DNA from: Reclinomonas americana ATCC 50394 | Taxonomy: Eukaryota | Length of the DNA: 64,000 nucleotides | Direction of reading: 5' to 3' | Assembly (NCBI GenBank): GCA_048213135.1 | Contig: PS015009.1 | Coordinates: 1,550,001 to 1,614,000 of the forward strand | Part shown: one piece after another, positions 1 to 64,000 of the stretch | Numbering within the stretch: position 1 is the first letter of the stretch | How the letters are laid out: every line of letters starts with the position of its first letter | Made by a program: the position numbers and the translations under genes | The notes under the pieces: generated by a model | Told to the model about the DNA's origin: nothing | What the model saw: only the letters and a program-made list of their open reading frames with translations | Database searches by the model: none

Positions 1-339
1 GTGGCAAGAGTCAACACCAAAAGTGCAAAGATCAATATTGCCAACCTGTACGGACTGGGCATCGCCGCCAGCAGGGATAAAGTTAACGGCTCCCTTGAAG
101 TAAGGGTGAACGGTATCAACTCCCAGAAAGTCAATGAACTCATTCCCGTAACCGCTGACCTGTCACAGGCTTCTATTGGTACAGCGCTTCAATCCGTAGC
201 CATGATCAAATCCCATATTTACGATGCGGAAACCGTAATTACACCCCAGTTCCTGGCATGGAGTATTGTGCGGGGGCAGAACAGCCAGAAGCCTGATGTA
301 AAAGAGCTCTCGGATAAAGTAAGAAGCTTTAAGTTTTAA
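1..339 (+). CDS. 3' part of a hypothetical protein (runs off the left edge)
   Basis: Open frame from base 1 to TAA at 337-339 with protein-like composition; start not visible. Confidence 0.7.
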   Translation: MARVNTKSAKINIANLYGLGIAASRDKVNGSLEVRVNGINSQKVNELIPVTADLSQASIGTALQSVAMIKSHIYDAETVITPQFLAWSIVRGQNSQKPDVKELSDKVRSFKF

Positions 340-391
340 GAAGAAGGTTTTCGGCTGAAAGCCGGAACACAGCTATTTACCGGCAATGTTT

Positions 392-399
392 TATATTTG
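392..399 (+). promoter_or_regulatory. Bacteroidota sigma-A -7 element (TATATTTG)
   Basis: Matches TAnnTTTG; lies about 45 nt upstream of a terminator hairpin. Confidence 0.6.
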
Positions 400-404
400 C
401 TATT

Positions 405-478
405 CGCCCTCATAGGGTGTTTAGGTTTAGGGCTAAAAAAGCCGATGTCCTCCTGTTTCCACAGGAGGGCATTTTTTT
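405..478 (+). ncRNA. Candidate small RNA with GU-rich seed CATAGGGTGTTTAGGTTTAGG
   Basis: Promoter at 392-399, no ORF, intrinsic terminator at 445-478; seed is complementary to 547-569. Confidence 0.5.
445..478 (+). terminator. Rho-independent terminator
   Basis: ATGTCCTCCTGT-ttcc-ACAGGAGGGCAT stem (one G-U pair) followed by a T run. Confidence 0.8.
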
Positions 479-566
479 AATAGCAGATTCAGCGAAAGTT
501 CCGCGTTATTTTGGACACATTATATTTTTTCATATCTTGAGTTGATCCTAATCTAAACAACCCTTT

Positions 567-1088
567 ATGAAAATTCATTTCCTTCTCTTTGCGCTGTCAG
601 CCATTCTGATATTAAATGCCTGTTCCAAAAGCGACGACTCCGGCGGAACTGCCAGCGGTAATAATCCATGGGATGGTAAGTATCGTATTGAAGGCACCAT
701 GACCGATGCGGTAGAACCTACCTATACCTGGGCCGGTAATATTTATGAGTATACACTGGAAACCACTTCGTCCACCCAGGTAAAAGTGATCTCAAAAAAC
801 CTCGGCATACCCGGTCACCTGATCCTGGTAGGGAGTTCCCTGTCTTATTATTCCCAGTTCGGGCTCATTGTAAACTGGGACCCTTCCACCAATAAGATCA
901 CCAGTATTACCAATTCTTATGGCCAGCCTTCTCCTAACGGCAGGTCTGCTGTACTCGATCCCTCAGGCGTGAATACCTGGGATCCGGTGACTAAGAACAT
1001 CAAAATAAAATACTGGCTGGACCAGACCGGCGTTACCGGTCACCGCACGTCATTTGACGAGACCTGGGTGTATATCGGTGCGAGGTGA
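567..1088 (+). CDS. Hypothetical lipoprotein resembling the C-terminal domain of DUF1735-type Bacteroidota lipoproteins
   Basis: Signal peptide II with lipobox LNAC followed by SKSDD; beta-rich domain. Confidence 0.75.
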   Translation: MKIHFLLFALSAILILNACSKSDDSGGTASGNNPWDGKYRIEGTMTDAVEPTYTWAGNIYEYTLETTSSTQVKVISKNLGIPGHLILVGSSLSYYSQFGLIVNWDPSTNKITSITNSYGQPSPNGRSAVLDPSGVNTWDPVTKNIKIKYWLDQTGVTGHRTSFDETWVYIGAR

Positions 1089-1496
1089 TGCGTTAAACGG
1101 ATATACATTTCCTCAATTGTTTGCCGGAAGAATGAAACAATACAAAGCCAACTTTGATACAGGAAAATGCCGGTGAAGCCATTCAAACCGGGTGTATTTA
1201 TAATAAATGGCTGTTCCGCTATTGTGAATCATTTAATTATATACTTACCAATAGCAAACATCCGGCAGCGGAGAGGGAAATCATCAATAAATGAACCCGT
1301 TGCCACAGGGAAATTTTTTTAGTCATTAATATGTTAAAAGCCCTCTCGGGCATTTTCAATACAGGAAATAATACTTAATTTATAGAGGAATATTTTACTG
1401 CCAACAGGCCGGGATCCGGGTTGGCGGATAAGATATACTGTACCTGCCCTGTTAAAACGATTTAGATAACAAACCAACAACACACAAAAAACTACT

Positions 1497-4400
1497 ATGA
1501 TGAGAAAAGTTCTACTCTTCTTTATCGCTTTGTCGTTGTTTGTTGTGGCCTCAGCCCAGCAAAATGATGACGCTAAAGCCGTACAGCTGGTGAATGCCAA
1601 CAGCGCAGTCATCGGCCTTTCCAAAGACCAGCTCAGCAATTACAAAGTCAGCGCTACCTATTACAATGCCATAGCCGGTACACAAATGGTATACCTGCTG
1701 CAAACGTACAAGGGTGTGCCGGTATATAACCAGATGCTGGTGCTGGCATTCAAAAGCGGGAAACTCGTTTCTAACCAGGGCGCTTTCATCCCGTCTTTTG
1801 AAACAAAGATCAGTTCGCCATCCGCAACACCATCACTGGTGGCGGCATCTGCGGTAAGGGCCGCGTTTACAGAAGCCGGACTGGCTTCGCCCGGTAATGC
1901 TTTTGCAAAAAGCGTTTCGGAGAATGGCCGCAAAATCGACTTCGGTGTATTAAAAGGCGTGAATGAAAAAGTAACCGCCGAACTGATGTGGGTGCCTGTG
2001 GTAGAGAACGGACGGTACAAAAGTTTCAAACTGGCCTGGCAGGTGCAGGTGGCGCCATATGATAAGCCAGACATCTGGGAAATACAGGTGGACGCCGCCA
2101 ACGGCGCCATCATCGGCAAATTCAACCTCAACGTTTCTGATAACTGGGGCCATCATGGCCCGGTTGCAGAATCAGATGCACTGGTTAATATTCCTTCATC
2201 CATTGCACCATATACACCTTCTGCAAATGCGGCATTATCCGGCAGCAGGATTACAACTCCGCAATTCCTGTTGCCATCATCGGCCACATCAACTAATGGT
2301 CCTTCCATTGTAGGTACAGCCAATTACCTGGTGATCCCTTTCCCTGCGGAAAGTCCCAGGCATCCTGGTGGTACGGCTGCTGTGCGGACCAACCCATGGA
2401 CCATGACACCGGGAAATGCCACCAGCCTGGGATGGCATAACGACGGCGCTACAGATTATACCATATCACGCGGTAACAATGTGTGGGCTACCGAAGACAG
2501 GGCCGGTACCAACGGCAATGGCGGCATCATCACACCAACAGGTCTGCCTGCCACTTCCAGCACTACACCTGATCCGCTGAACTTTAATTTTCCTCCCGAT
2601 TATAACTCTGATCCAACCACCAGCACTACAGCTGCGAATAATTTCAGGCAGTTCGCTATCACCAATCTTTTTTACTGGAATAACCTTATGCATGACATGT
2701 CGTACCAGTACGGCTTCAATGAAGTGTCGGGTAACTTCCAGGCCAGTAACCAGGGCCGCGGAGGTTCACAAAATGACTATGTGATCGCCTGCGCCCAAAG
2801 CGCTGCGGAAGGCTCTATTGGCAACAACGCCAACTTTGCCACACCGGTAGACGGTGGCAGGGGCAGGATGCGTATGTACCTGTTCAATGCCGTTTCAACG
2901 GTAACCTTCCATGTGAACTCGCCCGCTGTTATTGTGGGCGACTATGGTGCTGTGGAAAGTGTTTTCAGTACCGCCAACAAACTGGTGAACGTTGGACCGG
3001 TTACCGCACAGGTAGTTTATTATAATGATGATGGTACACCAACCGGAACGCACTTTGCCTGTAATGGTTCCACCCCGGGATCACTCTCAGGTAAAATAGC
3101 GATGATCATCCGCGGTGGTGGTTGTGCCGGTGGTTTCGTGGAAAAAGTGAAGAACGCACAACTTAACGGAGCCGTAGCGGTGATCATGGTAAATAATGTT
3201 GCAGGCGGACCTATTGCCATGGGCGGAACGGATAATACCATTACCATTCCCGCTGTTATGATATCCGATGTGGATGGTGCTGCCATTGCGGCCCAGTTCG
3301 CGAATAATGTAAACGTAACACTCAGTGGCGCACCCGCTGTACCGCTTGATGGCGATCTTGATAATGGTGTTATGTGCCACGAATACGGACACGGCATTTC
3401 AACCCGTCTTACCGGCGGGCCCGGCAACAGTTCCTGCCTGGGCCAGAGCGTAACTGGTTGCAGTAATGCAAGAGAGAACGGCTCTGAAGGATGGAGCGAT
3501 TATTTTGGTTTGATGATGACCACTAACTGGGGAACTGCACAACTTACAGACGGTACCAAGGCCAGGCCAATGGGTACTTATGTATTGGGCCAGCCGCTGA
3601 ATGCCGGTGGTATCCGAATCAAACCTTACTCTACCGATATGACCATTGATCCGGCAACTTATGCCGATATGGGTGGCGCCACTTATTGTGGTGAGATCCA
3701 TAATATCGGTGAGATCTGGTGTGCCGCTATCTGGGATATGACCTGGAACATTATCCAGCAGGAAGGCGCTATTAACCCCGATCTTTTCAACGCGGCAGGA
3801 GCAGGCGGCAACAGCATCGCCATGAAACTGGTGATGGAAGGTTTGCGGCTGCAGGCTTGTCCGCCCGGCTTCATCGATTCCCGTAATGCCATATTAACTG
3901 CCGATGCCAACCTGTACGGTGGCGCTCACTACTGCGCTATCTGGAGTGCATTTGCAAGAAGGGGTATGGGATGGAGTGCCAGCCAGGGCAGCGCTTTAAG
4001 CTGTACCGATCAAACACCGGCCACCGATCTTCCTCCTGCACCGAGCATCAGCCAGCAACCCGCCAACACGAATGTTTGCGCAGGCGACAATGCTGTATTT
4101 ACTATTACAGCAGCAGGCGGCAACCTCAAATACAAATGGCAGGTAAGCACCAATGGCGGCGGTTCATGGACTGATGTAACGCCTGCGGCTACTACCAATA
4201 CACTTACACTGACCGGTGTAACTGCCGGCATGAACAACAACCAGTACCGTTGCGTACTTACTGCCGGTTGTTCTCCTGTAACACTGAATTCAAACGCGGC
4301 CATACTGAGTGTGAACACTGCTACGCCAAGTATAACTTCACAACCCGCCAATACTTCTGTATGTGTAGGCGCTACGGCCACTTTCAGCATTGCTGCTGAT

Positions 4401-6254
4401 GGTACTAACCTTACTTACAAATGGCAGGTAAGCACCAATGGCGGCGGTTCATGGGCCGATGTAACGCCTGCGGCCACCACCACCACGCTTACGCTCACCA
4501 ACGTAACGGCCGGTATGAACAACAACCAGTACCGTTGCGTGGTTACCGGCGGTTGTACCGGTACTACTGTTATCAATTCCAACGCGGCTACGCTCACCGT
4601 TGCCGCTAACGTACCATTGAATATTACATCACAACCATCACCCACAACCGTATGCGCAGGCAGCAATGCTACCTTTACTGTTGCCGCTTCGGGTTCCAAC
4701 CTTACCTACAAATGGCAGGTAAGTACCGATGGTGGTGCCAACTGGGCCGATGTAACACCGGCAGCTACTACAACAACACTTACATTAACCGCTGTTACCG
4801 CAGGTATGAACAACAACCAGTACCGCTGCGTAGTATCGGGTACGGGTAGTTGCAGTCCGGGTACAGTGAATTCCAATGGAGCAGTGCTTACGGTAAATAC
4901 AACGCCTTCCGTTACCACACAACCGGCTAATGCTTCTGTATGTGCCGGCAGCAGTGTAACCTTTACAGGTGCCGGCAGCGGAACGGGTGTTAGTTACCAG
5001 TGGCAGGTAAGTACCGATAACTGCAGCACGTTCACCAATTTGACTAATGGTGCACCTTATTCCGGTGTAACTACAGCTACACTCACCATTAACCCCGTTA
5101 CCGCAGGTATGAACAATCTCCGCTACCGCCTGGTGGTATCAGGAACCTGCAGCCCGTCGGCCAGCAGCAATTGCGCTACGCTTACTGTAGGCAGTCCGGC
5201 TACCATTGCCACACAGCCCGCCAGCACAGCCGGTTGTGTAAACGGAACCGTTAGCTTTACCGCATCCGGCGGTGGCGCCAGCCCCATTTACCAATGGCAG
5301 CTGAGCACCGACGGTGGCGCCAACTGGAGCAACCTCACCAATACATCTCCTTATTCAGGAGTAACAACAGGCACACTCACCATCAATCCGCTGACGGCAG
5401 CTATGAACAACTACCGTTACCGCCTGCTGGTGTCCAATGCCATTTGCACCGCACCGGTGAATTCCAATGCGGCCATCTTAACCGTAAATCCGCAACCCAT
5501 TGTTTCGGTAACGGCACTGCCAACCAGTGTTTGTACAGGTACCCCTTCAATACTTACGCCTGCCGGTAATGCCAATACCTATACCTGGAGTGCGGGAACA
5601 ACACCGGCTACACCGCCGTCTGTTTCAGTAACACCAACCACCAATACAACTTATACCGTTACGGGTACCATTACGGCTACAGGTTGTACCAATACCGCTT
5701 CGGTTACGGTTATCGCAACGCCTAAGCCAACGCTTACCCTTACGGCATCGCCTTATACAAGGTTACTGCCCGGCCTGCTGACTACCATAACGGCTACGGC
5801 CACTTCTTCCAGTACCAATAACTTTGTGTACAACTGGAGTTATGCCGGTCCTGGCCCTGCTCAGGTATTTACAGGAAATACGCATATTGTGTCCATCAAC
5901 AATATGGGCGTGTATACGGTTACAGCAGCCGATGCTGCCAACCCTGCCTGTGTAAGCCAGTCTGCATCAATTACTATTTCAGACTCGGCCAGTACCAAGC
6001 TGTTCATTTTCCCAAGCCCGAACGATGGGGTATTCAGCGTTGCCTACTACAACCCGGGCGGCGCTACCACGCAACAGGGTATTACAGTTTACGACAGCAA
6101 AGGTGCCAGGGTATACAACAACACGTACGTAGTGAACCAGCCGTACCAGCTGCATAAAATAGACCTGCGCCGTGCAGGAGCTGGGCTGTATTACGTAGTG
6201 CTGAGAGATGCCAATGGCAAGAAGATCAAGACCGGTGAAGTGATCGTACGATAG
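1497..6254 (+). CDS. Secreted M36 (fungalysin) metallopeptidase with propeptide, PA domain, Ig-like repeats and T9SS C-terminal domain
   Basis: Signal peptide; TNLFYWNN..HD..YQYGFNE..GNFQ motif; HEYGHG; EGWSD; PA insert; CTD ending GLYYVVL...KTGEVIVR. Confidence 0.95.
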   Translation: MMRKVLLFFIALSLFVVASAQQNDDAKAVQLVNANSAVIGLSKDQLSNYKVSATYYNAIAGTQMVYLLQTYKGVPVYNQMLVLAFKSGKLVSNQGAFIPSFETKISSPSATPSLVAASAVRAAFTEAGLASPGNAFAKSVSENGRKIDFGVLKGVNEKVTAELMWVPVVENGRYKSFKLAWQVQVAPYDKPDIWEIQVDAANGAIIGKFNLNVSDNWGHHGPVAESDALVNIPSSIAPYTPSANAALSGSRITTPQFLLPSSATSTNGPSIVGTANYLVIPFPAESPRHPGGTAAVRTNPWTMTPGNATSLGWHNDGATDYTISRGNNVWATEDRAGTNGNGGIITPTGLPATSSTTPDPLNFNFPPDYNSDPTTSTTAANNFRQFAITNLFYWNNLMHDMSYQYGFNEVSGNFQASNQGRGGSQNDYVIACAQSAAEGSIGNNANFATPVDGGRGRMRMYLFNAVSTVTFHVNSPAVIVGDYGAVESVFSTANKLVNVGPVTAQVVYYNDDGTPTGTHFACNGSTPGSLSGKIAMIIRGGGCAGGFVEKVKNAQLNGAVAVIMVNNVAGGPIAMGGTDNTITIPAVMISDVDGAAIAAQFANNVNVTLSGAPAVPLDGDLDNGVMCHEYGHGISTRLTGGPGNSSCLGQSVTGCSNARENGSEGWSDYFGLMMTTNWGTAQLTDGTKARPMGTYVLGQPLNAGGIRIKPYSTDMTIDPATYADMGGATYCGEIHNIGEIWCAAIWDMTWNIIQQEGAINPDLFNAAGAGGNSIAMKLVMEGLRLQACPPGFIDSRNAILTADANLYGGAHYCAIWSAFARRGMGWSASQGSALSCTDQTPATDLPPAPSISQQPANTNVCAGDNAVFTITAAGGNLKYKWQVSTNGGGSWTDVTPAATTNTLTLTGVTAGMNNNQYRCVLTAGCSPVTLNSNAAILSVNTATPSITSQPANTSVCVGATATFSIAADGTNLTYKWQVSTNGGGSWADVTPAATTTTLTLTNVTAGMNNNQYRCVVTGGCTGTTVINSNAATLTVAANVPLNITSQPSPTTVCAGSNATFTVAASGSNLTYKWQVSTDGGANWADVTPAATTTTLTLTAVTAGMNNNQYRCVVSGTGSCSPGTVNSNGAVLTVNTTPSVTTQPANASVCAGSSVTFTGAGSGTGVSYQWQVSTDNCSTFTNLTNGAPYSGVTTATLTINPVTAGMNNLRYRLVVSGTCSPSASSNCATLTVGSPATIATQPASTAGCVNGTVSFTASGGGASPIYQWQLSTDGGANWSNLTNTSPYSGVTTGTLTINPLTAAMNNYRYRLLVSNAICTAPVNSNAAILTVNPQPIVSVTALPTSVCTGTPSILTPAGNANTYTWSAGTTPATPPSVSVTPTTNTTYTVTGTITATGCTNTASVTVIATPKPTLTLTASPYTRLLPGLLTTITATATSSSTNNFVYNWSYAGPGPAQVFTGNTHIVSINNMGVYTVTAADAANPACVSQSASITISDSASTKLFIFPSPNDGVFSVAYYNPGGATTQQGITVYDSKGARVYNNTYVVNQPYQLHKIDLRRAGAGLYYVVLRDANGKKIKTGEVIVR
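4041..5488 (+). repeat. Five intragenic Ig-like domain repeats of about 290 bp
   Basis: Recurring QP...C.G..ATF...YKWQVSTxGG...GMNNNQYRC; long identical DNA stretches near 4131, 4416 and 4706. Confidence 0.9.
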
Positions 6255-6271
6255 TTTTTCTGCAAACGACT

Positions 6272-6307
6272 AATAAAAACTCCCGTCACCTGGCGGGAGT
6301 TTTTATT
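6272..6307 (+). terminator. Rho-independent terminator
   Basis: AATAAAAACTCCCGTCA-cc-TGGCGGGAGTTTTTATT. Confidence 0.85.
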
Positions 6308-6412
6308 TAAACAAAACAACAGGTATAAATACTGGCACAGCATTACCGTAAAAGGACCGCTTGTTGGGCCGGGCTGCTTTTATTATTTTGATGATCATCA
6401 AAAACTGACCTT

Positions 6413-7696
6413 ATGCGCTCCCCGAAAAATACACTTACCAGTATACCTTTTATACTGCTGATGTTATTTGCCCTGTCATTTACGCATAACAAACCCGTAT
6501 CCCAGCAGGAAACACAGCAGGCAGATAAAAAGGAACCCTCCTTCCTATTCCTTTCGGATATTCACCTCAACACACAGACCGACACTACCACTTATGGCAA
6601 TGATACGGGCATGGACCTCTGGCGGCAGTTCCTGGCCAAAGCGGAAGAAGTGATAAAAGAAACACATCCTCAATTCGTAGTGTATACCGGCGACCTGCCC
6701 GCGCATTATCTCTGCGACAGCTCCTGCTACCTGCCACCCGCTTCAAGAGCAACACACAATCAAAATTTATCTACCATACTAACGGGCATGCGTAACCTGG
6801 CAGATAAACATCATCTCCCTTTCTTTTATATGCCCGGTAATAACGATGGCCTGGCCGGCGATTATTATTCTTTTGCCGATGAATTACAGCAAACGCCGCT
6901 GTCGCTGGTGCCGGATAGCGCCAACCCTTATCCTGCGCTCAATATCGTTGCCGGTAATAAAGCGCCCTGCCTGGTTTCTATGCCACACCCTACCATGGGT
7001 TACTATTCTGCCCGCCCGGTAAAAGACCTCCGGCTGGTTTGCCTGAACACGGTGATCTACAGTAAAAAATTCACCGCGGTGGATGGAAGCCAGCCCGACA
7101 GTGACCGGCTTATACAGATGAACTGGCTGGCGGCACAACTGGCCGAGGCCAGGGCGATGAAAGAAAAAGTATATATAGCGATGCACATTCCGCCGGGTAT
7201 GGATGCCTACAGCGACAAACCCATGTGGGACAAGGGAAAGAACGGCACCAGCTGGCTGAATATGTTCCTCGCCTTAACATCAACATACAAAGATGATATT
7301 TCCGGTATTTTGTATGGCCATACGCACATGGACGAAGTGCGCCGTTTGTATGATTCTACTGGAAAGAACATTACAGAAGTGGCCATATCCTGCCCGGGTG
7401 TAACGCCGCAGCACATGAACAATCCCGGTTTTAAAACGGTTACTTTTGATGAGGGTAATAAAGAGCTGACGGGCTTTACCACTTACTATACCCGCCTGGG
7501 CCTGAACAGCTGGGGAACGAGTACCTATACGTTTGACTCTGTATTTTCCAACAAACATCATCATACGATCTATCAACGCCTGGCTGCCATGTCGCTGCAT
7601 AAAGTGGGTAACGCGGTAAAATCTGTTTACACAGTAATGAACCAGCCAACATCGTATAAATCAGTGAAAGAAGGGATCGAGGTGAAATGGGAGTAA
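6413..7696 (+). CDS. Exported calcineurin-like metallophosphoesterase (acid sphingomyelinase/PPN1-like subgroup)
   Basis: Motifs SDIH, TGD, GNND, HIPPG, GHTH; N-terminal signal peptide. Confidence 0.85.
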   Translation: MRSPKNTLTSIPFILLMLFALSFTHNKPVSQQETQQADKKEPSFLFLSDIHLNTQTDTTTYGNDTGMDLWRQFLAKAEEVIKETHPQFVVYTGDLPAHYLCDSSCYLPPASRATHNQNLSTILTGMRNLADKHHLPFFYMPGNNDGLAGDYYSFADELQQTPLSLVPDSANPYPALNIVAGNKAPCLVSMPHPTMGYYSARPVKDLRLVCLNTVIYSKKFTAVDGSQPDSDRLIQMNWLAAQLAEARAMKEKVYIAMHIPPGMDAYSDKPMWDKGKNGTSWLNMFLALTSTYKDDISGILYGHTHMDEVRRLYDSTGKNITEVAISCPGVTPQHMNNPGFKTVTFDEGNKELTGFTTYYTRLGLNSWGTSTYTFDSVFSNKHHHTIYQRLAAMSLHKVGNAVKSVYTVMNQPTSYKSVKEGIEVKWE

Positions 7697-7698
7697 GG

Positions 7699-8049
7699 TT
7701 AAACGTAAGCATGTACCTTTTCAACCAGTTGCTTAATATTGAAAGGTTTGCTTAAGAAATCATTGGCGAGTGATTCGCGGATAGAATCGAGCGGTATATG
7801 ACCGGCAGAGTAAAGGATCACCGGAATGTCTTTGTAAGCTTCTGTCTTTTTTAACCGGCGGCACAACTCACGGCCGTCGTGAGGTCCCATATAAATATCC
7901 ATCAGTATCGCGTCGGGCCTGGCTTTATCTATATGCTGAAATAAAGTACCTGCATCGCTGATACATATATTGTCGATCTGGTTCCTGGAAAAAATGATCC
8001 CCATCATTTCCAGCAGATCTTCGTCATTATCCACAACAAAAATGGTCAT
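7699..8049 (-). CDS. Single-domain response regulator (receiver)
   Basis: VVDND, ILMD, SA and KPF receiver motifs; start taken at MTIFVVD. Confidence 0.9.
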   Translation of the reverse strand: MTIFVVDNDEDLLEMMGIIFSRNQIDNICISDAGTLFQHIDKARPDAILMDIYMGPHDGRELCRRLKKTEAYKDIPVILYSAGHIPLDSIRESLANDFLSKPFNIKQLVEKVHAYV

Positions 8050-8276
8050 GCAAAGGGATTTGTTGACTGTTAACGACAGGTTCAATGCCTGCCAGGGTAA
8101 AAGCTGGTTTTAGCGGGAGAGGTCGCACAAATAAGATGCCGGTTATTCATTTACGATTGGAGCCTTCTTTTCATTCCTGCAGACAACGCCTGTCGTGGAG
8201 TTTTTTCCCCAATGGTATCTTACTGAAATCGATTATTTTGTACCCGGCTGCATAATCGCCAGCCAGATATGCTTTT

Positions 8277-9884
8277 ATGTTCATACACGACCTGGAAAAC
8301 CGTAATGCCATGCTGGCGGCGATCATCGACTCGTCGGAGGACGCCATCATCAGTAAAACCCTCGACGGCAACATCACCAGTTGGAATAAAGCGGCGGAAA
8401 AAATGTTTGGTTATACGGAAGAAGAAATTGTTGGTCAGCATATTTTCATACTCATTCCGGAAGACCGGCGCCAGGAAGAAGATATGATCATTTCCAAACT
8501 GCGCAAAGGAGAAAAGATTGAACACTATGAAACCATGCGCAGGACCAAATCCGGGAAAGAGATTCATCTGTCACTTTCCATTTCACCGATACAGGGCCCG
8601 AAAGGAATTGTAGGCGCTTCAAAAATAGCCAGGGATATCACGCGTCAGAAAGAAACAGAAACGTTGCTTCGCCAGCATGCGGAAAGACTGGAACTTATTG
8701 ATACCATTGGCAAGACGGTCTTTTCCACTTTCAATGGACAGGACATTATACAGAACGTTACGGATGCTACTACAAAGATAAGTGGTGCGGAGTTCGGTGC
8801 TTTTTTCTATAATATGGTCGATGCACGCGGAGAGACCTATATGCTATTTGGTCTTTCGGGAGCGCCGCGTGAAGTATTTGAAAAATTCGGCATGCCACGT
8901 AATACGGAAGTTTTTAAAACCACTTTCACCGGCAGGGGCATCCTCCGCTCGGATGATATTACACAAGACCCCCGGTATGGAAAGAACACTCCGCATAAAG
9001 GCATGCCCAAAGGCCACCTGCCGGTAGTGAGCTACCTGGCAGTACCGGTGGTATCGCAGACGGGCATTGTGATTGGTGGTCTTTTTTTCGGACATCACCA
9101 GGCCGCTATGTTTACCGAAGATCATGAACGGCTGGTGTCGGCCATCGCTTCGCAGGCGGGCATAGCGCTTGAGAATGCAAGACTGTACGAGGAAATACAA
9201 AACCTCAACAATAAAAAAGATGAGTTCATTGGTTTTGCCAGTCATGAACTGAAAACACCTATTACCACGATCAGTGGTTATATACAGATGTCGGAAAGAT
9301 CGCCGGAGCTGATGGCTTCGTTTATGCCGAAGATCAGCAAGCAGGTCAACCGCCTTTCGGCTATTGTTTCTGATTTGCTGGACGTATCGAAAATAGAAGC
9401 GGGTAAACTGGAACTGAACCTGTCGCACAGCAGCTTGCTGACCATTTTGAAAGACAGTGTTGAATCGGTGATACCGTTATCGGAAATACACCAGATAGAA
9501 TTCAGTCCGCCAGGCCAGGATGAAATAATCTTAGTGGACGCACAGAAAATATCGCAGGTCATTTCCAACCTGCTCACCAATGCCATTAAATATTCCCCGC
9601 CAGACAGTACCGTATCACTCACCGCTTTTCGTATCGGCGATAAAATACAGGTTGATGTGCAGGACCATGGAATAGGAATAGCCCATGAGCACATGGAAAA
9701 TATATTCAACCGTTTTTACCGGGTATCCTCAACCCGTAACCGGGTGCAAGGCCTGGGCATTGGCCTTTACCTGTCGCGGGAGATCATTGAAGCGCACCGG
9801 GGTAAGATATGGGTGGAAAGTGAAGAAGGGAAGGGTTCTGTATTTCATGTGTCCTTCCCTATTGAGGCCATAAAAGTATATTGA
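8277..9884 (+). CDS. Cytoplasmic PAS-GAF sensor histidine kinase
   Basis: PAS (SSEDAIISKTLDG..WN), GAF, ASHELKTP, NLLTNAIKY, GLGIGL. Confidence 0.95.
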   Translation: MFIHDLENRNAMLAAIIDSSEDAIISKTLDGNITSWNKAAEKMFGYTEEEIVGQHIFILIPEDRRQEEDMIISKLRKGEKIEHYETMRRTKSGKEIHLSLSISPIQGPKGIVGASKIARDITRQKETETLLRQHAERLELIDTIGKTVFSTFNGQDIIQNVTDATTKISGAEFGAFFYNMVDARGETYMLFGLSGAPREVFEKFGMPRNTEVFKTTFTGRGILRSDDITQDPRYGKNTPHKGMPKGHLPVVSYLAVPVVSQTGIVIGGLFFGHHQAAMFTEDHERLVSAIASQAGIALENARLYEEIQNLNNKKDEFIGFASHELKTPITTISGYIQMSERSPELMASFMPKISKQVNRLSAIVSDLLDVSKIEAGKLELNLSHSSLLTILKDSVESVIPLSEIHQIEFSPPGQDEIILVDAQKISQVISNLLTNAIKYSPPDSTVSLTAFRIGDKIQVDVQDHGIGIAHEHMENIFNRFYRVSSTRNRVQGLGIGLYLSREIIEAHRGKIWVESEEGKGSVFHVSFPIEAIKVY

Positions 9885-9948
9885 CCGTTACCGGCATACT
9901 GGAATAATAATTGTTCTTCCCTTGTATCACCAATAAAATACCAGGGAT

Positions 9949-10449
9949 ATGAAAACCAGGGAAAACAAAAAGCCCGGCTTTTTTGACCGGTTCGCCACCG
10001 CGGTTACCAAAGCTGCCGGAAGTTCAAAGGCATTTCTGATCGCTTTCGCCATTGTGCTGGCCTGGGCCGTATCGGGGCCTTTCTTTCATTATTCAGAAAC
10101 CTGGCAGCTGGTCATCAATACCGGTACAACCATCGTTACTTTCCTGATGGTCTTCCTCATCCAGAAATCGCAGAACAAAGACTCTATGGCCATACAGCTA
10201 AAACTGAATGAACTGGTGGCCTCACATGAACTGGCGAGCAACCGGCTGGTGAATGTTGAAAATATTACGGAAGATGAATTGAAAGTGATACAGAAGTATT
10301 ACAATAAACTCAGTGAACTGTCTAAGACAGCGGAAAACCTGCAGGAGTCGCATTCCATAGATGAAGCGGAAGACCGGCACGAACTCAAACAGCAACAACG
10401 GTCGGAACTCCCGGGAAATAAAAAGAAACGTGCGGCCGTAAAAAAGTAA
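9949..10449 (+). CDS. Low-affinity iron permease family (Fet4-like) membrane protein
   Basis: SETWQLVINTGTTIVTFLMVFLIQ...AIQLKLNEL signature. Confidence 0.9.
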   Translation: MKTRENKKPGFFDRFATAVTKAAGSSKAFLIAFAIVLAWAVSGPFFHYSETWQLVINTGTTIVTFLMVFLIQKSQNKDSMAIQLKLNELVASHELASNRLVNVENITEDELKVIQKYYNKLSELSKTAENLQESHSIDEAEDRHELKQQQRSELPGNKKKRAAVKK

Positions 10450-10455
10450 GCGGCT

Positions 10456-11769
10456 TTATTTTTCTGCTGTCCTGATATCAATAAGATAGGACTTCAAAGG
10501 AAACCCTTCCCTGGAGCGGAATCTGTTGGTGAGCAGTACCTGGTACTGACGGCCCGGTTGCAGCTCCACTTCAAAGCTTACGGACATGGCATCGGCAGAA
10601 AAACCAATAAACCTTCTTACCCGCAGTACATTGTTCTCTCCTAAAGGGCCATAATCAAATCCACGGTTCAGCGTATCCATCGGTTCTGAAAAGCGAACGG
10701 TTATTTTTCCGGTATGGGCATTCACGGCCTGGTTGCCATTGCTGAATTCATCTATACCGGTAACAACAGGGCAGCGGCTTTCGAAGTGATCATACAATGT
10801 ATTCAGCGGGGCTGAGAAGAAACCGGTGCTATCGACAAATTGTTCCACCATTTTTTCGTTGGTATAATCCAGTTCGATCATTTCTTTCACCGCCTGTTTT
10901 TTATCTTCCGATTTGCCGAGGTACCGTTCGCATAAAGTGTAACCTACATAATAGCCCAGGTCCCTCATGCCGAATTCATTTTCCTGGTCACTCCACAACC
11001 ACAACCCGCGCCTGTTCACGTTAAACATGTCCTGTTCAAATTTTTTCCTTACCCGTTCCTCATTTTTCTTTCCCCAATGTACGGCAGGCACTGCCGATGG
11101 TTTGCCGGTTACATAGCAGGAAAGGAATTCCGCTACGCCTTCGTAAATACATTGCGACAGCAGGTTATCGACGATGGGATGCTGGTTGGTATGGATGTAT
11201 TCGTGTACATTCAGCAGTACAATATCGTTGATGGGGTTGCCGCTGAAGAATTGTTTGCGGGCTCCCGCCATGCGGCCGGGAAACTCACTGGCAACGGTAT
11301 GTTCATCGGCAAAAGCCAGTTCCGTTCCTATCAGTACCATGCCATTGGAAGCTGTTCCGTTAGTGCCCAGCGCGCCGATAGTAAAATAGGAAGTGGCAGG
11401 CTGCAGAGCGGGGTAGAGTTTTTTCAGCTTGACAATCTCTGCCTGTGCCATGGCCGCGGACTGTGCAGCCCTGGTTGTGTTTATTCTTACCGATTTCCAG
11501 AATAAGGGGTAGCGATTAATGGCATTGATATAAGACGCGGCGGTGAAATTTCGTACTTCCATGATGGCTTTCAACCCGGGTGTTCCTTTGTCCAGGTAAA
11601 GTGTTTTGAGGTACTGGTATTGAAGGGCGCTGTCTTTGGTAGCGGTGATCTTATCGAAAGCTTTCCAGAAATTATCAATATCCGAAGTGGTAAAAGCCTT
11701 TGTTTTCCCCTGGCCGAAAAGGGAGGACAGCCATAAGGAACAGGCAAGTGTAAGCGTGAGCAACTTCAT
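10456..11769 (-). CDS. Exported putative Zn-dependent protease (DUF2268-like) with C-terminal Ig-like domain
   Basis: Signal peptide at MKLLTL; HEYIH..EGVAEF zincin motif; DLGYYVGY. Confidence 0.75.
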   Translation of the reverse strand: MKLLTLTLACSLWLSSLFGQGKTKAFTTSDIDNFWKAFDKITATKDSALQYQYLKTLYLDKGTPGLKAIMEVRNFTAASYINAINRYPLFWKSVRINTTRAAQSAAMAQAEIVKLKKLYPALQPATSYFTIGALGTNGTASNGMVLIGTELAFADEHTVASEFPGRMAGARKQFFSGNPINDIVLLNVHEYIHTNQHPIVDNLLSQCIYEGVAEFLSCYVTGKPSAVPAVHWGKKNEERVRKKFEQDMFNVNRRGLWLWSDQENEFGMRDLGYYVGYTLCERYLGKSEDKKQAVKEMIELDYTNEKMVEQFVDSTGFFSAPLNTLYDHFESRCPVVTGIDEFSNGNQAVNAHTGKITVRFSEPMDTLNRGFDYGPLGENNVLRVRRFIGFSADAMSVSFEVELQPGRQYQVLLTNRFRSREGFPLKSYLIDIRTAEK

Positions 11770-11893
11770 GCGGTTGTTTTTAGTATAAGCTGGTGATTGG
11801 CGTAAAGTTAAGCATAACGACCAGGCATACCTGAAATTGCCCGGGGCTTTGACAAACCCCGGGAATTCCCATTTCTTTAACAACCCCAAAGGA

Positions 11894-12220
11894 TCACTCG
11901 TCGGTTACAGGAGCATCCGGCGCATTGTTTTTTACAGATTCGATACCATTGTCGCGGCCCGATTCCGACTCGTACATCTGGCTGTTGCCGATGATCTGTC
12001 CATTGGCCGCTTTCAGGTTGAAGTAAAACTTGTTGTTGCTTGACATTTTCTTTTCATACCTGCTGTCGTCCGGGGCGTTCTTTTTTACAGAATCAATGCC
12101 GTTTTCGCAGGAGGCCCTGGTGGTATACCCTTCGCTGGAAAGGATCACCTGGCCATTGTCGGCCTTAAGACTGAAGTAGTACTGGTCGTTGGACCCGGTT
12201 TTAATTACGAATTTTCCCAT
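11894..12220 (-). CDS. yegP: YegP/DUF1508 family protein
   Basis: Two copies of YF.LKA.NGQ.I..S..Y......NGI.SVK.NAP. Confidence 0.92.
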   Translation of the reverse strand: MGKFVIKTGSNDQYYFSLKADNGQVILSSEGYTTRASCENGIDSVKKNAPDDSRYEKKMSSNNKFYFNLKAANGQIIGNSQMYESESGRDNGIESVKNNAPDAPVTDE

Positions 12221-12662
12221 GTATAATAAATTTTTGATGGGACATAAGATAATAGAATTTCACAGGATAATATATATAAGGGTACCGGCTTAACAAAAAG
12301 ATCAACATCTTTTTAAGAGGGTAGTATAATTACTATAGCGGGCTTCCGCTTTTTTCTATGCAGAAAAGCCGGTAACTGCTATGAAACCGGGCGGCTTTTT
12401 TTTACTTCTTGCAATGCCAGAGAATTAAATCGCTCCTGCATAAGGAGGTTGTTTGAGGAGCCTTTTACGGGCCTCCTGTTATGTCTAAAAAAGGGCCTGC
12501 GTCTGCAGGCCCTGTACTTTCTCCTTTGCTGAATTTCCCGGTTGCAACAGGAAGGAGTACCCAAAACAATTATCTGATCTCTATAGCGCAACCTCCGCCC
12601 GGCGTCAGCTGTACACGGAGTACCGACTCGTTGCTTACTACAGCCTGCTAAATGGCATGGGC

Positions 12663-13850
12663 TTAGGAATTCACATTGAAAAAGTAGCCGATGTATTCTT
12701 CCTTGAAGCGGTTGACTTCCGATAGCCGGTAATTGATCTCCTGGTTACGAAGATGAGCGGCGATAATAATTTTTTTCGCAATCTTCAGTTTTTGTACCTG
12801 GCGGTATACAATAATAATGAGAACGATCACACCCAGCAGCAGGAGCGCAACGATAATGGCGTAGGTGATCAGTGTTTGTTTTTGTTTCTCTACCAGTCCC
12901 AGTTTTTCGCTTTCAATCAATGGCAAAATATCGCTTACACTCACCTTTCTTTGCCGGGCGCCATAAAAAGTAGCGTCGGCAATGGCAAGCTGTATGCAGG
13001 AAGACGCATTTTTTACATCTCCTTTTTTATACAACAGGTTGGCGAGTTTAAAAGCAGCCGAGGTTTCTTTGGTAGAAGAACGGATATCGGCAATGGCAGC
13101 CTGCACCAGCAGGGCGATGGCTTTATCATTATCCTGGTTCTGTATATAAATATCGCTGAGGGTTGACGCGGTGAGAGCAATCTGGTGGTTGCTGAGGCCG
13201 GGCCGCGACATGAGGGTGGTATAATTGGTGAGTGCTTTTTCCTTATTGCCCGAACGGATGTCTTTCAGACCGGTGAAATAAGCGTAATTAAAAGACTGCG
13301 GATCGAGCAGTTGCAGGGCAGAGTCGAGGTACTGGTTGCCCGACTTCGCATATACCGGTGAATGGTAACTGTCGTTATTGAAATCGGCCAGGTCGTAATA
13401 GAAGCGGACCATCAGCAGGTAATATTCCGTTTTCAAGCTGTCGGGCATGTGGCTGATGCTGGTTTGCGCCAGCGACTCGGAAGCTTCCTTGAACAATCCT
13501 GCCGATAATAAAGAACCATCCAGTTTCAGCCGTGCCTGTTGTACCCTGTTGGGGTCGTTAAGCAACGAGGCTGCCGACTGCAATTCGCGTGCATATACGT
13601 AGGCCGAGTCGTACTTGAACGCTTTATATTCCTCAAATAACTGCAGGCAGGTATTGAAGTGATCCTGTGTGCCCGACGTATGGGAAAGCAATCTTTTGAT
13701 GTCGTCGATACGTTGCTGTTTCTGCATATCGTATTGATCTGCCTGCCCCCTTACCTTTTCCAGATCGGGTAAAAGTGAAGTATTGCCCGTTTGGCAAAAG
13801 ACGGAATTGAAAGCAAGTAATAAGAACAGGGTGTAACAGGAACGGAGCAT
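12663..13850 (-). pseudogene. C-terminally truncated SusR/DUF6377-like membrane-spanning sensor-regulator
   Basis: Signal peptide, TPR-like periplasmic part and TM helix, then a stop directly after KEEYIGYFFNVNS; no continuation seen downstream. Confidence 0.65.
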
Positions 13851-14149
13851 AAAAGTTTTGGCTAAGGCAGGGGCAAAATACTTAACAATTGACAATTGGC
13901 AGCGTGTAATTTATACTTACAGCTTGTCATGCCCGTATCACAATAAAAATCTTCTTAGTTCTGTAATCCGGGTGTCTCAGTTTGGAAACAGATAAGCCCT
14001 CCCACCAAGCCGCTAAGGCCGCAAAGAGTTGCCAGGTCGAATATATACTTAGCTTTCTTCGTGTTTTTTCGGGAAATATATTCCAATTGAGCCACTGTCC
14101 TGTAATTCATTTTTTGTATTTTCATACTTCACACTTCAAACCTTACACT

Positions 14150-14656
14150 ATGTTATCGAAACCCATACAGGAAGCATTGAACAACCAGGTGCAGATGGAA
14201 GCTGAGTCTTCACAGGCCTATCTCGCCATGGCGTCGTGGTGCGAGATCCAGCCCGGGCTGGAAGGCGTTACCGAGTTTTTTTACAAACAGTCTGATGAAG
14301 AGCGGATACATATGCTGAAGCTGATTCGTTTCATTAATGAAAGAGGAGGATTTGCCGCCGTGCCCGCCCTGCCACAACCCATGGTGACGTTTACTTCACT
14401 GAAGAAATTGTTTGAAGAATACCTGAAACATGAACTGAAAGTAAGCGACAGCATCAATGATATGGTGCATCTTTCACTCACCGAAAAAGATTATGCCACG
14501 CACAACTTCCTGCAGTGGTATGTAAACGAACAAATAGAAGAGGAACGAGTAGCCCGCACACTGAACGATAAACTGGAGCTCATTGGCGACGACAGGAGTG
14601 GCTTATACCTGTTTGACAGGGATATTATGAATTACCGCGGACCACAGAAGAAATAA
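14150..14656 (+). CDS. ftnA: Non-heme ferritin
   Basis: ALNNQVQME..SSQAYLAMASW, EERIHM, FLQWYVNEQIEEE ferroxidase residues; start taken at MLSKP. Confidence 0.95.
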   Translation: MLSKPIQEALNNQVQMEAESSQAYLAMASWCEIQPGLEGVTEFFYKQSDEERIHMLKLIRFINERGGFAAVPALPQPMVTFTSLKKLFEEYLKHELKVSDSINDMVHLSLTEKDYATHNFLQWYVNEQIEEERVARTLNDKLELIGDDRSGLYLFDRDIMNYRGPQKK

Positions 14657-14669
14657 TACAGCCCTGCTG

Positions 14670-14713
14670 TTAAATAAAAAACTACCGTTTATCGCGGTAG
14701 TTTTTTTATTTAA
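14670..14713. terminator. Bidirectional terminator
   Basis: TAAATAAAAAACTACCG...CGGTAGTTTTTTTATTTA between convergent genes. Confidence 0.85.
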
Positions 14714-14733
14714 GGATAGTATCGATCACTCCT

Positions 14734-15297
14734 CTATTGCGGACAAACGCAGTAATCAAATTTCATTCCCCAGTTGCCGCCGGTCAGGTTGATGCGGACA
14801 CCATTGCCCCAGCCGGTTTGCTGATCTACTACATTGCCCGAAGCGTCCAGCTTTTTAACGACAGAATGAGCAGCAATACAACCACAGGTGGCACCATTAA
14901 ATGTGGATTTGGGTACCTGGTAAGTATAACTGGTAATGTTGTTGTGCGTCGTTTTGTAAGGGAACTGTCCCGGCAATGGGTTGCCCGGGTTGTTTACGGG
15001 AATCTGATCGCAGGGGCCAACATACAGGTGTGTTTGGGTTAATACATAATCATTGGCCGTTTCGTAGGTCACATAAATAAAATCCGCATCGCTGCTTACG
15101 ATCACCTGCCCGGCATTAATGGTTTGCCCGGCTACAAGTGTAACAGAGGTAGGGGGACAATTGGGGTCGTCGATCCTTCCCGAAAGGGTTCCCGGCGTTT
15201 CAGTTGAGGTGGACTGCGGTTCCTGCTGTGCTTTCTGGCAGGAAAAAATACCAAGGGAAACTGCTATAAGCAGCATGGGTAGAAATAATTTTCTCAT
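14734..15297 (-). CDS. Hypothetical Cys-containing lipoprotein
   Basis: Lipobox FSC; LVAGQ..AG..GQFPY..IAAH..NWG pattern. Confidence 0.8.
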   Translation of the reverse strand: MRKLFLPMLLIAVSLGIFSCQKAQQEPQSTSTETPGTLSGRIDDPNCPPTSVTLVAGQTINAGQVIVSSDADFIYVTYETANDYVLTQTHLYVGPCDQIPVNNPGNPLPGQFPYKTTHNNITSYTYQVPKSTFNGATCGCIAAHSVVKKLDASGNVVDQQTGWGNGVRINLTGGNWGMKFDYCVCPQ

Positions 15298-15726
15298 TTG
15301 AGGTAGGTTTTGGTTTCAGATGTAGCCGTTATCGTAAAACAGGTTTGCTTTGATGATAACAACCATTGCTAAGGGTCAACGACAGGTTTGTCAGGATATT
15401 GTCTGAAAAGGCACGTTTAAAGAAAAGAGGTTATCCACATAAAGAAGACCAGGCACCGGGCCCGGTCTTACATGTCTGAACACTATAGTAGAAAGCATAA
15501 GTAATACTACTTTTCACTCCTGGTATTCATTACTTAGTGCTTCCCAACCATTAAGCAAACATTATTTTTCTCCTGCTAACTTCGCTCATCAGCAATATTA
15601 CCGCCTCATTTACAGTTTACTGAACAGGGACCCTAAACCCCGGATCGCAGCTCCCACTTTCAGGTTATTGCGGGGCTTACACATTCTTTCTATTTTACCG
15701 TATTCCTAATCTTTAAACCTCTACGT

Positions 15727-17058
15727 ATGAAAACAAAAGTTCTCCTACCCGTCCTCGCTATGCTTATTCTTGCCAGTTGCCGCAAAGACCCCGATCTTTT
15801 AACCGTGCAACCGCCCATCAACAGCTACTCGCCCATGCCTCAGCCCCCGGGTCAAAGTCTTACCGGCACCAACGAAGATTTTGAATCCGGCACTAAAGGC
15901 GCTTATGCGGCCGCCAATGTTACGCTGGGCACCGGTTCCTGGTATTTTGATGATGCACTGATCGGCTCGCTGGCCTCCGACCGTAAAGTGGGTACCAAGT
16001 CGGCCCGCATCACTGGCACCGGCAGCATCTCCATGAATTTCGACATGACCACCATCGCCACCATCACCGTGCAGCACGCTGTATTCGGGTCCGACGGCAG
16101 CAGTACCTGGCAGTTGCTTGCATCCGACAACAGCGGCGCAACTTACGTTCCTGTTGGCGATACCATCACGTCCTCATCAACCACCCTTCAGGCGGTAACG
16201 TTTACCCTGAATGTTTCCGGTAATCTTCGCATCAAGATCAAAAAACTCAGCGGGGGTACCAACCGCATCAACATCGATGAGGTTTTCTTTGAGACATTAT
16301 TTACGCTGGGCGATAACGATCATATGCTGATCGGTAATCCCAGTAAAGCTGCGGGTACTACCGACAGTTTCAACAATTACCTGATGGACAAAGGATTTTT
16401 TAAACTGTCGTACAGCAAAGACAGGGCTACACCCAACTGGGTAAGCTGGCACCTGTACCAGACAGACCTGGACACGACCGACAGGCTCAATAATTTCCGG
16501 CAGGATTCTTCCCTGCCCGCGGGTTGGTACCGCGCCGGTTCCACCAGTTATTCCGGCAGTGGTTTCGACAGGGGCCACAATTGTCCGTCGGCCGACCGTA
16601 CGCTGTCGTATGCCTCCAACTCGTCCACTTTCCTTATGACGAATATGATACCGCAGGCACCGTATCACAACCAGCAAACCTGGGGCAACCTGGAAGATTA
16701 TATCCGGGCGCAGGTTAATACCGGCAAAGAAGCCTATATCATTATGGGGTCTTACGGGGTTGGCGGAACGGGGGCTAACGGTTACGCCACCACGATAAAC
16801 AGCGGCAAGATCACCGTGCCGGCTTCCATCTGGAAAGTGGTGATACTGATGTCCAATGGCAGCAATGACCTTAGTCGTATCGACACGGCCACCCGCATCA
16901 TAGCGGTGAATGTGCCCAACAACAACAGTGTCAGCAGTAACTGGAAAAATTATCGCACCAGCATCAGTACTATTGAAACTGCAACGGGGTATGACATACT
17001 CCGGAATGTATCGGTGCTGATCAAAAACTACCTGAAGGCTAAAGTGGATAATCTGTAA
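15727..17058 (+). CDS. Lipoprotein DNA/RNA non-specific endonuclease (Serratia/NucA type) with N-terminal beta domain
   Basis: Lipobox LASC; FDRGHNCPSADR, TFLMTNMIPQ, NQQTW..LE motifs. Confidence 0.93.
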   Translation: MKTKVLLPVLAMLILASCRKDPDLLTVQPPINSYSPMPQPPGQSLTGTNEDFESGTKGAYAAANVTLGTGSWYFDDALIGSLASDRKVGTKSARITGTGSISMNFDMTTIATITVQHAVFGSDGSSTWQLLASDNSGATYVPVGDTITSSSTTLQAVTFTLNVSGNLRIKIKKLSGGTNRINIDEVFFETLFTLGDNDHMLIGNPSKAAGTTDSFNNYLMDKGFFKLSYSKDRATPNWVSWHLYQTDLDTTDRLNNFRQDSSLPAGWYRAGSTSYSGSGFDRGHNCPSADRTLSYASNSSTFLMTNMIPQAPYHNQQTWGNLEDYIRAQVNTGKEAYIIMGSYGVGGTGANGYATTINSGKITVPASIWKVVILMSNGSNDLSRIDTATRIIAVNVPNNNSVSSNWKNYRTSISTIETATGYDILRNVSVLIKNYLKAKVDNL

Positions 17059-17071
17059 GAATGATCGTTAT

Positions 17072-17123
17072 TAATCAACGGGGAGAAGATCGGGATTGAT
17101 TTTCTCACCGTTGATTATTTTTT
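17072..17123. terminator. Hairpin/terminator between convergent genes
   Basis: AATCAACGG...CCGTTGATT stem followed by a T run. Confidence 0.6.
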
Positions 17124-17130
17124 AAGAGGA

Positions 17131-17994
17131 TCACCAATAAGTGTCCTGTATGATTTTCCAAAGACCGTCTTCATGGATAAAGATCAGGGTAAAATCTACT
17201 TTGTGCTGCTTGCCGTCTTTCGTTGTAATAACGGATGTTCCTCTTTGCCATACTATGTTCCCGATCATTTCAGCTTTTTCATTGCTTAGTTTCCAGGTGC
17301 CGCCCATGCTCACTATACTTTTCCAGTACTCCAGCATTTTGTCACGGCCGCTGACCTCAACATTTTTGCCCACCACCTTCGCGTACACAGAATAGTGATC
17401 CGCTATTTTACGGTAATCGCCTTTGTTATAGCCGTTTTCCATACTTCGCAGGATGGAGTCGATGGAAGCGGTAATATTGCTGGTTTTACGGCGGTACTCC
17501 AGGTCAAAACTGGTGGTCCAGGTTTTACCATTATCCCGGCTGGTTTCGCCATGCTGTCTTACCTTATCCGGGCCAAGATCATAAAAGGTCATTTTCTGGA
17601 TTTGCCACAACGTATCATTGACCTTGTTATTATCCGTTTGAAAGATCATCTTCCCGGGTTCGTAGTGCCCGTTGAAGTACTGCGTAATGGCCCCCGTATT
17701 ATCAACAAAGTATTGCTGCCATTTTTTTGTCGCCGCGTTGTACATATTGTAACTCTTGCCAGCAAAGCGGAGACCTCGTTGTACTCCCGTGCTCGTCCAT
17801 TCTTCAAGTATCGTACAGCTGTCGAGCTGCAGACTTATTTTGCTGTCGCCGCTTTTTCTACCCTGCGGATTGTAGGCATCCCATTCGCCCAGCCAGAAAT
17901 CGAACTGGCGGTATTCTGGCGTACTGCAGGGGCGTTGTGAAAAACTGTTCAGCAGTGGCAGCAGGGCGATGAGTAACAGGTTGTACTTTTTCAT
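17131..17994 (-). CDS. Exported protein with C-terminal NTF2/DUF4440-like domain
   Basis: Signal peptide at MKKYNLL; QFDFWLGEW motif; C-terminal WKIIQD. Confidence 0.75.
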   Translation of the reverse strand: MKKYNLLLIALLPLLNSFSQRPCSTPEYRQFDFWLGEWDAYNPQGRKSGDSKISLQLDSCTILEEWTSTGVQRGLRFAGKSYNMYNAATKKWQQYFVDNTGAITQYFNGHYEPGKMIFQTDNNKVNDTLWQIQKMTFYDLGPDKVRQHGETSRDNGKTWTTSFDLEYRRKTSNITASIDSILRSMENGYNKGDYRKIADHYSVYAKVVGKNVEVSGRDKMLEYWKSIVSMGGTWKLSNEKAEMIGNIVWQRGTSVITTKDGKQHKVDFTLIFIHEDGLWKIIQDTYW

Positions 17995-18088
17995 GAGCAG
18001 GCGTTTGCAGTATGACAAACAAGATACAGGTAAAGCTGTTTTGTTCATCCGCTTATTTTTCCGCCTGTACGATTTGCGGGCCTGCTAT

Positions 18089-18526
18089 TTATTCAGGTTG
18101 CAGCCTTGTGCTGATGGCGATCCTGTTCCATGCATTAATGGTAACAATGGCCATGATGATTTGTGCCAGTGCTTTTTCGCCAAACAACTGGGCGGCTTTG
18201 TTGTAAGTTTCATCGGATACACCCTGCGAAATAAGTGTCACTTCTTCTGTAAGTGCCAGTACTGTTCTTTCTTCTTCGGAATAAATACCGTCCACTTCTT
18301 TCCAGGCACTGAGCATGTAAATACGTTGTTCCGTTTCGCCCAGTTTGCGGGCATCACGGGTGTGCATATTCAGGCAATAGGCGCAGCCGTTGATCTGCGA
18401 GGCCCTTATCTTGATGAGCTCTTTAAGCTGTTTACCGAGACCTGTCTGAGAAAGGAATTTTTCCAGTCCCAGCATAGCTTTGTAGGCTTCAGGTTCGGTT
18501 ACGGCGATGTTGATTCTCTTTTCCAT
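18089..18526 (-). CDS. Carboxymuconolactone decarboxylase/AhpD family protein
   Basis: ELIKIRASQINGCAYCLNMH motif. Confidence 0.93.
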   Translation of the reverse strand: MEKRINIAVTEPEAYKAMLGLEKFLSQTGLGKQLKELIKIRASQINGCAYCLNMHTRDARKLGETEQRIYMLSAWKEVDGIYSEEERTVLALTEEVTLISQGVSDETYNKAAQLFGEKALAQIIMAIVTINAWNRIAISTRLQPE

Positions 18527-18604
18527 AATTGATGTTTTTTGATGGGTCAAAATTCAGGCACAGCCGGGATAAAATGCTTAAGCTGGTTTAAGAAATGAGA
18601 GCGG

Positions 18605-19174
18605 CTACAATTTCTTTTTCCTGATCTCGCTCAGGTATTCGGGAGTAAGCCCCAGGTAAGAGGCCAGCATATATTGCGGAACACGTTGCACAAATTCGGG
18701 GAAAGCGTTGTTGAAGAAGCGGTATATTTCTTCGCGTGAAAGTTCGGCCTGGTGTTTCATGCGTACCTGTGCGGCCGCGGTGGAGCGCTGGAACATGATG
18801 CGGAAATAGCGTTCCATCTGTGGTATCTTTTGAAGTAATACATCGTACTGATCATAATCAATGGCGATCAGCTCGCTGTTCTCAATGGCCTGTATATGGA
18901 AGGCAGCCGCTTCCTGACGCTCATAACTGAAATAGTCGCAAAGCCACCAGTTCTCTTTGGCAAACTGAACGATCTGCTCATTGCCTTTACCGCCAATGAA
19001 ATACATACGCAGCAATCCCTGGCTTACAAAGTAAAGCGACCGGCAGATGTCGCCTTCCTTCAGCAACTGCGTTTTCTTTTTTACGGTGATGGAACGGGTG
19101 CAGCCGAGCAGCTCTATTTCTTCTTCACTGCTGAGCGGTACAAACTTCCTGATATGACTGGTGAAAGGATGCAT
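18605..19174 (-). CDS. Crp/Fnr family transcriptional regulator
   Basis: cNMP-binding fold; QRVPQYMLASYLGLTPEYLSEIRKK HTH. Confidence 0.93.
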   Translation of the reverse strand: MHPFTSHIRKFVPLSSEEEIELLGCTRSITVKKKTQLLKEGDICRSLYFVSQGLLRMYFIGGKGNEQIVQFAKENWWLCDYFSYERQEAAAFHIQAIENSELIAIDYDQYDVLLQKIPQMERYFRIMFQRSTAAAQVRMKHQAELSREEIYRFFNNAFPEFVQRVPQYMLASYLGLTPEYLSEIRKKKL

Positions 19175-19178
19175 AGCC

Positions 19179-19706
19179 TTACGAGATCTTGGCTAATGCC
19201 TGTTGCAGGTGATCATAATATTCATCCTCAAAACAAACAAAGATTATCTTCTCCGGCAGCTCCTGTTTCTGGAGGCATTCCAAAACAGTAGTAACGGCTA
19301 CTTGTGCAGCCGCATCTTTTGGGAAACGATAAATACCTGTACTGATACCGGGGAAGGCGATCGTACGGCAACCATTAGCGCTGGCGAGTGTGAGTGAATT
19401 GCGGTAACAGGCGGCCAGTTTTGCGCTCTCGTTTTTATTACCTCCATTCCAAACAGGACCTGCGGTGTGGATCACATAAGTGGCGGGCAGCTTCCCAGCG
19501 CTGGTGATCACGGCCTCACCTGTGGCACACCCGCCCTGCCGGGCAACGATCTTCCGGCAGTCTTCCAGTATTTGCGGCCCGCCTGCCCGGTGAATGGCGC
19601 CATCTACCCCACCACCGCCTAAAAGAGACGTATTGGCTGCATTCACAATGGCGTCGGCCTTTATTTTTGTGATATCACCTTTTATGATATCGATCCTGTT
19701 TATCAT
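19179..19706 (-). CDS. ymdB: Macro-domain O-acetyl-ADP-ribose deacetylase
   Basis: GDIT, IVNAAN, GGGVDGAIH, FPGISTGIY. Confidence 0.93.
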   Translation of the reverse strand: MINRIDIIKGDITKIKADAIVNAANTSLLGGGGVDGAIHRAGGPQILEDCRKIVARQGGCATGEAVITSAGKLPATYVIHTAGPVWNGGNKNESAKLAACYRNSLTLASANGCRTIAFPGISTGIYRFPKDAAAQVAVTTVLECLQKQELPEKIIFVCFEDEYYDHLQQALAKIS

Positions 19707-19766
19707 GATCCCGGTTGAGAGATCAAAAGTAGAAATTTAAAAATTGAAAACAACGGCAGTAGCCGG

Positions 19767-20732
19767 TTAAGGTTTAACCAGGGCAAACCTCGCCTGCCGG
19801 GTATCCAGTACCAGCCTGTAATTCAAAAACAAGGCATTGCCTGTCATACCGCCAATGCCCATGCTCATCATTCGTTGTACCTGCGTTTCCGATGTGCCTT
19901 CGATGAATGTTGCATGGCGGAGCGGGATGTCTTCCCCGCCGATGCGAATGCTGTCCTGTGTTGCAACCGTATTGGCAGTAAGTGTTTGGCCCCAGGAAGG
20001 CACCGGGAAGGAAACGATCTCTGCGCCGGGTTGTGCCATAGACAGGCAGGTCGCTTTATTCGTCAGCAGTTCAAATGCACTGGAACCGGTATCAAAATAA
20101 AGCATGGTCTTTTTTCCTTTTATAACGGCCGGTAATAGGGTACTCCTCCGGGCAAACATAAAGCTCTGCCATGCAGAAGATGGAATCGCCGGCGCGCTGC
20201 TGCCGGTAACGCGTATGCGCCTGCCGGGATAATCGATCACCAGTACTTTATCCTCGATAAGATCGGCGCCCAGGGTACCAATGATCTTTTGCTTTTTTTG
20301 CCAGTCAATGCCGCTGCTGTCGAATTGTTTTACAGTAATAGATGTTGCCGTAAGGGTTCGCCCGCCGATCGTGAAACGATAACCGTTGAGCTGGGTTGCG
20401 GTATCATTCGCCTGCCATACAGAAGGATATTTTTCGGCGATGCTTTTTAATTTATTTCGGTAAAAAAGAGAAATGGGTGACCCCAGGTCAAACTGCATAT
20501 AAAAGGTTTCGCGGCAACCCGGCAACTTAACCGGTATGAGCAATGCGGAGTGGGGATGGGGACGTCCATTGACCGTATCGGCATACCATTGAAACCGGAC
20601 ATCATAACCTCGTTTATCAGCAACCAGCCCGTTTGGAGGAAGGGTGGGCATCTGTGCTTTTACCAGTAATGAGCCTATAATAAAACTAAAGAGGATCGAT
20701 AAACGCTTCGGCGAAAACAGGAACATCTGCAT
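19767..20732 (-). CDS. Exported two-lobed retropepsin-like aspartyl protease
   Basis: FDLGS and FDTGS motifs; GTLG.D; signal peptide. Confidence 0.7.
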   Translation of the reverse strand: MQMFLFSPKRLSILFSFIIGSLLVKAQMPTLPPNGLVADKRGYDVRFQWYADTVNGRPHPHSALLIPVKLPGCRETFYMQFDLGSPISLFYRNKLKSIAEKYPSVWQANDTATQLNGYRFTIGGRTLTATSITVKQFDSSGIDWQKKQKIIGTLGADLIEDKVLVIDYPGRRIRVTGSSAPAIPSSAWQSFMFARRSTLLPAVIKGKKTMLYFDTGSSAFELLTNKATCLSMAQPGAEIVSFPVPSWGQTLTANTVATQDSIRIGGEDIPLRHATFIEGTSETQVQRMMSMGIGGMTGNALFLNYRLVLDTRQARFALVKP

Positions 20733-20822
20733 ATTTTTTTGACCACAAAGCTAAAAGGGAATCACAGCCATTGAGCCGTCTTTTGCCCGTCATTTACCCG
20801 ACAAAAATTGATAACCAATAAG

Positions 20823-21413
20823 TTAGGAATATATTGAGAAGCTAATACGATTGACCCTTCGCCAGGTTCTGTAGATGATAATGGCATTGGCGAAATACAT
20901 CATAAAAAAGATCACGAGGTAATGGATATAGTACCCTTTATTAAAATATACTTTTTGAATGATGTTGTAAGCGAGGGTGAGCAGGAACAATAAGTGCATT
21001 GTAACGGCCCAGAATACCTGGGTCCGGAAAATGGACCTGCCTTCTTCAAGAACGGCAGGATTTTTCTCTTTTCGTTTCCTGAGTATATAAAGCGGCACCA
21101 GGAAATGTACAAACGGGATGACCAGGTAACAAAAGCAGGAAAGGCTGAGCATGGACAGAAAATGCCGTTCTTCATTACTGTCTGTGTTTGCTGGTATGGT
21201 TGCGGCAGTTGCAGGCTCTTCCGTTTCCGCGAATGCTTCAAAAGGGATATCCAGTGCAGCGGCGATCGCTTTTAATGTGAAGGGCCTGGGTAGGGTTTCC
21301 CCGGCTTCTATGCGCTGGATGGTACGTACGGTGATACCTGCTTTACCGGCCAGGTCTTCCTGAGTCAGGCCTTTTTTCTTTCTTTCAGCCGTTATCTTTT
21401 GCGACATGCTCAT
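20823..21413 (-). CDS. XRE-family HTH fused to DUF4870-like membrane domain
   Basis: GLTQEDLA...TIQRIEAG HTH followed by 3 TM helices. Confidence 0.88.
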   Translation of the reverse strand: MSMSQKITAERKKKGLTQEDLAGKAGITVRTIQRIEAGETLPRPFTLKAIAAALDIPFEAFAETEEPATAATIPANTDSNEERHFLSMLSLSCFCYLVIPFVHFLVPLYILRKRKEKNPAVLEEGRSIFRTQVFWAVTMHLLFLLTLAYNIIQKVYFNKGYYIHYLVIFFMMYFANAIIIYRTWRRVNRISFSIYS

Positions 21414-21453
21414 GCCCGGCGAAGGTAAAAATTAGTCGTAAGTATCGGGGCTG

Positions 21454-21897
21454 TTATTTTGCCTGCTCCACACTCCATCCGTCAAAGGGCTTCACAGTTG
21501 CGCAGGCGGGCGTTCCGTCTTTGGCGGTTCCGGGTACTTTTGTTTGCAGAACGGTATTGTGCTCCTGCTGAAGCTGATCGATCATATGCCAGATAATATC
21601 GCGGAGCGGAATTTTTAAACGACGCCCCCATGCAGGTTGCGGCTGATCGGCATAGGTGCCGATATCGATATAGAGGAAACGCTGACCGTTGATACCCTGT
21701 GCAAAAGGACCGAAGAAATCGGGCTGGCCTGATTTATCTTTTTTTACGCGGATGGGACAGTGAAAATGAAGATCGCCTTTCGAGGAGCGCTGGATTTGTA
21801 CCGTTTTATATACACTGCCGCTTCCTTCCTGCAAACCAAAATCAACACCGGGCGGTGGGGACAGTAATATAATATGACAGGTGATCTCCTGTTCCAT
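21454..21897 (-). CDS. DUF5990-like hypothetical protein
   Basis: GPFAQG...RFLYI..G......W.RRLKIPL...DGTPACAT pattern. Confidence 0.75.
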   Translation of the reverse strand: MEQEITCHIILLSPPPGVDFGLQEGSGSVYKTVQIQRSSKGDLHFHCPIRVKKDKSGQPDFFGPFAQGINGQRFLYIDIGTYADQPQPAWGRRLKIPLRDIIWHMIDQLQQEHNTVLQTKVPGTAKDGTPACATVKPFDGWSVEQAK

Positions 21898-21899
21898 TG

Positions 21900-22562
21900 T
21901 TATCTTTTCTTTCTTTTTCTGGCCACGATGGCTGCCGGTAAAATGAACTCAGTATTTGAAACCGGGATATTTTTTGACGGAGGATCGTTTTGTTTGTCTT
22001 TATCGGGGCATGGCGGCAGGCTGTCGGTTAACCGGGGAGATTTTGCGGTATCGCGGAAAGGGTTTTGCCATTTGATCACGTTTATACCAATACCGCCGTC
22101 AATCGTTTCACTAATCATTTCAGTTTTCTGCTTTGGGGCACATTTCTTTTTCTTTATTTTTTTCTTAACCGGAACCGGTTCTCCCTGCAAAAAGCGTTGC
22201 TCACTGAAAGTATTGTTATGCGTACCTGCCAGTGCCATATCAAAAGAGAACACGCTGCTGCTGAAACAGATGAAAAGAATGGCGAGAAATTTTTTCCAGC
22301 CCCGGACATTTCTTTTTTCTAAAAAATAGGAAGGGATCTGCACCCTTGTCCTTTCCAGTTGCGACTTCCGGAAGTGGCCACAGATCTTTTTAGTTTGATG
22401 GGCAAGAAAGAAATCCTGTATCTCTCCATCTGTCATATGCGTAAAATCAGTCACTACTTTATCACACGCGTTGCAGTACCTGCCGTTGCCGGAAGGCGTC
22501 ATATTATCCCATCCTTTTGTGCAGGGATGCGGGATGCTGAGCTGAACGAACGCGTTTTGCAT
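21900..22562 (-). CDS. Hypothetical membrane protein with N-terminal Cys-rich motif (paralog 1)
   Basis: SIPHPC..W..M.....R.C..C.K.V.DFT.M....CG.F, then a TM helix and a basic tail. Confidence 0.75.
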   Translation of the reverse strand: MQNAFVQLSIPHPCTKGWDNMTPSGNGRYCNACDKVVTDFTHMTDGEIQDFFLAHQTKKICGHFRKSQLERTRVQIPSYFLEKRNVRGWKKFLAILFICFSSSVFSFDMALAGTHNNTFSEQRFLQGEPVPVKKKIKKKKCAPKQKTEMISETIDGGIGINVIKWQNPFRDTAKSPRLTDSLPPCPDKDKQNDPPSKNIPVSNTEFILPAAIVARKRKKR

Positions 22563-22563
22563 A

Positions 22564-23241
22564 TTAGTTTTTTCTTTTCCTTTTTCGCCATCCTGCCGGA
22601 ACCAGGAACTCCATTTTACTGAAGGGGTTCTTTCTTACCGGTTTTTCTTTATTTCCCCTATCTTTTTCCGTCAAAGCAAGATGAGCTATGGGTAATACTT
22701 TGGGAATCGGTAAGGGGTAACTGCTAAGGACTTTATTTTCATTAGTGGGTTCGAGGGTGGTATAACCCAACGTTGTTCCCACCTCCATCATTCGCGGAAC
22801 ATCCCACAGATTTTTTTTACGCCTTTTTTTCTTCCTTACTTTTCCCGGACCATTTTTCCATGTTCTTTCTTTGTTTAACTCCATTACTCCCGGCAGATGA
22901 AAGTTTCCGGCGACCGCTACGTCAACTGAAAACATACTGCTGCCAAAACAGATCAGCAATACAACCAAAAATTTCTTCCACAACGGAATAGGCTTGGAAA
23001 GGATATACGAGGGCACCTGTATCCTTATTTGGTCCAGTTGCATATTCCTGAACCTGCCGCAAAGCGCTTTGCCATGATGCTGAAGGAAAAATTCCTGCAC
23101 CTGTGTGTCGCTCATTCCTGTAAAATCGGTGACTACTTTGTCGCAGGCCATGCAATGCCTGCCGTTGCCGGAGGGTGTCATCTGCTCCCAGCTTTGGGTG
23201 CAGGGATGCGGTATGCTGATCTGATAAGCAGGGCTGGTCAT
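22564..23241 (-). CDS. Hypothetical membrane protein with N-terminal Cys-rich motif (paralog 2)
   Basis: Same motif set as 21900-22562; 1-bp gap between the genes. Confidence 0.75.
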   Translation of the reverse strand: MTSPAYQISIPHPCTQSWEQMTPSGNGRHCMACDKVVTDFTGMSDTQVQEFFLQHHGKALCGRFRNMQLDQIRIQVPSYILSKPIPLWKKFLVVLLICFGSSMFSVDVAVAGNFHLPGVMELNKERTWKNGPGKVRKKKRRKKNLWDVPRMMEVGTTLGYTTLEPTNENKVLSSYPLPIPKVLPIAHLALTEKDRGNKEKPVRKNPFSKMEFLVPAGWRKRKRKN

Positions 23242-23499
23242 GGTAAACGTGTTCTTAAAATTAATTATTTAACCCGGCAGGCAAAGCCCTCGCAGCCCCG
23301 GTGAGAAAAAATTAACAATTTAACAGGAGCCGGAACTGGTTTACGTTTACCCACTGGCGATAGCGGGATTATTCACCAGCAATAAGCCGGGACAGGGATG
23401 ATCAACTGCTGCACTACCACTATCAGGTTATAGCACAGGTGCATAAAAACTGGTATATTCACCTTTTATAATATCAACCTAACCAAAACCAACTGCTTC

Positions 23500-24054
23500 A
23501 TGATCACCCTCATTGTTATCGGCGTCATTGTAGTCCTGCTCATCTTCTGGCTCATCAGCGTGTATAACCGGCTGGCTAAGGAACGCATCCTTACCGAAGA
23601 AGGGGCCAGCGGCGTTGGCACCTGCCTGCAGCAGCGGAACGATCTTATCCCTAACCTGGTAGAAACCGTAAAAGGCTATGCCGGTCACGAGAACGCCACA
23701 CTGGTGGAAGTGACCAAATGGCGCAACCAGAGCGCTGCCGCCACCACTATGGATGAACAAAACCAGGCATCCGTGGGACTGAAACAGGCGCTGATGAATA
23801 TGCTTTCCATCACCGAGAATTATCCTGAACTGAAGGCCAATGCCAACTTCCAGGAATTGATGCAGCAACTGTCGGCAATAGAGGAAAAGATCAACGATGC
23901 CAGGCGTTACTATAATGGCACAGTGCGGACTTACAACCAGCGGCTGGCGGTTTTCCCCAATAATATGGTAGGCGGAAGCTTTGGTTTTAAACCCGCAGTA
24001 TTCTTTGCGGAAGACGCGGAAGCTAAAGTTGCTCCCAAAGTAAAATTCACCTGA
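23500..24054 (+). CDS. lemA: LemA family protein
   Basis: R.DLIPNLVETVKGY..HE; ENYPELKAN.NF; ARRYYN. Confidence 0.95.
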   Translation: MITLIVIGVIVVLLIFWLISVYNRLAKERILTEEGASGVGTCLQQRNDLIPNLVETVKGYAGHENATLVEVTKWRNQSAAATTMDEQNQASVGLKQALMNMLSITENYPELKANANFQELMQQLSAIEEKINDARRYYNGTVRTYNQRLAVFPNNMVGGSFGFKPAVFFAEDAEAKVAPKVKFT

Positions 24055-24058
24055 TCCC

Positions 24059-26272
24059 ATGATCCGTTTATTACAGATCCTCTGCTTTGTACTGGCGGGC
24101 AGTGTATCATTGGCCCAACGCCCCGACGCGGAAGCCGGTCCTTCTGATTGGGGGAAGAAAATATCTTATTATTACTCGGCTGCCAGCGAACGCTACTTCA
24201 GCGACCGGGAAATAGACTCCATTTTCTATTTCAGTGTCAAAGAACTGTTTAACTATAACGGTATCCCCGCCAATGTTTTTGAATCGAAATACCAAACGAT
24301 GAAGCCCCAGCTGGTGTCGGCCACAAGAGTGGACATTGGCCAGGCCTTTCGCTGGGTGGAAAGCACAGGAGATGCCACCATCAGGGCCCCCAAAGGATCT
24401 GAAGCATTTACACGCAATAAGGAACTATATATAAAGAGCCTCGTTAAATGCATCAACAAGGCTTTTGTCAATAACCGCAACCTGCGCCGTTACTTCGGTT
24501 TCAACGGCAGCGACCGCATTACTTATTTCAACAGCACGGTACGGGTACAAAAAAACGGGAAACTGCTGGTAACGGAAGAGATCAGCATCTACAACGGTGA
24601 CGGTACTTCCGGCAGCGATGAACCCGGCGGCGGTGAAATTAACAATGAAATTAAAAGAGGCATTGTAAGGGCGTTCCCGCTCTATTATGTGAATGAAAAA
24701 AAACTCTTCCAGAACACGACGTTTAAAGTAAAGAGAGTGCTCCGCGATGGAATGCCCGAGGATTATCATACCGAGAAAAAAGACAACGGCATCCTGCTGT
24801 TCACCGGCAATAAATACCGTTTCCTCGATAAGGGGTTCTATAAATACACCATCACCTACGAAACGGATCACCAGCTGAAACTGCTGAAAGATTATGACGA
24901 GCTGTTCTGGAATGTGACCGGCACCGGCTGGAACTTCAGGATGGATTCGGTAAAGTGTACCATCATTGTTCCCTCTTCAAAAATAGTATCCAACGCCTGC
25001 TATACCGGAGAAGAGGGCTCCAAAGCTTCCGATTGCGATTTTACCCTATACACCGAAGGCGACAGCACCCATATCATTTTTCGTTCGGCCCAATCCCTGC
25101 TGCCCAGGCATGGCTTGTCGGTCGCCAGCTCCTGGCCCAAAGGAATTGTAAGTACGCCTACTGCATGGCAGGACGCGAAGTACATGGTGTGGAACAACAA
25201 AGCGGTGTTCTTCCTTCCGCTGGCGGCTTTGTTCAGCGCCATCTTCTGTTTTATCTACTGGTTAAAATATGGCCGCGACATGGCGAAGGGTTCCATCTAC
25301 CCTGAATACCAGCCCCCGGTCGGGTTTTCGCCTGCCGCGATAGGGTACATCCGCGATCAGCGTTTCGACAAAAGATTTACGGCGGCCACTATCGTAGATG
25401 CTGCGGTGCGTAATATCGTGGGTATAGACGTGGAAAGAGGTGGGTGGGTGTTCAAGCACAACATCTACACCATACGCATGCCCGACAAAAAGCAGAAGCC
25501 GCCGGTAAGTACTTACGAAGATTTTAAAAGTGAAGTCAAAGATCTTGTCGGCACATCTATTGAAAAAGGAAAATACAATTCCGCCCTCGCCGACCTGAAC
25601 AAGAAAGTAGAAAGTCACTGCGACAGCAACTATCGCAATAAGGACGGAAAGAAAGCCATTAAAACGAAAGGCTATTTTTCGCTCAATACTTCTTTTACTT
25701 CCATACCGATATTGGTTTGTATCGCCGCGGCGTTGTGGGGTTTTTTCGGTGGCATTTATCCTATTGTATCGGCCCGCAACTTTACGCAGCTGGGTTATTT
25801 CGCGGCGGGCATATTCCTTTGCTGGCTGGTGTTGAAAATATTCAGCCGGTTGCTGCCCGCATACAATGCGGAAGGCCGCAAGCTGATGGATCATATTGAA
25901 GGGTTCCGCATGTTCCTGGCTACGGCCGATGTACAGCGGTTCGATGCCATGGCACCGCCGGAAAAAACACTGGAACTGTATGAAAAATTCCTCCCTTTCG
26001 CCATAGCGCTCGATTGCGAAGTGGAATGGGGTAAACAGTTTGAATCCATACTGGAAGCCGCCCGGCTCGATCCCGGTACGGCAACCATGTCTTCTTTCAC
26101 CAGTCACATGACCCACGACAGCGACAGCATCAGTTCTTCTTTCGCCTCTTCTTTTTCGGGCGCCATCACATCGGCCAGTTCCCCGCCTTCCAGTTCATCC
26201 GGTGGTGGAAGTTCTTTTGGTGGCGGATCAAGCGGCGGTGGTGGTGGTGGCGGTGGTGGTGGCGGGTGGTAA
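24059..26272 (+). CDS. DUF2207 membrane protein
   Basis: ELFWNVTG.GW, YEKFLPFAIAL, Ser/Gly-rich tail ending GGGGW; follows lemA. Confidence 0.92.
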   Translation: MIRLLQILCFVLAGSVSLAQRPDAEAGPSDWGKKISYYYSAASERYFSDREIDSIFYFSVKELFNYNGIPANVFESKYQTMKPQLVSATRVDIGQAFRWVESTGDATIRAPKGSEAFTRNKELYIKSLVKCINKAFVNNRNLRRYFGFNGSDRITYFNSTVRVQKNGKLLVTEEISIYNGDGTSGSDEPGGGEINNEIKRGIVRAFPLYYVNEKKLFQNTTFKVKRVLRDGMPEDYHTEKKDNGILLFTGNKYRFLDKGFYKYTITYETDHQLKLLKDYDELFWNVTGTGWNFRMDSVKCTIIVPSSKIVSNACYTGEEGSKASDCDFTLYTEGDSTHIIFRSAQSLLPRHGLSVASSWPKGIVSTPTAWQDAKYMVWNNKAVFFLPLAALFSAIFCFIYWLKYGRDMAKGSIYPEYQPPVGFSPAAIGYIRDQRFDKRFTAATIVDAAVRNIVGIDVERGGWVFKHNIYTIRMPDKKQKPPVSTYEDFKSEVKDLVGTSIEKGKYNSALADLNKKVESHCDSNYRNKDGKKAIKTKGYFSLNTSFTSIPILVCIAAALWGFFGGIYPIVSARNFTQLGYFAAGIFLCWLVLKIFSRLLPAYNAEGRKLMDHIEGFRMFLATADVQRFDAMAPPEKTLELYEKFLPFAIALDCEVEWGKQFESILEAARLDPGTATMSSFTSHMTHDSDSISSSFASSFSGAITSASSPPSSSSGGGSSFGGGSSGGGGGGGGGGGW

Positions 26273-26448
26273 TTTAAATGAAGGAGTGGAAGAATGAAGG
26301 AATGGAAAATGCGGATGCAGTTATTTTTCCCGGCATCTGCTCCGCGTACTCCTGCTCTCCACGATAAAATAACAAACAGTGCAGCCGCTTATACAAATTC
26401 TGTCACAGCCAGCTCCTGTATTGTTATCTTCGTCGTACACCCGTAAGG

Positions 26449-27423
26449 ATGAACAAAGTATTGCCATTGATCATTTGCTTTCTTATGGCGGGCGGCAGCC
26501 TGTGGGCATCGCCTGCGGATTCGGCATTACCGGTTAAACCAGTTCAGCGCCCTCTGCCCGATCCCGTGGTGAAAACAGATACACCCACCTGCATCATCCC
26601 TTATGGCAGGGCCGGCAACCTGATTATTGTAAGAGCAAAGATTGATACGATAGAAGGCAACTTCATCCTCGATACCGGTTCACCCGACCTGGTGCTTAAC
26701 CTCACCTATTTCCGCAACTACGAATTGCTGCACGACGACCCTACGGAAGAAACCGCGGGCATTACCGGCACAACAGCCGCCGTTTCCAAAACCCTGGCCA
26801 GGCAATTCACCTTCGGCAGTTTTCATTATTTCAATACGGTTGCGCATCTTGCTAACCTGGGGCATATTGAGAACAGCAAAGGCATAAAAATACTCGGCCT
26901 TATTGGCCTGCAGATGCTGAAAAACTGCGAAATGATCATTGATCCCGACAGTTCGCAGATCTATCTTCATTATTTCAGTAAAAAAGACAGGGGAACTTAC
27001 CGCAATGAGTGGCTGAAAAATCCGGAGACGTATGAAGTACTGCCCTTCGACATTATAGAAAGCAAGATCATCACCAAAGTGGAGATCGCCGGTAAAAAAC
27101 TCAAACTGGCCATCGACTGCGGGGCAGAGACCAACCTGCTCGACAGCCGCCTGCCCGATGTGGTTTTCGACAACATCACCATCAGCCGGCGTATTATGCT
27201 TACGGGTGTGGGGAGCAGAAAAACGGAAGCGCTATACGGCAACCTCAACCGCATGAAGATTGGCGGCCGGGAAGTGAACAACCTGGCTTTTGTGATCACC
27301 AACCTGGAAAAAACCTGCTTTTCCTATATCAATTGTATTGACGGAATTTTAGGGTTTGATTTTCTTGGTATGCATAAAATCGGGTTTAATTTTGTAACGA
27401 ATAAAATGTATATATGGAAATGA
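26449..27423 (+). CDS. Exported two-lobed retropepsin-like aspartyl protease
   Basis: FILDTGS, IDCGA, GLIG and DGILG motifs; signal peptide. Confidence 0.85.
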   Translation: MNKVLPLIICFLMAGGSLWASPADSALPVKPVQRPLPDPVVKTDTPTCIIPYGRAGNLIIVRAKIDTIEGNFILDTGSPDLVLNLTYFRNYELLHDDPTEETAGITGTTAAVSKTLARQFTFGSFHYFNTVAHLANLGHIENSKGIKILGLIGLQMLKNCEMIIDPDSSQIYLHYFSKKDRGTYRNEWLKNPETYEVLPFDIIESKIITKVEIAGKKLKLAIDCGAETNLLDSRLPDVVFDNITISRRIMLTGVGSRKTEALYGNLNRMKIGGREVNNLAFVITNLEKTCFSYINCIDGILGFDFLGMHKIGFNFVTNKMYIWK

Positions 27424-28844
27424 GGCGCTGGATATACTATATAAGAATACTGGCAACACTGGCAGCAGTGCTGGCATCGCCTTTATATACACAGGCCCAG
27501 GAACCCGCGGGCAAATACAAAATAAAACACGGTAAGATGCAACTGGAGATCAGCGCGGATGTCACCCCTGCAGGACTCGACAGTTTTATGCGGCAGTTCA
27601 ACCTGCAGGGCATTGGCCTCAGCGGTTTCTTTTCGGGCGGCTCTTTCGATTCACTGAAAACACAGGGCTGGACTTTTGAGAACAATGGCAAAGGCCTTTA
27701 TATTTTTACCAAGCCCCTGGTTAACCTCGCCAATCTCGATGACCCCGGGGCCAGGATCATTTTTACCGGGAAGGATAACATTGAACAGGACTTCTTTTAT
27801 ACAGGAGGCCCCGTGGTGTATGGCACCAACAAACTGAAAAAGAAAACGTTTACTGTCAGCGGCGATACAGTACAATTCTTTCTCCGCGGTTATAACAAAG
27901 CAGGTAAAGTAGTGCTGGCGGGCAATTTCAATAACTGGTCGCCCGATGCATTGCCAATGACCCGTACCGACAGCGGCTGGATTGCCCGTGTAGTACTGAA
28001 GCCGGGTAAGTACTGGTATAAGTTTATTGCCGATGGCGAATGGTTCACCGACCCCGACAACAGTGCCAGGGAAAACGATGGCAATGGTAATATGAACTCT
28101 GTATACTATCAGCCCAATCATATTTTCCGCCTTAACCCGGCAAAGGAATATAAGCGGGTATACGTGTCCGGTAGTTTTAATAACTGGAAAGAGAAAGAAC
28201 TGCTCATGACCAATGTTAACGGCCAATGGCAGCTGCCGGTTTTCCTTTCCAATGGTACCCATACTTACCGCTTCATTGCCGACGGGGACTGGTTTGTTGA
28301 CCCTGCCAACCCGGTAAAAGTTCCTAACTCGTTTAATGACTATAACTCCGTGATCACATTGGGCCAGTCGCGTATTTTTGAGCTGAAAGGATATACCAAT
28401 GCCTCCAAAGTAATGTTCACCGGCGATTTCAACGGATGGAAAGAGTATGAGCTGGTGATGATAAAGACCGATTCCGGCTGGCGGCTTCCCTATGCGTTGG
28501 GATCAGGCAATTACGAATACGCTTTCCTGGTTGACGGGAAAAAAGTGGATGCCGGTGGCAGGAATTTTTTCCTGGTGCTGGACCCCAATTACACTTTCCG
28601 CCTCAAAGGATATGCAGCAGCGAAGCAGGTGTTCCTTTCCGGCACGTTCAACAACTGGGTGCAGGATAACATTCCCATGCAAAAGGATGGCGACGACTGG
28701 ATATATGCCCTGCACCTGGCGCCCGGTAAAGTGCTGTACAAATTCGTGGTGGACGGCAACTGGATCGTTGACCCCGCCAATACCCAGTGGGAACAGAACG
28801 AATACGGAACAGGTAATTCAGTATTGTGGATTGAGAACAAATGA
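27414..28844 (+). CDS. Exported protein with four CBM48/AMPK-beta-type glycogen-binding domains
   Basis: Four copies of V...G.FN.W....M.....W......L..G...Y.F..DG. Confidence 0.88.
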   Translation: MEMRRWIYYIRILATLAAVLASPLYTQAQEPAGKYKIKHGKMQLEISADVTPAGLDSFMRQFNLQGIGLSGFFSGGSFDSLKTQGWTFENNGKGLYIFTKPLVNLANLDDPGARIIFTGKDNIEQDFFYTGGPVVYGTNKLKKKTFTVSGDTVQFFLRGYNKAGKVVLAGNFNNWSPDALPMTRTDSGWIARVVLKPGKYWYKFIADGEWFTDPDNSARENDGNGNMNSVYYQPNHIFRLNPAKEYKRVYVSGSFNNWKEKELLMTNVNGQWQLPVFLSNGTHTYRFIADGDWFVDPANPVKVPNSFNDYNSVITLGQSRIFELKGYTNASKVMFTGDFNGWKEYELVMIKTDSGWRLPYALGSGNYEYAFLVDGKKVDAGGRNFFLVLDPNYTFRLKGYAAAKQVFLSGTFNNWVQDNIPMQKDGDDWIYALHLAPGKVLYKFVVDGNWIVDPANTQWEQNEYGTGNSVLWIENK

Positions 28845-28870
28845 TAAGCCGCGACCTGAAATAAATTGCT

Positions 28871-29341
28871 ATGGAAAATATACAGATAAGACAAGCTTTA
28901 CCATCCGACCTTGAAACACTTCTCCGTTTTGAACAGGGCATCATTGAAACCGAGCGTCCTTTTGATCCCACGCTGAAAAAAGGGCACATTAATTATTATG
29001 ACCTGTCTGCTTATGTGGCATCACCCGATGTGGAAGTGGTGGTAGCGCAGATCGGCGATGAAGTGGTGGGCTCTGGCTATGCCCTCATCCGCGAAGCGAA
29101 AGATTTTGAACAGCATACCCATTACGCTTACCTGGGTTTTATGTATGTGAAGCCCGAACACAGGGGTAAAGGCATTAACCAGGCCATCCTTAAAGCGCTT
29201 CAGCAATGGGCTGCCGGCCGCGGCCTCACCGAAATACGGCTGCAGGTATATGACGACAATGGAGCGGCGGTAAGGGCATATGAAAAAGCAGGTTTCAAAG
29301 CGCATATGCTGGTGATGCGACTGGACATTGGCGGGGAATAA
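28871..29341 (+). CDS. GNAT family N-acetyltransferase
   Basis: YVKPEHRGKG motif A; N.AAVRAYEKAGF. Confidence 0.92.
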   Translation: MENIQIRQALPSDLETLLRFEQGIIETERPFDPTLKKGHINYYDLSAYVASPDVEVVVAQIGDEVVGSGYALIREAKDFEQHTHYAYLGFMYVKPEHRGKGINQAILKALQQWAAGRGLTEIRLQVYDDNGAAVRAYEKAGFKAHMLVMRLDIGGE

Positions 29342-29354
29342 GTCTGTAAACCAG

Positions 29355-30008
29355 CTATTGTTTTACCGTCCATTTCACGGGCTTATCGAATGGTCGTAAC
29401 AGTTGCCCGTTATACAAAAGCAGTTCATCTTTATCCGTTTCTTTGGCATCGATGCCTTTACCATCTTTATTGGAGAAGAGCAGGCAACTGCACCTGGCAA
29501 AACCAGCAGCGGTGCTGTCGAGAATCACTTCTATACTGCCGCCTTTACCCGCCTTGCCTTTATCGCCTTCTACACCTTTGCTGGAGCGGCCGCCGGCCCC
29601 GCCATTGGCGCCATCGGCAATGATCTTGATCTGTCCCTTTTCAGGATTGACATAAAACGAATCCGTAAGCTGCGTACCGGGGTTCAGAATGGTTAACAAT
29701 AAGAGTTGCCGGTTGTACAGTGTAGTCGTGCTGACCATCACTTTCAGATCGGGACCATCATTGCCTTTTTTGCCGTTCTTGTTTAGTGCGCCAAGGGTAA
29801 TCAGCTCCACCATAAAGTCAACATCTTTCCCGTCCTTACCGTTTTTAGGGGTGTAATCAACGATCTGCACATCGTTCACCTTTTTAAAAAAAGCGGAACT
29901 GTCGGAAAGCAGGTACCTGCCCTGCGCCGGCAAATGATAGTGAGCGGCCATGACCAGTACCATTATCCCTGCCACCCGACCCCATGATTTAATCGCCCGG
30001 AATACCAT
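29355..30008 (-). CDS. Hypothetical exported protein with short Gly-X-Y-like segments
   Basis: Long ORF filling the gap; signal-like N-terminus. Confidence 0.65.
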   Translation of the reverse strand: MVFRAIKSWGRVAGIMVLVMAAHYHLPAQGRYLLSDSSAFFKKVNDVQIVDYTPKNGKDGKDVDFMVELITLGALNKNGKKGNDGPDLKVMVSTTTLYNRQLLLLTILNPGTQLTDSFYVNPEKGQIKIIADGANGGAGGRSSKGVEGDKGKAGKGGSIEVILDSTAAGFARCSCLLFSNKDGKGIDAKETDKDELLLYNGQLLRPFDKPVKWTVKQ

Positions 30009-30127
30009 ACACGCTTATTTACGTTATAAATATACGCCGGGGAAATCCTTACCAGGCAAATGCCGTTGCATTTATGTAATATCCTTCCCAAAAACATCAA
30101 TACATTGTAACTTGTTATTGCTTCGCC

Positions 30128-31315
30128 ATGAAGAAACTATGTATAGCCATATTATTACTGTGCTGCTTTTCCGTTGCCCATGCCCAGGAGATACTGTCGC
30201 AACCTAACGCCAGGCTGCTTACCCGCTTTCCTTTCCGCCAGTATAGTGGCGGGGTAATGATGATACGGGCGCAGTTCGGCAATATTAAGGACAGCCTCAA
30301 TTTTATCCTCGATACCGGCAGTGGCGGCATCTCGCTGGATTCCTCCACCTGCCAGGAGTTCAAAATACCCGTTACCGCCACCGATACCACCATTACCGGC
30401 ATTGGCGGCATCCGGAAAGTGGCTTTCGCGTTTGACCGCATCCTGCACCTGCCCAATCTTACCATGGAGCACCTCAATTTCCATGTCAACGATTACTCCG
30501 TCCTCAGCAGTGTTTACGGCGAAAAGGTGGACGGCATTATCGGGTACAGTTTTTTCAGCCGGTATATTGTGAACATCAACTTCGACAGCCTGCAGATATC
30601 GGTTTACAGCCCGGGAAATTTCCGTTACCCCGACCAGGGCACGACGCTTCACCCGGCTTTTACCGCCCTGCCCATACAGTGGCTGACCATCAAGGACAAG
30701 AAGAAACAATCGTCTAATTTTTATTTTGATACCGGCGCGGGCCTCTGCTTTCTGATGAGCGATAAATTTGCCAATGACAGCAGCATCCTGTTGTCACGCC
30801 GCCGGCCTGTCGTTACCCAGGCAGAAGGAATGGGCGGCAAACTGCAGATGCGGCTTACCGTGATCAAAGAAGTGAAGATTGGCCCTTACCGCTTCCGCCG
30901 TGTACCCACCTACATATACGACGACGATTATAATGTTACCTCGTACCCTTTTACCGGCGGGCTTATCGGCATCGACCTGCTTCGTCGTTTTAATATCACT
31001 CTCAACTATGCCAAAAGAGAGATACACCTGGAACCCAACAGCCACATCAATGAAGGATTCGACTATGCCTATACCGGGCTGGGCATTTATTACATCGACG
31101 GAAAAATAATGGTGGAAGACGTAATCGAAGATTCGCCGGCCTATAAGGCAAAATTTAAGGTGGGAGATGAACTGGTGGCTGTAGATAAGAATTTCTCCCG
31201 CAACATACAGGTTTATAAGAATATTCTCCAGAACGCTAATCAGGAAATGCAGGTGATCGTACGCCGCGATAACCGGCTGCTGGAACTGAACCTGAGGGTG
31301 GGTATGATCCATTAA
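30128..31315 (+). CDS. Two-lobed aspartyl protease with C-terminal PDZ domain
   Basis: FILDTGS, FDTGA, GLIG.D; PDZ GLGI...V..DSPA..A.FKVGD. Confidence 0.9.
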   Translation: MKKLCIAILLLCCFSVAHAQEILSQPNARLLTRFPFRQYSGGVMMIRAQFGNIKDSLNFILDTGSGGISLDSSTCQEFKIPVTATDTTITGIGGIRKVAFAFDRILHLPNLTMEHLNFHVNDYSVLSSVYGEKVDGIIGYSFFSRYIVNINFDSLQISVYSPGNFRYPDQGTTLHPAFTALPIQWLTIKDKKKQSSNFYFDTGAGLCFLMSDKFANDSSILLSRRRPVVTQAEGMGGKLQMRLTVIKEVKIGPYRFRRVPTYIYDDDYNVTSYPFTGGLIGIDLLRRFNITLNYAKREIHLEPNSHINEGFDYAYTGLGIYYIDGKIMVEDVIEDSPAYKAKFKVGDELVAVDKNFSRNIQVYKNILQNANQEMQVIVRRDNRLLELNLRVGMIH

Positions 31316-31359
31316 GCAGGACTTTATTTCCTTAATTCCTGCATTCCTTCCTTCTTCCC

Positions 31360-31367
31360 TAACTTTG
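31360..31367 (+). promoter_or_regulatory. -7 promoter element TAACTTTG
   Basis: TAnnTTTG 4 nt before the ATG at 31372. Confidence 0.55.
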
Positions 31368-31371
31368 CCCT

Positions 31372-32610
31372 ATGATACAATTCGAGAAATTTGAACTGGC
31401 TAATGGCCTTAAAGTGATTGTGCATGAAGACCATAGCACACCCATGGCCGTGGTGAACGTAATATATGATGTGGGAGCACGAGACGAAGACCCCAACAAA
31501 ACCGGTTTTGCCCACCTGTTCGAACACCTTATGTTCGGCGGTAGCATCAACATTCCAACATACGACGAACCCCTGCAACTGGCCGGTGGCGAGAACAATG
31601 CTTTTACCACCAACGATGTAACCAACTACTATTGCCAGCTGCCCGCTGAAAATATAGAAACGGCTTTCTGGCTTGAAAGTGATCGTATGCTGTCGCTGGC
31701 TTTCGGGGAGAAGAGCCTGGAAGTGCAGCGCAAGGTAGTATGCGAAGAGTTCAAGGAACACTATATCAATAAGCCTTATGGCGATGTATGGCATAAAATG
31801 CGGGAACTGGCTTACACCACGCACCCTTATCGCTGGATGACCATTGGCAAGGAACTGAAACATGTGGAAGATGCCAGCCTGGAAGATGTGAAGGCCTTCT
31901 TTGCCAAACATTATACGCCCAGCAATGCTGTACTGGTAGTTACCGGCAATGTTGTTTCCAAACAAATAAGACAACTCGCGGATAAATGGTTCGGGCCTAT
32001 TCCCGCCGGAGAAAAATACCAGCGCAACCTGCCTCAGGAGCCCCGCCAGACAGCCCCGCGTACCCTGGAAGTAAAGGCCGACGTGCCGCTGGACGCCCTG
32101 TACAAATGCTGGCATATTTACCCCCGTACCGATATGCGTTACTACGTAGCCGACCTGATCACGGAAGTGATGAGCGGGGGCGGTTCGTCAAGACTGTACC
32201 AGTCATTGGTAAAAGAGAAAAAACTGTTCAGCAATATCGAATGCTATCACCTGGGTAGTACCGATGCCGGTCTGCTTACCATTGAAGGCAAACTGGTAAA
32301 AGGGGTGGACATGAAAGCCGCGGAAGCAGCCATAGACGAAGAGATCAGGAAACTGCAGACAGAAGGCGTTACCGATAAGGAACTGGAAAAGGTAAAAAAC
32401 AAAACCGAGAGCATGATGGCTTTTGAAGACATGACCATCATGAACCGGGCCGCCAGCCTGGCTATGTATGAACTGCTGGGCGATGCCGACCTCATCAACA
32501 AGGAACTGGATCGCTACCAGGCGGTAACCGCCGCACAACTGGCGGAAGAAAGCAGGATCATTTTTGATTCCAACAATTCAAACACACTTTATTATTATTC
32601 CAACAACTAA
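31372..32610 (+). CDS. M16 (pitrilysin/insulinase) peptidase, catalytic subunit
   Basis: GFAHLFEHLMF (HxxEH); NAFTT.D.TNY. Confidence 0.95.
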   Translation: MIQFEKFELANGLKVIVHEDHSTPMAVVNVIYDVGARDEDPNKTGFAHLFEHLMFGGSINIPTYDEPLQLAGGENNAFTTNDVTNYYCQLPAENIETAFWLESDRMLSLAFGEKSLEVQRKVVCEEFKEHYINKPYGDVWHKMRELAYTTHPYRWMTIGKELKHVEDASLEDVKAFFAKHYTPSNAVLVVTGNVVSKQIRQLADKWFGPIPAGEKYQRNLPQEPRQTAPRTLEVKADVPLDALYKCWHIYPRTDMRYYVADLITEVMSGGGSSRLYQSLVKEKKLFSNIECYHLGSTDAGLLTIEGKLVKGVDMKAAEAAIDEEIRKLQTEGVTDKELEKVKNKTESMMAFEDMTIMNRAASLAMYELLGDADLINKELDRYQAVTAAQLAEESRIIFDSNNSNTLYYYSNN

Positions 32611-32618
32611 GGATACAC

Positions 32619-33896
32619 ATGAACAGGAAAACGGCCCCGGCTATAAAAGATCCCGTGGATTTTGATCTGAAACTGAAACCCTATGATTATTTTGAACTGG
32701 ATAATGGTGTTCCCGTGTATGGCATAGACGCGGGCGAACAGGATGTGATACAGGTGGAGATGGTGTTTTATGCCGGCAACTGGACGGAAACCAAACAATC
32801 CGTTGCTGCCGCTACCAACTTTATGCTGAAGAACGGAACCAGCACCAAAACTGCCTTCCAGCTGAATGAAGCATTTGAATACTATGGCGCCTATTGCACC
32901 CGGGCCTGTTATAACGAAACCTCGGTGGTTACGGTCTCTTCCCTGAGCAAACACCTGCCCGAATTGCTGCCCGTGATGCGGGAAATGGTTTCCGATTCCA
33001 TTTTTCCGGAAGAGGAACTGGCTACTTATAAGCAGAACAGCAAACAAAGACTGAGCGTAAGCCTGAAGAAAAGTGATTTTGTGGCAGCAAGGCTGATCGA
33101 TGCGTATACCTATGGAGAGAAGCACCCTTATGGAAAGTATACCCATGCCGAAGATATTGATGCCCTTACTACGGCTGATATGAAAGCGTTTTTTAAGGAA
33201 CATTACCTGAACGGCAAACTGGTGATCTTTGTATCGGGTAAACTGCCGGCCAATATCAAAGAACAGCTCAATGCCAGTTTTGGAAGTTTAGGATGTTCCA
33301 AACTAACGGAAGCATTACCTGTTATACCGGTGCAGCCGGCCACAGAAAAGAAGTACCGCATCAGCAATGATGAGAATGGTGTGCAGGGGTCCATCCGACT
33401 GGCCCGTCCTTTCCCCAACAGGCATCACCCGGATTTTCCGAAAGTGATGGTGCTGAATACCGTATTTGGCGGCTTCTTTGGATCGAGGCTTATGAGTAAT
33501 ATCCGCGAAGAAAAAGGTTACACTTATGGCATTCACAGTTATGTGCAGAACCACCTGCAGCAATCGGCCTGGCTCGTGAGCACCGAAGCGGGTAAAGATG
33601 TTTGTGAAGCTACCATAGAGGAAGTGTATAAAGAAATGCAGCTGCTCCGCGAAGAACTGATCGATGAAGAAGAACTGCTGCTGGTACGCAATTACCTCAT
33701 CGGTACCATACTCGGCGACCTCGACGGGCCTTTCCAGATCATAGGAAGATGGAAAAATATTATTCTTAATGGCCTTGATGAAAATTATTTCTACCACTCC
33801 ATTGACGTCATTAAAAATATATCGGCAGAGGAACTGCGAACGCTGGCGCAACAATACCTGAATCCATCCGAATTCTATGAATTGGTCGTGATTTAA
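32619..33896 (+). CDS. M16 peptidase, non-catalytic subunit
   Basis: Lacks HxxEH; SRLMSNIREEKGYTYG. Confidence 0.92.
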   Translation: MNRKTAPAIKDPVDFDLKLKPYDYFELDNGVPVYGIDAGEQDVIQVEMVFYAGNWTETKQSVAAATNFMLKNGTSTKTAFQLNEAFEYYGAYCTRACYNETSVVTVSSLSKHLPELLPVMREMVSDSIFPEEELATYKQNSKQRLSVSLKKSDFVAARLIDAYTYGEKHPYGKYTHAEDIDALTTADMKAFFKEHYLNGKLVIFVSGKLPANIKEQLNASFGSLGCSKLTEALPVIPVQPATEKKYRISNDENGVQGSIRLARPFPNRHHPDFPKVMVLNTVFGGFFGSRLMSNIREEKGYTYGIHSYVQNHLQQSAWLVSTEAGKDVCEATIEEVYKEMQLLREELIDEEELLLVRNYLIGTILGDLDGPFQIIGRWKNIILNGLDENYFYHSIDVIKNISAEELRTLAQQYLNPSEFYELVVI

Positions 33897-33968
33897 CGAT
33901 TACAGGAACGGTGTGATCTTTATGACACACAATTTTTAATTTTGCGTTTTTACTTTTAACTTAACAGC

Positions 33969-34334
33969 ATGCAAAAATGGTTCATCAGGATACTCGTATG
34001 TGCGGTTAATGTTTTCCTGCTCGCTTATATTCTTCCGGGAGTGGAGATCAAGGATATGCTCACCGCCCTGGTAGTGGCCGTTGTGTTGTCGCTGCTGGAC
34101 GCTTTCATTAAACCGCTGATCATACTGCTTACCCTGCCGGTTACCATTCTCACGCTGGGTATCTTCCTGTTTGTGATCAACGCCTGTATCATCCTGCTGG
34201 ATGCTCATTTTGTACATGGGTTCAACGTGGAAAGCTTCTGGCATGCCCTGCTGTTCAGCGTTTTGCTGTCGTTCTTCAATTCTTTTGTACATAAAAAAGC
34301 CTTTCCTGATGAGCAGGAACAGAAACAGCAATGA
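33969..34334 (+). CDS. 4-TM YvlD/phage holin superfamily IV membrane protein
   Basis: KPLIILLTLP.TILTLG.F.FVINA signature. Confidence 0.88.
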   Translation: MQKWFIRILVCAVNVFLLAYILPGVEIKDMLTALVVAVVLSLLDAFIKPLIILLTLPVTILTLGIFLFVINACIILLDAHFVHGFNVESFWHALLFSVLLSFFNSFVHKKAFPDEQEQKQQ

Positions 34335-34405
34335 TCACTCATTGCTGTTCGCTGTATATAAAAACTGAAGCGGATTTTCCATTCGCATATTAAGTCATTC
34401 GCACA

Positions 34406-35559
34406 TTATTGAATGCTCATATTGTAACGTTTCGCCTGTTCCCTGATGATGCGTTCTACTTCTGTTTCAAGTGTTACTGTATTTTTGGCATTGGCGTTCT
34501 TTAATCTTTCCGCGGCAATATAGCTCTCACGCTGTGTACTAAGTTTCGCGATCTCCTGCTGGATGTTGTTGCGCTCCATGCCTTTCTCTTTTACTATTTT
34601 GGTGATCTCTTCTTTGCTTTTGCCTTTTAAACTGTCGGGCAATGATTTGGTGTCGAGTTTGGCGATGAAGTTCTGGTCTTTTTCCTGCGCATCCACCAGG
34701 TCCCAGGTATCATTCTTATACAGTTCTTTTTTCCTTTAACCGCCACGCGTTTGGCGGCAACGGACTTATTCATCGAATAATTCATTTTGTCTACCTCGCC
34801 TTGTTTGGCCATGTTGGCATAGCCGTTACTACCATAAGCTACATAGGTACGGTTGAGTTTATCATTTAACACAAACAGCGTGCTGTCATAAGGCGTGGGA
34901 ATATCCTCCACTTTGGCATCCTGGTTAATATTGGTGTAACTACCGGTACCGCATTCACTGCCCAGGTTCCAGTGTTCGCGTATGCCCTGCATCCTGTCGC
35001 CGCAATAGATCGTATTCACAATTACACCTTTTTGTTTGGCCGCTGCGCATGATTTGCTGTAAGGGACATCGCCCTGTAAAAAATCCTCATTACCGGCTAT
35101 AAAGATCACTTTGTAGTTGTTCGCCGCCGGGTCCCAGGCCAGTTCATCGATTGAGCTTAAAATAACATGTCCGCAAAACTCATCACCGCCATTGGTAGTA
35201 AGCGCAAAAAGATTTTTGGATACCTGGTCGAGGTCGGTAGTGAAGCCGCTGATCTGCTGTACATATCCTTTTTTTACATTGTTGCTGCTGCGGCCGTATT
35301 CATATAAAGCGATCTCGATCTGTGGTGGCAGGTCATTGGCGCACTTAGCCTTGCCCATAACGCTCACCATGTTCCAGAGCTGGGCCTTGGCCTGTTCAAT
35401 AAGCCCGTCCATACTGTTGCTTACGTCAAGTAATATAGCCACCTGTATTTTACCCTGGGCCGGAGGGTCTTTTTTGGGAGGCTGATCGGTGAAAGCCATA
35501 ATGGTGCCGAGCCCGCACAGGAGAAGCAGGGCTGCCAGGCGTTTGTTGGTAGATTGCAT
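34406..35559 (-). pseudogene. Exported VWA-domain protein interrupted by a one-base frameshift at about 34726-34732
   Basis: LLDVSNSM MIDAS motif; one extra A in GGAAAAAAG joins the two ORFs as VKGKKELYKNDTWDLVDAQEKD. Confidence 0.8.
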
Positions 35560-35762
35560 ACAAGGAAGTTTCCGGTAAGATGCAAAGCCGGAAGGAAATT
35601 CACAAGAAAATGGACGTAGCGGAAACGGCTTTCTCATTTTTTTAACAAAGGAGGCAGGGTACAGGGTAGCAGGTATTAAGTATCAGGAAAAGCACAGCGC
35701 CTGAATACTTGCTACTTTATACTCACTACTTTATTCTACTTTTGCGTCACCAAACGAAGAAT

Positions 35763-37763
35763 ATGCATTTCGATAAAAAAGATCTTTCCAAAGATCAGTT
35801 GCTTGCGCTGTATAAGAATATCCTCCTGCCCCGTATGATCGAAGAAAAAATGCTGGTGCTGCTGCGGCAGGGTAAGATCAGCAAATGGTTCAGCGGTATT
35901 GGCCAGGAAGCGATAGCGGTGGGTGCTGCTATGGCATTACAGTCAGACGAATGGATTATGCCCCTGCACCGTAACCTGGGTGTTTTTACCACCAGGAAAA
36001 TGCCGCTGAATAAACTGTTTATGCAATGGCAGGGCAATAAAGACGGTTACAGCAAAGGCAGGGAAAGGAGTTTTCATTTTGGCAATGCGGAGCATCATAT
36101 CTGTGGCATGATCTCTCACCTGGGCCCGCAACTGGCTATTGCTGATGGTGTGGCACTGGCATATAAACTCAGGAAAGACAATAAAGTATCGGTTGCTTTT
36201 ACGGGCGATGGTGGTACCAGCGAAGGCGACTTCCACGAAGCATTGAATACGGCTGCCGTATGGGACCTGCCTGTTATTTTTATTATAGAGAACAACGGCT
36301 ATGGGTTAAGCACACCTGTGAATGAGCAATACCGTTGCGAAAGCCTGGTAGATAAAGCCAAAGGTTATGGTATGGAAGGTGTGCGCATCGACGGTAATAA
36401 TATCATTGATGTATATGATACCATTAAGGGTATCCGCGACTATTGCATCACCAACCAGAAGCCTTACCTGGTGGAATGCATGACCTTCCGTATGCGTGGA
36501 CATGAAGAGGCCAGCGGTGTAAAGTATGTGCCACCGCAACTGTTTGAGGAGTGGGAAAAGAAAGACCCCATCAAAAATTATGAACAATGGCTGCTGTCAC
36601 AGCATGTGATAACTGCTGCCGATATAGAGTCCATCCGCAACGAATTCAAAACTTATATTGACACGGAATTGCAGCAGGCTTACCAGGCCTCAGCATTGGT
36701 GCCTGATACCGCGGAAGAAGTACACGATGTATATGCACCCAAACAACCGGTACCGGGTGTTACGCTGCTCGACAGTGCCGTGTCGCATCATGTAAGCGGA
36801 CCGGAAAAACGTTTTATCGATGGTATTAAAGACGGTCTCCACCAGTCGATGGAAAAGCACCCCAACCTGGTACTGATGGGACAGGACATTGCAGAGTATG
36901 GCGGCGCTTTTAAGATCACCGAAGGTTTTGTGAATGAGTTTGGCAAAGCAAGGGTGCGGAATACACCACTGTGTGAAAGCGCCATTGTGGGTACAGCGCT
37001 CGGGCTAAGCCTGGAAGGATACAAAAGCATGATGGAAATGCAGTTCGCCGATTTTGTTACCGTTGGTTTTAACCAGATCGTAAATAACCTGGCCAAGATA
37101 CATTACCGCTGGGGACAAAATGCCGATGTGGTGATCCGCATGCCTACCGGCGGTGGTGTAGGCGCAGGGCCTTTTCACAGCCAGAGCAATGAGGCCTGGT
37201 TTACAAAAACACCGGGTCTTAAAGTCGTATACCCCAGCACACCCATGGATGCCAAAGGTCTGCTCATCGCGGCGCTCAATGATCCTAATCCCGTTGTTTA
37301 TTTTGAACACAAGGCGCTGTACCGCAGCATCAGCGGGCCTGTACCTGAAACCTATTATGAAACGGAGATCGGTAAAGCCCGGCTGGTACAGGAAGGAGAA
37401 GACATCACCATCATCACTTATGGCGCCGCTGTGCATTGGGCTACGGATTTTGCGAAAAACAATCCACGCATATCGCTGCATATACTAGACCTGCGTACTT
37501 TACTGCCGCTTGATTACGATGCGATAAAAGAAGCCGTACAGCAAACCGGCAAAGTGATCCTGTTGCACGAGGATACACTCATTGGCGGTATTGGCGGTGA
37601 AGTGGCCGCGTGGATCGCCGAACATTGTTTTCAATACTTGGATGCGCCGGTGATGCGCTGCGCTTCGCTCGATACACCCATTCCTTTTAACCTCGACCTG
37701 GAAAAGAATTTTATGGCATACAGCCGCCTGGGAGAGACCGTACAAAAGCTGATGGCCTATTAA
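35763..37763 (+). CDS. 2-oxoacid (probably branched-chain) dehydrogenase E1, fused alpha/beta
   Basis: GDGGTSEG..N TPP motif, RMRGHEE, TPLCE, EMQFADF, GPFHSQ. Confidence 0.93.
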   Translation: MHFDKKDLSKDQLLALYKNILLPRMIEEKMLVLLRQGKISKWFSGIGQEAIAVGAAMALQSDEWIMPLHRNLGVFTTRKMPLNKLFMQWQGNKDGYSKGRERSFHFGNAEHHICGMISHLGPQLAIADGVALAYKLRKDNKVSVAFTGDGGTSEGDFHEALNTAAVWDLPVIFIIENNGYGLSTPVNEQYRCESLVDKAKGYGMEGVRIDGNNIIDVYDTIKGIRDYCITNQKPYLVECMTFRMRGHEEASGVKYVPPQLFEEWEKKDPIKNYEQWLLSQHVITAADIESIRNEFKTYIDTELQQAYQASALVPDTAEEVHDVYAPKQPVPGVTLLDSAVSHHVSGPEKRFIDGIKDGLHQSMEKHPNLVLMGQDIAEYGGAFKITEGFVNEFGKARVRNTPLCESAIVGTALGLSLEGYKSMMEMQFADFVTVGFNQIVNNLAKIHYRWGQNADVVIRMPTGGGVGAGPFHSQSNEAWFTKTPGLKVVYPSTPMDAKGLLIAALNDPNPVVYFEHKALYRSISGPVPETYYETEIGKARLVQEGEDITIITYGAAVHWATDFAKNNPRISLHILDLRTLLPLDYDAIKEAVQQTGKVILLHEDTLIGGIGGEVAAWIAEHCFQYLDAPVMRCASLDTPIPFNLDLEKNFMAYSRLGETVQKLMAY

Positions 37764-37801
37764 TCATTACAGGAGACAACAACCTGTTATCATACCTCAT
37801 T

Positions 37802-37827
37802 AAAAATCCCACATCTGTGGGATTTTT
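37802..37827 (+). terminator. Probable terminator hairpin
   Basis: AAAAATCCCACA-tc-TGTGGGATTTTT. Confidence 0.65.
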
Positions 37828-37882
37828 CCGTTACCGGCGGATTATAGATTTGCTCCCTATCGGCAACTCTTAAAATCCGTTT

Positions 37883-38386
37883 ATGAAAAAGATACTCATC
37901 CTCCTGCTTTGTACAGCAGCTCTTCACACAAAGGCGCAGAACACCCGGCCCGTCACTATCAACAGTGCAGGACATACTGCCACTGTTGAAGGAAACATTC
38001 ACGAATGGTCCATCGGTGAGATAGCAGCGGTCGCCACCATTTCCAATCCTGCCATTACCATTACCCAGGGATTATTGCAGCCGGGGTACAGAGCGGAACT
38101 GGTCACTGTCAAAAACGCAAATGACCTCTTTCTTGTATACCCTGTTCCTGCCAGCAGTTTTGTATATATAAAACCGGGTACGGCATCCGGATCTAAACTC
38201 GAACTCTCTTTATTCGATGCGTCAGGAAAATGGGTACTGGGTAAAGAGGCGCAACTCACCAGTGGCAAGGAGCTGCAAATACTGGATGTGCGCAAGCTTG
38301 CCCCGGGCAGTTACCTGCTCAGAATTGTATCTGCGAAAAACGGCGAAAACTATTCAGCAACATGGAAACTCATAAAAAATAATTGA
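37883..38386 (+). CDS. Small T9SS type A sorting domain protein
   Basis: Signal peptide; WSIGE...TQG..QP; VYPVPA...LAPGSYLLRI....KLIK. Confidence 0.9.
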   Translation: MKKILILLLCTAALHTKAQNTRPVTINSAGHTATVEGNIHEWSIGEIAAVATISNPAITITQGLLQPGYRAELVTVKNANDLFLVYPVPASSFVYIKPGTASGSKLELSLFDASGKWVLGKEAQLTSGKELQILDVRKLAPGSYLLRIVSAKNGENYSATWKLIKNN

Positions 38387-38413
38387 TCAACCTCTCACTA
38401 AAATTCACCCGAC

Positions 38414-40615
38414 ATGAAAAATGTAATCCTTCTCTTGTTCGTAGCCATCACGGTCACCAGTTATGCCCAACCGCCGGCACGCTTCAGCTACCAGGGCGTT
38501 GTACGCAATGCCACAGGTGTGCCTGTCACCAACCGTGCTGTTACGCTTCGTTTGTCCATCCTCAACGGATCGGCCAATGGCCCGGCAGTATACACCGAAA
38601 TACAATCAGTAACTACTAACGCTTTTGGTTTATACACCCTTGCAGTGGGTGGTGGTAAGACTGTTTCGGGTAAGATGGCTGCTGTCAACTGGGCCATCGG
38701 CGACAAATACATTAAAGTGGAAATGGACATCGATGGCGGTTCCCGTTTTTCTGACATCGGAACAGCGCAATTGCTGAGCGTACCTTTTGCACTTTATGCA
38801 GCATCAGGCCCGGGAGGGAACACTTCTAACGGACTCGATCCATACTGGCGGCTTGATGGCAATGCAGGTACTGTTCCCGGCACTGACTTCCTCGGCACTA
38901 CCGATAACAAAAGGCTTGACATCAGGACCAATAACAAACTCTCCGGTTTCCTTGATCCCGCCAACAGCAATGTGGCATTAGGTACTGAAGCATTGAAAAA
39001 TAACGCGGGAAATAATATGGTAGCCATTGGCGACAGTGCACTGTACACCCAGGGTACCAACCCGTACGGCAACTATGGTAACACTGCCGTTGGAAGCAAA
39101 TCACTGTATTCCAACACGTATGGTACAGACAATACAGCATTGGGTTTCCGGTCGCTGTATTCCAACACCTACGGCAACTTTAATACAGCCGCAGGTTTCC
39201 GGGCGTTGTATGCCAATACTGGCGGCGAAGCCAATACCGCCATCGGTAATGAATCACTCACCGCTAATACAACAGGTGGGCACAATACTTCGGTAGGTTT
39301 TTTCTCCCTCACCAGTAATACGAATGGTTATTACAACACCGCAACAGGCGTTAACTCCATGCGCAGCAATACCACAGGAAGTTTCAATACCGCCAGCGGT
39401 TGGTCGGCCCTGTATTCCAACATAAGCGGTACCGATAATACAGCAGCAGGCTGGTCGGCATTGTACAGCAACACCACGGGATACTCCAATTTAGCCTCCG
39501 GGTTCTCTTCACTTTATTCCAACAGCTCGGGTCATTCGAACACCGCCAGTGGCTGGTCGTCAATGAAAAATAATACAACAGGGTATACCAACACCGCTAC
39601 CGGCAATGCTTCCCTGTATTATAACACTTCAGGATATGCCAATGTGGCCAATGGGTATTACAGCATGTATTCCAATACTACCGGGCGCAACAACACCGCC
39701 AGTGGCATCTATTCTTTATACTCCAACACGTCCGGTTATAACAATACCGCCAGTGGCATATCCGCACTTAACAGCAATACTACCGGGTACAACAACACGG
39801 CTGCCGGATCATCAGCGTTATACTACAATACTTACGGTGACAACAATACAGCGAGCGGGTTGAATGCCATGTACAGCAATACTTCCGGTTATTACAATAC
39901 GGCCAGCGGTGTTAATGCGCTCTATTCCAACAGCAGCGGTGCTGCGAATGCCGCCCTGGGATACAATGCCATGTACAGCAATACTTCTGGCTTGTTAAAT
40001 ACAGGTGTTGGTTATTATTCCCTGTACAGCAACACCACGGGTAATTACAATACCGCCCTGGGTTATTATGCCAATGTAGGCTCCGGTAACCTGAGCAACG
40101 CAACCGCCCTGGGTTATAATGCCATTGCTTATTCCAGCAACTCCGTTATCGTGGGCAACACCGGGGTAACCAGCATTGGCGGGCAGGTAAGCTGGACCAG
40201 TTTCAGCGATGGCAGGTATAAAACGAATGTACAGGAAGACGTGCATGGGCTGGACTTTATCCTGCAACTGAAACCCGTTACCTACAACTTCGACAGAAAT
40301 AAACTGGCGGAAAGAACAGCACGTATCAATGGCAGCAATACACAAAAGTTGCAGGCCGATACTCCCCCTGTTGCTGCCGAAGCCCGCTACAGTGGCTTTA
40401 TTGCACAGGATGTGGAGAAAGCTGCTAAAAGTGTAGGGTATGATTTCAGCGGGGTAGACAAACCATCCAATGACAATGCCACTTACGGTCTCCGTTATGC
40501 GGAATTTGTAGTGCCGCTGATCAAAGCGGTGCAGGAGCAACAACAGGTGATCGAAAAACTGAAAAAGGAGATAAACGAGTTAAAGCAGGTGCAAAAGGCC
40601 ATTACCTCCCGGTAA
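38414..40615 (+). CDS. Exported fibre-like protein with 14-aa beta-helical repeats and C-terminal peptidase S74 (intramolecular chaperone) domain
   Basis: FSYQGVVRN...QLLSVPFALYA N-domain; NTA.G..ALYSNT.G repeats; SDGRYKTN..L.PV.Y..GFIAQDV..LIKAVQE coiled coil. Confidence 0.9.
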   Translation: MKNVILLLFVAITVTSYAQPPARFSYQGVVRNATGVPVTNRAVTLRLSILNGSANGPAVYTEIQSVTTNAFGLYTLAVGGGKTVSGKMAAVNWAIGDKYIKVEMDIDGGSRFSDIGTAQLLSVPFALYAASGPGGNTSNGLDPYWRLDGNAGTVPGTDFLGTTDNKRLDIRTNNKLSGFLDPANSNVALGTEALKNNAGNNMVAIGDSALYTQGTNPYGNYGNTAVGSKSLYSNTYGTDNTALGFRSLYSNTYGNFNTAAGFRALYANTGGEANTAIGNESLTANTTGGHNTSVGFFSLTSNTNGYYNTATGVNSMRSNTTGSFNTASGWSALYSNISGTDNTAAGWSALYSNTTGYSNLASGFSSLYSNSSGHSNTASGWSSMKNNTTGYTNTATGNASLYYNTSGYANVANGYYSMYSNTTGRNNTASGIYSLYSNTSGYNNTASGISALNSNTTGYNNTAAGSSALYYNTYGDNNTASGLNAMYSNTSGYYNTASGVNALYSNSSGAANAALGYNAMYSNTSGLLNTGVGYYSLYSNTTGNYNTALGYYANVGSGNLSNATALGYNAIAYSSNSVIVGNTGVTSIGGQVSWTSFSDGRYKTNVQEDVHGLDFILQLKPVTYNFDRNKLAERTARINGSNTQKLQADTPPVAAEARYSGFIAQDVEKAAKSVGYDFSGVDKPSNDNATYGLRYAEFVVPLIKAVQEQQQVIEKLKKEINELKQVQKAITSR
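39073..40140 (+). repeat. Intragenic 42-nt (14-aa) tandem repeats, roughly 25 units
   Basis: Repeating xNTAxGxxALYxNTxG. Confidence 0.85.
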
Positions 40616-40682
40616 ATATCGCCGGGCTTAATGAAACGATAACACTTTCCGGGTATAAAAAAATACAGCACAAATAACTATA

Positions 40683-41390
40683 TTGAAAAAAAATTGTATG
40701 TCACGCGTACTGCTTATCCTGCTATTGCTGCCCCTGCATCGGGTTGTTGCACAGGCTAATCTTTCCCTCATTCCTTCATCGGGCAAAACAGTAAAAGCGT
40801 TTGTGCCTAAGGGATGGTCAGTCACCACTTCCGCGGAAGAAGATTTTAATAGCGACAACATCGCCGACCAGGCGATGGTGATAGAAGCGAACAAAACACA
40901 TCGCATGACAGCACCGGACTGTATCGGGGAAGAAAGAAAAGCGAAGATGATGTTCATCGTATTCGGACAGGCTGATGGCAGTTTTGTGCTGAGTGCCAAA
41001 TCGCAGCAGTTGTTCGCTAATGAAGATTGTGTGGCAGATTTTAAATTCCTTTCCATTGGCAAAAGGAATAAAACGCTGGAGCTCGTTTTCAATGATGAAT
41101 CCCTGCGGGGCATCGGGTCCGATTACTATTATTATTTCCGTTACCAGAAAAACGACTGGTATCTCATTGGTTATACCCATAAGCTGACCAAGGTTACCGA
41201 TCCTGATGCAGGTGTATGGGGTGTTGATGTGAACCTGGTTACCGGGGCACAGGAAGATTTCAGGCTGCAGATACCGGCCAACTCCAACGTGCTTGAAGGT
41301 CCTAAAAAGATCACCAAACGGTCAAAACAGAAAGTGACGCCGCTGCGTTTGCTCACGGCCATTAACCCTAATACGCTTGAGTTGCAATAG
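40683..41390 (+). CDS. Hypothetical exported protein (paralog A); start may be the ATG at 40698
   Basis: Signal peptide; FVPKGW, DFNSDNIAD, FRYQKNDWYLIG. Confidence 0.75.
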   Translation: MKKNCMSRVLLILLLLPLHRVVAQANLSLIPSSGKTVKAFVPKGWSVTTSAEEDFNSDNIADQAMVIEANKTHRMTAPDCIGEERKAKMMFIVFGQADGSFVLSAKSQQLFANEDCVADFKFLSIGKRNKTLELVFNDESLRGIGSDYYYYFRYQKNDWYLIGYTHKLTKVTDPDAGVWGVDVNLVTGAQEDFRLQIPANSNVLEGPKKITKRSKQKVTPLRLLTAINPNTLELQ

Positions 41391-41396
41391 TTCAAA

Positions 41397-42080
41397 ATGC
41401 TTGATATGAAACGAAGGTATATTTTTCTCCTGCTGGTATTGTTATTTGTGATGCAGTACGGCCATGCGCAGCAAAGTATGGCGGACTTAATAAAGAAAGT
41501 GCCGGCTTCGGGTAAGAGCAACACGGTTTTTGTTCCGAAAGGCTGGAAAGTGGCGCATAAAATGGTGGCCGACTTTAACGGGGATAATATAAAAGACATG
41601 GCCATGATCGCGGAAGGCAACGCGTTGATAGAAGGCGCTACATCCAAGGACCAGGTAGATATGATGCGCATGACCCTTGTTCTCCTCGGCAGCGCCAACG
41701 GATACCAATTGTCGGTTAAAATGCCACTGCAACTGAATTCCGATGCACCAGCTGAGCTGGATAGCCTGGCGGCACGTAATGGAAAGCTCGTCTTCTGTTT
41801 TGGTATCAGCACTTACCCGAATATGTCGGGCCTCGATCTCGCTTACCGTTATACCGGCAGCAACTGGATACTTGCCGGGTTTACCAAAGATTACTATGTT
41901 GGCGACGAAGGGGTGAAGAACCCGCCGCATATGCTGAGGATCTTCGATGCTGAAACCGGTGCAACAGAAGAATACCAGTTCAAAGGAAAAACAAGAATAC
42001 TGAAGAAGAAATATAAGAAAGCGGTGAAGGCGCCGTCGCCCATCAGCGACATGAACAAACTGGATGTATACAATCTCTGA
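41397..42080 (+). CDS. Hypothetical exported protein (paralog B)
   Basis: Signal peptide; FVPKGW, DFNGDNIKD, YRY....WILAG. Confidence 0.75.
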   Translation: MLDMKRRYIFLLLVLLFVMQYGHAQQSMADLIKKVPASGKSNTVFVPKGWKVAHKMVADFNGDNIKDMAMIAEGNALIEGATSKDQVDMMRMTLVLLGSANGYQLSVKMPLQLNSDAPAELDSLAARNGKLVFCFGISTYPNMSGLDLAYRYTGSNWILAGFTKDYYVGDEGVKNPPHMLRIFDAETGATEEYQFKGKTRILKKKYKKAVKAPSPISDMNKLDVYNL

Positions 42081-44136
42081 TATCATTGCTGACCACAACT
42101 ATTTTTTATCGCTGCTGAAAAAAATCATCATACCGTGTTTGATGACATTGCTTATCCTGCCTGCCCGTGCGCAGCAGGATGATAAGGTGGCATGGAAAGA
42201 AAAGATACGCACAGCCACCAGCGATACCGCACGCATGCGGCTGATCAGCGAATTGTCTGAAATGGGCATCGGCCCGGAACTGGAATCCTATACGCAGCAA
42301 TTGGTGTCACTTTCGCAAAAAGGCATCAATGCAAAAGATGCTGCCGCGAAAAACTACCACCTGAAATACTATGCCATAGCGCTTAACAACCTTGCCTTTG
42401 TAAAAGAAGGAAAGGGCCTTACCGATACAGCGATGTCGCTTTACCAGCAGAGTTATGCCATCAGTGAAGGTTTGAATGAAAGGAACGATATGGCCAATGC
42501 GCTCAACAACATTGGTTATATCTATAAAAAGAAGGGAAACTTCTCCGCCGCGATTGATTATTATGAAAAAGCGCTGACCATATACCGGGAAGTGGGCAAC
42601 AGGAAAAGTGAAGGGCAGATACTCGGCAATATCGCCATCATCTTTCAAACACAGGGCAGCGTGGTAAAGGCGCTCGATTACCACAGGCGCAGCCTCAGGA
42701 TCAAGGAAGAGATTGGAGACAAAAAAGGACAGGCCTCTTCGTTCAATAGTTTAGGCGGTATATATACCCAGCAAAAGGAAACTGCCCTGGCGCTGGAGTA
42801 TTACCAGAAAGCGTACAACCTGGCCATGGAAACAAAAAGCCCGGCGGTGATTAATATCCTGGGCAATATCGCCAGCGTGTACCAGCAGTTGAATGAAGAT
42901 AAAAAAGCGTACGGGTATTATAAACAGGCATTGACCATAGCGCAGGAAAAACAAATAAAGGATGCGGTTTCACTGAGCCTGCACAACATGGGTTCCATCT
43001 GTAATAAAATGGGATTGACAGATTCGGCATTGCACTACTTCAACCAGAGCCTGGATATACGTAAGGCGAGCAAGGACAGTATGGGTATCGCCAATACCAT
43101 GGCTGCCATCGGGCTTATTTACAGCGGCAAAAAGGAAACCGGCAAAGCGATCAGTGCCTACCGCGAAAGCCTGCAGATATCGCAAAGCCAGGGTTATGCG
43201 GATATTACACTGAAAACATCCAAAGCCCTGTACAACCTGTATAAGGAAAAGGGAGATATACCCGGCGCATTGAAGATGCACGAACTGTATGCCGTTATGC
43301 TCGACAGCGTGAACAACAGCAATACCAGCAAAGAAGTATTGAAGAGCCAATTCAAATATGAGTATGAAACAAAGGCCATTGCTGACAGCGTGAAAGCGGC
43401 GGAAAGTATTAAGCTGGCAGGGGCCAAACTCCGGCAGGAAAAAACGCAGCGCATAGCGCTCATCGCTATTGTTGGACTGGTACTGCTGATCGCGTTCTTT
43501 GTTTTCAGGCAAATGAAACTGCAGCAAAAACTGAAGGAGGCCAGCCTGCGGAATAAAATTGCAAGTGATTTGCACGATGATGTGGGCAGCACCATGTCTA
43601 CCATATCCATACTCAGCGAAGTAGCGCAGGCAGACCTGGCAAAAGAAAAAGTACAACCTCTGCTCAGCGAGATTGGCGGCCACTCCCGCCAGTTGCTCGA
43701 CCGGCTCGACGATATCGTGTGGAGTGTAAATCCGAAGAACGATTCGCTGGCGCAACTTATACCACGTATGAAATTGTTCGCGAATGAATTGCTCGGTATG
43801 AAGAACATCAGCATTGTATTCGACACGCCGGATGATATTCCGCCTTTGTCCATGTCAATGGAATCACGCAGAAATTTTTACCTCATTTATAAGGAAGCAC
43901 TGCATAATATTTTTAAATATGCCGAAGCCTCGCGGGTCAATATCCGTATTCACCCGGCCGATAAAGAATTGCAGCTGGGAATCAGTGATAATGGCAAAGG
44001 CTTCGATATGTACACACAGGCCAAAGGAAACGGGCTGGGCAATATGCAGGCACGGGCAGAAGAGTTGAAAGGCAAACTCAGCATCAGCAGTACGCCGGGG
44101 CAGGGAACTACCGTTAACCTGTCTATACCGGTTTAA
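42064..44136 (+). CDS. TPR-sensor HisKA_3-type histidine kinase (start uncertain, possibly 42142)
   Basis: Periplasmic TPRs, TM helix, IASDLHDDVG, KEALHNIFKY, GNGLGNM. Confidence 0.93.
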   Translation: MYTISDIIADHNYFLSLLKKIIIPCLMTLLILPARAQQDDKVAWKEKIRTATSDTARMRLISELSEMGIGPELESYTQQLVSLSQKGINAKDAAAKNYHLKYYAIALNNLAFVKEGKGLTDTAMSLYQQSYAISEGLNERNDMANALNNIGYIYKKKGNFSAAIDYYEKALTIYREVGNRKSEGQILGNIAIIFQTQGSVVKALDYHRRSLRIKEEIGDKKGQASSFNSLGGIYTQQKETALALEYYQKAYNLAMETKSPAVINILGNIASVYQQLNEDKKAYGYYKQALTIAQEKQIKDAVSLSLHNMGSICNKMGLTDSALHYFNQSLDIRKASKDSMGIANTMAAIGLIYSGKKETGKAISAYRESLQISQSQGYADITLKTSKALYNLYKEKGDIPGALKMHELYAVMLDSVNNSNTSKEVLKSQFKYEYETKAIADSVKAAESIKLAGAKLRQEKTQRIALIAIVGLVLLIAFFVFRQMKLQQKLKEASLRNKIASDLHDDVGSTMSTISILSEVAQADLAKEKVQPLLSEIGGHSRQLLDRLDDIVWSVNPKNDSLAQLIPRMKLFANELLGMKNISIVFDTPDDIPPLSMSMESRRNFYLIYKEALHNIFKYAEASRVNIRIHPADKELQLGISDNGKGFDMYTQAKGNGLGNMQARAEELKGKLSISSTPGQGTTVNLSIPV

Positions 44137-44154
44137 CAGATCAAATTAAGTAAC

Positions 44155-44787
44155 ATGTCAGCACTGGGCATCATCGACGATAATGAATCGCTTCGCAGGA
44201 GTATTGAACTGCTTTTGTCTGTCAACAAACAATTCCAGGTAGTACTCAGTGAAGGTTCCTGCGAAAGGATCATTCAAAAACTGGAAGATACTTTACCGCT
44301 AATCCTGCTCATGGACATCGACATGCCCGGTATGAATGGCATTGAAGGGGTGAAACTGGTGAAGCGGCATTTCCCTTCCATCAACATCATCATGTTCACC
44401 GTATTTGAAGATGATGATAAGATATTTAACTCGCTGATGGCCGGGGCTAATGGATACATCCTTAAAAAAAGCAGCCCGCAGCGTATTATTGAAGCCTTGC
44501 AGGAGTTGCAGGATGGCGGAGCGCCCATGAGCCCGGGAATTGCGCAACGTGTGGTGCAAATGTTCCGCAACTCACAGGAAAAGCCTGCCGATGATTTCCA
44601 GCTCAGCAAAAGGGAAATGGACATCCTCAACAACCTGGTAAAAGGGCGGACCTACAAAGAGATCGCCAAAGAACTGTTTGTATCGGTAGAAACGGTACGT
44701 TCCCATCTCAAGAATATCTACGCCAAAATGCATGTGCATAGTAAAACGGAAGCAGTAGCGAAAGTTCTCAAACACCGAATCATTTAA
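44155..44787 (+). CDS. NarL/LuxR family response regulator
   Basis: Receiver (IIDD, LMDIDMP) plus LSKRE...TVRSHLKNIY HTH. Confidence 0.95.
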   Translation: MSALGIIDDNESLRRSIELLLSVNKQFQVVLSEGSCERIIQKLEDTLPLILLMDIDMPGMNGIEGVKLVKRHFPSINIIMFTVFEDDDKIFNSLMAGANGYILKKSSPQRIIEALQELQDGGAPMSPGIAQRVVQMFRNSQEKPADDFQLSKREMDILNNLVKGRTYKEIAKELFVSVETVRSHLKNIYAKMHVHSKTEAVAKVLKHRII

Positions 44788-44908
44788 AAATTAGTCATTT
44801 TCTATTTACTATTAGACCATGCAATGACCAATGGTAAATAGTAAACAATCGGGTCTCACGCAATAAAGCGCTTCACGGATTCTTGGAAAATTTTTCTACT
44901 TTCGGTAC

Positions 44909-46498
44909 ATGTTACATGAAAGTTTACTGTTAGTGCTTTCGCTCCTGTTCGTGGTGTCCATGCTGTCGATACTGAGCGAAAAGCTGAAGATATCTTACCC
45001 CATCTTCCTGGTCATTGCCGGGTTGCTCATCGGTTTTATCCCGGGCATACCACCGGTATCACTTAGTCCCGATATCGTTTTCCTCATCTTTCTGCCACCG
45101 TTGCTGTATTCAGCTGCCTGGAATACATCGTGGAAAGACTTCTGGGAATACCGCAGGGCCATCTTTTTCCTTTCGGTCGGACTGGTGATCTTCACTTCTG
45201 CCATCGTGGCTTTTGTCTCCAATGCTATTATACCCGGGTTCACATTGGCCATGGGTTTCCTGCTCGGCGGTATCATTTCTCCACCTGATGCGGTAGCCGC
45301 CACATCTGTATTACAGGGACTTAAAGTGCCCAAACGTGTAGTGACTATACTCGAAGGTGAAAGCCTGATCAATGACGCATCTTCACTTATCGTATTCCGC
45401 TTTGCGCTTGCCGCCATTATGACGGGGCAGTTCACCATGTGGAGCGCCACCACGCAATTCTTTATGGTGGCCAGTATGGGAATAGTAGTCGGAATTGCCA
45501 TTGCCGCGTTAATCTATCTTATCCATCGTTTTTTTCCTACTTCTCCCAGCGTGGATACAGGGCTTACGCTTATATCGCCGTACATCATGTACATCCTGGC
45601 GGAACAGTTCCACTATTCCGGTGTAATGGCTGTTGTAAGCGGAGGCTTATTCCTTAGTTACCGTTCCAACGAGATATTTTCACACAACACACGCATACAG
45701 GCCTACTCATTCTGGGAAACGCTCATTTTCATGCTCAACGGTTTGGTGTTCATCCTAATCGGTCTGCAACTGCCGCAGATCATCAACGGGCTCGATGGAT
45801 ATTCTATTGGCATGACGGTGTTGTACGGCATCATCATCAGCATCATTACCGTGGCTATCCGCATTATATGGGTATTCCCCGCAGCGTACCTGCCCAGGCT
45901 GATGAGAAAAAACTATCACCCGTATGAAGCCCCGCCTACCTGGAAAGCTGTATTCCTTGTGGCCTGGAGTGGTATGCGGGGTGTGGTATCACTCGCCTCT
46001 GCATTGTCGATACCGCTGACGATCTCGGGTAATGAAGCCTTTCCGCACAGGAATGTATTACTCTTCATTACGTTTATTGTTATACTCTTTACACTTGTGC
46101 TGCAGGGGTTAAGTCTGCCCTGGCTCATCAAAAAATTAGATATAGAAAGTGAACAGGAAAATGATGAAGAGATCGACCTGGCCATCAGGCTCCGCATGGC
46201 CGAAGCAGCGCTGGCGCACCTGCGGGAAAAGTATACGGATGATATTGAGCACAACGAAGCGTATAAACGTGTATACGACCGGTATGAGCGGATGGCCGAG
46301 AACTCTTACAAAAAATTATTGTACGGCGAATCCGAAGCTGATTCTTTCCGGCCAAAGTACAGGACCATGCTCAAAGAAATGGTATCGGTAAAACGAATGG
46401 CCTTGCAAGACCTTAGGAAGGAAAAATTATATCCCGATGAACTGCTGCGGGAAAAAGAGTGGGAACTCGACCTGGAAGACGCAAGGCTCGATGAATAA
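44909..46498 (+). CDS. CPA1 family Na+/H+ antiporter
   Basis: FLPPLL, SPPDAVA, EGESLINDA, GMRGVVSLA. Confidence 0.95.
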   Translation: MLHESLLLVLSLLFVVSMLSILSEKLKISYPIFLVIAGLLIGFIPGIPPVSLSPDIVFLIFLPPLLYSAAWNTSWKDFWEYRRAIFFLSVGLVIFTSAIVAFVSNAIIPGFTLAMGFLLGGIISPPDAVAATSVLQGLKVPKRVVTILEGESLINDASSLIVFRFALAAIMTGQFTMWSATTQFFMVASMGIVVGIAIAALIYLIHRFFPTSPSVDTGLTLISPYIMYILAEQFHYSGVMAVVSGGLFLSYRSNEIFSHNTRIQAYSFWETLIFMLNGLVFILIGLQLPQIINGLDGYSIGMTVLYGIIISIITVAIRIIWVFPAAYLPRLMRKNYHPYEAPPTWKAVFLVAWSGMRGVVSLASALSIPLTISGNEAFPHRNVLLFITFIVILFTLVLQGLSLPWLIKKLDIESEQENDEEIDLAIRLRMAEAALAHLREKYTDDIEHNEAYKRVYDRYERMAENSYKKLLYGESEADSFRPKYRTMLKEMVSVKRMALQDLRKEKLYPDELLREKEWELDLEDARLDE

Positions 46499-46509
46499 CT
46501 TTTCACCTT

Positions 46510-46770
46510 TTTTACCGCAAAGAAATAAGAACCGCTAAGGTTACGCAAAGGAATTTTCTTAGTGTAATTTCTGCGATCTTCGTTCCTCTGCGGTAAACCA
46601 AGCCGCAGGCTTCCTATCGGTGCCCTCTGTGAAAATACTCCGTGCATCTCTGTGAAATAACCCTTCGCATCCTTTCTAAAGAACTCCATACCGGGGCCTC
46701 GTACCGAAGACCCCGTCGCGGAACATTCTTCGCGTAACCTTCGCGTTCTCCTGTCCTTCGCGGTTTCAAT
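46510..46770. repeat. Intergenic repeat patch (CTCTG(T/C)G-type units and a GGGG...CCCC palindrome)
   Basis: CCGGGGCCTCGTACCGAAGACCCCG at about 46691 matches copies at about 51413, 52679 and 61044. Confidence 0.7.
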
Positions 46771-46773
46771 TAT

Positions 46774-48087
46774 TTACTTACCTAAATCCGTCGCTGTTAC
46801 CGGGTTCTTCAGTATCCACCCAAACAATTCCCACCGTTTCGCCGGGTTAGCAGCCGTTCCGCCACGTGACTCTACATATTGCCGCACCAGGTCCTGCCCG
46901 TAATTGTAGCAGATCACATAACTGCGGTTGTGTTCAATAAAGCGCAGCGATTTCTTTGCCGACTCTTCACTCATCAGCGCATAGTCTGTCAGCCATTTAA
47001 TTTGTTCCGCTTCGCTCATCGTTTTATTCAATACGCCGCGTGCCACTTCGTTGCGGGCATAGTTCAGGGCGTTTTTCAGTTCTATCACTTTAAAGTACAG
47101 GTCTATGCCGGTAGTGTCCAGCCCGGCCAGGGGCAGCAGCACATCTTTGCAATACTTATTCTTTTCCATTCCCGGGAAACTCATCTCAATGCCGTAGTTG
47201 GCGCTGCCTTCAGCGATCAGCGACTGCGGACTGTACAGCGGGTACAGCGATATTTCCACCCAGCCCTTGTCGCGGTACAGGTTTTTTTCCAGCAACATAT
47301 TGTACACATGGTGGCCGGGGTAGCCCTCGTGGCAGCCCAGGTCAATGGCCCGTTCAATTTGTATGGGCAGGTCGGTATTGATCTGTATCACGCTTTTGTA
47401 ATTGCCCTTGTACCAGTTGTAACCACTCCAGGGTTTGTCAGTAACATATTCCAGCGTAAAAGATTCACTGGCAGGAAAACTGAAGTAAGCCATCGTTCTT
47501 TTCCTTGCTTCCGAAATGGCGGTTTTAAATACCGTGTCAATCTTGTCTTTAGGAATAACGAAACGTTTGGCCAGTGCCTGCACCCTTTCCGGTATGCTGC
47601 CATTGCCGGGCAGTATGCTGTTGAGCTGTGCGGTGATGGATTGAAAATGCGACTCGTCGTATACCGGGGCTTTAACGCTAAACAGGTCGGCCGATTCATT
47701 ATCGAAACTGTCGTATTTACCGTTAAAGATATCTATGCGGCGATCAAAGGCTTTCAGTTGCTTGGTTATCCAGTCAATGCGTTTTTTGGTGGTATCATCA
47801 ATGCTTGACTGTTCACCAAAGGTTTTGAACTCCGTCATCAATGCGGCTACAGCCTTCTTAAAACTGTCTGCCGGCATGGTGGCCGCTTTAGGTGTGGTGG
47901 GTTTCAGCGAATCGGGACCGTAATAGGCATCTACAAAATCGGTGTCATACTGACCAATGGCAAGGCCCAGGCGAACGTATTTTTCAGCGAGGGTATTGAG
48001 ATTAGTATTGCGTTGTGCGAATTTATCGCCGCTGTTGCATGATGCAAAAATGATTATTACGGCAAAGCAGTAAAGAAGATATCTCAT
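46774..48087 (-). CDS. Lipoprotein, DUF885-like putative metallopeptidase fold
   Basis: Lipobox FASC; HEGYPGHH and AEGSANY motifs. Confidence 0.8.
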   Translation of the reverse strand: MRYLLYCFAVIIIFASCNSGDKFAQRNTNLNTLAEKYVRLGLAIGQYDTDFVDAYYGPDSLKPTTPKAATMPADSFKKAVAALMTEFKTFGEQSSIDDTTKKRIDWITKQLKAFDRRIDIFNGKYDSFDNESADLFSVKAPVYDESHFQSITAQLNSILPGNGSIPERVQALAKRFVIPKDKIDTVFKTAISEARKRTMAYFSFPASESFTLEYVTDKPWSGYNWYKGNYKSVIQINTDLPIQIERAIDLGCHEGYPGHHVYNMLLEKNLYRDKGWVEISLYPLYSPQSLIAEGSANYGIEMSFPGMEKNKYCKDVLLPLAGLDTTGIDLYFKVIELKNALNYARNEVARGVLNKTMSEAEQIKWLTDYALMSEESAKKSLRFIEHNRSYVICYNYGQDLVRQYVESRGGTAANPAKRWELFGWILKNPVTATDLGK

Positions 48088-48304
48088 AATAGTAATTGAT
48101 TGATGTACAGGCAGAAACTGATATGAAGTTAGGTAAGATTTTTATTCCGGCATAAGGGTTTGTACAAAAGAATCACTGGCAGATTTTGCCATAGCTTTTG
48201 GTTGGGCATTCATACAAAACGGTTAAAACACCCGGTGGAAAAGGTGATTTGGCCTTTTATACAATAAAGAGCCAAACTATTTTAGTATCTTAAAACTTAA
48301 CAAC

Positions 48305-49294
48305 ATGAAAAAAGCACCCTACCTTATTACAGCACTTGTTTATTTTTTATTGCTTTATGGATGTAATAGCGATAATCCTAAACCCACTACCACTGACTCA
48401 ATCCCAGGCAAAAAAATTACTTCTATAAGGAGAGAGGGTAACAAGGATAAACCTGTTGCTTTCGGAGATCGTAAAATGATTAATAAGATAAAGGGAACCC
48501 CAAAATTTTATGATTCTGTTAGCTCAGAACTTGACATTCTCACTTTGGAAGATTTTGATAAATTCCGCGATAGTTTTAGCAGCATGTTAAATCTTGTTAA
48601 TACACGGCAGTCGAAGATACAATTCTTCCCACTTCCACTTTCTATTTACGAGAAATATAATGGGTTTCAAAAGTATCTTAAATTACAATCGTCTGATTTT
48701 CCCGAAGCCGGAAAAATTTTTCAAAATAAGATCAGAGTTTATCCTGCAATTGATGCGAATAATATTTTTTATCTCGTATTTATGCGAGAAACTCATGACA
48801 TAACGGCTGGAACTTCATCATTGCCAATGTCGGATACAAGTCTTTATTATTCACTTCGCTACAACAAGCCTTATGGAGCAACAGATTGTCGTTTTAACCC
48901 TGTAGCCAAAATAGATACAGTACAAATGGCACAAGACATCAAAAAATTTCAATCAATACTCCAGGATATAGCTGCAAATTCGTCAATGACCTTCAGGAAG
49001 GAAAGAAGTTTCTCGTACTCTATTGAACAGTATAACAACCTACTTAATGGGAGATATCCCAATTGGGAAAATATGGGCTCTCAACAAACCAATGAATTAT
49101 CAAACGTAGTTATAAGAATATACCCGGGAATTGATACACGTAATAAGAACGACGTTAGATTTCGCCTAATGCTTCAGTTATGTATGTTCACAACCAACGG
49201 TTATAAGGCAATGACAGATAAGTGGATTTTTGATAATATGGACCCTTGCCCTAATGTTTGTCCTGATCCGATAACAGATATTAAAATACCCTAA
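48305..49294 (+). CDS. Hypothetical lipoprotein with duplicated IR(V/I)YP domain and C-terminal PCPNVCP motif
   Basis: Lipobox LYGC; AT-rich; KIRVYPAID and VIRIYPGID; ends DNMDPCPNVCPDP... Confidence 0.8.
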   Translation: MKKAPYLITALVYFLLLYGCNSDNPKPTTTDSIPGKKITSIRREGNKDKPVAFGDRKMINKIKGTPKFYDSVSSELDILTLEDFDKFRDSFSSMLNLVNTRQSKIQFFPLPLSIYEKYNGFQKYLKLQSSDFPEAGKIFQNKIRVYPAIDANNIFYLVFMRETHDITAGTSSLPMSDTSLYYSLRYNKPYGATDCRFNPVAKIDTVQMAQDIKKFQSILQDIAANSSMTFRKERSFSYSIEQYNNLLNGRYPNWENMGSQQTNELSNVVIRIYPGIDTRNKNDVRFRLMLQLCMFTTNGYKAMTDKWIFDNMDPCPNVCPDPITDIKIP

Positions 49295-49300
49295 TTACCG

Positions 49301-49978
49301 ATGGACCTGCTTCAATTACTGCAAAAATATTATTACGGCAAGGCCTACCACATCATCTACCATGGTATAATGTTAGTGGGCGTAGTAGTAGGTATCATTC
49401 GGTTCCCTAAACTCTCAACAAGCAGCAGGCTGTTCCTCCTGCTGCTTGTGCTTACACCCGTGTTGGAACTTACCGGTTATTATTTCGCCATTAAATACAG
49501 GAATAATAGCCCGGTAAGCAACACTATTATACTTATAGAGTATTTCTTTTTTTGCCTGGCCTTTTATATCGATAGTAAAATGAGAAGCATCATTATTCTT
49601 TTTGCTACCGGTATTGCATTCAGTATTGTCAACCTCCTTTTTCAGAACTATTATACGGAACAGACCAACAACACGACTATGGTGCTGAGTCTTTTCCAGA
49701 TTGTGATTTATTTTCTCTTTCTTATTTTGTATTTTAAAGTAGTCGACACCTTATCATTGCGGCAATTCCCCTTGTTTTGGATTGGCATGGGGGTTATGTT
49801 ATTCTCAATTGTATCCATTGTGTCGTTTGGTTTTACTACGTTAAGTCAGCCAGGGGGAGTATGGTATATAGTAGCCAGGTATGCGAGGAATTACTCTAAT
49901 TATTTACTGTACCTGCTCTTTATCCCCGCATTTTTGTCACCTCAAAATCGTTTGCGTGATTTTACTCGAAATCAATAG
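49301..49978 (+). CDS. Hypothetical polytopic (about 7 TM) membrane protein
   Basis: Hydrophobic helices throughout; N..V.N...LIEY and PLFWI..G motifs. Confidence 0.8.
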   Translation: MDLLQLLQKYYYGKAYHIIYHGIMLVGVVVGIIRFPKLSTSSRLFLLLLVLTPVLELTGYYFAIKYRNNSPVSNTIILIEYFFFCLAFYIDSKMRSIIILFATGIAFSIVNLLFQNYYTEQTNNTTMVLSLFQIVIYFLFLILYFKVVDTLSLRQFPLFWIGMGVMLFSIVSIVSFGFTTLSQPGGVWYIVARYARNYSNYLLYLLFIPAFLSPQNRLRDFTRNQ

Positions 49979-50732
49979 CAAGATACTTTTCATGATCTGT
50001 ATTACTGTGGCCATGCTCCTGGTCATAGCAAGTTTCAGCGTATATCTTTTCTTTGTGTTTCAGAAACGGAAAACGCGATTAAAGGAAAGCTACGAAAAGG
50101 AAATCCTTAAAACACAGATAGAGATACGCGACCAGGCCATGAACGATGTAGGCAGGGAGCTGCACGATCATATTAACCAGGTAATGACCCTCATCAAACT
50201 GAATATGAGCCTTTTGGCTGACAAAGGTTTAGACGCTGCCAACGAAAAACGGCTTTCCGACACCAAGGAACTGGTAAAAGAAGTGATCAGTGATATACGC
50301 ATGATGAGTAAAACGCTGAATGGCGATCTCATCCTCCATATCGGTTTTGTAGAGAGTATTAAACATGAACTTGAACGGATCAGCCGGCTCAATATCTGCG
50401 AGTGTCATTTCCTAATGGAAGGAGAAGAATATCCCATACAGCCCAATGTTGCATTTATTATGTTCCGTATTGTGCAGGAGAACCTGCAAAACATTCTGAA
50501 GCATTCGCATTGTAAAAATGTAACAACCCGCTTGTGCTATACACCCGAAAGTATCGTTTTAACTCAGCAGGACGACGGCATTGGTTTTGACCCTCAAAAG
50601 GCAGACAGCAAGCATGGCAGCGGTCGCATTAATATGCAGCGGCGGGCCGATATGATCAATGCCAGGCTAAGTTTTGAAAGCGAACTCTCCAAAGGAACCC
50701 TGCTTACACTTCATGTAAACAACGGCGGTTAA
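49956..50732 (+). CDS. HisKA_3-type histidine kinase with a single TM helix and no sensor domain
   Basis: VGRELHDHINQ, FRIVQENLQNILKH, DDGIGF; GTG start overlapping the upstream gene (start uncertain). Confidence 0.88.
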   Translation: MILLEINSKILFMICITVAMLLVIASFSVYLFFVFQKRKTRLKESYEKEILKTQIEIRDQAMNDVGRELHDHINQVMTLIKLNMSLLADKGLDAANEKRLSDTKELVKEVISDIRMMSKTLNGDLILHIGFVESIKHELERISRLNICECHFLMEGEEYPIQPNVAFIMFRIVQENLQNILKHSHCKNVTTRLCYTPESIVLTQQDDGIGFDPQKADSKHGSGRINMQRRADMINARLSFESELSKGTLLTLHVNNGG

Positions 50733-50737
50733 CACTA

Positions 50738-51289
50738 CTAATCATTCTTCGATCCCTTTTCTCCCACAAACCAGTGCTCCTTATCGCGGAAGAGTACATT
50801 AAAGGTGGTAAGCGTACCATAGCAGCGGGTAATGTACTGCTGCAGGTTCACTTTGTCTTCGTCGGTAAGGGTTTTGTGGCTGTTGATGTTTTGTTCCAGT
50901 ACCCGCAGGCGGTCACGCAGCATTACTATTTTGTGAAAAAAGTCTTCAATGGGCAGTTCCTTGGGTTTAAGGGATTTGTCGGCCGACTGTAATATCATGG
51001 TGCCGTTCTGCCAGCGGTCGCCCAGTTTAACCACTTCGCTTACCTCGCCCCACTGGCGGAGTATTTTAAGGAGGGAGCGTTCTACTTCTGAAACGGTTTC
51101 CACTTCGGCGGTTATGTTTTCGGGGATGATCTCGTCCAGGTTGCTGTCGGTTTTGTCGATCTCCTTTACGCCATGGTGAATAAAGGAAATGAGGTAGGTG
51201 GCATAGCGAACGGCTACTACCACGCCGGGGCCGTACTGCGTGTGTTGCAGGCGTGTGCCCGGGCCAAGGGTTAATTGATTGTCTTCCAT
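50738..51289 (-). CDS. Conserved hypothetical protein
   Basis: FFHKIVMLRDRLRVLEQ.IN...LQQYITR.YG.LTTFNVLF pattern; start taken at MEDNQL. Confidence 0.8.
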   Translation of the reverse strand: MEDNQLTLGPGTRLQHTQYGPGVVVAVRYATYLISFIHHGVKEIDKTDSNLDEIIPENITAEVETVSEVERSLLKILRQWGEVSEVVKLGDRWQNGTMILQSADKSLKPKELPIEDFFHKIVMLRDRLRVLEQNINSHKTLTDEDKVNLQQYITRCYGTLTTFNVLFRDKEHWFVGEKGSKND

Positions 51290-51350
51290 GGGGTAAAAGT
51301 AAAATAAAATAGAGGAATGAAGGAGAGCCGAATGAAAGAATGCAAGGGGA

Positions 51351-51592
51351 GTCATCTCGAGGTACAGTCTGTGCCGATGAGGAATGATATCGGGAAGAGA
51401 TCCCATGTTCCGCCGGGGTCTTCGGTACGAGACCCCGGCGGTTGTTTTTCACAGAGGACTCAGAGGATGTCATGCTGAGGTACAGCCTGTCCCGATGAGG
51501 AACGATATCGGGAAAGCATCTCATTCAATTGGAAAGAGATTCCTCGTACCTCGTGATGACAATCCCCCTTGAGCACAACACTCCGGGATGAC
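51351..51592. repeat. REP/REPIN-like palindrome cluster
   Basis: GTCAT(C/G)C.GA...GATGAC units shared with 52615, 59666, 60928, 61130, 63627 and 63885. Confidence 0.85.
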
Positions 51593-51676
51593 AGCAACCG
51601 AACACTTTATTATTCCAATCAACAGTAAATCGTTAATCGACCACAACGGAATGAAAAGCATATCATTCAAAAAGAT
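51407..51676 (+). repeat. Inverted copy of 60830-61075, including the leader and first codons of the PepSY gene
   Basis: AACAGTAAATCGTTAATCGACCACAAC(G/A)GAATGAAAAGCATATCATTCAAAAAGAT present in both copies in opposite orientation. Confidence 0.9.
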
Positions 51677-52425
51677 CACCGGCCAATATGGTCTTCGAAA
51701 CGCACGCTGCTGACCTGTTTATAATGCGGGCTTGATGCTCCGAATACGGATTTGATGTACAACTTTATGGCCTGGGCGGTTTGGATGAGGCCCTGCACGG
51801 GACTGTACAACTCCTCATCGCTGCGAATGCAGCTGTTGCTGAACTCGGTATAGGTGTTGATGACATTGTTGTTGGCCGTTTGCAGGGCGATGAGCATTGA
51901 GGTAAGTTCATCTACCTGCAACCCGGCTTCGTTGGGCGCATAAGCGTTTTCGCGGGAAACGAGTTCTACCAGGTCGGTGAAGTGATCGATAAGGCTATCG
52001 TAACTCTCCTGCGAAATGGAGACAGACCTGGGTGTGCACCCCGTGTCGGGAACAGAAGGTTCGGGAGTATCTGCTGTGATGGTACCTGCCCGCTTGCCAT
52101 AAATTTTGCGGAGGATGATGCGTGCATCGCTGGTCACAAGCTTATCGGCACCGGAAGCGGCAAGTGCATTGAACACACGTGCAGACACGGGCCGCAGGTC
52201 TTTAAAAGCAATAACGCGTGCATGGGTGGCAGCATCAAAGGCCGTACGGGCAGCCTTAACATCCCGCAAACTGGCCAGTGCTTTGGAGCGCTGCGCCTGC
52301 AGGGCAACTATCTTTAAACTTTCCCGCGAAGGGTTGTAAAAGGAGCCGTAATATTTGCAAAAGGAAATAAGGTTTTCGAAGTTGGCCACGTTCTTTGCAT
52401 AGCCGCTTTCAGAAACAGGTAACAT
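51676..52425 (-). CDS. Hypothetical helical protein (paralog of 53337-54089)
   Basis: SESGYAKNVANFENLISFC..Y...YNP; SISQESYDSLIDHF. Confidence 0.85.
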   Translation of the reverse strand: MLPVSESGYAKNVANFENLISFCKYYGSFYNPSRESLKIVALQAQRSKALASLRDVKAARTAFDAATHARVIAFKDLRPVSARVFNALAASGADKLVTSDARIILRKIYGKRAGTITADTPEPSVPDTGCTPRSVSISQESYDSLIDHFTDLVELVSRENAYAPNEAGLQVDELTSMLIALQTANNNVINTYTEFSNSCIRSDEELYSPVQGLIQTAQAIKLYIKSVFGASSPHYKQVSSVRFEDHIGR

Positions 52426-52614
52426 AGGGGTTAATGTTCTGGTTAATAATATTTTTTACGGCGTGAAAATATTTTAGCAGAATCTCTTTTTTATACCCGT
52501 GTTTGGAGGGTGTGGGGTAGGTATAATTTGGGGTAAGGCTATTGATAATTTACGATTTGCCATTGGAAACCAGCAACCTGGTTTTACAGCCAAGCAGTGA
52601 AGTAAGCAGAGGAC

Positions 52615-52708
52615 GTCATCCCGAGAGGTACAGCCTGTCCCGATAAGAAGCGATATCGGGAAGGGATCTGGCGTTCCTCCGGGGGCTTCGGTACAAGACC
52701 CCGGTGGG
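52615..52708. repeat. Direct copy of the 51351-51440 composite repeat
   Basis: GTCATC.CGA.GTACAG.CTGT.CCGAT...GATATCGGGAAG.GATC followed by the GGGG.CTTCGGTAC.AGACCCC palindrome. Confidence 0.8.
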
Positions 52709-52752
52709 CTGCTCGCATTTTTAATCCTTTCATTTCTTCCCTCTTTCATTTC

Positions 52753-52845
52753 TATAGCGTGCCCCGCCGGTTGCGGGTCGGGCTATCCGCTTCAAGTCCT
52801 CGTCGCCTGCGGCTCCTGTGGGCTTTCCGCTGCTATCCCTCACGC
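52753..52845 (-). ncRNA. Structured repeat/ncRNA, possibly Flavo-1-like (copy 1)
   Basis: GCGTGAGGGATAG.AGCGGAAAGCCC...AGCGGATAGCCCGACCCGCAACCGGCGGGGCA; second copy at 59462. Confidence 0.5.
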
Positions 52846-53002
52846 GCCTCCGTTGAAAATGCTGCCTGCGAAAAGGATTTCCCTAAGCCCGGAATGCAGG
52901 CTACTGTGTTGCGGAGTTCCCTCACATAAAGGAATTCAGGTTGGCCACAGCAATACTACAAGCGATCTATAACTACTGCGGGGTAAAACAAAAGGTTTCT
53001 TA

Positions 53003-53275
53003 AGAATTCCGGGCTGTATAAGAAACTCTCCCGGTTGTATGAGGAATTCTCTACGCTGTATTACTAACTCTCCCAGTTGTATTAGAAATTCTCTCTGTTG
53101 TATGAAAAACTCTCCCGCTTGTATGCGGAATTCTCTGCGTTGTATTGCTAACTCTCTCTTCTGTATCGTGAATTCTCTTCGTTGTGCCCGGAACTCTCCC
53201 GGTTGTATGGTTAACTCTCTGGCGTGTATTGCTAACTCTCCCGGATGAGTTGCGGGGTTTCTGTACTGTATAAGG
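53003..53275. repeat. 21-bp tandem array AAYTCTC-N5-TGTAT-N4 (11 core units plus 2 degenerate flanking units)
   Basis: Units start at 53024, 53045, 53066 and so on to 53234, in exact 21-bp phase. Confidence 0.92.
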
Positions 53276-53295
53276 AAATCCCTGTAAGAAAGGGT

Positions 53296-53330
53296 AAAAA
53301 TGGCGGCAGGCTGTAAAAGCACTGCCGCCC
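53296..53330 (-). terminator. Probable terminator of 53337-54089
   Basis: Minus strand GGCGGCAG...CTGCCGCC-ATTTTT. Confidence 0.65.
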
Positions 53331-53336
53331 TGTAAA

Positions 53337-54089
53337 TTACCTGCCGGTAAGATCTGAAAAGCGGATGCCGCTTACCTGCTTATACTGCGGACTTGAAGGG
53401 CCATACAGCGACTTTACATACAATTTTACAGACAAAGCTGTGTGTAAAATGCCTTTTACGGGGTTGTACAATACATCGTCGCGCTGAATGCGGCTGTTGC
53501 TCCAGGAAGTGTAGTTGTTGATGACATCGGTATTGGCAGTTTGCATTTGGGTGAGCAGGGTGCCGAGGCCAGCGACGGAAAGATCAGCTTCGTTAGGTTC
53601 GTAAGTGGTTTCGATGGAAACGAGCTCGACCAGTTTGGTAAAGTGATCGATAAGGCTGTCGTAACTCTGCTGTGAAACAGAGATGGACTTGGGCGTAGGC
53701 TCGGTGGGAGTGACGGGTACGGCCGGTACTTCGGGAGTGGCTACAGTGCCGGCACGTTTACCATATATTTTACGGATGATGGTGCGGGCATCGCTTACGA
53801 TAAGACCGTTTGACCCGGAGGCGGCGAGGGCATTGACCACGCGGCTGGACAGGGTGCGCAGGTTTTTAAACGTGGTGACGCGGGTGTTGGTAGCACTGTC
53901 GAACGCGGCTTTGGCCGACTTTACCCCCTGCAGGCTGGCGAGGGCGCTGGTGCGGAGGGCCTGCAAAGAAGTAATTTTTAAAGCTTCGCGTGCGGGGTTG
54001 TAATTGTTGCCGTAAGATTTGCAAAAGGAAATGAGGTCTTCAAAATTGGCCACGTTTTTGGCATGGCCCGTCTCTGAGTGAGATGGCAT
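53337..54089 (-). CDS. Hypothetical helical protein (paralog of 51676-52425)
   Basis: SETGHAKNVANFEDLISFC..Y...YNP; SVSQQSYDSLIDHF. Confidence 0.88.
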   Translation of the reverse strand: MPSHSETGHAKNVANFEDLISFCKSYGNNYNPAREALKITSLQALRTSALASLQGVKSAKAAFDSATNTRVTTFKNLRTLSSRVVNALAASGSNGLIVSDARTIIRKIYGKRAGTVATPEVPAVPVTPTEPTPKSISVSQQSYDSLIDHFTKLVELVSIETTYEPNEADLSVAGLGTLLTQMQTANTDVINNYTSWSNSRIQRDDVLYNPVKGILHTALSVKLYVKSLYGPSSPQYKQVSGIRFSDLTGR

Positions 54090-54304
54090 ACGATTGTAGT
54101 TTTAATGGTGTACGAAAATGATTAACAGGTCGAAGATAATATTGTGGTACAGTGCAAAGCTTTAATTGTGAAAGAGAGTTGTTCATTTAAAATTTTTACG
54201 GACAAGTTTAACTTTTGATTTGCAGGTATGCGTAGTGGTTAGTTTTGTTCAATACTGTACACAGAAGATAAAATAATGAAAGAAAACCTACGGTTTTTAG
54301 TTTT

Positions 54305-54410
54305 TACCGCAGAGGAACGAAAGACAAGGAGGCTGCACGAAGAATATTTCACGGAGAGCGCAGAGGGTTTTCACAGAGAAGCACAGAGAGATTTTCACGG
54401 AGAGACATAG
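54305..54410. repeat. CAC(A/G)GAG-type short repeat patch
   Basis: TTTCACGGAGAG, TTTCACAGAGA and GCACAGAGAG units. Confidence 0.6.
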
Positions 54411-54515
54411 CGAGGGCCTACGGCCTGTTTTTTGGGGGAGAGGGTGAGGGTAATAAAATACATGGCTGCCAGGGCGATGGGAGGTGGCGGCCGATGTATT
54501 GACGCTACGCGTGGG

Positions 54516-54809
54516 CTACGGATTTGCGGACTGCTGCTGCCTGTGACTGGCCAGCACGATGACGGCCTTTACAAACAACTCAGTATACTCGCAAAAAAAG
54601 AACATGTTGAGCCGGTTAACCGCTTTGCGCATGTGGAACAGGTTACTGTTGGTAAGGCTACCCATAGCCATTTGCCGCAGATCTCTGTTAACGCCCTGCT
54701 GGCCGAAGAACTTTAAATACTCCTCGATAACCTGCCAGGCTGCCTGCGGGGAATCCTGCGTGCTTAAATTCTGCTCCAGCTCGTGAATGTGTTCGGATAG
54801 GATGCTCAT
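54516..54809 (-). CDS. Small hypothetical protein
   Basis: 97-aa ORF from MSILSE, divergent from the XRE gene. Confidence 0.55.
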   Translation of the reverse strand: MSILSEHIHELEQNLSTQDSPQAAWQVIEEYLKFFGQQGVNRDLRQMAMGSLTNSNLFHMRKAVNRLNMFFFCEYTELFVKAVIVLASHRQQQSANP

Positions 54810-54848
54810 GAGGCGAATATAAGTATAAATGGTATATAAATACACTTT

Positions 54849-54866
54849 ATGTATTTATAAATACAT
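54849..54866. promoter_or_regulatory. Perfect 18-bp palindrome, candidate operator
   Basis: ATGTATTTA|TAAATACAT. Confidence 0.45.
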
Positions 54867-54974
54867 TTTAGTTGTATATAAAAAACCAATGCATTTGATT
54901 GTCAATGAGTTGTGAACTTATTTGCTCACTGAAGTAATAGATTAATATTATAGTTTTGAAGCAAAGTGATATTA

Positions 54975-55184
54975 ATGGCTGAAAAGCTAAAGCTAAATAG
55001 AATTAAAGCTGTTCTTGCTGAGCAGGATGTTAAACAAAAAGAACTGGCTGAACGTGTTGGTTTAAGTACCAATTCAATTGCCAGGATTTGTAATAATGAG
55101 AGCCAGCCGACGCTGAAGCATTTGTATGATATAGCAAAGGCGTTGGATGTGGATATAAGGGAGTTGTTGGTGAAGACGAAGTGA
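54975..55184 (+). CDS. XRE-family HTH regulator (possible R-M controller)
   Basis: NRIKAVLAE...QKELAE......IARICNNESQP; TAGTTTTG -7 element at 54951. Confidence 0.88.
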   Translation: MAEKLKLNRIKAVLAEQDVKQKELAERVGLSTNSIARICNNESQPTLKHLYDIAKALDVDIRELLVKTK

Positions 55185-55187
55185 GGT

Positions 55188-55646
55188 TTACTTAATAGAT
55201 TCAAATGAATTGGCTACTTCTAGGATTTTATTGACACAACGTTCTACTTCTTTTTTAATCTCATGTTCCCAAAACCTAATAACAGTGAATCCCATAGAAG
55301 TTAAGAGAAGGTTATTTTCCTTATCCCTCTGCATATTTCTCTCAATCTTCGGTATCCAAAAATCTCTATTAGCTTTAATTTTAGTTTTTTTAATTTCCCA
55401 ATTATAGCCATGCCAGAACTCTCCATCTATAAAAACTACAAGTTTATATTTCTTGAAGAAAATATCTGGAACTCCTGGCATTTTTGCATAGTTCAATCTA
55501 TATCTTAAACCTTTGTGCCACAATTCTTTACTTAAAATTCTCTCTGGCTTTGTTTTTACGCTACGAATTTTGCCCATAAGAATTGACCTCTCTTTCGAGG
55601 TAGTAAAACCAGAGCTAGAGTTAAATCGGGGTACATTAATTTTCAT
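55188..55646 (-). CDS. vsr: Very short patch repair endonuclease
   Basis: TKPE, GVPD, FIDGEFWHG, FWIPKIERNMQRD, RFWEH. Confidence 0.95.
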   Translation of the reverse strand: MKINVPRFNSSSGFTTSKERSILMGKIRSVKTKPERILSKELWHKGLRYRLNYAKMPGVPDIFFKKYKLVVFIDGEFWHGYNWEIKKTKIKANRDFWIPKIERNMQRDKENNLLLTSMGFTVIRFWEHEIKKEVERCVNKILEVANSFESIK

Positions 55647-55704
55647 CTACCATAATTTATAATATATTGCAAAATTAATAACCTAACCCACAACCTTAAC
55701 TAAA

Positions 55705-56406
55705 ATGGAGTTATCAAATGTAGAAATACTAAACCGTGCAAAGGAGTTTTTCAGGAAATATATTGTACAAGGCCATGTTGAAAAAGCATTAGATCGAGCC
55801 TCAAAACTTGAGAGTTACAATATTCATCCTTTCTTGTATAAGTACCTTGCAAACTTTTTGGAAGGAAACGACTCCCCCGTGAGTATCGCAAAAGCTTTAT
55901 TATACCCAAGAATTCTTGGAACCTCAATTACTACCATTTTTGGAATGAGGACACAACAAATGATTTCGGAAATATTTAAAGGGATGGGATCTACGACAGC
56001 GGGAATAGACATTGAGTTTATTGATAAGGTGGATGGACGGAAGAAGTATGCTCAATTAAAAGCAGGGCCGAATACGATCAATAAAGATGATATTAAAACA
56101 GTGTTGGGCCACTTCTCTGCTGTAAGGAACTTAGCCCGTGTAAATAAATTAGATGTAAGAATTGATGACCTTCTTGTGTGTATAATATATGGAACACAAG
56201 AAAGTATTAGTAACCATTATTTAGAAATACAAAAACAATATCCCCTGCTTATAGGAGCTGATTTTTGGTACCATTTAACTGGTCAGAAAGATTTTTTCGA
56301 TGAATTGCTTCAAGCAATTGGGGAAGTTATATTAGAAGTTGATGGCAAAAGCCGTGTTGAAGAAGCTATAGCAGTTTTAGCCAAGGAAATAGAGGATACC
56401 TTATGA
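55705..56406 (+). CDS. Type II restriction endonuclease (PmeII-like family)
   Basis: GTSITTIFG, GIDIEF.D..DGRKKY.QLKAGPNTINKDD (PD-(D/E)xK variant); next to the methyltransferase. Confidence 0.75.
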   Translation: MELSNVEILNRAKEFFRKYIVQGHVEKALDRASKLESYNIHPFLYKYLANFLEGNDSPVSIAKALLYPRILGTSITTIFGMRTQQMISEIFKGMGSTTAGIDIEFIDKVDGRKKYAQLKAGPNTINKDDIKTVLGHFSAVRNLARVNKLDVRIDDLLVCIIYGTQESISNHYLEIQKQYPLLIGADFWYHLTGQKDFFDELLQAIGEVILEVDGKSRVEEAIAVLAKEIEDTL

Positions 56407-57452
56407 GTTTTTTTATCCTCATAATAACGGTTTAAGAAGTCTACTATTGAGCCACCAATTGCTTTGCCTAAATTTACAGGAACTGCATTGCCTATCTGTT
56501 TATATTGTTCTGTTAAGGATCCTGCAAACTGCCAGTCATCTGGGAAAGTTTGAATCCTTGCATACTCTCTTACTGTAAAAGGCCTAGTTTCGTCGGGATG
56601 GCACCTTTCGGTCTGTTTTTGAGCAGGACTACATGTTAATGTAAGGCTTGGTTCATCCCAAGAGATCCTTCTGGCGATACCCGTTTTCCCTCCTCCTAAA
56701 TAAAAGCTTTTAAGCATATACTCTTTTTGAATTTTAAGGGGCAAATCCCTCCAATAACCACCAGGGGGAACCATTTCTAAAATTTCTTTTTTTCTTTTAG
56801 GATAGCTGACCCCTTTGGATTTAGGAACATCTTTTGAGTATAATTTTCCTTTCTTTAAGGCATCTTTCAAAGTAGGAATTTTGTCTTTATTTGGAGAAGG
56901 GTAAATAAAGCTAGTTGAAATATCTTTTCTTATACCAATAATTACCAGCCGTTCTCTTTTTTGAGGTACATTATAATAAATGGCCTTAAGAATTTGGGGA
57001 GGAGCAATGACATCATATCCAATCTCATCTAATACAGAAATCATTCCTTGTAAAGTTCTTCCTTTGTCGTGATTTAATAGCCCCCTTACATTTTCGCCAA
57101 TACAAATTGGGGGCATAACTTCTCTGACTATTCTCGCAAATTCATAGAACAATGTCCCCCTTGCATCTTGAAATCCAAGTTTTTTCCCTGCATAACTAAA
57201 AGCTTGGCAAGGAAACCCTCCAGTAACGACATCTACTTTATCTTTAAACTCAGAAAATGAAACATTTTTAATATCGCTTTCAATTACATTCCAGTTAGGC
57301 CTATTTATCCTAAGCGTTTCTGCTGCCCAATGATTTATTTCATTTAATGCAGCACATTTTAAACCAGCGGCTTCTAATCCTAAAGCTAGCCCGCCAGCAC
57401 CAGCAAATAATTCAATGACATTATAGCTTGGAATGTTTTTCTGAGATGCCAT
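56310..57452 (-). CDS. DNA cytosine-C5 methyltransferase (M.Eco47II/M.Sau96I-like, probably GGNCC)
   Basis: FAGAGG, GFPCQ, ENV, QKRER, QIGNAVP; TRD GGGKTGIARR...CSPAQKQTERCHP. Confidence 0.95.
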   Translation of the reverse strand: MASQKNIPSYNVIELFAGAGGLALGLEAAGLKCAALNEINHWAAETLRINRPNWNVIESDIKNVSFSEFKDKVDVVTGGFPCQAFSYAGKKLGFQDARGTLFYEFARIVREVMPPICIGENVRGLLNHDKGRTLQGMISVLDEIGYDVIAPPQILKAIYYNVPQKRERLVIIGIRKDISTSFIYPSPNKDKIPTLKDALKKGKLYSKDVPKSKGVSYPKRKKEILEMVPPGGYWRDLPLKIQKEYMLKSFYLGGGKTGIARRISWDEPSLTLTCSPAQKQTERCHPDETRPFTVREYARIQTFPDDWQFAGSLTEQYKQIGNAVPVNLGKAIGGSIVDFLNRYYEDKKTHKVSSISLAKTAIASSTRLLPSTSNITSPIA

Positions 57453-57610
57453 ACAGTAATGATAAATTATTTAGCAATAATAAGTATATTTCTTCTATTT
57501 TTCCAAGTTTGTTTTAGGTAAAAGCCTCATTAAAAATGGGGAAAAAAACGTATTTTTCTCTAACTTATTCTATTCTAGTTGTTGATTTTAAATTTTAAAC
57601 GGATACCTAA

Positions 57611-58375
57611 ATGAAAAAAAAGTATGTAAGTTATATATCTAATAAACACTTGCTTGATTGTATAGACAACCTTTACACTTCCTATTTAAAAGCAAAGAGT
57701 GGGATTACAAAGAAGAAATTTTATTACAATAAAATAGACACAATTAAACTAGTTTTTGATTCGAAATTTAATAGAATAAAGGAAGAAGATTTAATAGAAG
57801 TAGAAATTATACGGCAAATTGATAAATCTATCAATAATTTTATTGGGGTCTTTCATGAACAAATACTCGGTGGCATTAAAGGGTACGAAATTGGAACTAA
57901 AGAAGGATATGATATTAAAGCAACAGACAATTCATTATTTGCAGATATAAAAAATAAGCACAATACGATGAATAGTGGAGCAACTGAGAGTTTATTTCAG
58001 CGGCTAGCAAGGTTTGCAGATAGCAACAAGAAAGCAACTTGTTATTGGGTTCAAATTTTGGCGAAGGGGAGTTTCAACAAAAAATGGACTAGTATAATAA
58101 ATGGTAAAGAATATAGCCATAGCCGCGTATATAAAATATCGGGAGATCAATTTTATTATTTGCTCACAAATAAACAAAATGCTTTATCTGAACTTTATCA
58201 AGCATTGCCAATTGCAATAAGGGATTATCTAAAATCTAGTGCGTATAAAAAAACTGCCCCAAAGCATTCAGTTTTAGATGAAATCAAATCTGAAGTAAAA
58301 AAATCAAAACGCAGTATCCTGGATCAAGTTACATTTGAAAATTACTCCTATTATTTGGGATTTAACCAGTTGTAG
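57611..58375 (+). CDS. Eco47II-family type II restriction endonuclease
   Basis: RQIDKSINN.IG.FHEQILG and DIKNKHNTMNS motifs. Confidence 0.8.
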   Translation: MKKKYVSYISNKHLLDCIDNLYTSYLKAKSGITKKKFYYNKIDTIKLVFDSKFNRIKEEDLIEVEIIRQIDKSINNFIGVFHEQILGGIKGYEIGTKEGYDIKATDNSLFADIKNKHNTMNSGATESLFQRLARFADSNKKATCYWVQILAKGSFNKKWTSIINGKEYSHSRVYKISGDQFYYLLTNKQNALSELYQALPIAIRDYLKSSAYKKTAPKHSVLDEIKSEVKKSKRSILDQVTFENYSYYLGFNQL

Positions 58376-58538
58376 AGCCGTAGGGATGCAAAGCAATTTA
58401 TATTAAAACACTTAATTGTGAATAGGAGCAAAATTGTTAATTGGACTAAATGTAGCGCTCTGTGTTTTCGTGAGACATAAACCAGAGCGTGAAATAGACG
58501 TATAAATATTTCTTATATTGAATCACAGTTAACTCATT

Positions 58539-59417
58539 ATGCATGGCTGGCGGTATGACTTTTTAAAGGACTTTATCTTTCCAACTTTATTTGCGAGTTC
58601 CGCAGTTGGCATTGCCTATTTTACATTTTATAAAGGGCTCAAAAATGAACGTGGTAAAGAAAAGAAAGTTAAAAATGAAGAAAACCAAGACAGGCTTTTT
58701 TTACCTTGCTGCTGTAATTGCAAAATGTTTACACACGGCTTCGTTGCAAATTACTTTTTTTGAAGAGGTCATAAAAAGTATCACAATTAACCCTATAAAA
58801 TTCGTTCAGCAACCTTTTGCAATAGGAAACGACCTTAAAAGATTATCGAATACCAATCTGGAAAATTTTTTGCTTTCTTATATTAAGGCTAGTGCCGGGA
58901 AGCGAAGGGAAGTTGTGTTCAATGTGCAGCAAATAATGTCATCAGCAGATTATCTTTACTCTACTGTAGAATTTACAAGGGATCGTAGTCAACATTTTGC
59001 CCAATTTTTTTCGAGGCGAATGAAGTTTACTTCAAAAATTATGAAGAGACAAAAGATTTAATCGATATTACTTGTAACTATTATCGTAACAATGAACCAA
59101 TTTATACCCTGCTCCTTAATTTTTCTTTATATAAAGATGACACAGTCGAAAGTAAAAAGGATGATGTTTATATTTTGCAAAATGAGTACTTTGAACCGCT
59201 CGGAAAGTTAGTTGATGATCTTATTAAAACTAATGGTCAAGAAAGTTACTTGTTGCAAATCCGAAGAAAGGAGTCTAATTCTCGCAGTTTTTATAAAAAT
59301 ATCATTGTGTTGAACCGCGGTTATGCAAAAGTATTGTCGGAGATTGTTAGTGACATGAAGAAAGCAATCCAATCACTTGAAGAGTATTCTACGGACATCC
59401 GTAAAGCTCACTCTTAA
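58539..59417 (+). pseudogene. Membrane-anchored hypothetical gene broken by two compensating frameshifts
   Basis: Three overlapping reading-frame segments can be joined at T7 runs 58696-58702 and 59005-59011 into 292 aa. Confidence 0.6.
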
Positions 59418-59461
59418 ACAGTATCATTAATTCATTCCATGTGAACCCCTCAATGGACGCT

Positions 59462-59543
59462 GCGTGAGGGATAGTAGCGGAAAGCCCTGCGTAGCAGGCT
59501 TGGGAGCGGATAGCCCGACCCGCAACCGGCGGGGCATGCTATA
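59462..59543 (+). ncRNA. Structured repeat/ncRNA, possibly Flavo-1-like (copy 2)
   Basis: Inverted relative to 52753-52845; same ends, different central hairpin. Confidence 0.5.
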
Positions 59544-59611
59544 AATAAATTAAGGAATGAAGGAAGGAAAGAATGAGGGAATGGGTTCTTTGGGGATGTT
59601 ATGGGCAGGGG

Positions 59612-59712
59612 AAAAGATTCTTTCCCGCTATCGTTCCTCATTGGGACGGGCTCTACGTTGAGAAAGAGATCCCTCGTGCCTCGGGATGACAATTCTTGGT
59701 GATGGATGACAA
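59612..59712. repeat. REP-like cluster
   Basis: GAGATCCCTCGTGCCTCGGGATGAC at 59666-59690 plus the TTCCCG.TATCGTTCCTCAT module. Confidence 0.8.
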
Positions 59713-59730
59713 CTCTATTGGGTTCCCTCG

Positions 59731-60855
59731 CTAGGCTTGGGATGCCCTCTTTTTCTTCCGCCTCCCCCACCAAATCATAAACCCAGTTACCGGCAGGCTC
59801 GCCGCAATCAAACTCGCAAAAAAAGCCAATAGTTTTCCGGGCAGACCGAGCACGGCGCCCACATGTATATCGTAGTTCATACGGGCAATTTTGTCTGCCA
59901 GGCGGGCGTCTTTAAATGCACCCGCATAGGTACCTGTGGCGGGGAGTTCTTTACCGGTGTATTGATCGTAATGATAAAAATCGCTGTTGTAATAGGTGCC
60001 GGGGCGGTGGTTTACGCTTACTTCCACGGGTGAGGCTTTGTCGTAAGGGAAATATACACCCACGCTTTCGTTGGGTGCGGCGGTTTGCCGGTGGTGCTGC
60101 CACACCAGGTCGGTAATGTTTACGGTGGCGGTTTTGGTAGTGTCTGACACGGGGTGTACATGCGCCGGCATGGCACTGCCACCACTGCTTACCCAGTACA
60201 CCGTTTTGGCAAACCACTGAAACCCGAACACGAGGCCGGTAATGGCGATGAATATAGCCACCCACGTCATGTAAAAGCCCAGCACATTGTGCAGGTCGTA
60301 ATTCTTCCTCCGCCATTTGGCGCTCCACTTTACGGTGAACCGCTGCTTGCGGGCACTCTTATTCCTGGGCCACCATAGGATGAGCCCGGTTATGAGCATC
60401 ACTAAAAAAACAAGGGTAGCGCTGGCCACTATGGGCTGACCAATATGATGGGGCAGCCAGAGATAAAAATGTCCGTCGATGACGATGCGGAAGAAGTCCT
60501 TCGTCATATTCTTATGCTTCAGCACCTGGCCGGTATAGGGGTTAAGGAACACAATCTCGTAATGCGTTTCGTCGTAGTACGATACCTGGGCGGCTTTTTC
60601 CTGCCCGGGGTACTCTATGCCCAGGCCTTTATGCGATGTAAGTTCCTTTTCGGCAAGGGGCGTAAGTACGGAGGGTGGCAGGTAAGGCTTATCCTGAACG
60701 GGAACAAACCTGAACTTTTCGGTGGCATTGCGGATCTCTACTTCAAAGGCGAGGATACAGCCGGTGAGGCCGAGGAACAAAACGATTAGCCCCGACGACA
60801 GGCCGAGGATTAAGTGAATTTTGCGAATAATCTTTTTGAATGATATGCTTTTCAT
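59731..60855 (-). CDS. PepSY-associated TM helix protein (iron-uptake associated)
   Basis: IHLILGL.SG...TG, GHFYLW, DLHNVLG, DIHVG; start MKSISF. Confidence 0.92.
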   Translation of the reverse strand: MKSISFKKIIRKIHLILGLSSGLIVLFLGLTGCILAFEVEIRNATEKFRFVPVQDKPYLPPSVLTPLAEKELTSHKGLGIEYPGQEKAAQVSYYDETHYEIVFLNPYTGQVLKHKNMTKDFFRIVIDGHFYLWLPHHIGQPIVASATLVFLVMLITGLILWWPRNKSARKQRFTVKWSAKWRRKNYDLHNVLGFYMTWVAIFIAITGLVFGFQWFAKTVYWVSSGGSAMPAHVHPVSDTTKTATVNITDLVWQHHRQTAAPNESVGVYFPYDKASPVEVSVNHRPGTYYNSDFYHYDQYTGKELPATGTYAGAFKDARLADKIARMNYDIHVGAVLGLPGKLLAFFASLIAASLPVTGFMIWWGRRKKKRASQA

Positions 60856-60895
60856 TCTGTTGTGGTCGATTAACGATTTACTGTTTATTGTTGTT

Positions 60896-61198
60896 GTCAT
60901 CCCGGAGTGCTGTGCTCAAGGGTGACTGTCATCCCGAGGTACGAGGGATCTCTTTTCAATTGAATGAGATGCTTCGTTCCTCAGCATGACATCCTCAGTG
61001 TTACTCTGTGAAAACCCTCTGAGTCCTCTGTGAAAAGAACTCACCGGGGTCTCGTTCCGAAGACCCCGTCGGAACGGCAACTTTGTGAAAACAGCTACCG
61101 GGGCCTTCTTGTGGAAGATCCCGGTAGCTGTCATCCCGAGTGCAGCGAGGGATCTCTTTCGCTATGATTGGTAGAGATCCCTCGTACCTCGGGATGAC
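60896..61198. repeat. REP/REPIN-like cluster plus hairpin 61091-61131
   Basis: GTCATCCCGAG..CGAGGGATCTC at 60928 and 61130; inverse copy at 61174. Confidence 0.85.
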
Positions 61199-61221
61199 AC
61201 AACAAAGAAGTGTGCGCCCTT

Positions 61222-63576
61222 TTAAAACTTATACGACACCGTAAACCTCACATTAATTCCCGGCTCCGCCTGCCAGTAAAAGTAATTACTATACGGCGCG
61301 CCGGAATAGAGGTATTGGTTCAAAATGTTATTCACCACTACATTGAAACCGATCTTTTCTTTTTGATAAGATACACTACCATCTAACCTGAAATAATCAG
61401 GCAGACTGTTCTCTGATCCGTCAAACACATACCAGGGCGAACGTTTGGCCTGGTACTGGTAACCTACGGAAACACCCAGGCCGTTGAGTTTGCCTTTATC
61501 GAGGCGGTAGTTCAGCCATGTGTTCTGCACATGTTTGCTGGAGCCGGGTACCTGGTTGCCTACGTTCTCAGCCTTGCTGTCTTTGGTTACTTTGGCTTCG
61601 GTGAAGGCGTAGTTAACGATCACATCCAGGCCGCGAACGATCTGTCCTTTAATATCCACTTCCACACCTTTGGTTTTTTGTTCACCTGACTGACGGCTGT
61701 AATAACCTCCCGATGGGTTGGGATGATCGAGGTCGGCGGTGAGTACGTTCTTACGGGTGATCTGGTACACAGATACGGCTGAGTTCCACTTACCATTCAG
61801 CCAGTCTTTTTTAACACCAAACTCCAGGTTGTTGCCAACGATGGGGTCGAAGCTTTTCTTCTGCCAGTCGGACCCATAGTTTTCCATGAACGACTGATCG
61901 TTGAGGAAGTATACAGAAGTGTTCTTATCAATAGAATAACTCAACCCAACACGCGGTGTAACACGGTTGTTGCGGAAGTCGCCGCTGTATACATCACCGG
62001 TTTTGAGTGAGGTGAATCTTCCGGCAAGAGTGAGGCGCAGTTTGTTGTTGAAGAAACCGAGTTCGTCCTGCAAATACACACCGGTGTAAGCATTGTAATA
62101 GCGTACACCCCTTTCGCGGATGTTTTTACTGCGGTCGAATGTGGGAGCAGTGGCTTGTCCGTACACGGGTGCGTAAATGTTGAAGTCGGCACCGCCCAGG
62201 GGAGCGCCCTGGTTCCAGTCGTGGAAGTATTCTTTATTGCTGAGGTCAACACCTGCTAGAAGCTTGTGGGTGATGGCACCGGTACGTTCTTCACCGGTAA
62301 TAAAGAGCTGCCCCATTTTGCTGGTGCCCAGCACATCCCATATAGAGATGCCGCGCTGCAGCAGGCTGTCGTTGCTGGCATCAAAACCCCAGGGCCACAG
62401 GCTGGCGCCTTCCTGGTTATAATTGAAGTACGCGGCCTGTGCGGTAAACTTCCAGTTGTTGTTGATCTTATGATCGAAGATGAGGAGCAGGCTTTGGTCG
62501 GTCATCTTTGTGGGTGCGAGGTTGCTCTCTGCTTTGGTAAAGCTTTTGGGCAAATCGGCATAGCCGCGTTTGGAGAACACGTAGTTGGAACCAATCACAT
62601 TTACTTCGGAAAACTGGCGGGTGTACTCGGCAGTGAGCGAAGTATGTTCATCGAAAACATATTTAAGCACCGGCACTACGGAGTAGCGGTTGTTGTAATC
62701 GAACTTGCGGTGCGAGCCTTTGAGTTGTCCCATCACGTTTAAACGATAGAGGAGTTTGCCGTCTTTAGACAGTTTACCATCCAGGTCGAGCGCTGCACGG
62801 TACAGGTCGAAGCTGCCGAGGGAGATGCTGGCTTCGCCTTTGTTGCGACCGCTGGGCTTTTTGGTAACTACATTGTAGAAACCACTGGGGTCGCCATTGG
62901 CGAGCATAAAACCTGCGGGGCCTTTTACAAATTCAATACGTTCTACCATGCTCATGTCTTCGGTAAGCGGACCCCAGTCGGTAGACACGTTCATACCATT
63001 GCGGAAGGCGCCTACATTGCTGCCCCGCATGGTGATGCGTGCATAGTTGTCCCAGTGTTCGATACGGGTGGCGCCGCTTACGTTGCGGGTAACGCCTTCG
63101 AGCATATCAAATATCTGCTGGTTGCCGATGAGTTTGGCGGTAACCACCTGCACATTCTGTGGTATCTCAAGAATAGGGCTTTGCAGACGCAGCGAACCGG
63201 AGAGCCTGTTGGTTTTAAAACTGTTCTTATTAGCGACTACCACCACTTCGTTGAGGTCTTTGTTGGAAAGGGTGAGTTTGATGTCGATTGGTGTGGCTTC
63301 GCTGCTTTTTACGGTTACGTCCTGCTCTACGTCTTTATAACCGATGAGGCTGAGCTGCAGGGTATAGGTGCCGGGAGTAAGATTTTTTATTTCGAAGGCA
63401 CCGGTATTGTCGGCCACGGCATTCTTACCGGTGTTCTTAATAATTACGGATACGCCTTCGGCGGGTTTGTTGTCGGATGTGGTGATCTTTCCTTTAATGC
63501 TGCCGGTTGTTTGAGCGAAGCAGTTTAAAGACAATAGCAGTGTAATGAGTAGTGTGCTGATGTTTGTTCTGGTCAT
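61222..63576 (-). CDS. TonB-dependent siderophore-type receptor with N-terminal carboxypeptidase-regulatory-like domain
   Basis: Signal peptide; EIPQNVQV, ERIEFVKGP, NVVTKKP plug motifs; C-terminal F. Confidence 0.95.
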   Translation of the reverse strand: MTRTNISTLLITLLLSLNCFAQTTGSIKGKITTSDNKPAEGVSVIIKNTGKNAVADNTGAFEIKNLTPGTYTLQLSLIGYKDVEQDVTVKSSEATPIDIKLTLSNKDLNEVVVVANKNSFKTNRLSGSLRLQSPILEIPQNVQVVTAKLIGNQQIFDMLEGVTRNVSGATRIEHWDNYARITMRGSNVGAFRNGMNVSTDWGPLTEDMSMVERIEFVKGPAGFMLANGDPSGFYNVVTKKPSGRNKGEASISLGSFDLYRAALDLDGKLSKDGKLLYRLNVMGQLKGSHRKFDYNNRYSVVPVLKYVFDEHTSLTAEYTRQFSEVNVIGSNYVFSKRGYADLPKSFTKAESNLAPTKMTDQSLLLIFDHKINNNWKFTAQAAYFNYNQEGASLWPWGFDASNDSLLQRGISIWDVLGTSKMGQLFITGEERTGAITHKLLAGVDLSNKEYFHDWNQGAPLGGADFNIYAPVYGQATAPTFDRSKNIRERGVRYYNAYTGVYLQDELGFFNNKLRLTLAGRFTSLKTGDVYSGDFRNNRVTPRVGLSYSIDKNTSVYFLNDQSFMENYGSDWQKKSFDPIVGNNLEFGVKKDWLNGKWNSAVSVYQITRKNVLTADLDHPNPSGGYYSRQSGEQKTKGVEVDIKGQIVRGLDVIVNYAFTEAKVTKDSKAENVGNQVPGSSKHVQNTWLNYRLDKGKLNGLGVSVGYQYQAKRSPWYVFDGSENSLPDYFRLDGSVSYQKEKIGFNVVVNNILNQYLYSGAPYSNYFYWQAEPGINVRFTVSYKF

Positions 63577-63626
63577 CTGTTTATTTACAATTTTCTGTTT
63601 ACGATTTACGATTGTTTACAGCTGTA

Positions 63627-63943
63627 GTCATGCTGACGCAGGAAGCATCTCATTCAATTGGAAAGAGATCCCTCGTACCTCGGGATGACAGCAGGCGGTT
63701 ATTGCTTTTTCAAACGGCAGGCGAGCGTTAAGGAGTCGTCATTAGCAGGCGCAAAAGTATTGCAGGTGTGGGGCGTACACTTTGGATATCGGGAAAAGTG
63801 TTTACGAATAAAGGAATGGAAAGGAATTATGACAGAAGGATGATGTGGGAGGTCATGGGTTTGTAATGTTAACCGCAGAGAAATGAGATCCCTCGTACCT
63901 CGGGATGACAGCTGCGTCGGGATGACGCTGTACTCGGGATGAC
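63627..63943. repeat. REP/REPIN-like copies (63627-63689 and 63885-63943)
   Basis: GAGATCCCTCGTACCTCGGGATGAC at 63665 and 63885; partial CGGGATGAC copies. Confidence 0.85.
63752..63759 (-). promoter_or_regulatory. -7 element TACTTTTG, candidate TonB receptor promoter
   Basis: TAnnTTTG on the minus strand about 175 nt upstream of the ATG. Confidence 0.5.
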
Positions 63944-64000
63944 AATCCAATAAGGCTTTGCGTAACTCTGCGCTCTTATGTTCTTTGCGGTTACTTATGT

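Follow-up and report, generated by a model that had tools for sequence, protein, structure and literature searches.

The locus described here lies in a 64,000-nucleotide stretch of contig PS015009.1 (assembly GCA_048213135.1, deposited as Reclinomonas americana ATCC 50394; positions 1,550,001 to 1,614,000), referred to below as the window, and all coordinates are those of the window. On the minus strand, the open reading frame of gene A (53337..54089) encodes a basic protein of 250 amino acids, predicted to be all-helical, with an internal duplication of a domain of about 110 amino acids. A terminator-like hairpin on the same strand (53292..53329) separates its stop codon (53337) from an array of 21-bp direct repeats at 53003..53275, which begins about 60 bp past the stop. 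On the 3' side of the array and on the same strand follows a paralog, gene B (51676..52425), whose product of 249 amino acids is about 60% identical to protein A. The region 55188-58375 encodes Vsr, a C5 methylase and EcoO109I-like and Eco47II-like enzymes.

The array is composed of 13 consecutive 21-bp units with zero indels, as read from the sequence. An earlier note on this stretch had described 11 units of the form AAYTCTC-N5-TGTAT at 53024-53254; the in-phase array is real, but the full run comprises 13 units, nine of which match this form exactly (ATACA-N5-GAGARTT-N4 on the gene strand). The units at 53171 and 53234 carry two mismatches each, in the TGTAT box, and the outermost units (53003 and 53255) are degenerate. 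With at most one mismatch allowed, AAYTCTC-N5-TGTAT occurs ten times in the whole window (nine times in the array and once at 9486) against 0.55 matches expected, and none of 100 shuffled controls reached ten. Tandem Repeats Finder reported periods of 21, 42 (score 185) and 84 (score 254) over 53008-53244, and a repeat search of the window recovered ten in-register copies at a spacing of exactly 21 bp. Self-identity of the array at lags 21, 42, 63 and 84 amounts to 0.60, 0.65, 0.60 and 0.67, respectively. Units of AACTCTC and AATTCTC sub-type, which read roughly ATACAACCGGGAGAGTT and ATACAACGCAGAGAATT on the gene strand, alternate mildly. The 42-bp higher-order period noticed earlier is therefore present in the window, if mild (lag 42 vs lag 21), but is not a family-wide property: a42 > a21 holds in only 21 of 39 arrays, and the idea that a 42-bp alternation mirrors the duplication of the protein domain was rejected as a general rule.

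Constraint within the unit of the window array is block-wise. The centres of its two conserved boxes lie 10-11 bases apart, the conservation profile has a significant harmonic of two peaks per unit (p=0.003), and the variable positions are clustered in blocks (p=0.011) and lack a 3-base periodicity (p=0.28), which agrees with the nucleotide-level constraint that had been suspected from the sequence. The terminator that had been placed between gene and array is likewise present: stems at 53302-53309 and 53322-53329, read from the sequence, form an 8-bp G+C stem with a 12-nt loop, followed by ATTTTTA. A simple terminator scan passed over this hairpin (53302-53329), as its loop limit was 8 nt. 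Past the array, the window contains copies of short repeats that are found elsewhere in it. At gathering score, Rfam gave no match in the window, and a megablast search of 52400-53400 against E. coli genomes gave none either.

Gene A belongs to a very large family. A word-index search yielded 2682 relatives at E ≤ 1e-3, for which the only name given is 'hypothetical protein', and a full HMM scan yielded 3073 clusters at 50% identity, the top 150 of which are all 235-280 amino acids long. The family is distributed over Bacteroidota and Ignavibacteria. Genes A and B match no family in Pfam, NCBIfam, PADLOC or PHROGs, a Pfam search with 37 family members at E ≤ 1 returned scattered chance matches only, and no longer fused forms were found. 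By tblastn, the family has no match in 72,556 plasmid and 50,697 phage records. The AlphaFold2 model of protein A, computed from a 37-sequence alignment (pLDDT 89.6), contains helices only, with a disordered linker between two halves of four helices each (residues 4-108 and 138-240). The halves are homologous according to hhalign (95% probability, E 3e-8), and both end in two short helices with invariant Lys/Arg residues (K107, K222 and K226). Median values for the family are a pI of 9.4 and a net charge of +7. Foldseek searches of PDB and BFVD with the whole protein, and of PDB with the N-terminal half, gave nothing below E 0.1, and a sequence-profile search of PDB returned no Tas or Nop chain. 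The prediction of a two-copy complex scored 0.00, a value that counts neither for nor against self-association. A weak lead on the identity of the family is DUF6261, matched by three of the 37 members (best E 0.016; Atlas score 0.82).

The association of gene and array extends far beyond the window. We compared 80 loci with relatives of gene A, taken from one-genome-per-species contigs and spanning Chitinophagaceae, Saprospiraceae, Flavobacteriaceae, Chryseobacterium and related genera, Cyclobacteriaceae, Sphingobacteriaceae, Bacteroidales bins and Ignavibacteria, together with a few from otherwise labelled bins. Tandem Repeats Finder detected an array of period 21, 42, 63 or 84 directly 3' of the gene in most of these loci. 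When the 600 bp downstream of the gene were scanned at lags 8-45 in the 75 homologous copies with at least 400 bp of downstream sequence, the strongest self-similarity lay at lag 21 or 42 in 69 of them (42 in 45 copies, 21 in 24). A lag-21 identity of at least 0.5 (over 126 bp) was reached in 64 of 75 downstream regions, but in only 3 of 78 upstream regions and in none of 81 gene bodies. Absence of arrays beside homologous genes had been named as the outcome that would speak for a neutral minisatellite; the search for tandem repeats gave the opposite. By segmentation, arrays of 100 bp or more follow 70 of the 80 copies, with a median length of 209 bp, equivalent to 10 units (range 101-543 bp), and the median gap between stop codon and array is 60 bp. 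Six of the 75 copies lack a downstream array (window paralog B, L025, L041, L064, L074 and L075). The proposed partnership of the array with the flanking gene family is borne out; of the two paralogs, only gene A has an array, and downstream of gene B the best lag is 15 and the lag-21 identity 0.34. Lag 21 or 42 was also the best lag in 16 of 78 upstream regions, somewhat above chance. One of these 16 is L074, whose array and hairpin are inverted and located on the upstream side of the gene.

Unit sequences diverge strongly among loci, while the 21-nt period is constant. A loose common pattern can be discerned, consisting of a CTGCA-like box and an A/T-rich AGAAWT-like box, and units keep their orientation with respect to the gene in 847 of 1128 pairs of arrays and in 47 of 48 arrays. 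The window unit gives no orientation assignment (51% forward), and its best score against the other arrays in either orientation, 7.81, does not differ significantly from the column-shuffled null (7.23, sd 0.54). What the window array has in common with the family is period, position and architecture. Over the 1128 pairs, unit similarity rises with protein identity (Spearman 0.27; none of 500 permutations as high). Paralogs inside one genome have differing unit sequences, and copies inside one genome have little in common beyond the gene and sequence patches past the array. In close pairs, arrays align collinearly and units have not been exchanged; an example is L010/L018, with 93% identity in the gene and 93% in the array. 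Uniformity reaches 84-92% in several related arrays, and those of L080, L057, L067 and L071 consist of near-identical units. Clustering of the variable positions in blocks is significant in 12 of 48 arrays, and the harmonic of two peaks per unit is dominant in 14 and significant in 14 of the 48; the window array is among the significant cases for both measures. One A+T-rich patch per 21-bp unit is seen in 21 of 48 arrays. The unit motif is not enriched in the 200 bp upstream of the gene, where it held the top rank in one of 47 loci (median rank 17 of 46).

In many loci, the array is followed by conserved non-coding sequence, the core of which is a hairpin of about 94 nt with a two-part stem and a conserved C/A-rich loop. 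A small conserved open reading frame at this place was considered and rejected, since the stretch matches in all six frames, which indicates nucleotide rather than protein conservation. A covariance model built on 11 sequences and rebuilt on 22 (R2) gave 33 matches at E<0.001 in 29 of the 80 loci; 32 of these lie on the gene strand, most of them directly past the array, and 11 are outside the training set. In the hairpin alignment, pairing holds in 93.8% of cells, both sides change in 14 of 15 pairs and none of 500 shuffles scored as high; fitting of this alignment to the model biases it towards the structure, and slid controls pair in 27-56% of cells. Two G-T and four A-C/C-A cells stand against 286 Watson-Crick cells. 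A T-run follows the hairpin in the L023 group. Between diverged copies, this element can be better conserved than the gene itself: in L020/L072, identity is 60% in the gene, 51% in the array and 88% in the 200 bp that follow. In the window, R2 detected no post-array hairpin (best E 1.6, filters off). An Rfam search of 17 related loci produced a single match, to an unrelated Flavo-1 RNA.

The neighbourhoods of the module are heterogeneous among loci. We scanned 93 of 128 selected flanking open reading frames, leaving out those that overlap arrays, those from near-duplicate loci and a transporter pair. Cargo proteins of type IX secretion are encoded upstream in nine loci, and further neighbours include P-type ATPases, TonB-dependent receptors and a peptidase-ABC exporter with HlyD. 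In 65 of 74 loci, the neighbour on the upstream side points in the same direction as the module. Genes of restriction-modification or GmrSD systems adjoin it in eight loci in addition to the window, and about one in ten contexts lies beside restriction-modification genes. As the module frequently lies beside restriction-modification genes, a role in genome conflict is possible.

The array is best seen as the cis-linked partner of the gene upstream of it, inherited with it as one module, and we hypothesise that it serves as a multi-site platform for the adjacent protein, a reading to which we give slightly less than an even chance. It is suggested by the exact register of the units, the block-wise constraint on two boxes, the basic and duplicated nature of the protein and the private unit sequences of paralogs. 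The module would comprise, in this order, a promoter, the gene for the 250-amino-acid protein, a terminator-like hairpin and about ten (in the window 13) head-to-tail units of 21 nt, each with two short conserved boxes about half a unit apart. One protomer of the duplicated basic helical protein would occupy each unit, with one domain per box, and neighbouring protomers would be aligned in a fixed register. If the array acts as double-stranded DNA, 21 bp correspond to two helical turns, which would place all boxes on one face of the helix, and the terminator would leave the array outside the main transcript of the gene. We slightly prefer the level of double-stranded DNA because the unit spans two helical turns, because an A+T-rich patch recurs in each unit in 21 of 48 arrays and because a terminator-like hairpin, unaccompanied by a promoter motif, precedes the array. 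Among the readings that the earlier note had offered, a phased protein-binding array and a repeat RNA of a non-guide kind are those that remain live.

Several observations weigh against the platform. Protein A resembles no known DNA- or RNA-binding fold in the searches of PDB and BFVD, and the lack of enrichment of the unit motif upstream of the gene gives no sign of the operator copy typical of many DNA-binding autoregulators. The rise of unit similarity with protein identity is predicted by co-inheritance as one module, but it is predicted equally by simple co-descent and is no proof of recognition. The two-box harmonic is absent or non-significant in 34 of the 48 arrays, and six gene copies do without a downstream array. 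The post-array hairpin, located on the gene strand and followed by a T-run in one group, resembles the 3' end of a transcript that includes the array, and this argues against the DNA level in particular.

One of the known systems that come close is the centromere of the F plasmid. Its sopC site is described as 12 direct repeats of 43 bp (PMC3177203). As in sopC/SopB, tandem direct repeats stand immediately 3' of the gene, whose product binds the repeats in the case of sopC and is a putative binder here; the unit is a whole number of helical turns in both, and copy numbers are similar at about 10-13. Unlike sopC, the units contain no 16-bp inverted repeat, no ParA/SopA partner adjoins, the protein has no ParB, HTH or RHH domain, and the module is chromosomal, often occurs several times in one genome and has no match in the plasmid and phage collections. 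A ParB/SopB-type centromere was thus rejected for the window, where neither the gene nor its neighbours in 50738-58375 encode a ParB, HTH or RHH domain or a partner NTPase.

Iterons such as P1 incA and F incC are direct repeats spaced about two helical turns apart beside a Rep gene. The Rep initiators are basic proteins of about 250-330 amino acids with an internal duplication, each half contacting one half of a bipartite repeat, and have a winged-helix (alpha/beta) structure. The module resembles them in its repeats of about two turns next to the gene of a basic, internally duplicated protein. It differs in that protein A is predicted to consist of helices only and has no match in PDB, belongs to neither Rep_3 nor any other Rep family and has no match among plasmids. 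Several active origins on one chromosome would also be implausible. An iteron/Rep replicon was therefore discarded on the grounds of the missing Rep family, the helices-only model and the lack of plasmid or phage matches.

We found no paper that describes the gene, the array or the hairpin (a broader literature search yielded unrelated work on eukaryotic small RNAs only), and no family model for any of them in Pfam or Rfam. We infer that gene and array constitute a new kind of module, with a function that can be proposed in conditional terms. In its widest form, our proposal is that of an undescribed system widespread in Bacteroidota and Ignavibacteria, in which a duplicated helical protein of new fold would assemble in fixed register on a cognate array of about ten 21-nt units, closed by a hairpin in many lineages. 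The arrays private to each paralog would act as a specificity address, and the resulting nucleoprotein filament, on DNA or RNA, would have a function new to bacteria, plausibly in genome conflict. We advance this wider proposal tentatively, with the balance inclining against it. The family of gene A comprises more than 3000 clusters at 50% identity in several Bacteroidota classes, for which no name, domain assignment or structural relative was found, and the linked array, accompanied in many loci by the hairpin, gives these hypothetical proteins a testable partner and makes them part of a defined module. Should the protein read its own array, it would represent a new fold for sequence-specific, register-keeping recognition of nucleic acids, and paralogs would be built-in orthogonal pairs. 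If the array acts as RNA, it would be a new class of repeat RNA. The module is carried by cultured strains of Flavobacterium, Chryseobacterium and Epilithonimonas; the loci include those of Flavobacterium gelidilacus DSM 15343, F. croceum DSM 17960 (three copies), F. limnosediminis JC2902, Epilithonimonas mollis DSM 18016 and Chryseobacterium oryctis.

The strongest alternative to the platform on double-stranded DNA is a module that works at the RNA level. The array would be transcribed by read-through of the hairpin or, in loci lacking a terminator, as a 3' UTR, and the repeat RNA would bind, scaffold or titrate the adjacent protein; we consider this rather unlikely, yet more serious than any other alternative. 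The conserved orientation of the units relative to the gene strand is consistent with such a role, as is the covarying hairpin of about 94 nt, which 29 of 80 loci have on the gene strand past the array and which carries the T-run in the L023 group. In 38 of 62 loci, the interval from gene to array contained no terminator according to a crude finder of hairpins with T-runs. However, this finder, which scored 24 of 62 loci on the gene strand and 29 of 62 on the opposite strand between stop and array, and 17 of 60 and 32 of 60, respectively, past the array, carries no strand information, because the opposite strand scored about as high or higher. The arrays are poor in G on the gene strand, with C > G in 54 of 62, but the genes have the same skew (62 of 62), so that it does not discriminate and was discarded as a signal of the RNA strand. 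Only one of 62 loci has the Bacteroidota -7 promoter motif, TAnnTTTG, in the interval from stop codon to array, whereas 21 of 62 have it upstream of the gene; in the window, the array is preceded by a strong hairpin and T-run. Also at odds with an RNA module are the near absence of G-U pairs from the post-array hairpin, which is unusual for an RNA helix, the lack of that hairpin in the window and the lack of a matching Rfam family.

The logic of an RNA-level module would be similar to that of the repeat RNAs of type III toxin-antitoxin systems or of sponge RNAs, with the gene order reversed and units of 21 nt. In type III systems (ToxIN, AbiQ, CptIN and TenpIN), as described in PMC5086642, the array precedes the toxin gene, with two to six copies of units of 34-36 nt or more; repeat length is conserved while sequence and copy number diverge, and the systems are often found in defence contexts. 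According to the same source, a terminator between repeat array and protein gene is the norm in these systems, and one promoter transcribes both. The terminator in front of our array is consequently not evidence against an RNA role, as type III systems carry one between co-transcribed parts. The module shares with them this terminator-like hairpin and a repeat length that is kept while the sequence diverges. In contrast, its array lies after the gene and contains about ten copies of 21-nt units. With the array downstream, and with no ToxN/AbiQ, CptN or TenpN family or fold, assignment to type III toxin-antitoxin systems was rejected. In sponge RNAs of the CsrB/RsmZ type, the motifs are irregularly spaced and lie in hairpin loops, and RNA and protein are encoded by unlinked genes. 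As in these RNAs, a protein could be titrated or assembled by a single molecule that bears a short motif many times over, whereas the exact register and the tight linkage to the gene set the present arrays apart.

An improbable third reading is that the array is a structural or regulatory element acting in cis, which would serve the gene or insulate its neighbours and would not be bound by the adjacent protein. Examples would be intrinsically bent DNA formed by phased A+T patches, or a repeat-based barrier to transcription or mRNA decay. Such an element would be in keeping with the A+T-rich patch per unit, phased every two helical turns in 21 of 48 arrays, with the constant position directly 3' of the gene and with the co-directional upstream neighbour in 65 of 74 loci, owing to which the module often closes a run of same-strand genes. 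It would leave unexplained, however, why the arrays are tied to one gene family across very different neighbourhoods and why paralogs of the same genome have distinct unit sequences; moreover, sequence boxes, and not mere composition, are conserved within arrays.

Two further readings, a neutral minisatellite placed next to the gene by chance and an array of guide RNAs as in CRISPR or TIGR systems, are in our view very improbable. Slippage expands and homogenises tandem repeats, and the uniformity of several related arrays (84-92%) would fit a neutral origin, but 69 of 75 copies keep the same period in the same place across Chitinophagia, Flavobacteriia, Cytophagia, Bacteroidales and Ignavibacteria. 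A CRISPR array would be expected to have repeats of about 25-36 nt, spacers of similar size and cas genes; with a unit of 21 bp, boxes of 5 and 7 nt and no Cas or PADLOC match nearby, this assignment was rejected for the window, in agreement with the earlier note.

The same note had considered the array loosely reminiscent of the box/spacer arrays of TIGR systems, a comparison that did not withstand scrutiny. TIGR arrays are described as 5-15 units of about 36 nt, each with two alternating repeats of 8-12 nt and spacers of 9 nt (8-12), giving rise to 36-nt tigRNAs (PMC12045711). The associated TIGR-Tas protein has a Nop domain, and the hosts reported are phages, archaeal viruses and CPR bacteria (PMC12045711; bioRxiv 10.64898/2026.09.09.750476). 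Formally, the 21-bp unit also contains two alternating short conserved and two short variable segments, and it is located next to a small protein gene. In contrast to TIGR-Tas, its boxes measure 5-7 nt, its variable segments measure 4-5 nt and are often invariant across units, and neither sequence nor fold comparison reveals a Nop domain in the protein, which has no Cas or nuclease domain either. The units of L080, L057, L067 and L071 are essentially identical and hold no spacers, and the collinear arrays of the close pair L010/L018 show no unit turnover. On unit geometry (21 nt vs about 36 nt) as well as on the Nop domain, TIGR-Tas was excluded.

Scarcely credible, finally, is the suggestion that the minus-strand frame across the array (52936..53322; 128 amino acids, GTG start), which we judge not to be a gene, encodes a variable micro-protein of (R/G)E(F/L)xIQx heptads: the frame is open over 128 codons in the window, the borders of fixed and variable positions fit the codons ATA CAn nnn nGA GAR TTn nnn, and the Y of AAYTCTC and the Y before TGTAT would then be synonymous, but neither frame nor strand is kept open across arrays. 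Of the 62 related arrays, 26 can be read through without a stop in a forward frame and 29 in a reverse frame, and the phase of the open forward frames relative to the gene is scattered (frame 0 in 15, +1 in 14 and +2 in 4). For arrays with cores trimmed, the forward strand is open in 34 of 56, the reverse strand in 40 and neither in 11. The variable columns show a significant 3-base periodicity in one of 48 arrays, against 2.4 expected by chance, and the implied peptides differ between arrays while the nucleotide boxes are conserved. Judging by these sequence comparisons, the array is non-coding, and since the coding tests failed, the codon fit is best read as a coincidence superimposed on nucleotide constraint. 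In the window, open frames exist on both strands, as had been noticed (the plus-strand frame, 53039-53248, has 69 codons), and the minus-strand frame has a weak Pfam match to T6SS-SciN (20.5 bits, under the cut-off of 27). Its GTG start (53322-53320) does lie inside the terminator-like hairpin, as the earlier note had observed. The same note had pointed to isoleucine being kept as the rare codon ATA; 11 of the 13 Ile codons of the frame are indeed ATA, although this codon is the least used rather than rare, making up 24% of Ile codons in 13 other open reading frames of the window.

Directly 3′ of the 21-bp array, 29 of the related loci, each of which carries a homolog of gene A (the basic helical protein gene of the window), share a conserved hairpin of approximately 94 nt, as in L001 (5029-5120), L010 (5134-5228), L023 (5027-5120) and L035 (4992-5082). 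Its stem is composed of two parts, in which 14 of the 15 pairs show compensatory changes and G-U pairs are nearly missing, and it closes on a conserved, C/A-rich loop. The hairpin has no Rfam entry and was not found in the window. In L074, array and hairpin lie 5′ of the family gene and are inverted relative to it (3202-3661; array 3448-3661, hairpin 3202-3296 on the minus strand), while no periodic sequence is present downstream of the gene; the array-hairpin part appears to have been inverted. Additional hairpin copies without a nearby array were observed at L012:380, L050:3355, L020:4793 and L020:7339.

In three loci (L020, L050 and L072), the non-coding stretch following the array is better conserved between diverged copies than either the gene or the array, as exemplified by L020:4200-4608 compared with L050:2786-3194. 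For two copies within one bin, conservation reaches 86.5% over 409 bp in this stretch, compared with approximately 69-75% in the gene. The stretch contains a promoter-like site, TTTG-N19-TAnnTTTG, which is directed downstream.

The module of family gene and array in the window is directly preceded by a restriction-modification cluster (55188-58375) comprising a Vsr mismatch endonuclease, an EcoO109I-like enzyme, a C5 cytosine methylase and an Eco47II-like enzyme, and restriction-modification or GmrSD genes also adjoin the module in eight related loci. In five Chitinophagaceae-type loci (L005, L006, L008, L024 and L040), a C39-peptidase ABC exporter and an HlyD-type protein are encoded immediately 5′ of the module, a recurrence that may simply reflect shared ancestry. 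In L015, the gene A family member is immediately preceded by a Flavo-1 RNA (Rfam RF01705, 49.5 bits; L015:3849-3936, minus strand).

The window also holds other repeats. The spacers around its two paralogs contain three copies of a dispersed 56-83-nt repeat (51351-51441, 51469-51524 and 52617-52707), two of which are terminated by a G+C-rich hairpin (CCGCCGGGGTCTTCGGTACGAGACCCCGGCGG); these copies seem to represent a small family of intergenic repeats in this genome. Upstream of gene A, a 24-bp tandem repeat (TTTCACGGAGAAGCACAGAGGAT) is present in 2.5 copies (54347-54403). A second short A+T-rich repeat with a 21-bp period (54832-54882; 2.4 copies), unrelated in sequence to the main 21-bp array, sits between a 109-aa ORF on the minus strand (54516-54845) and an ORF on the plus strand (54966-55184), where it may serve as an operator.
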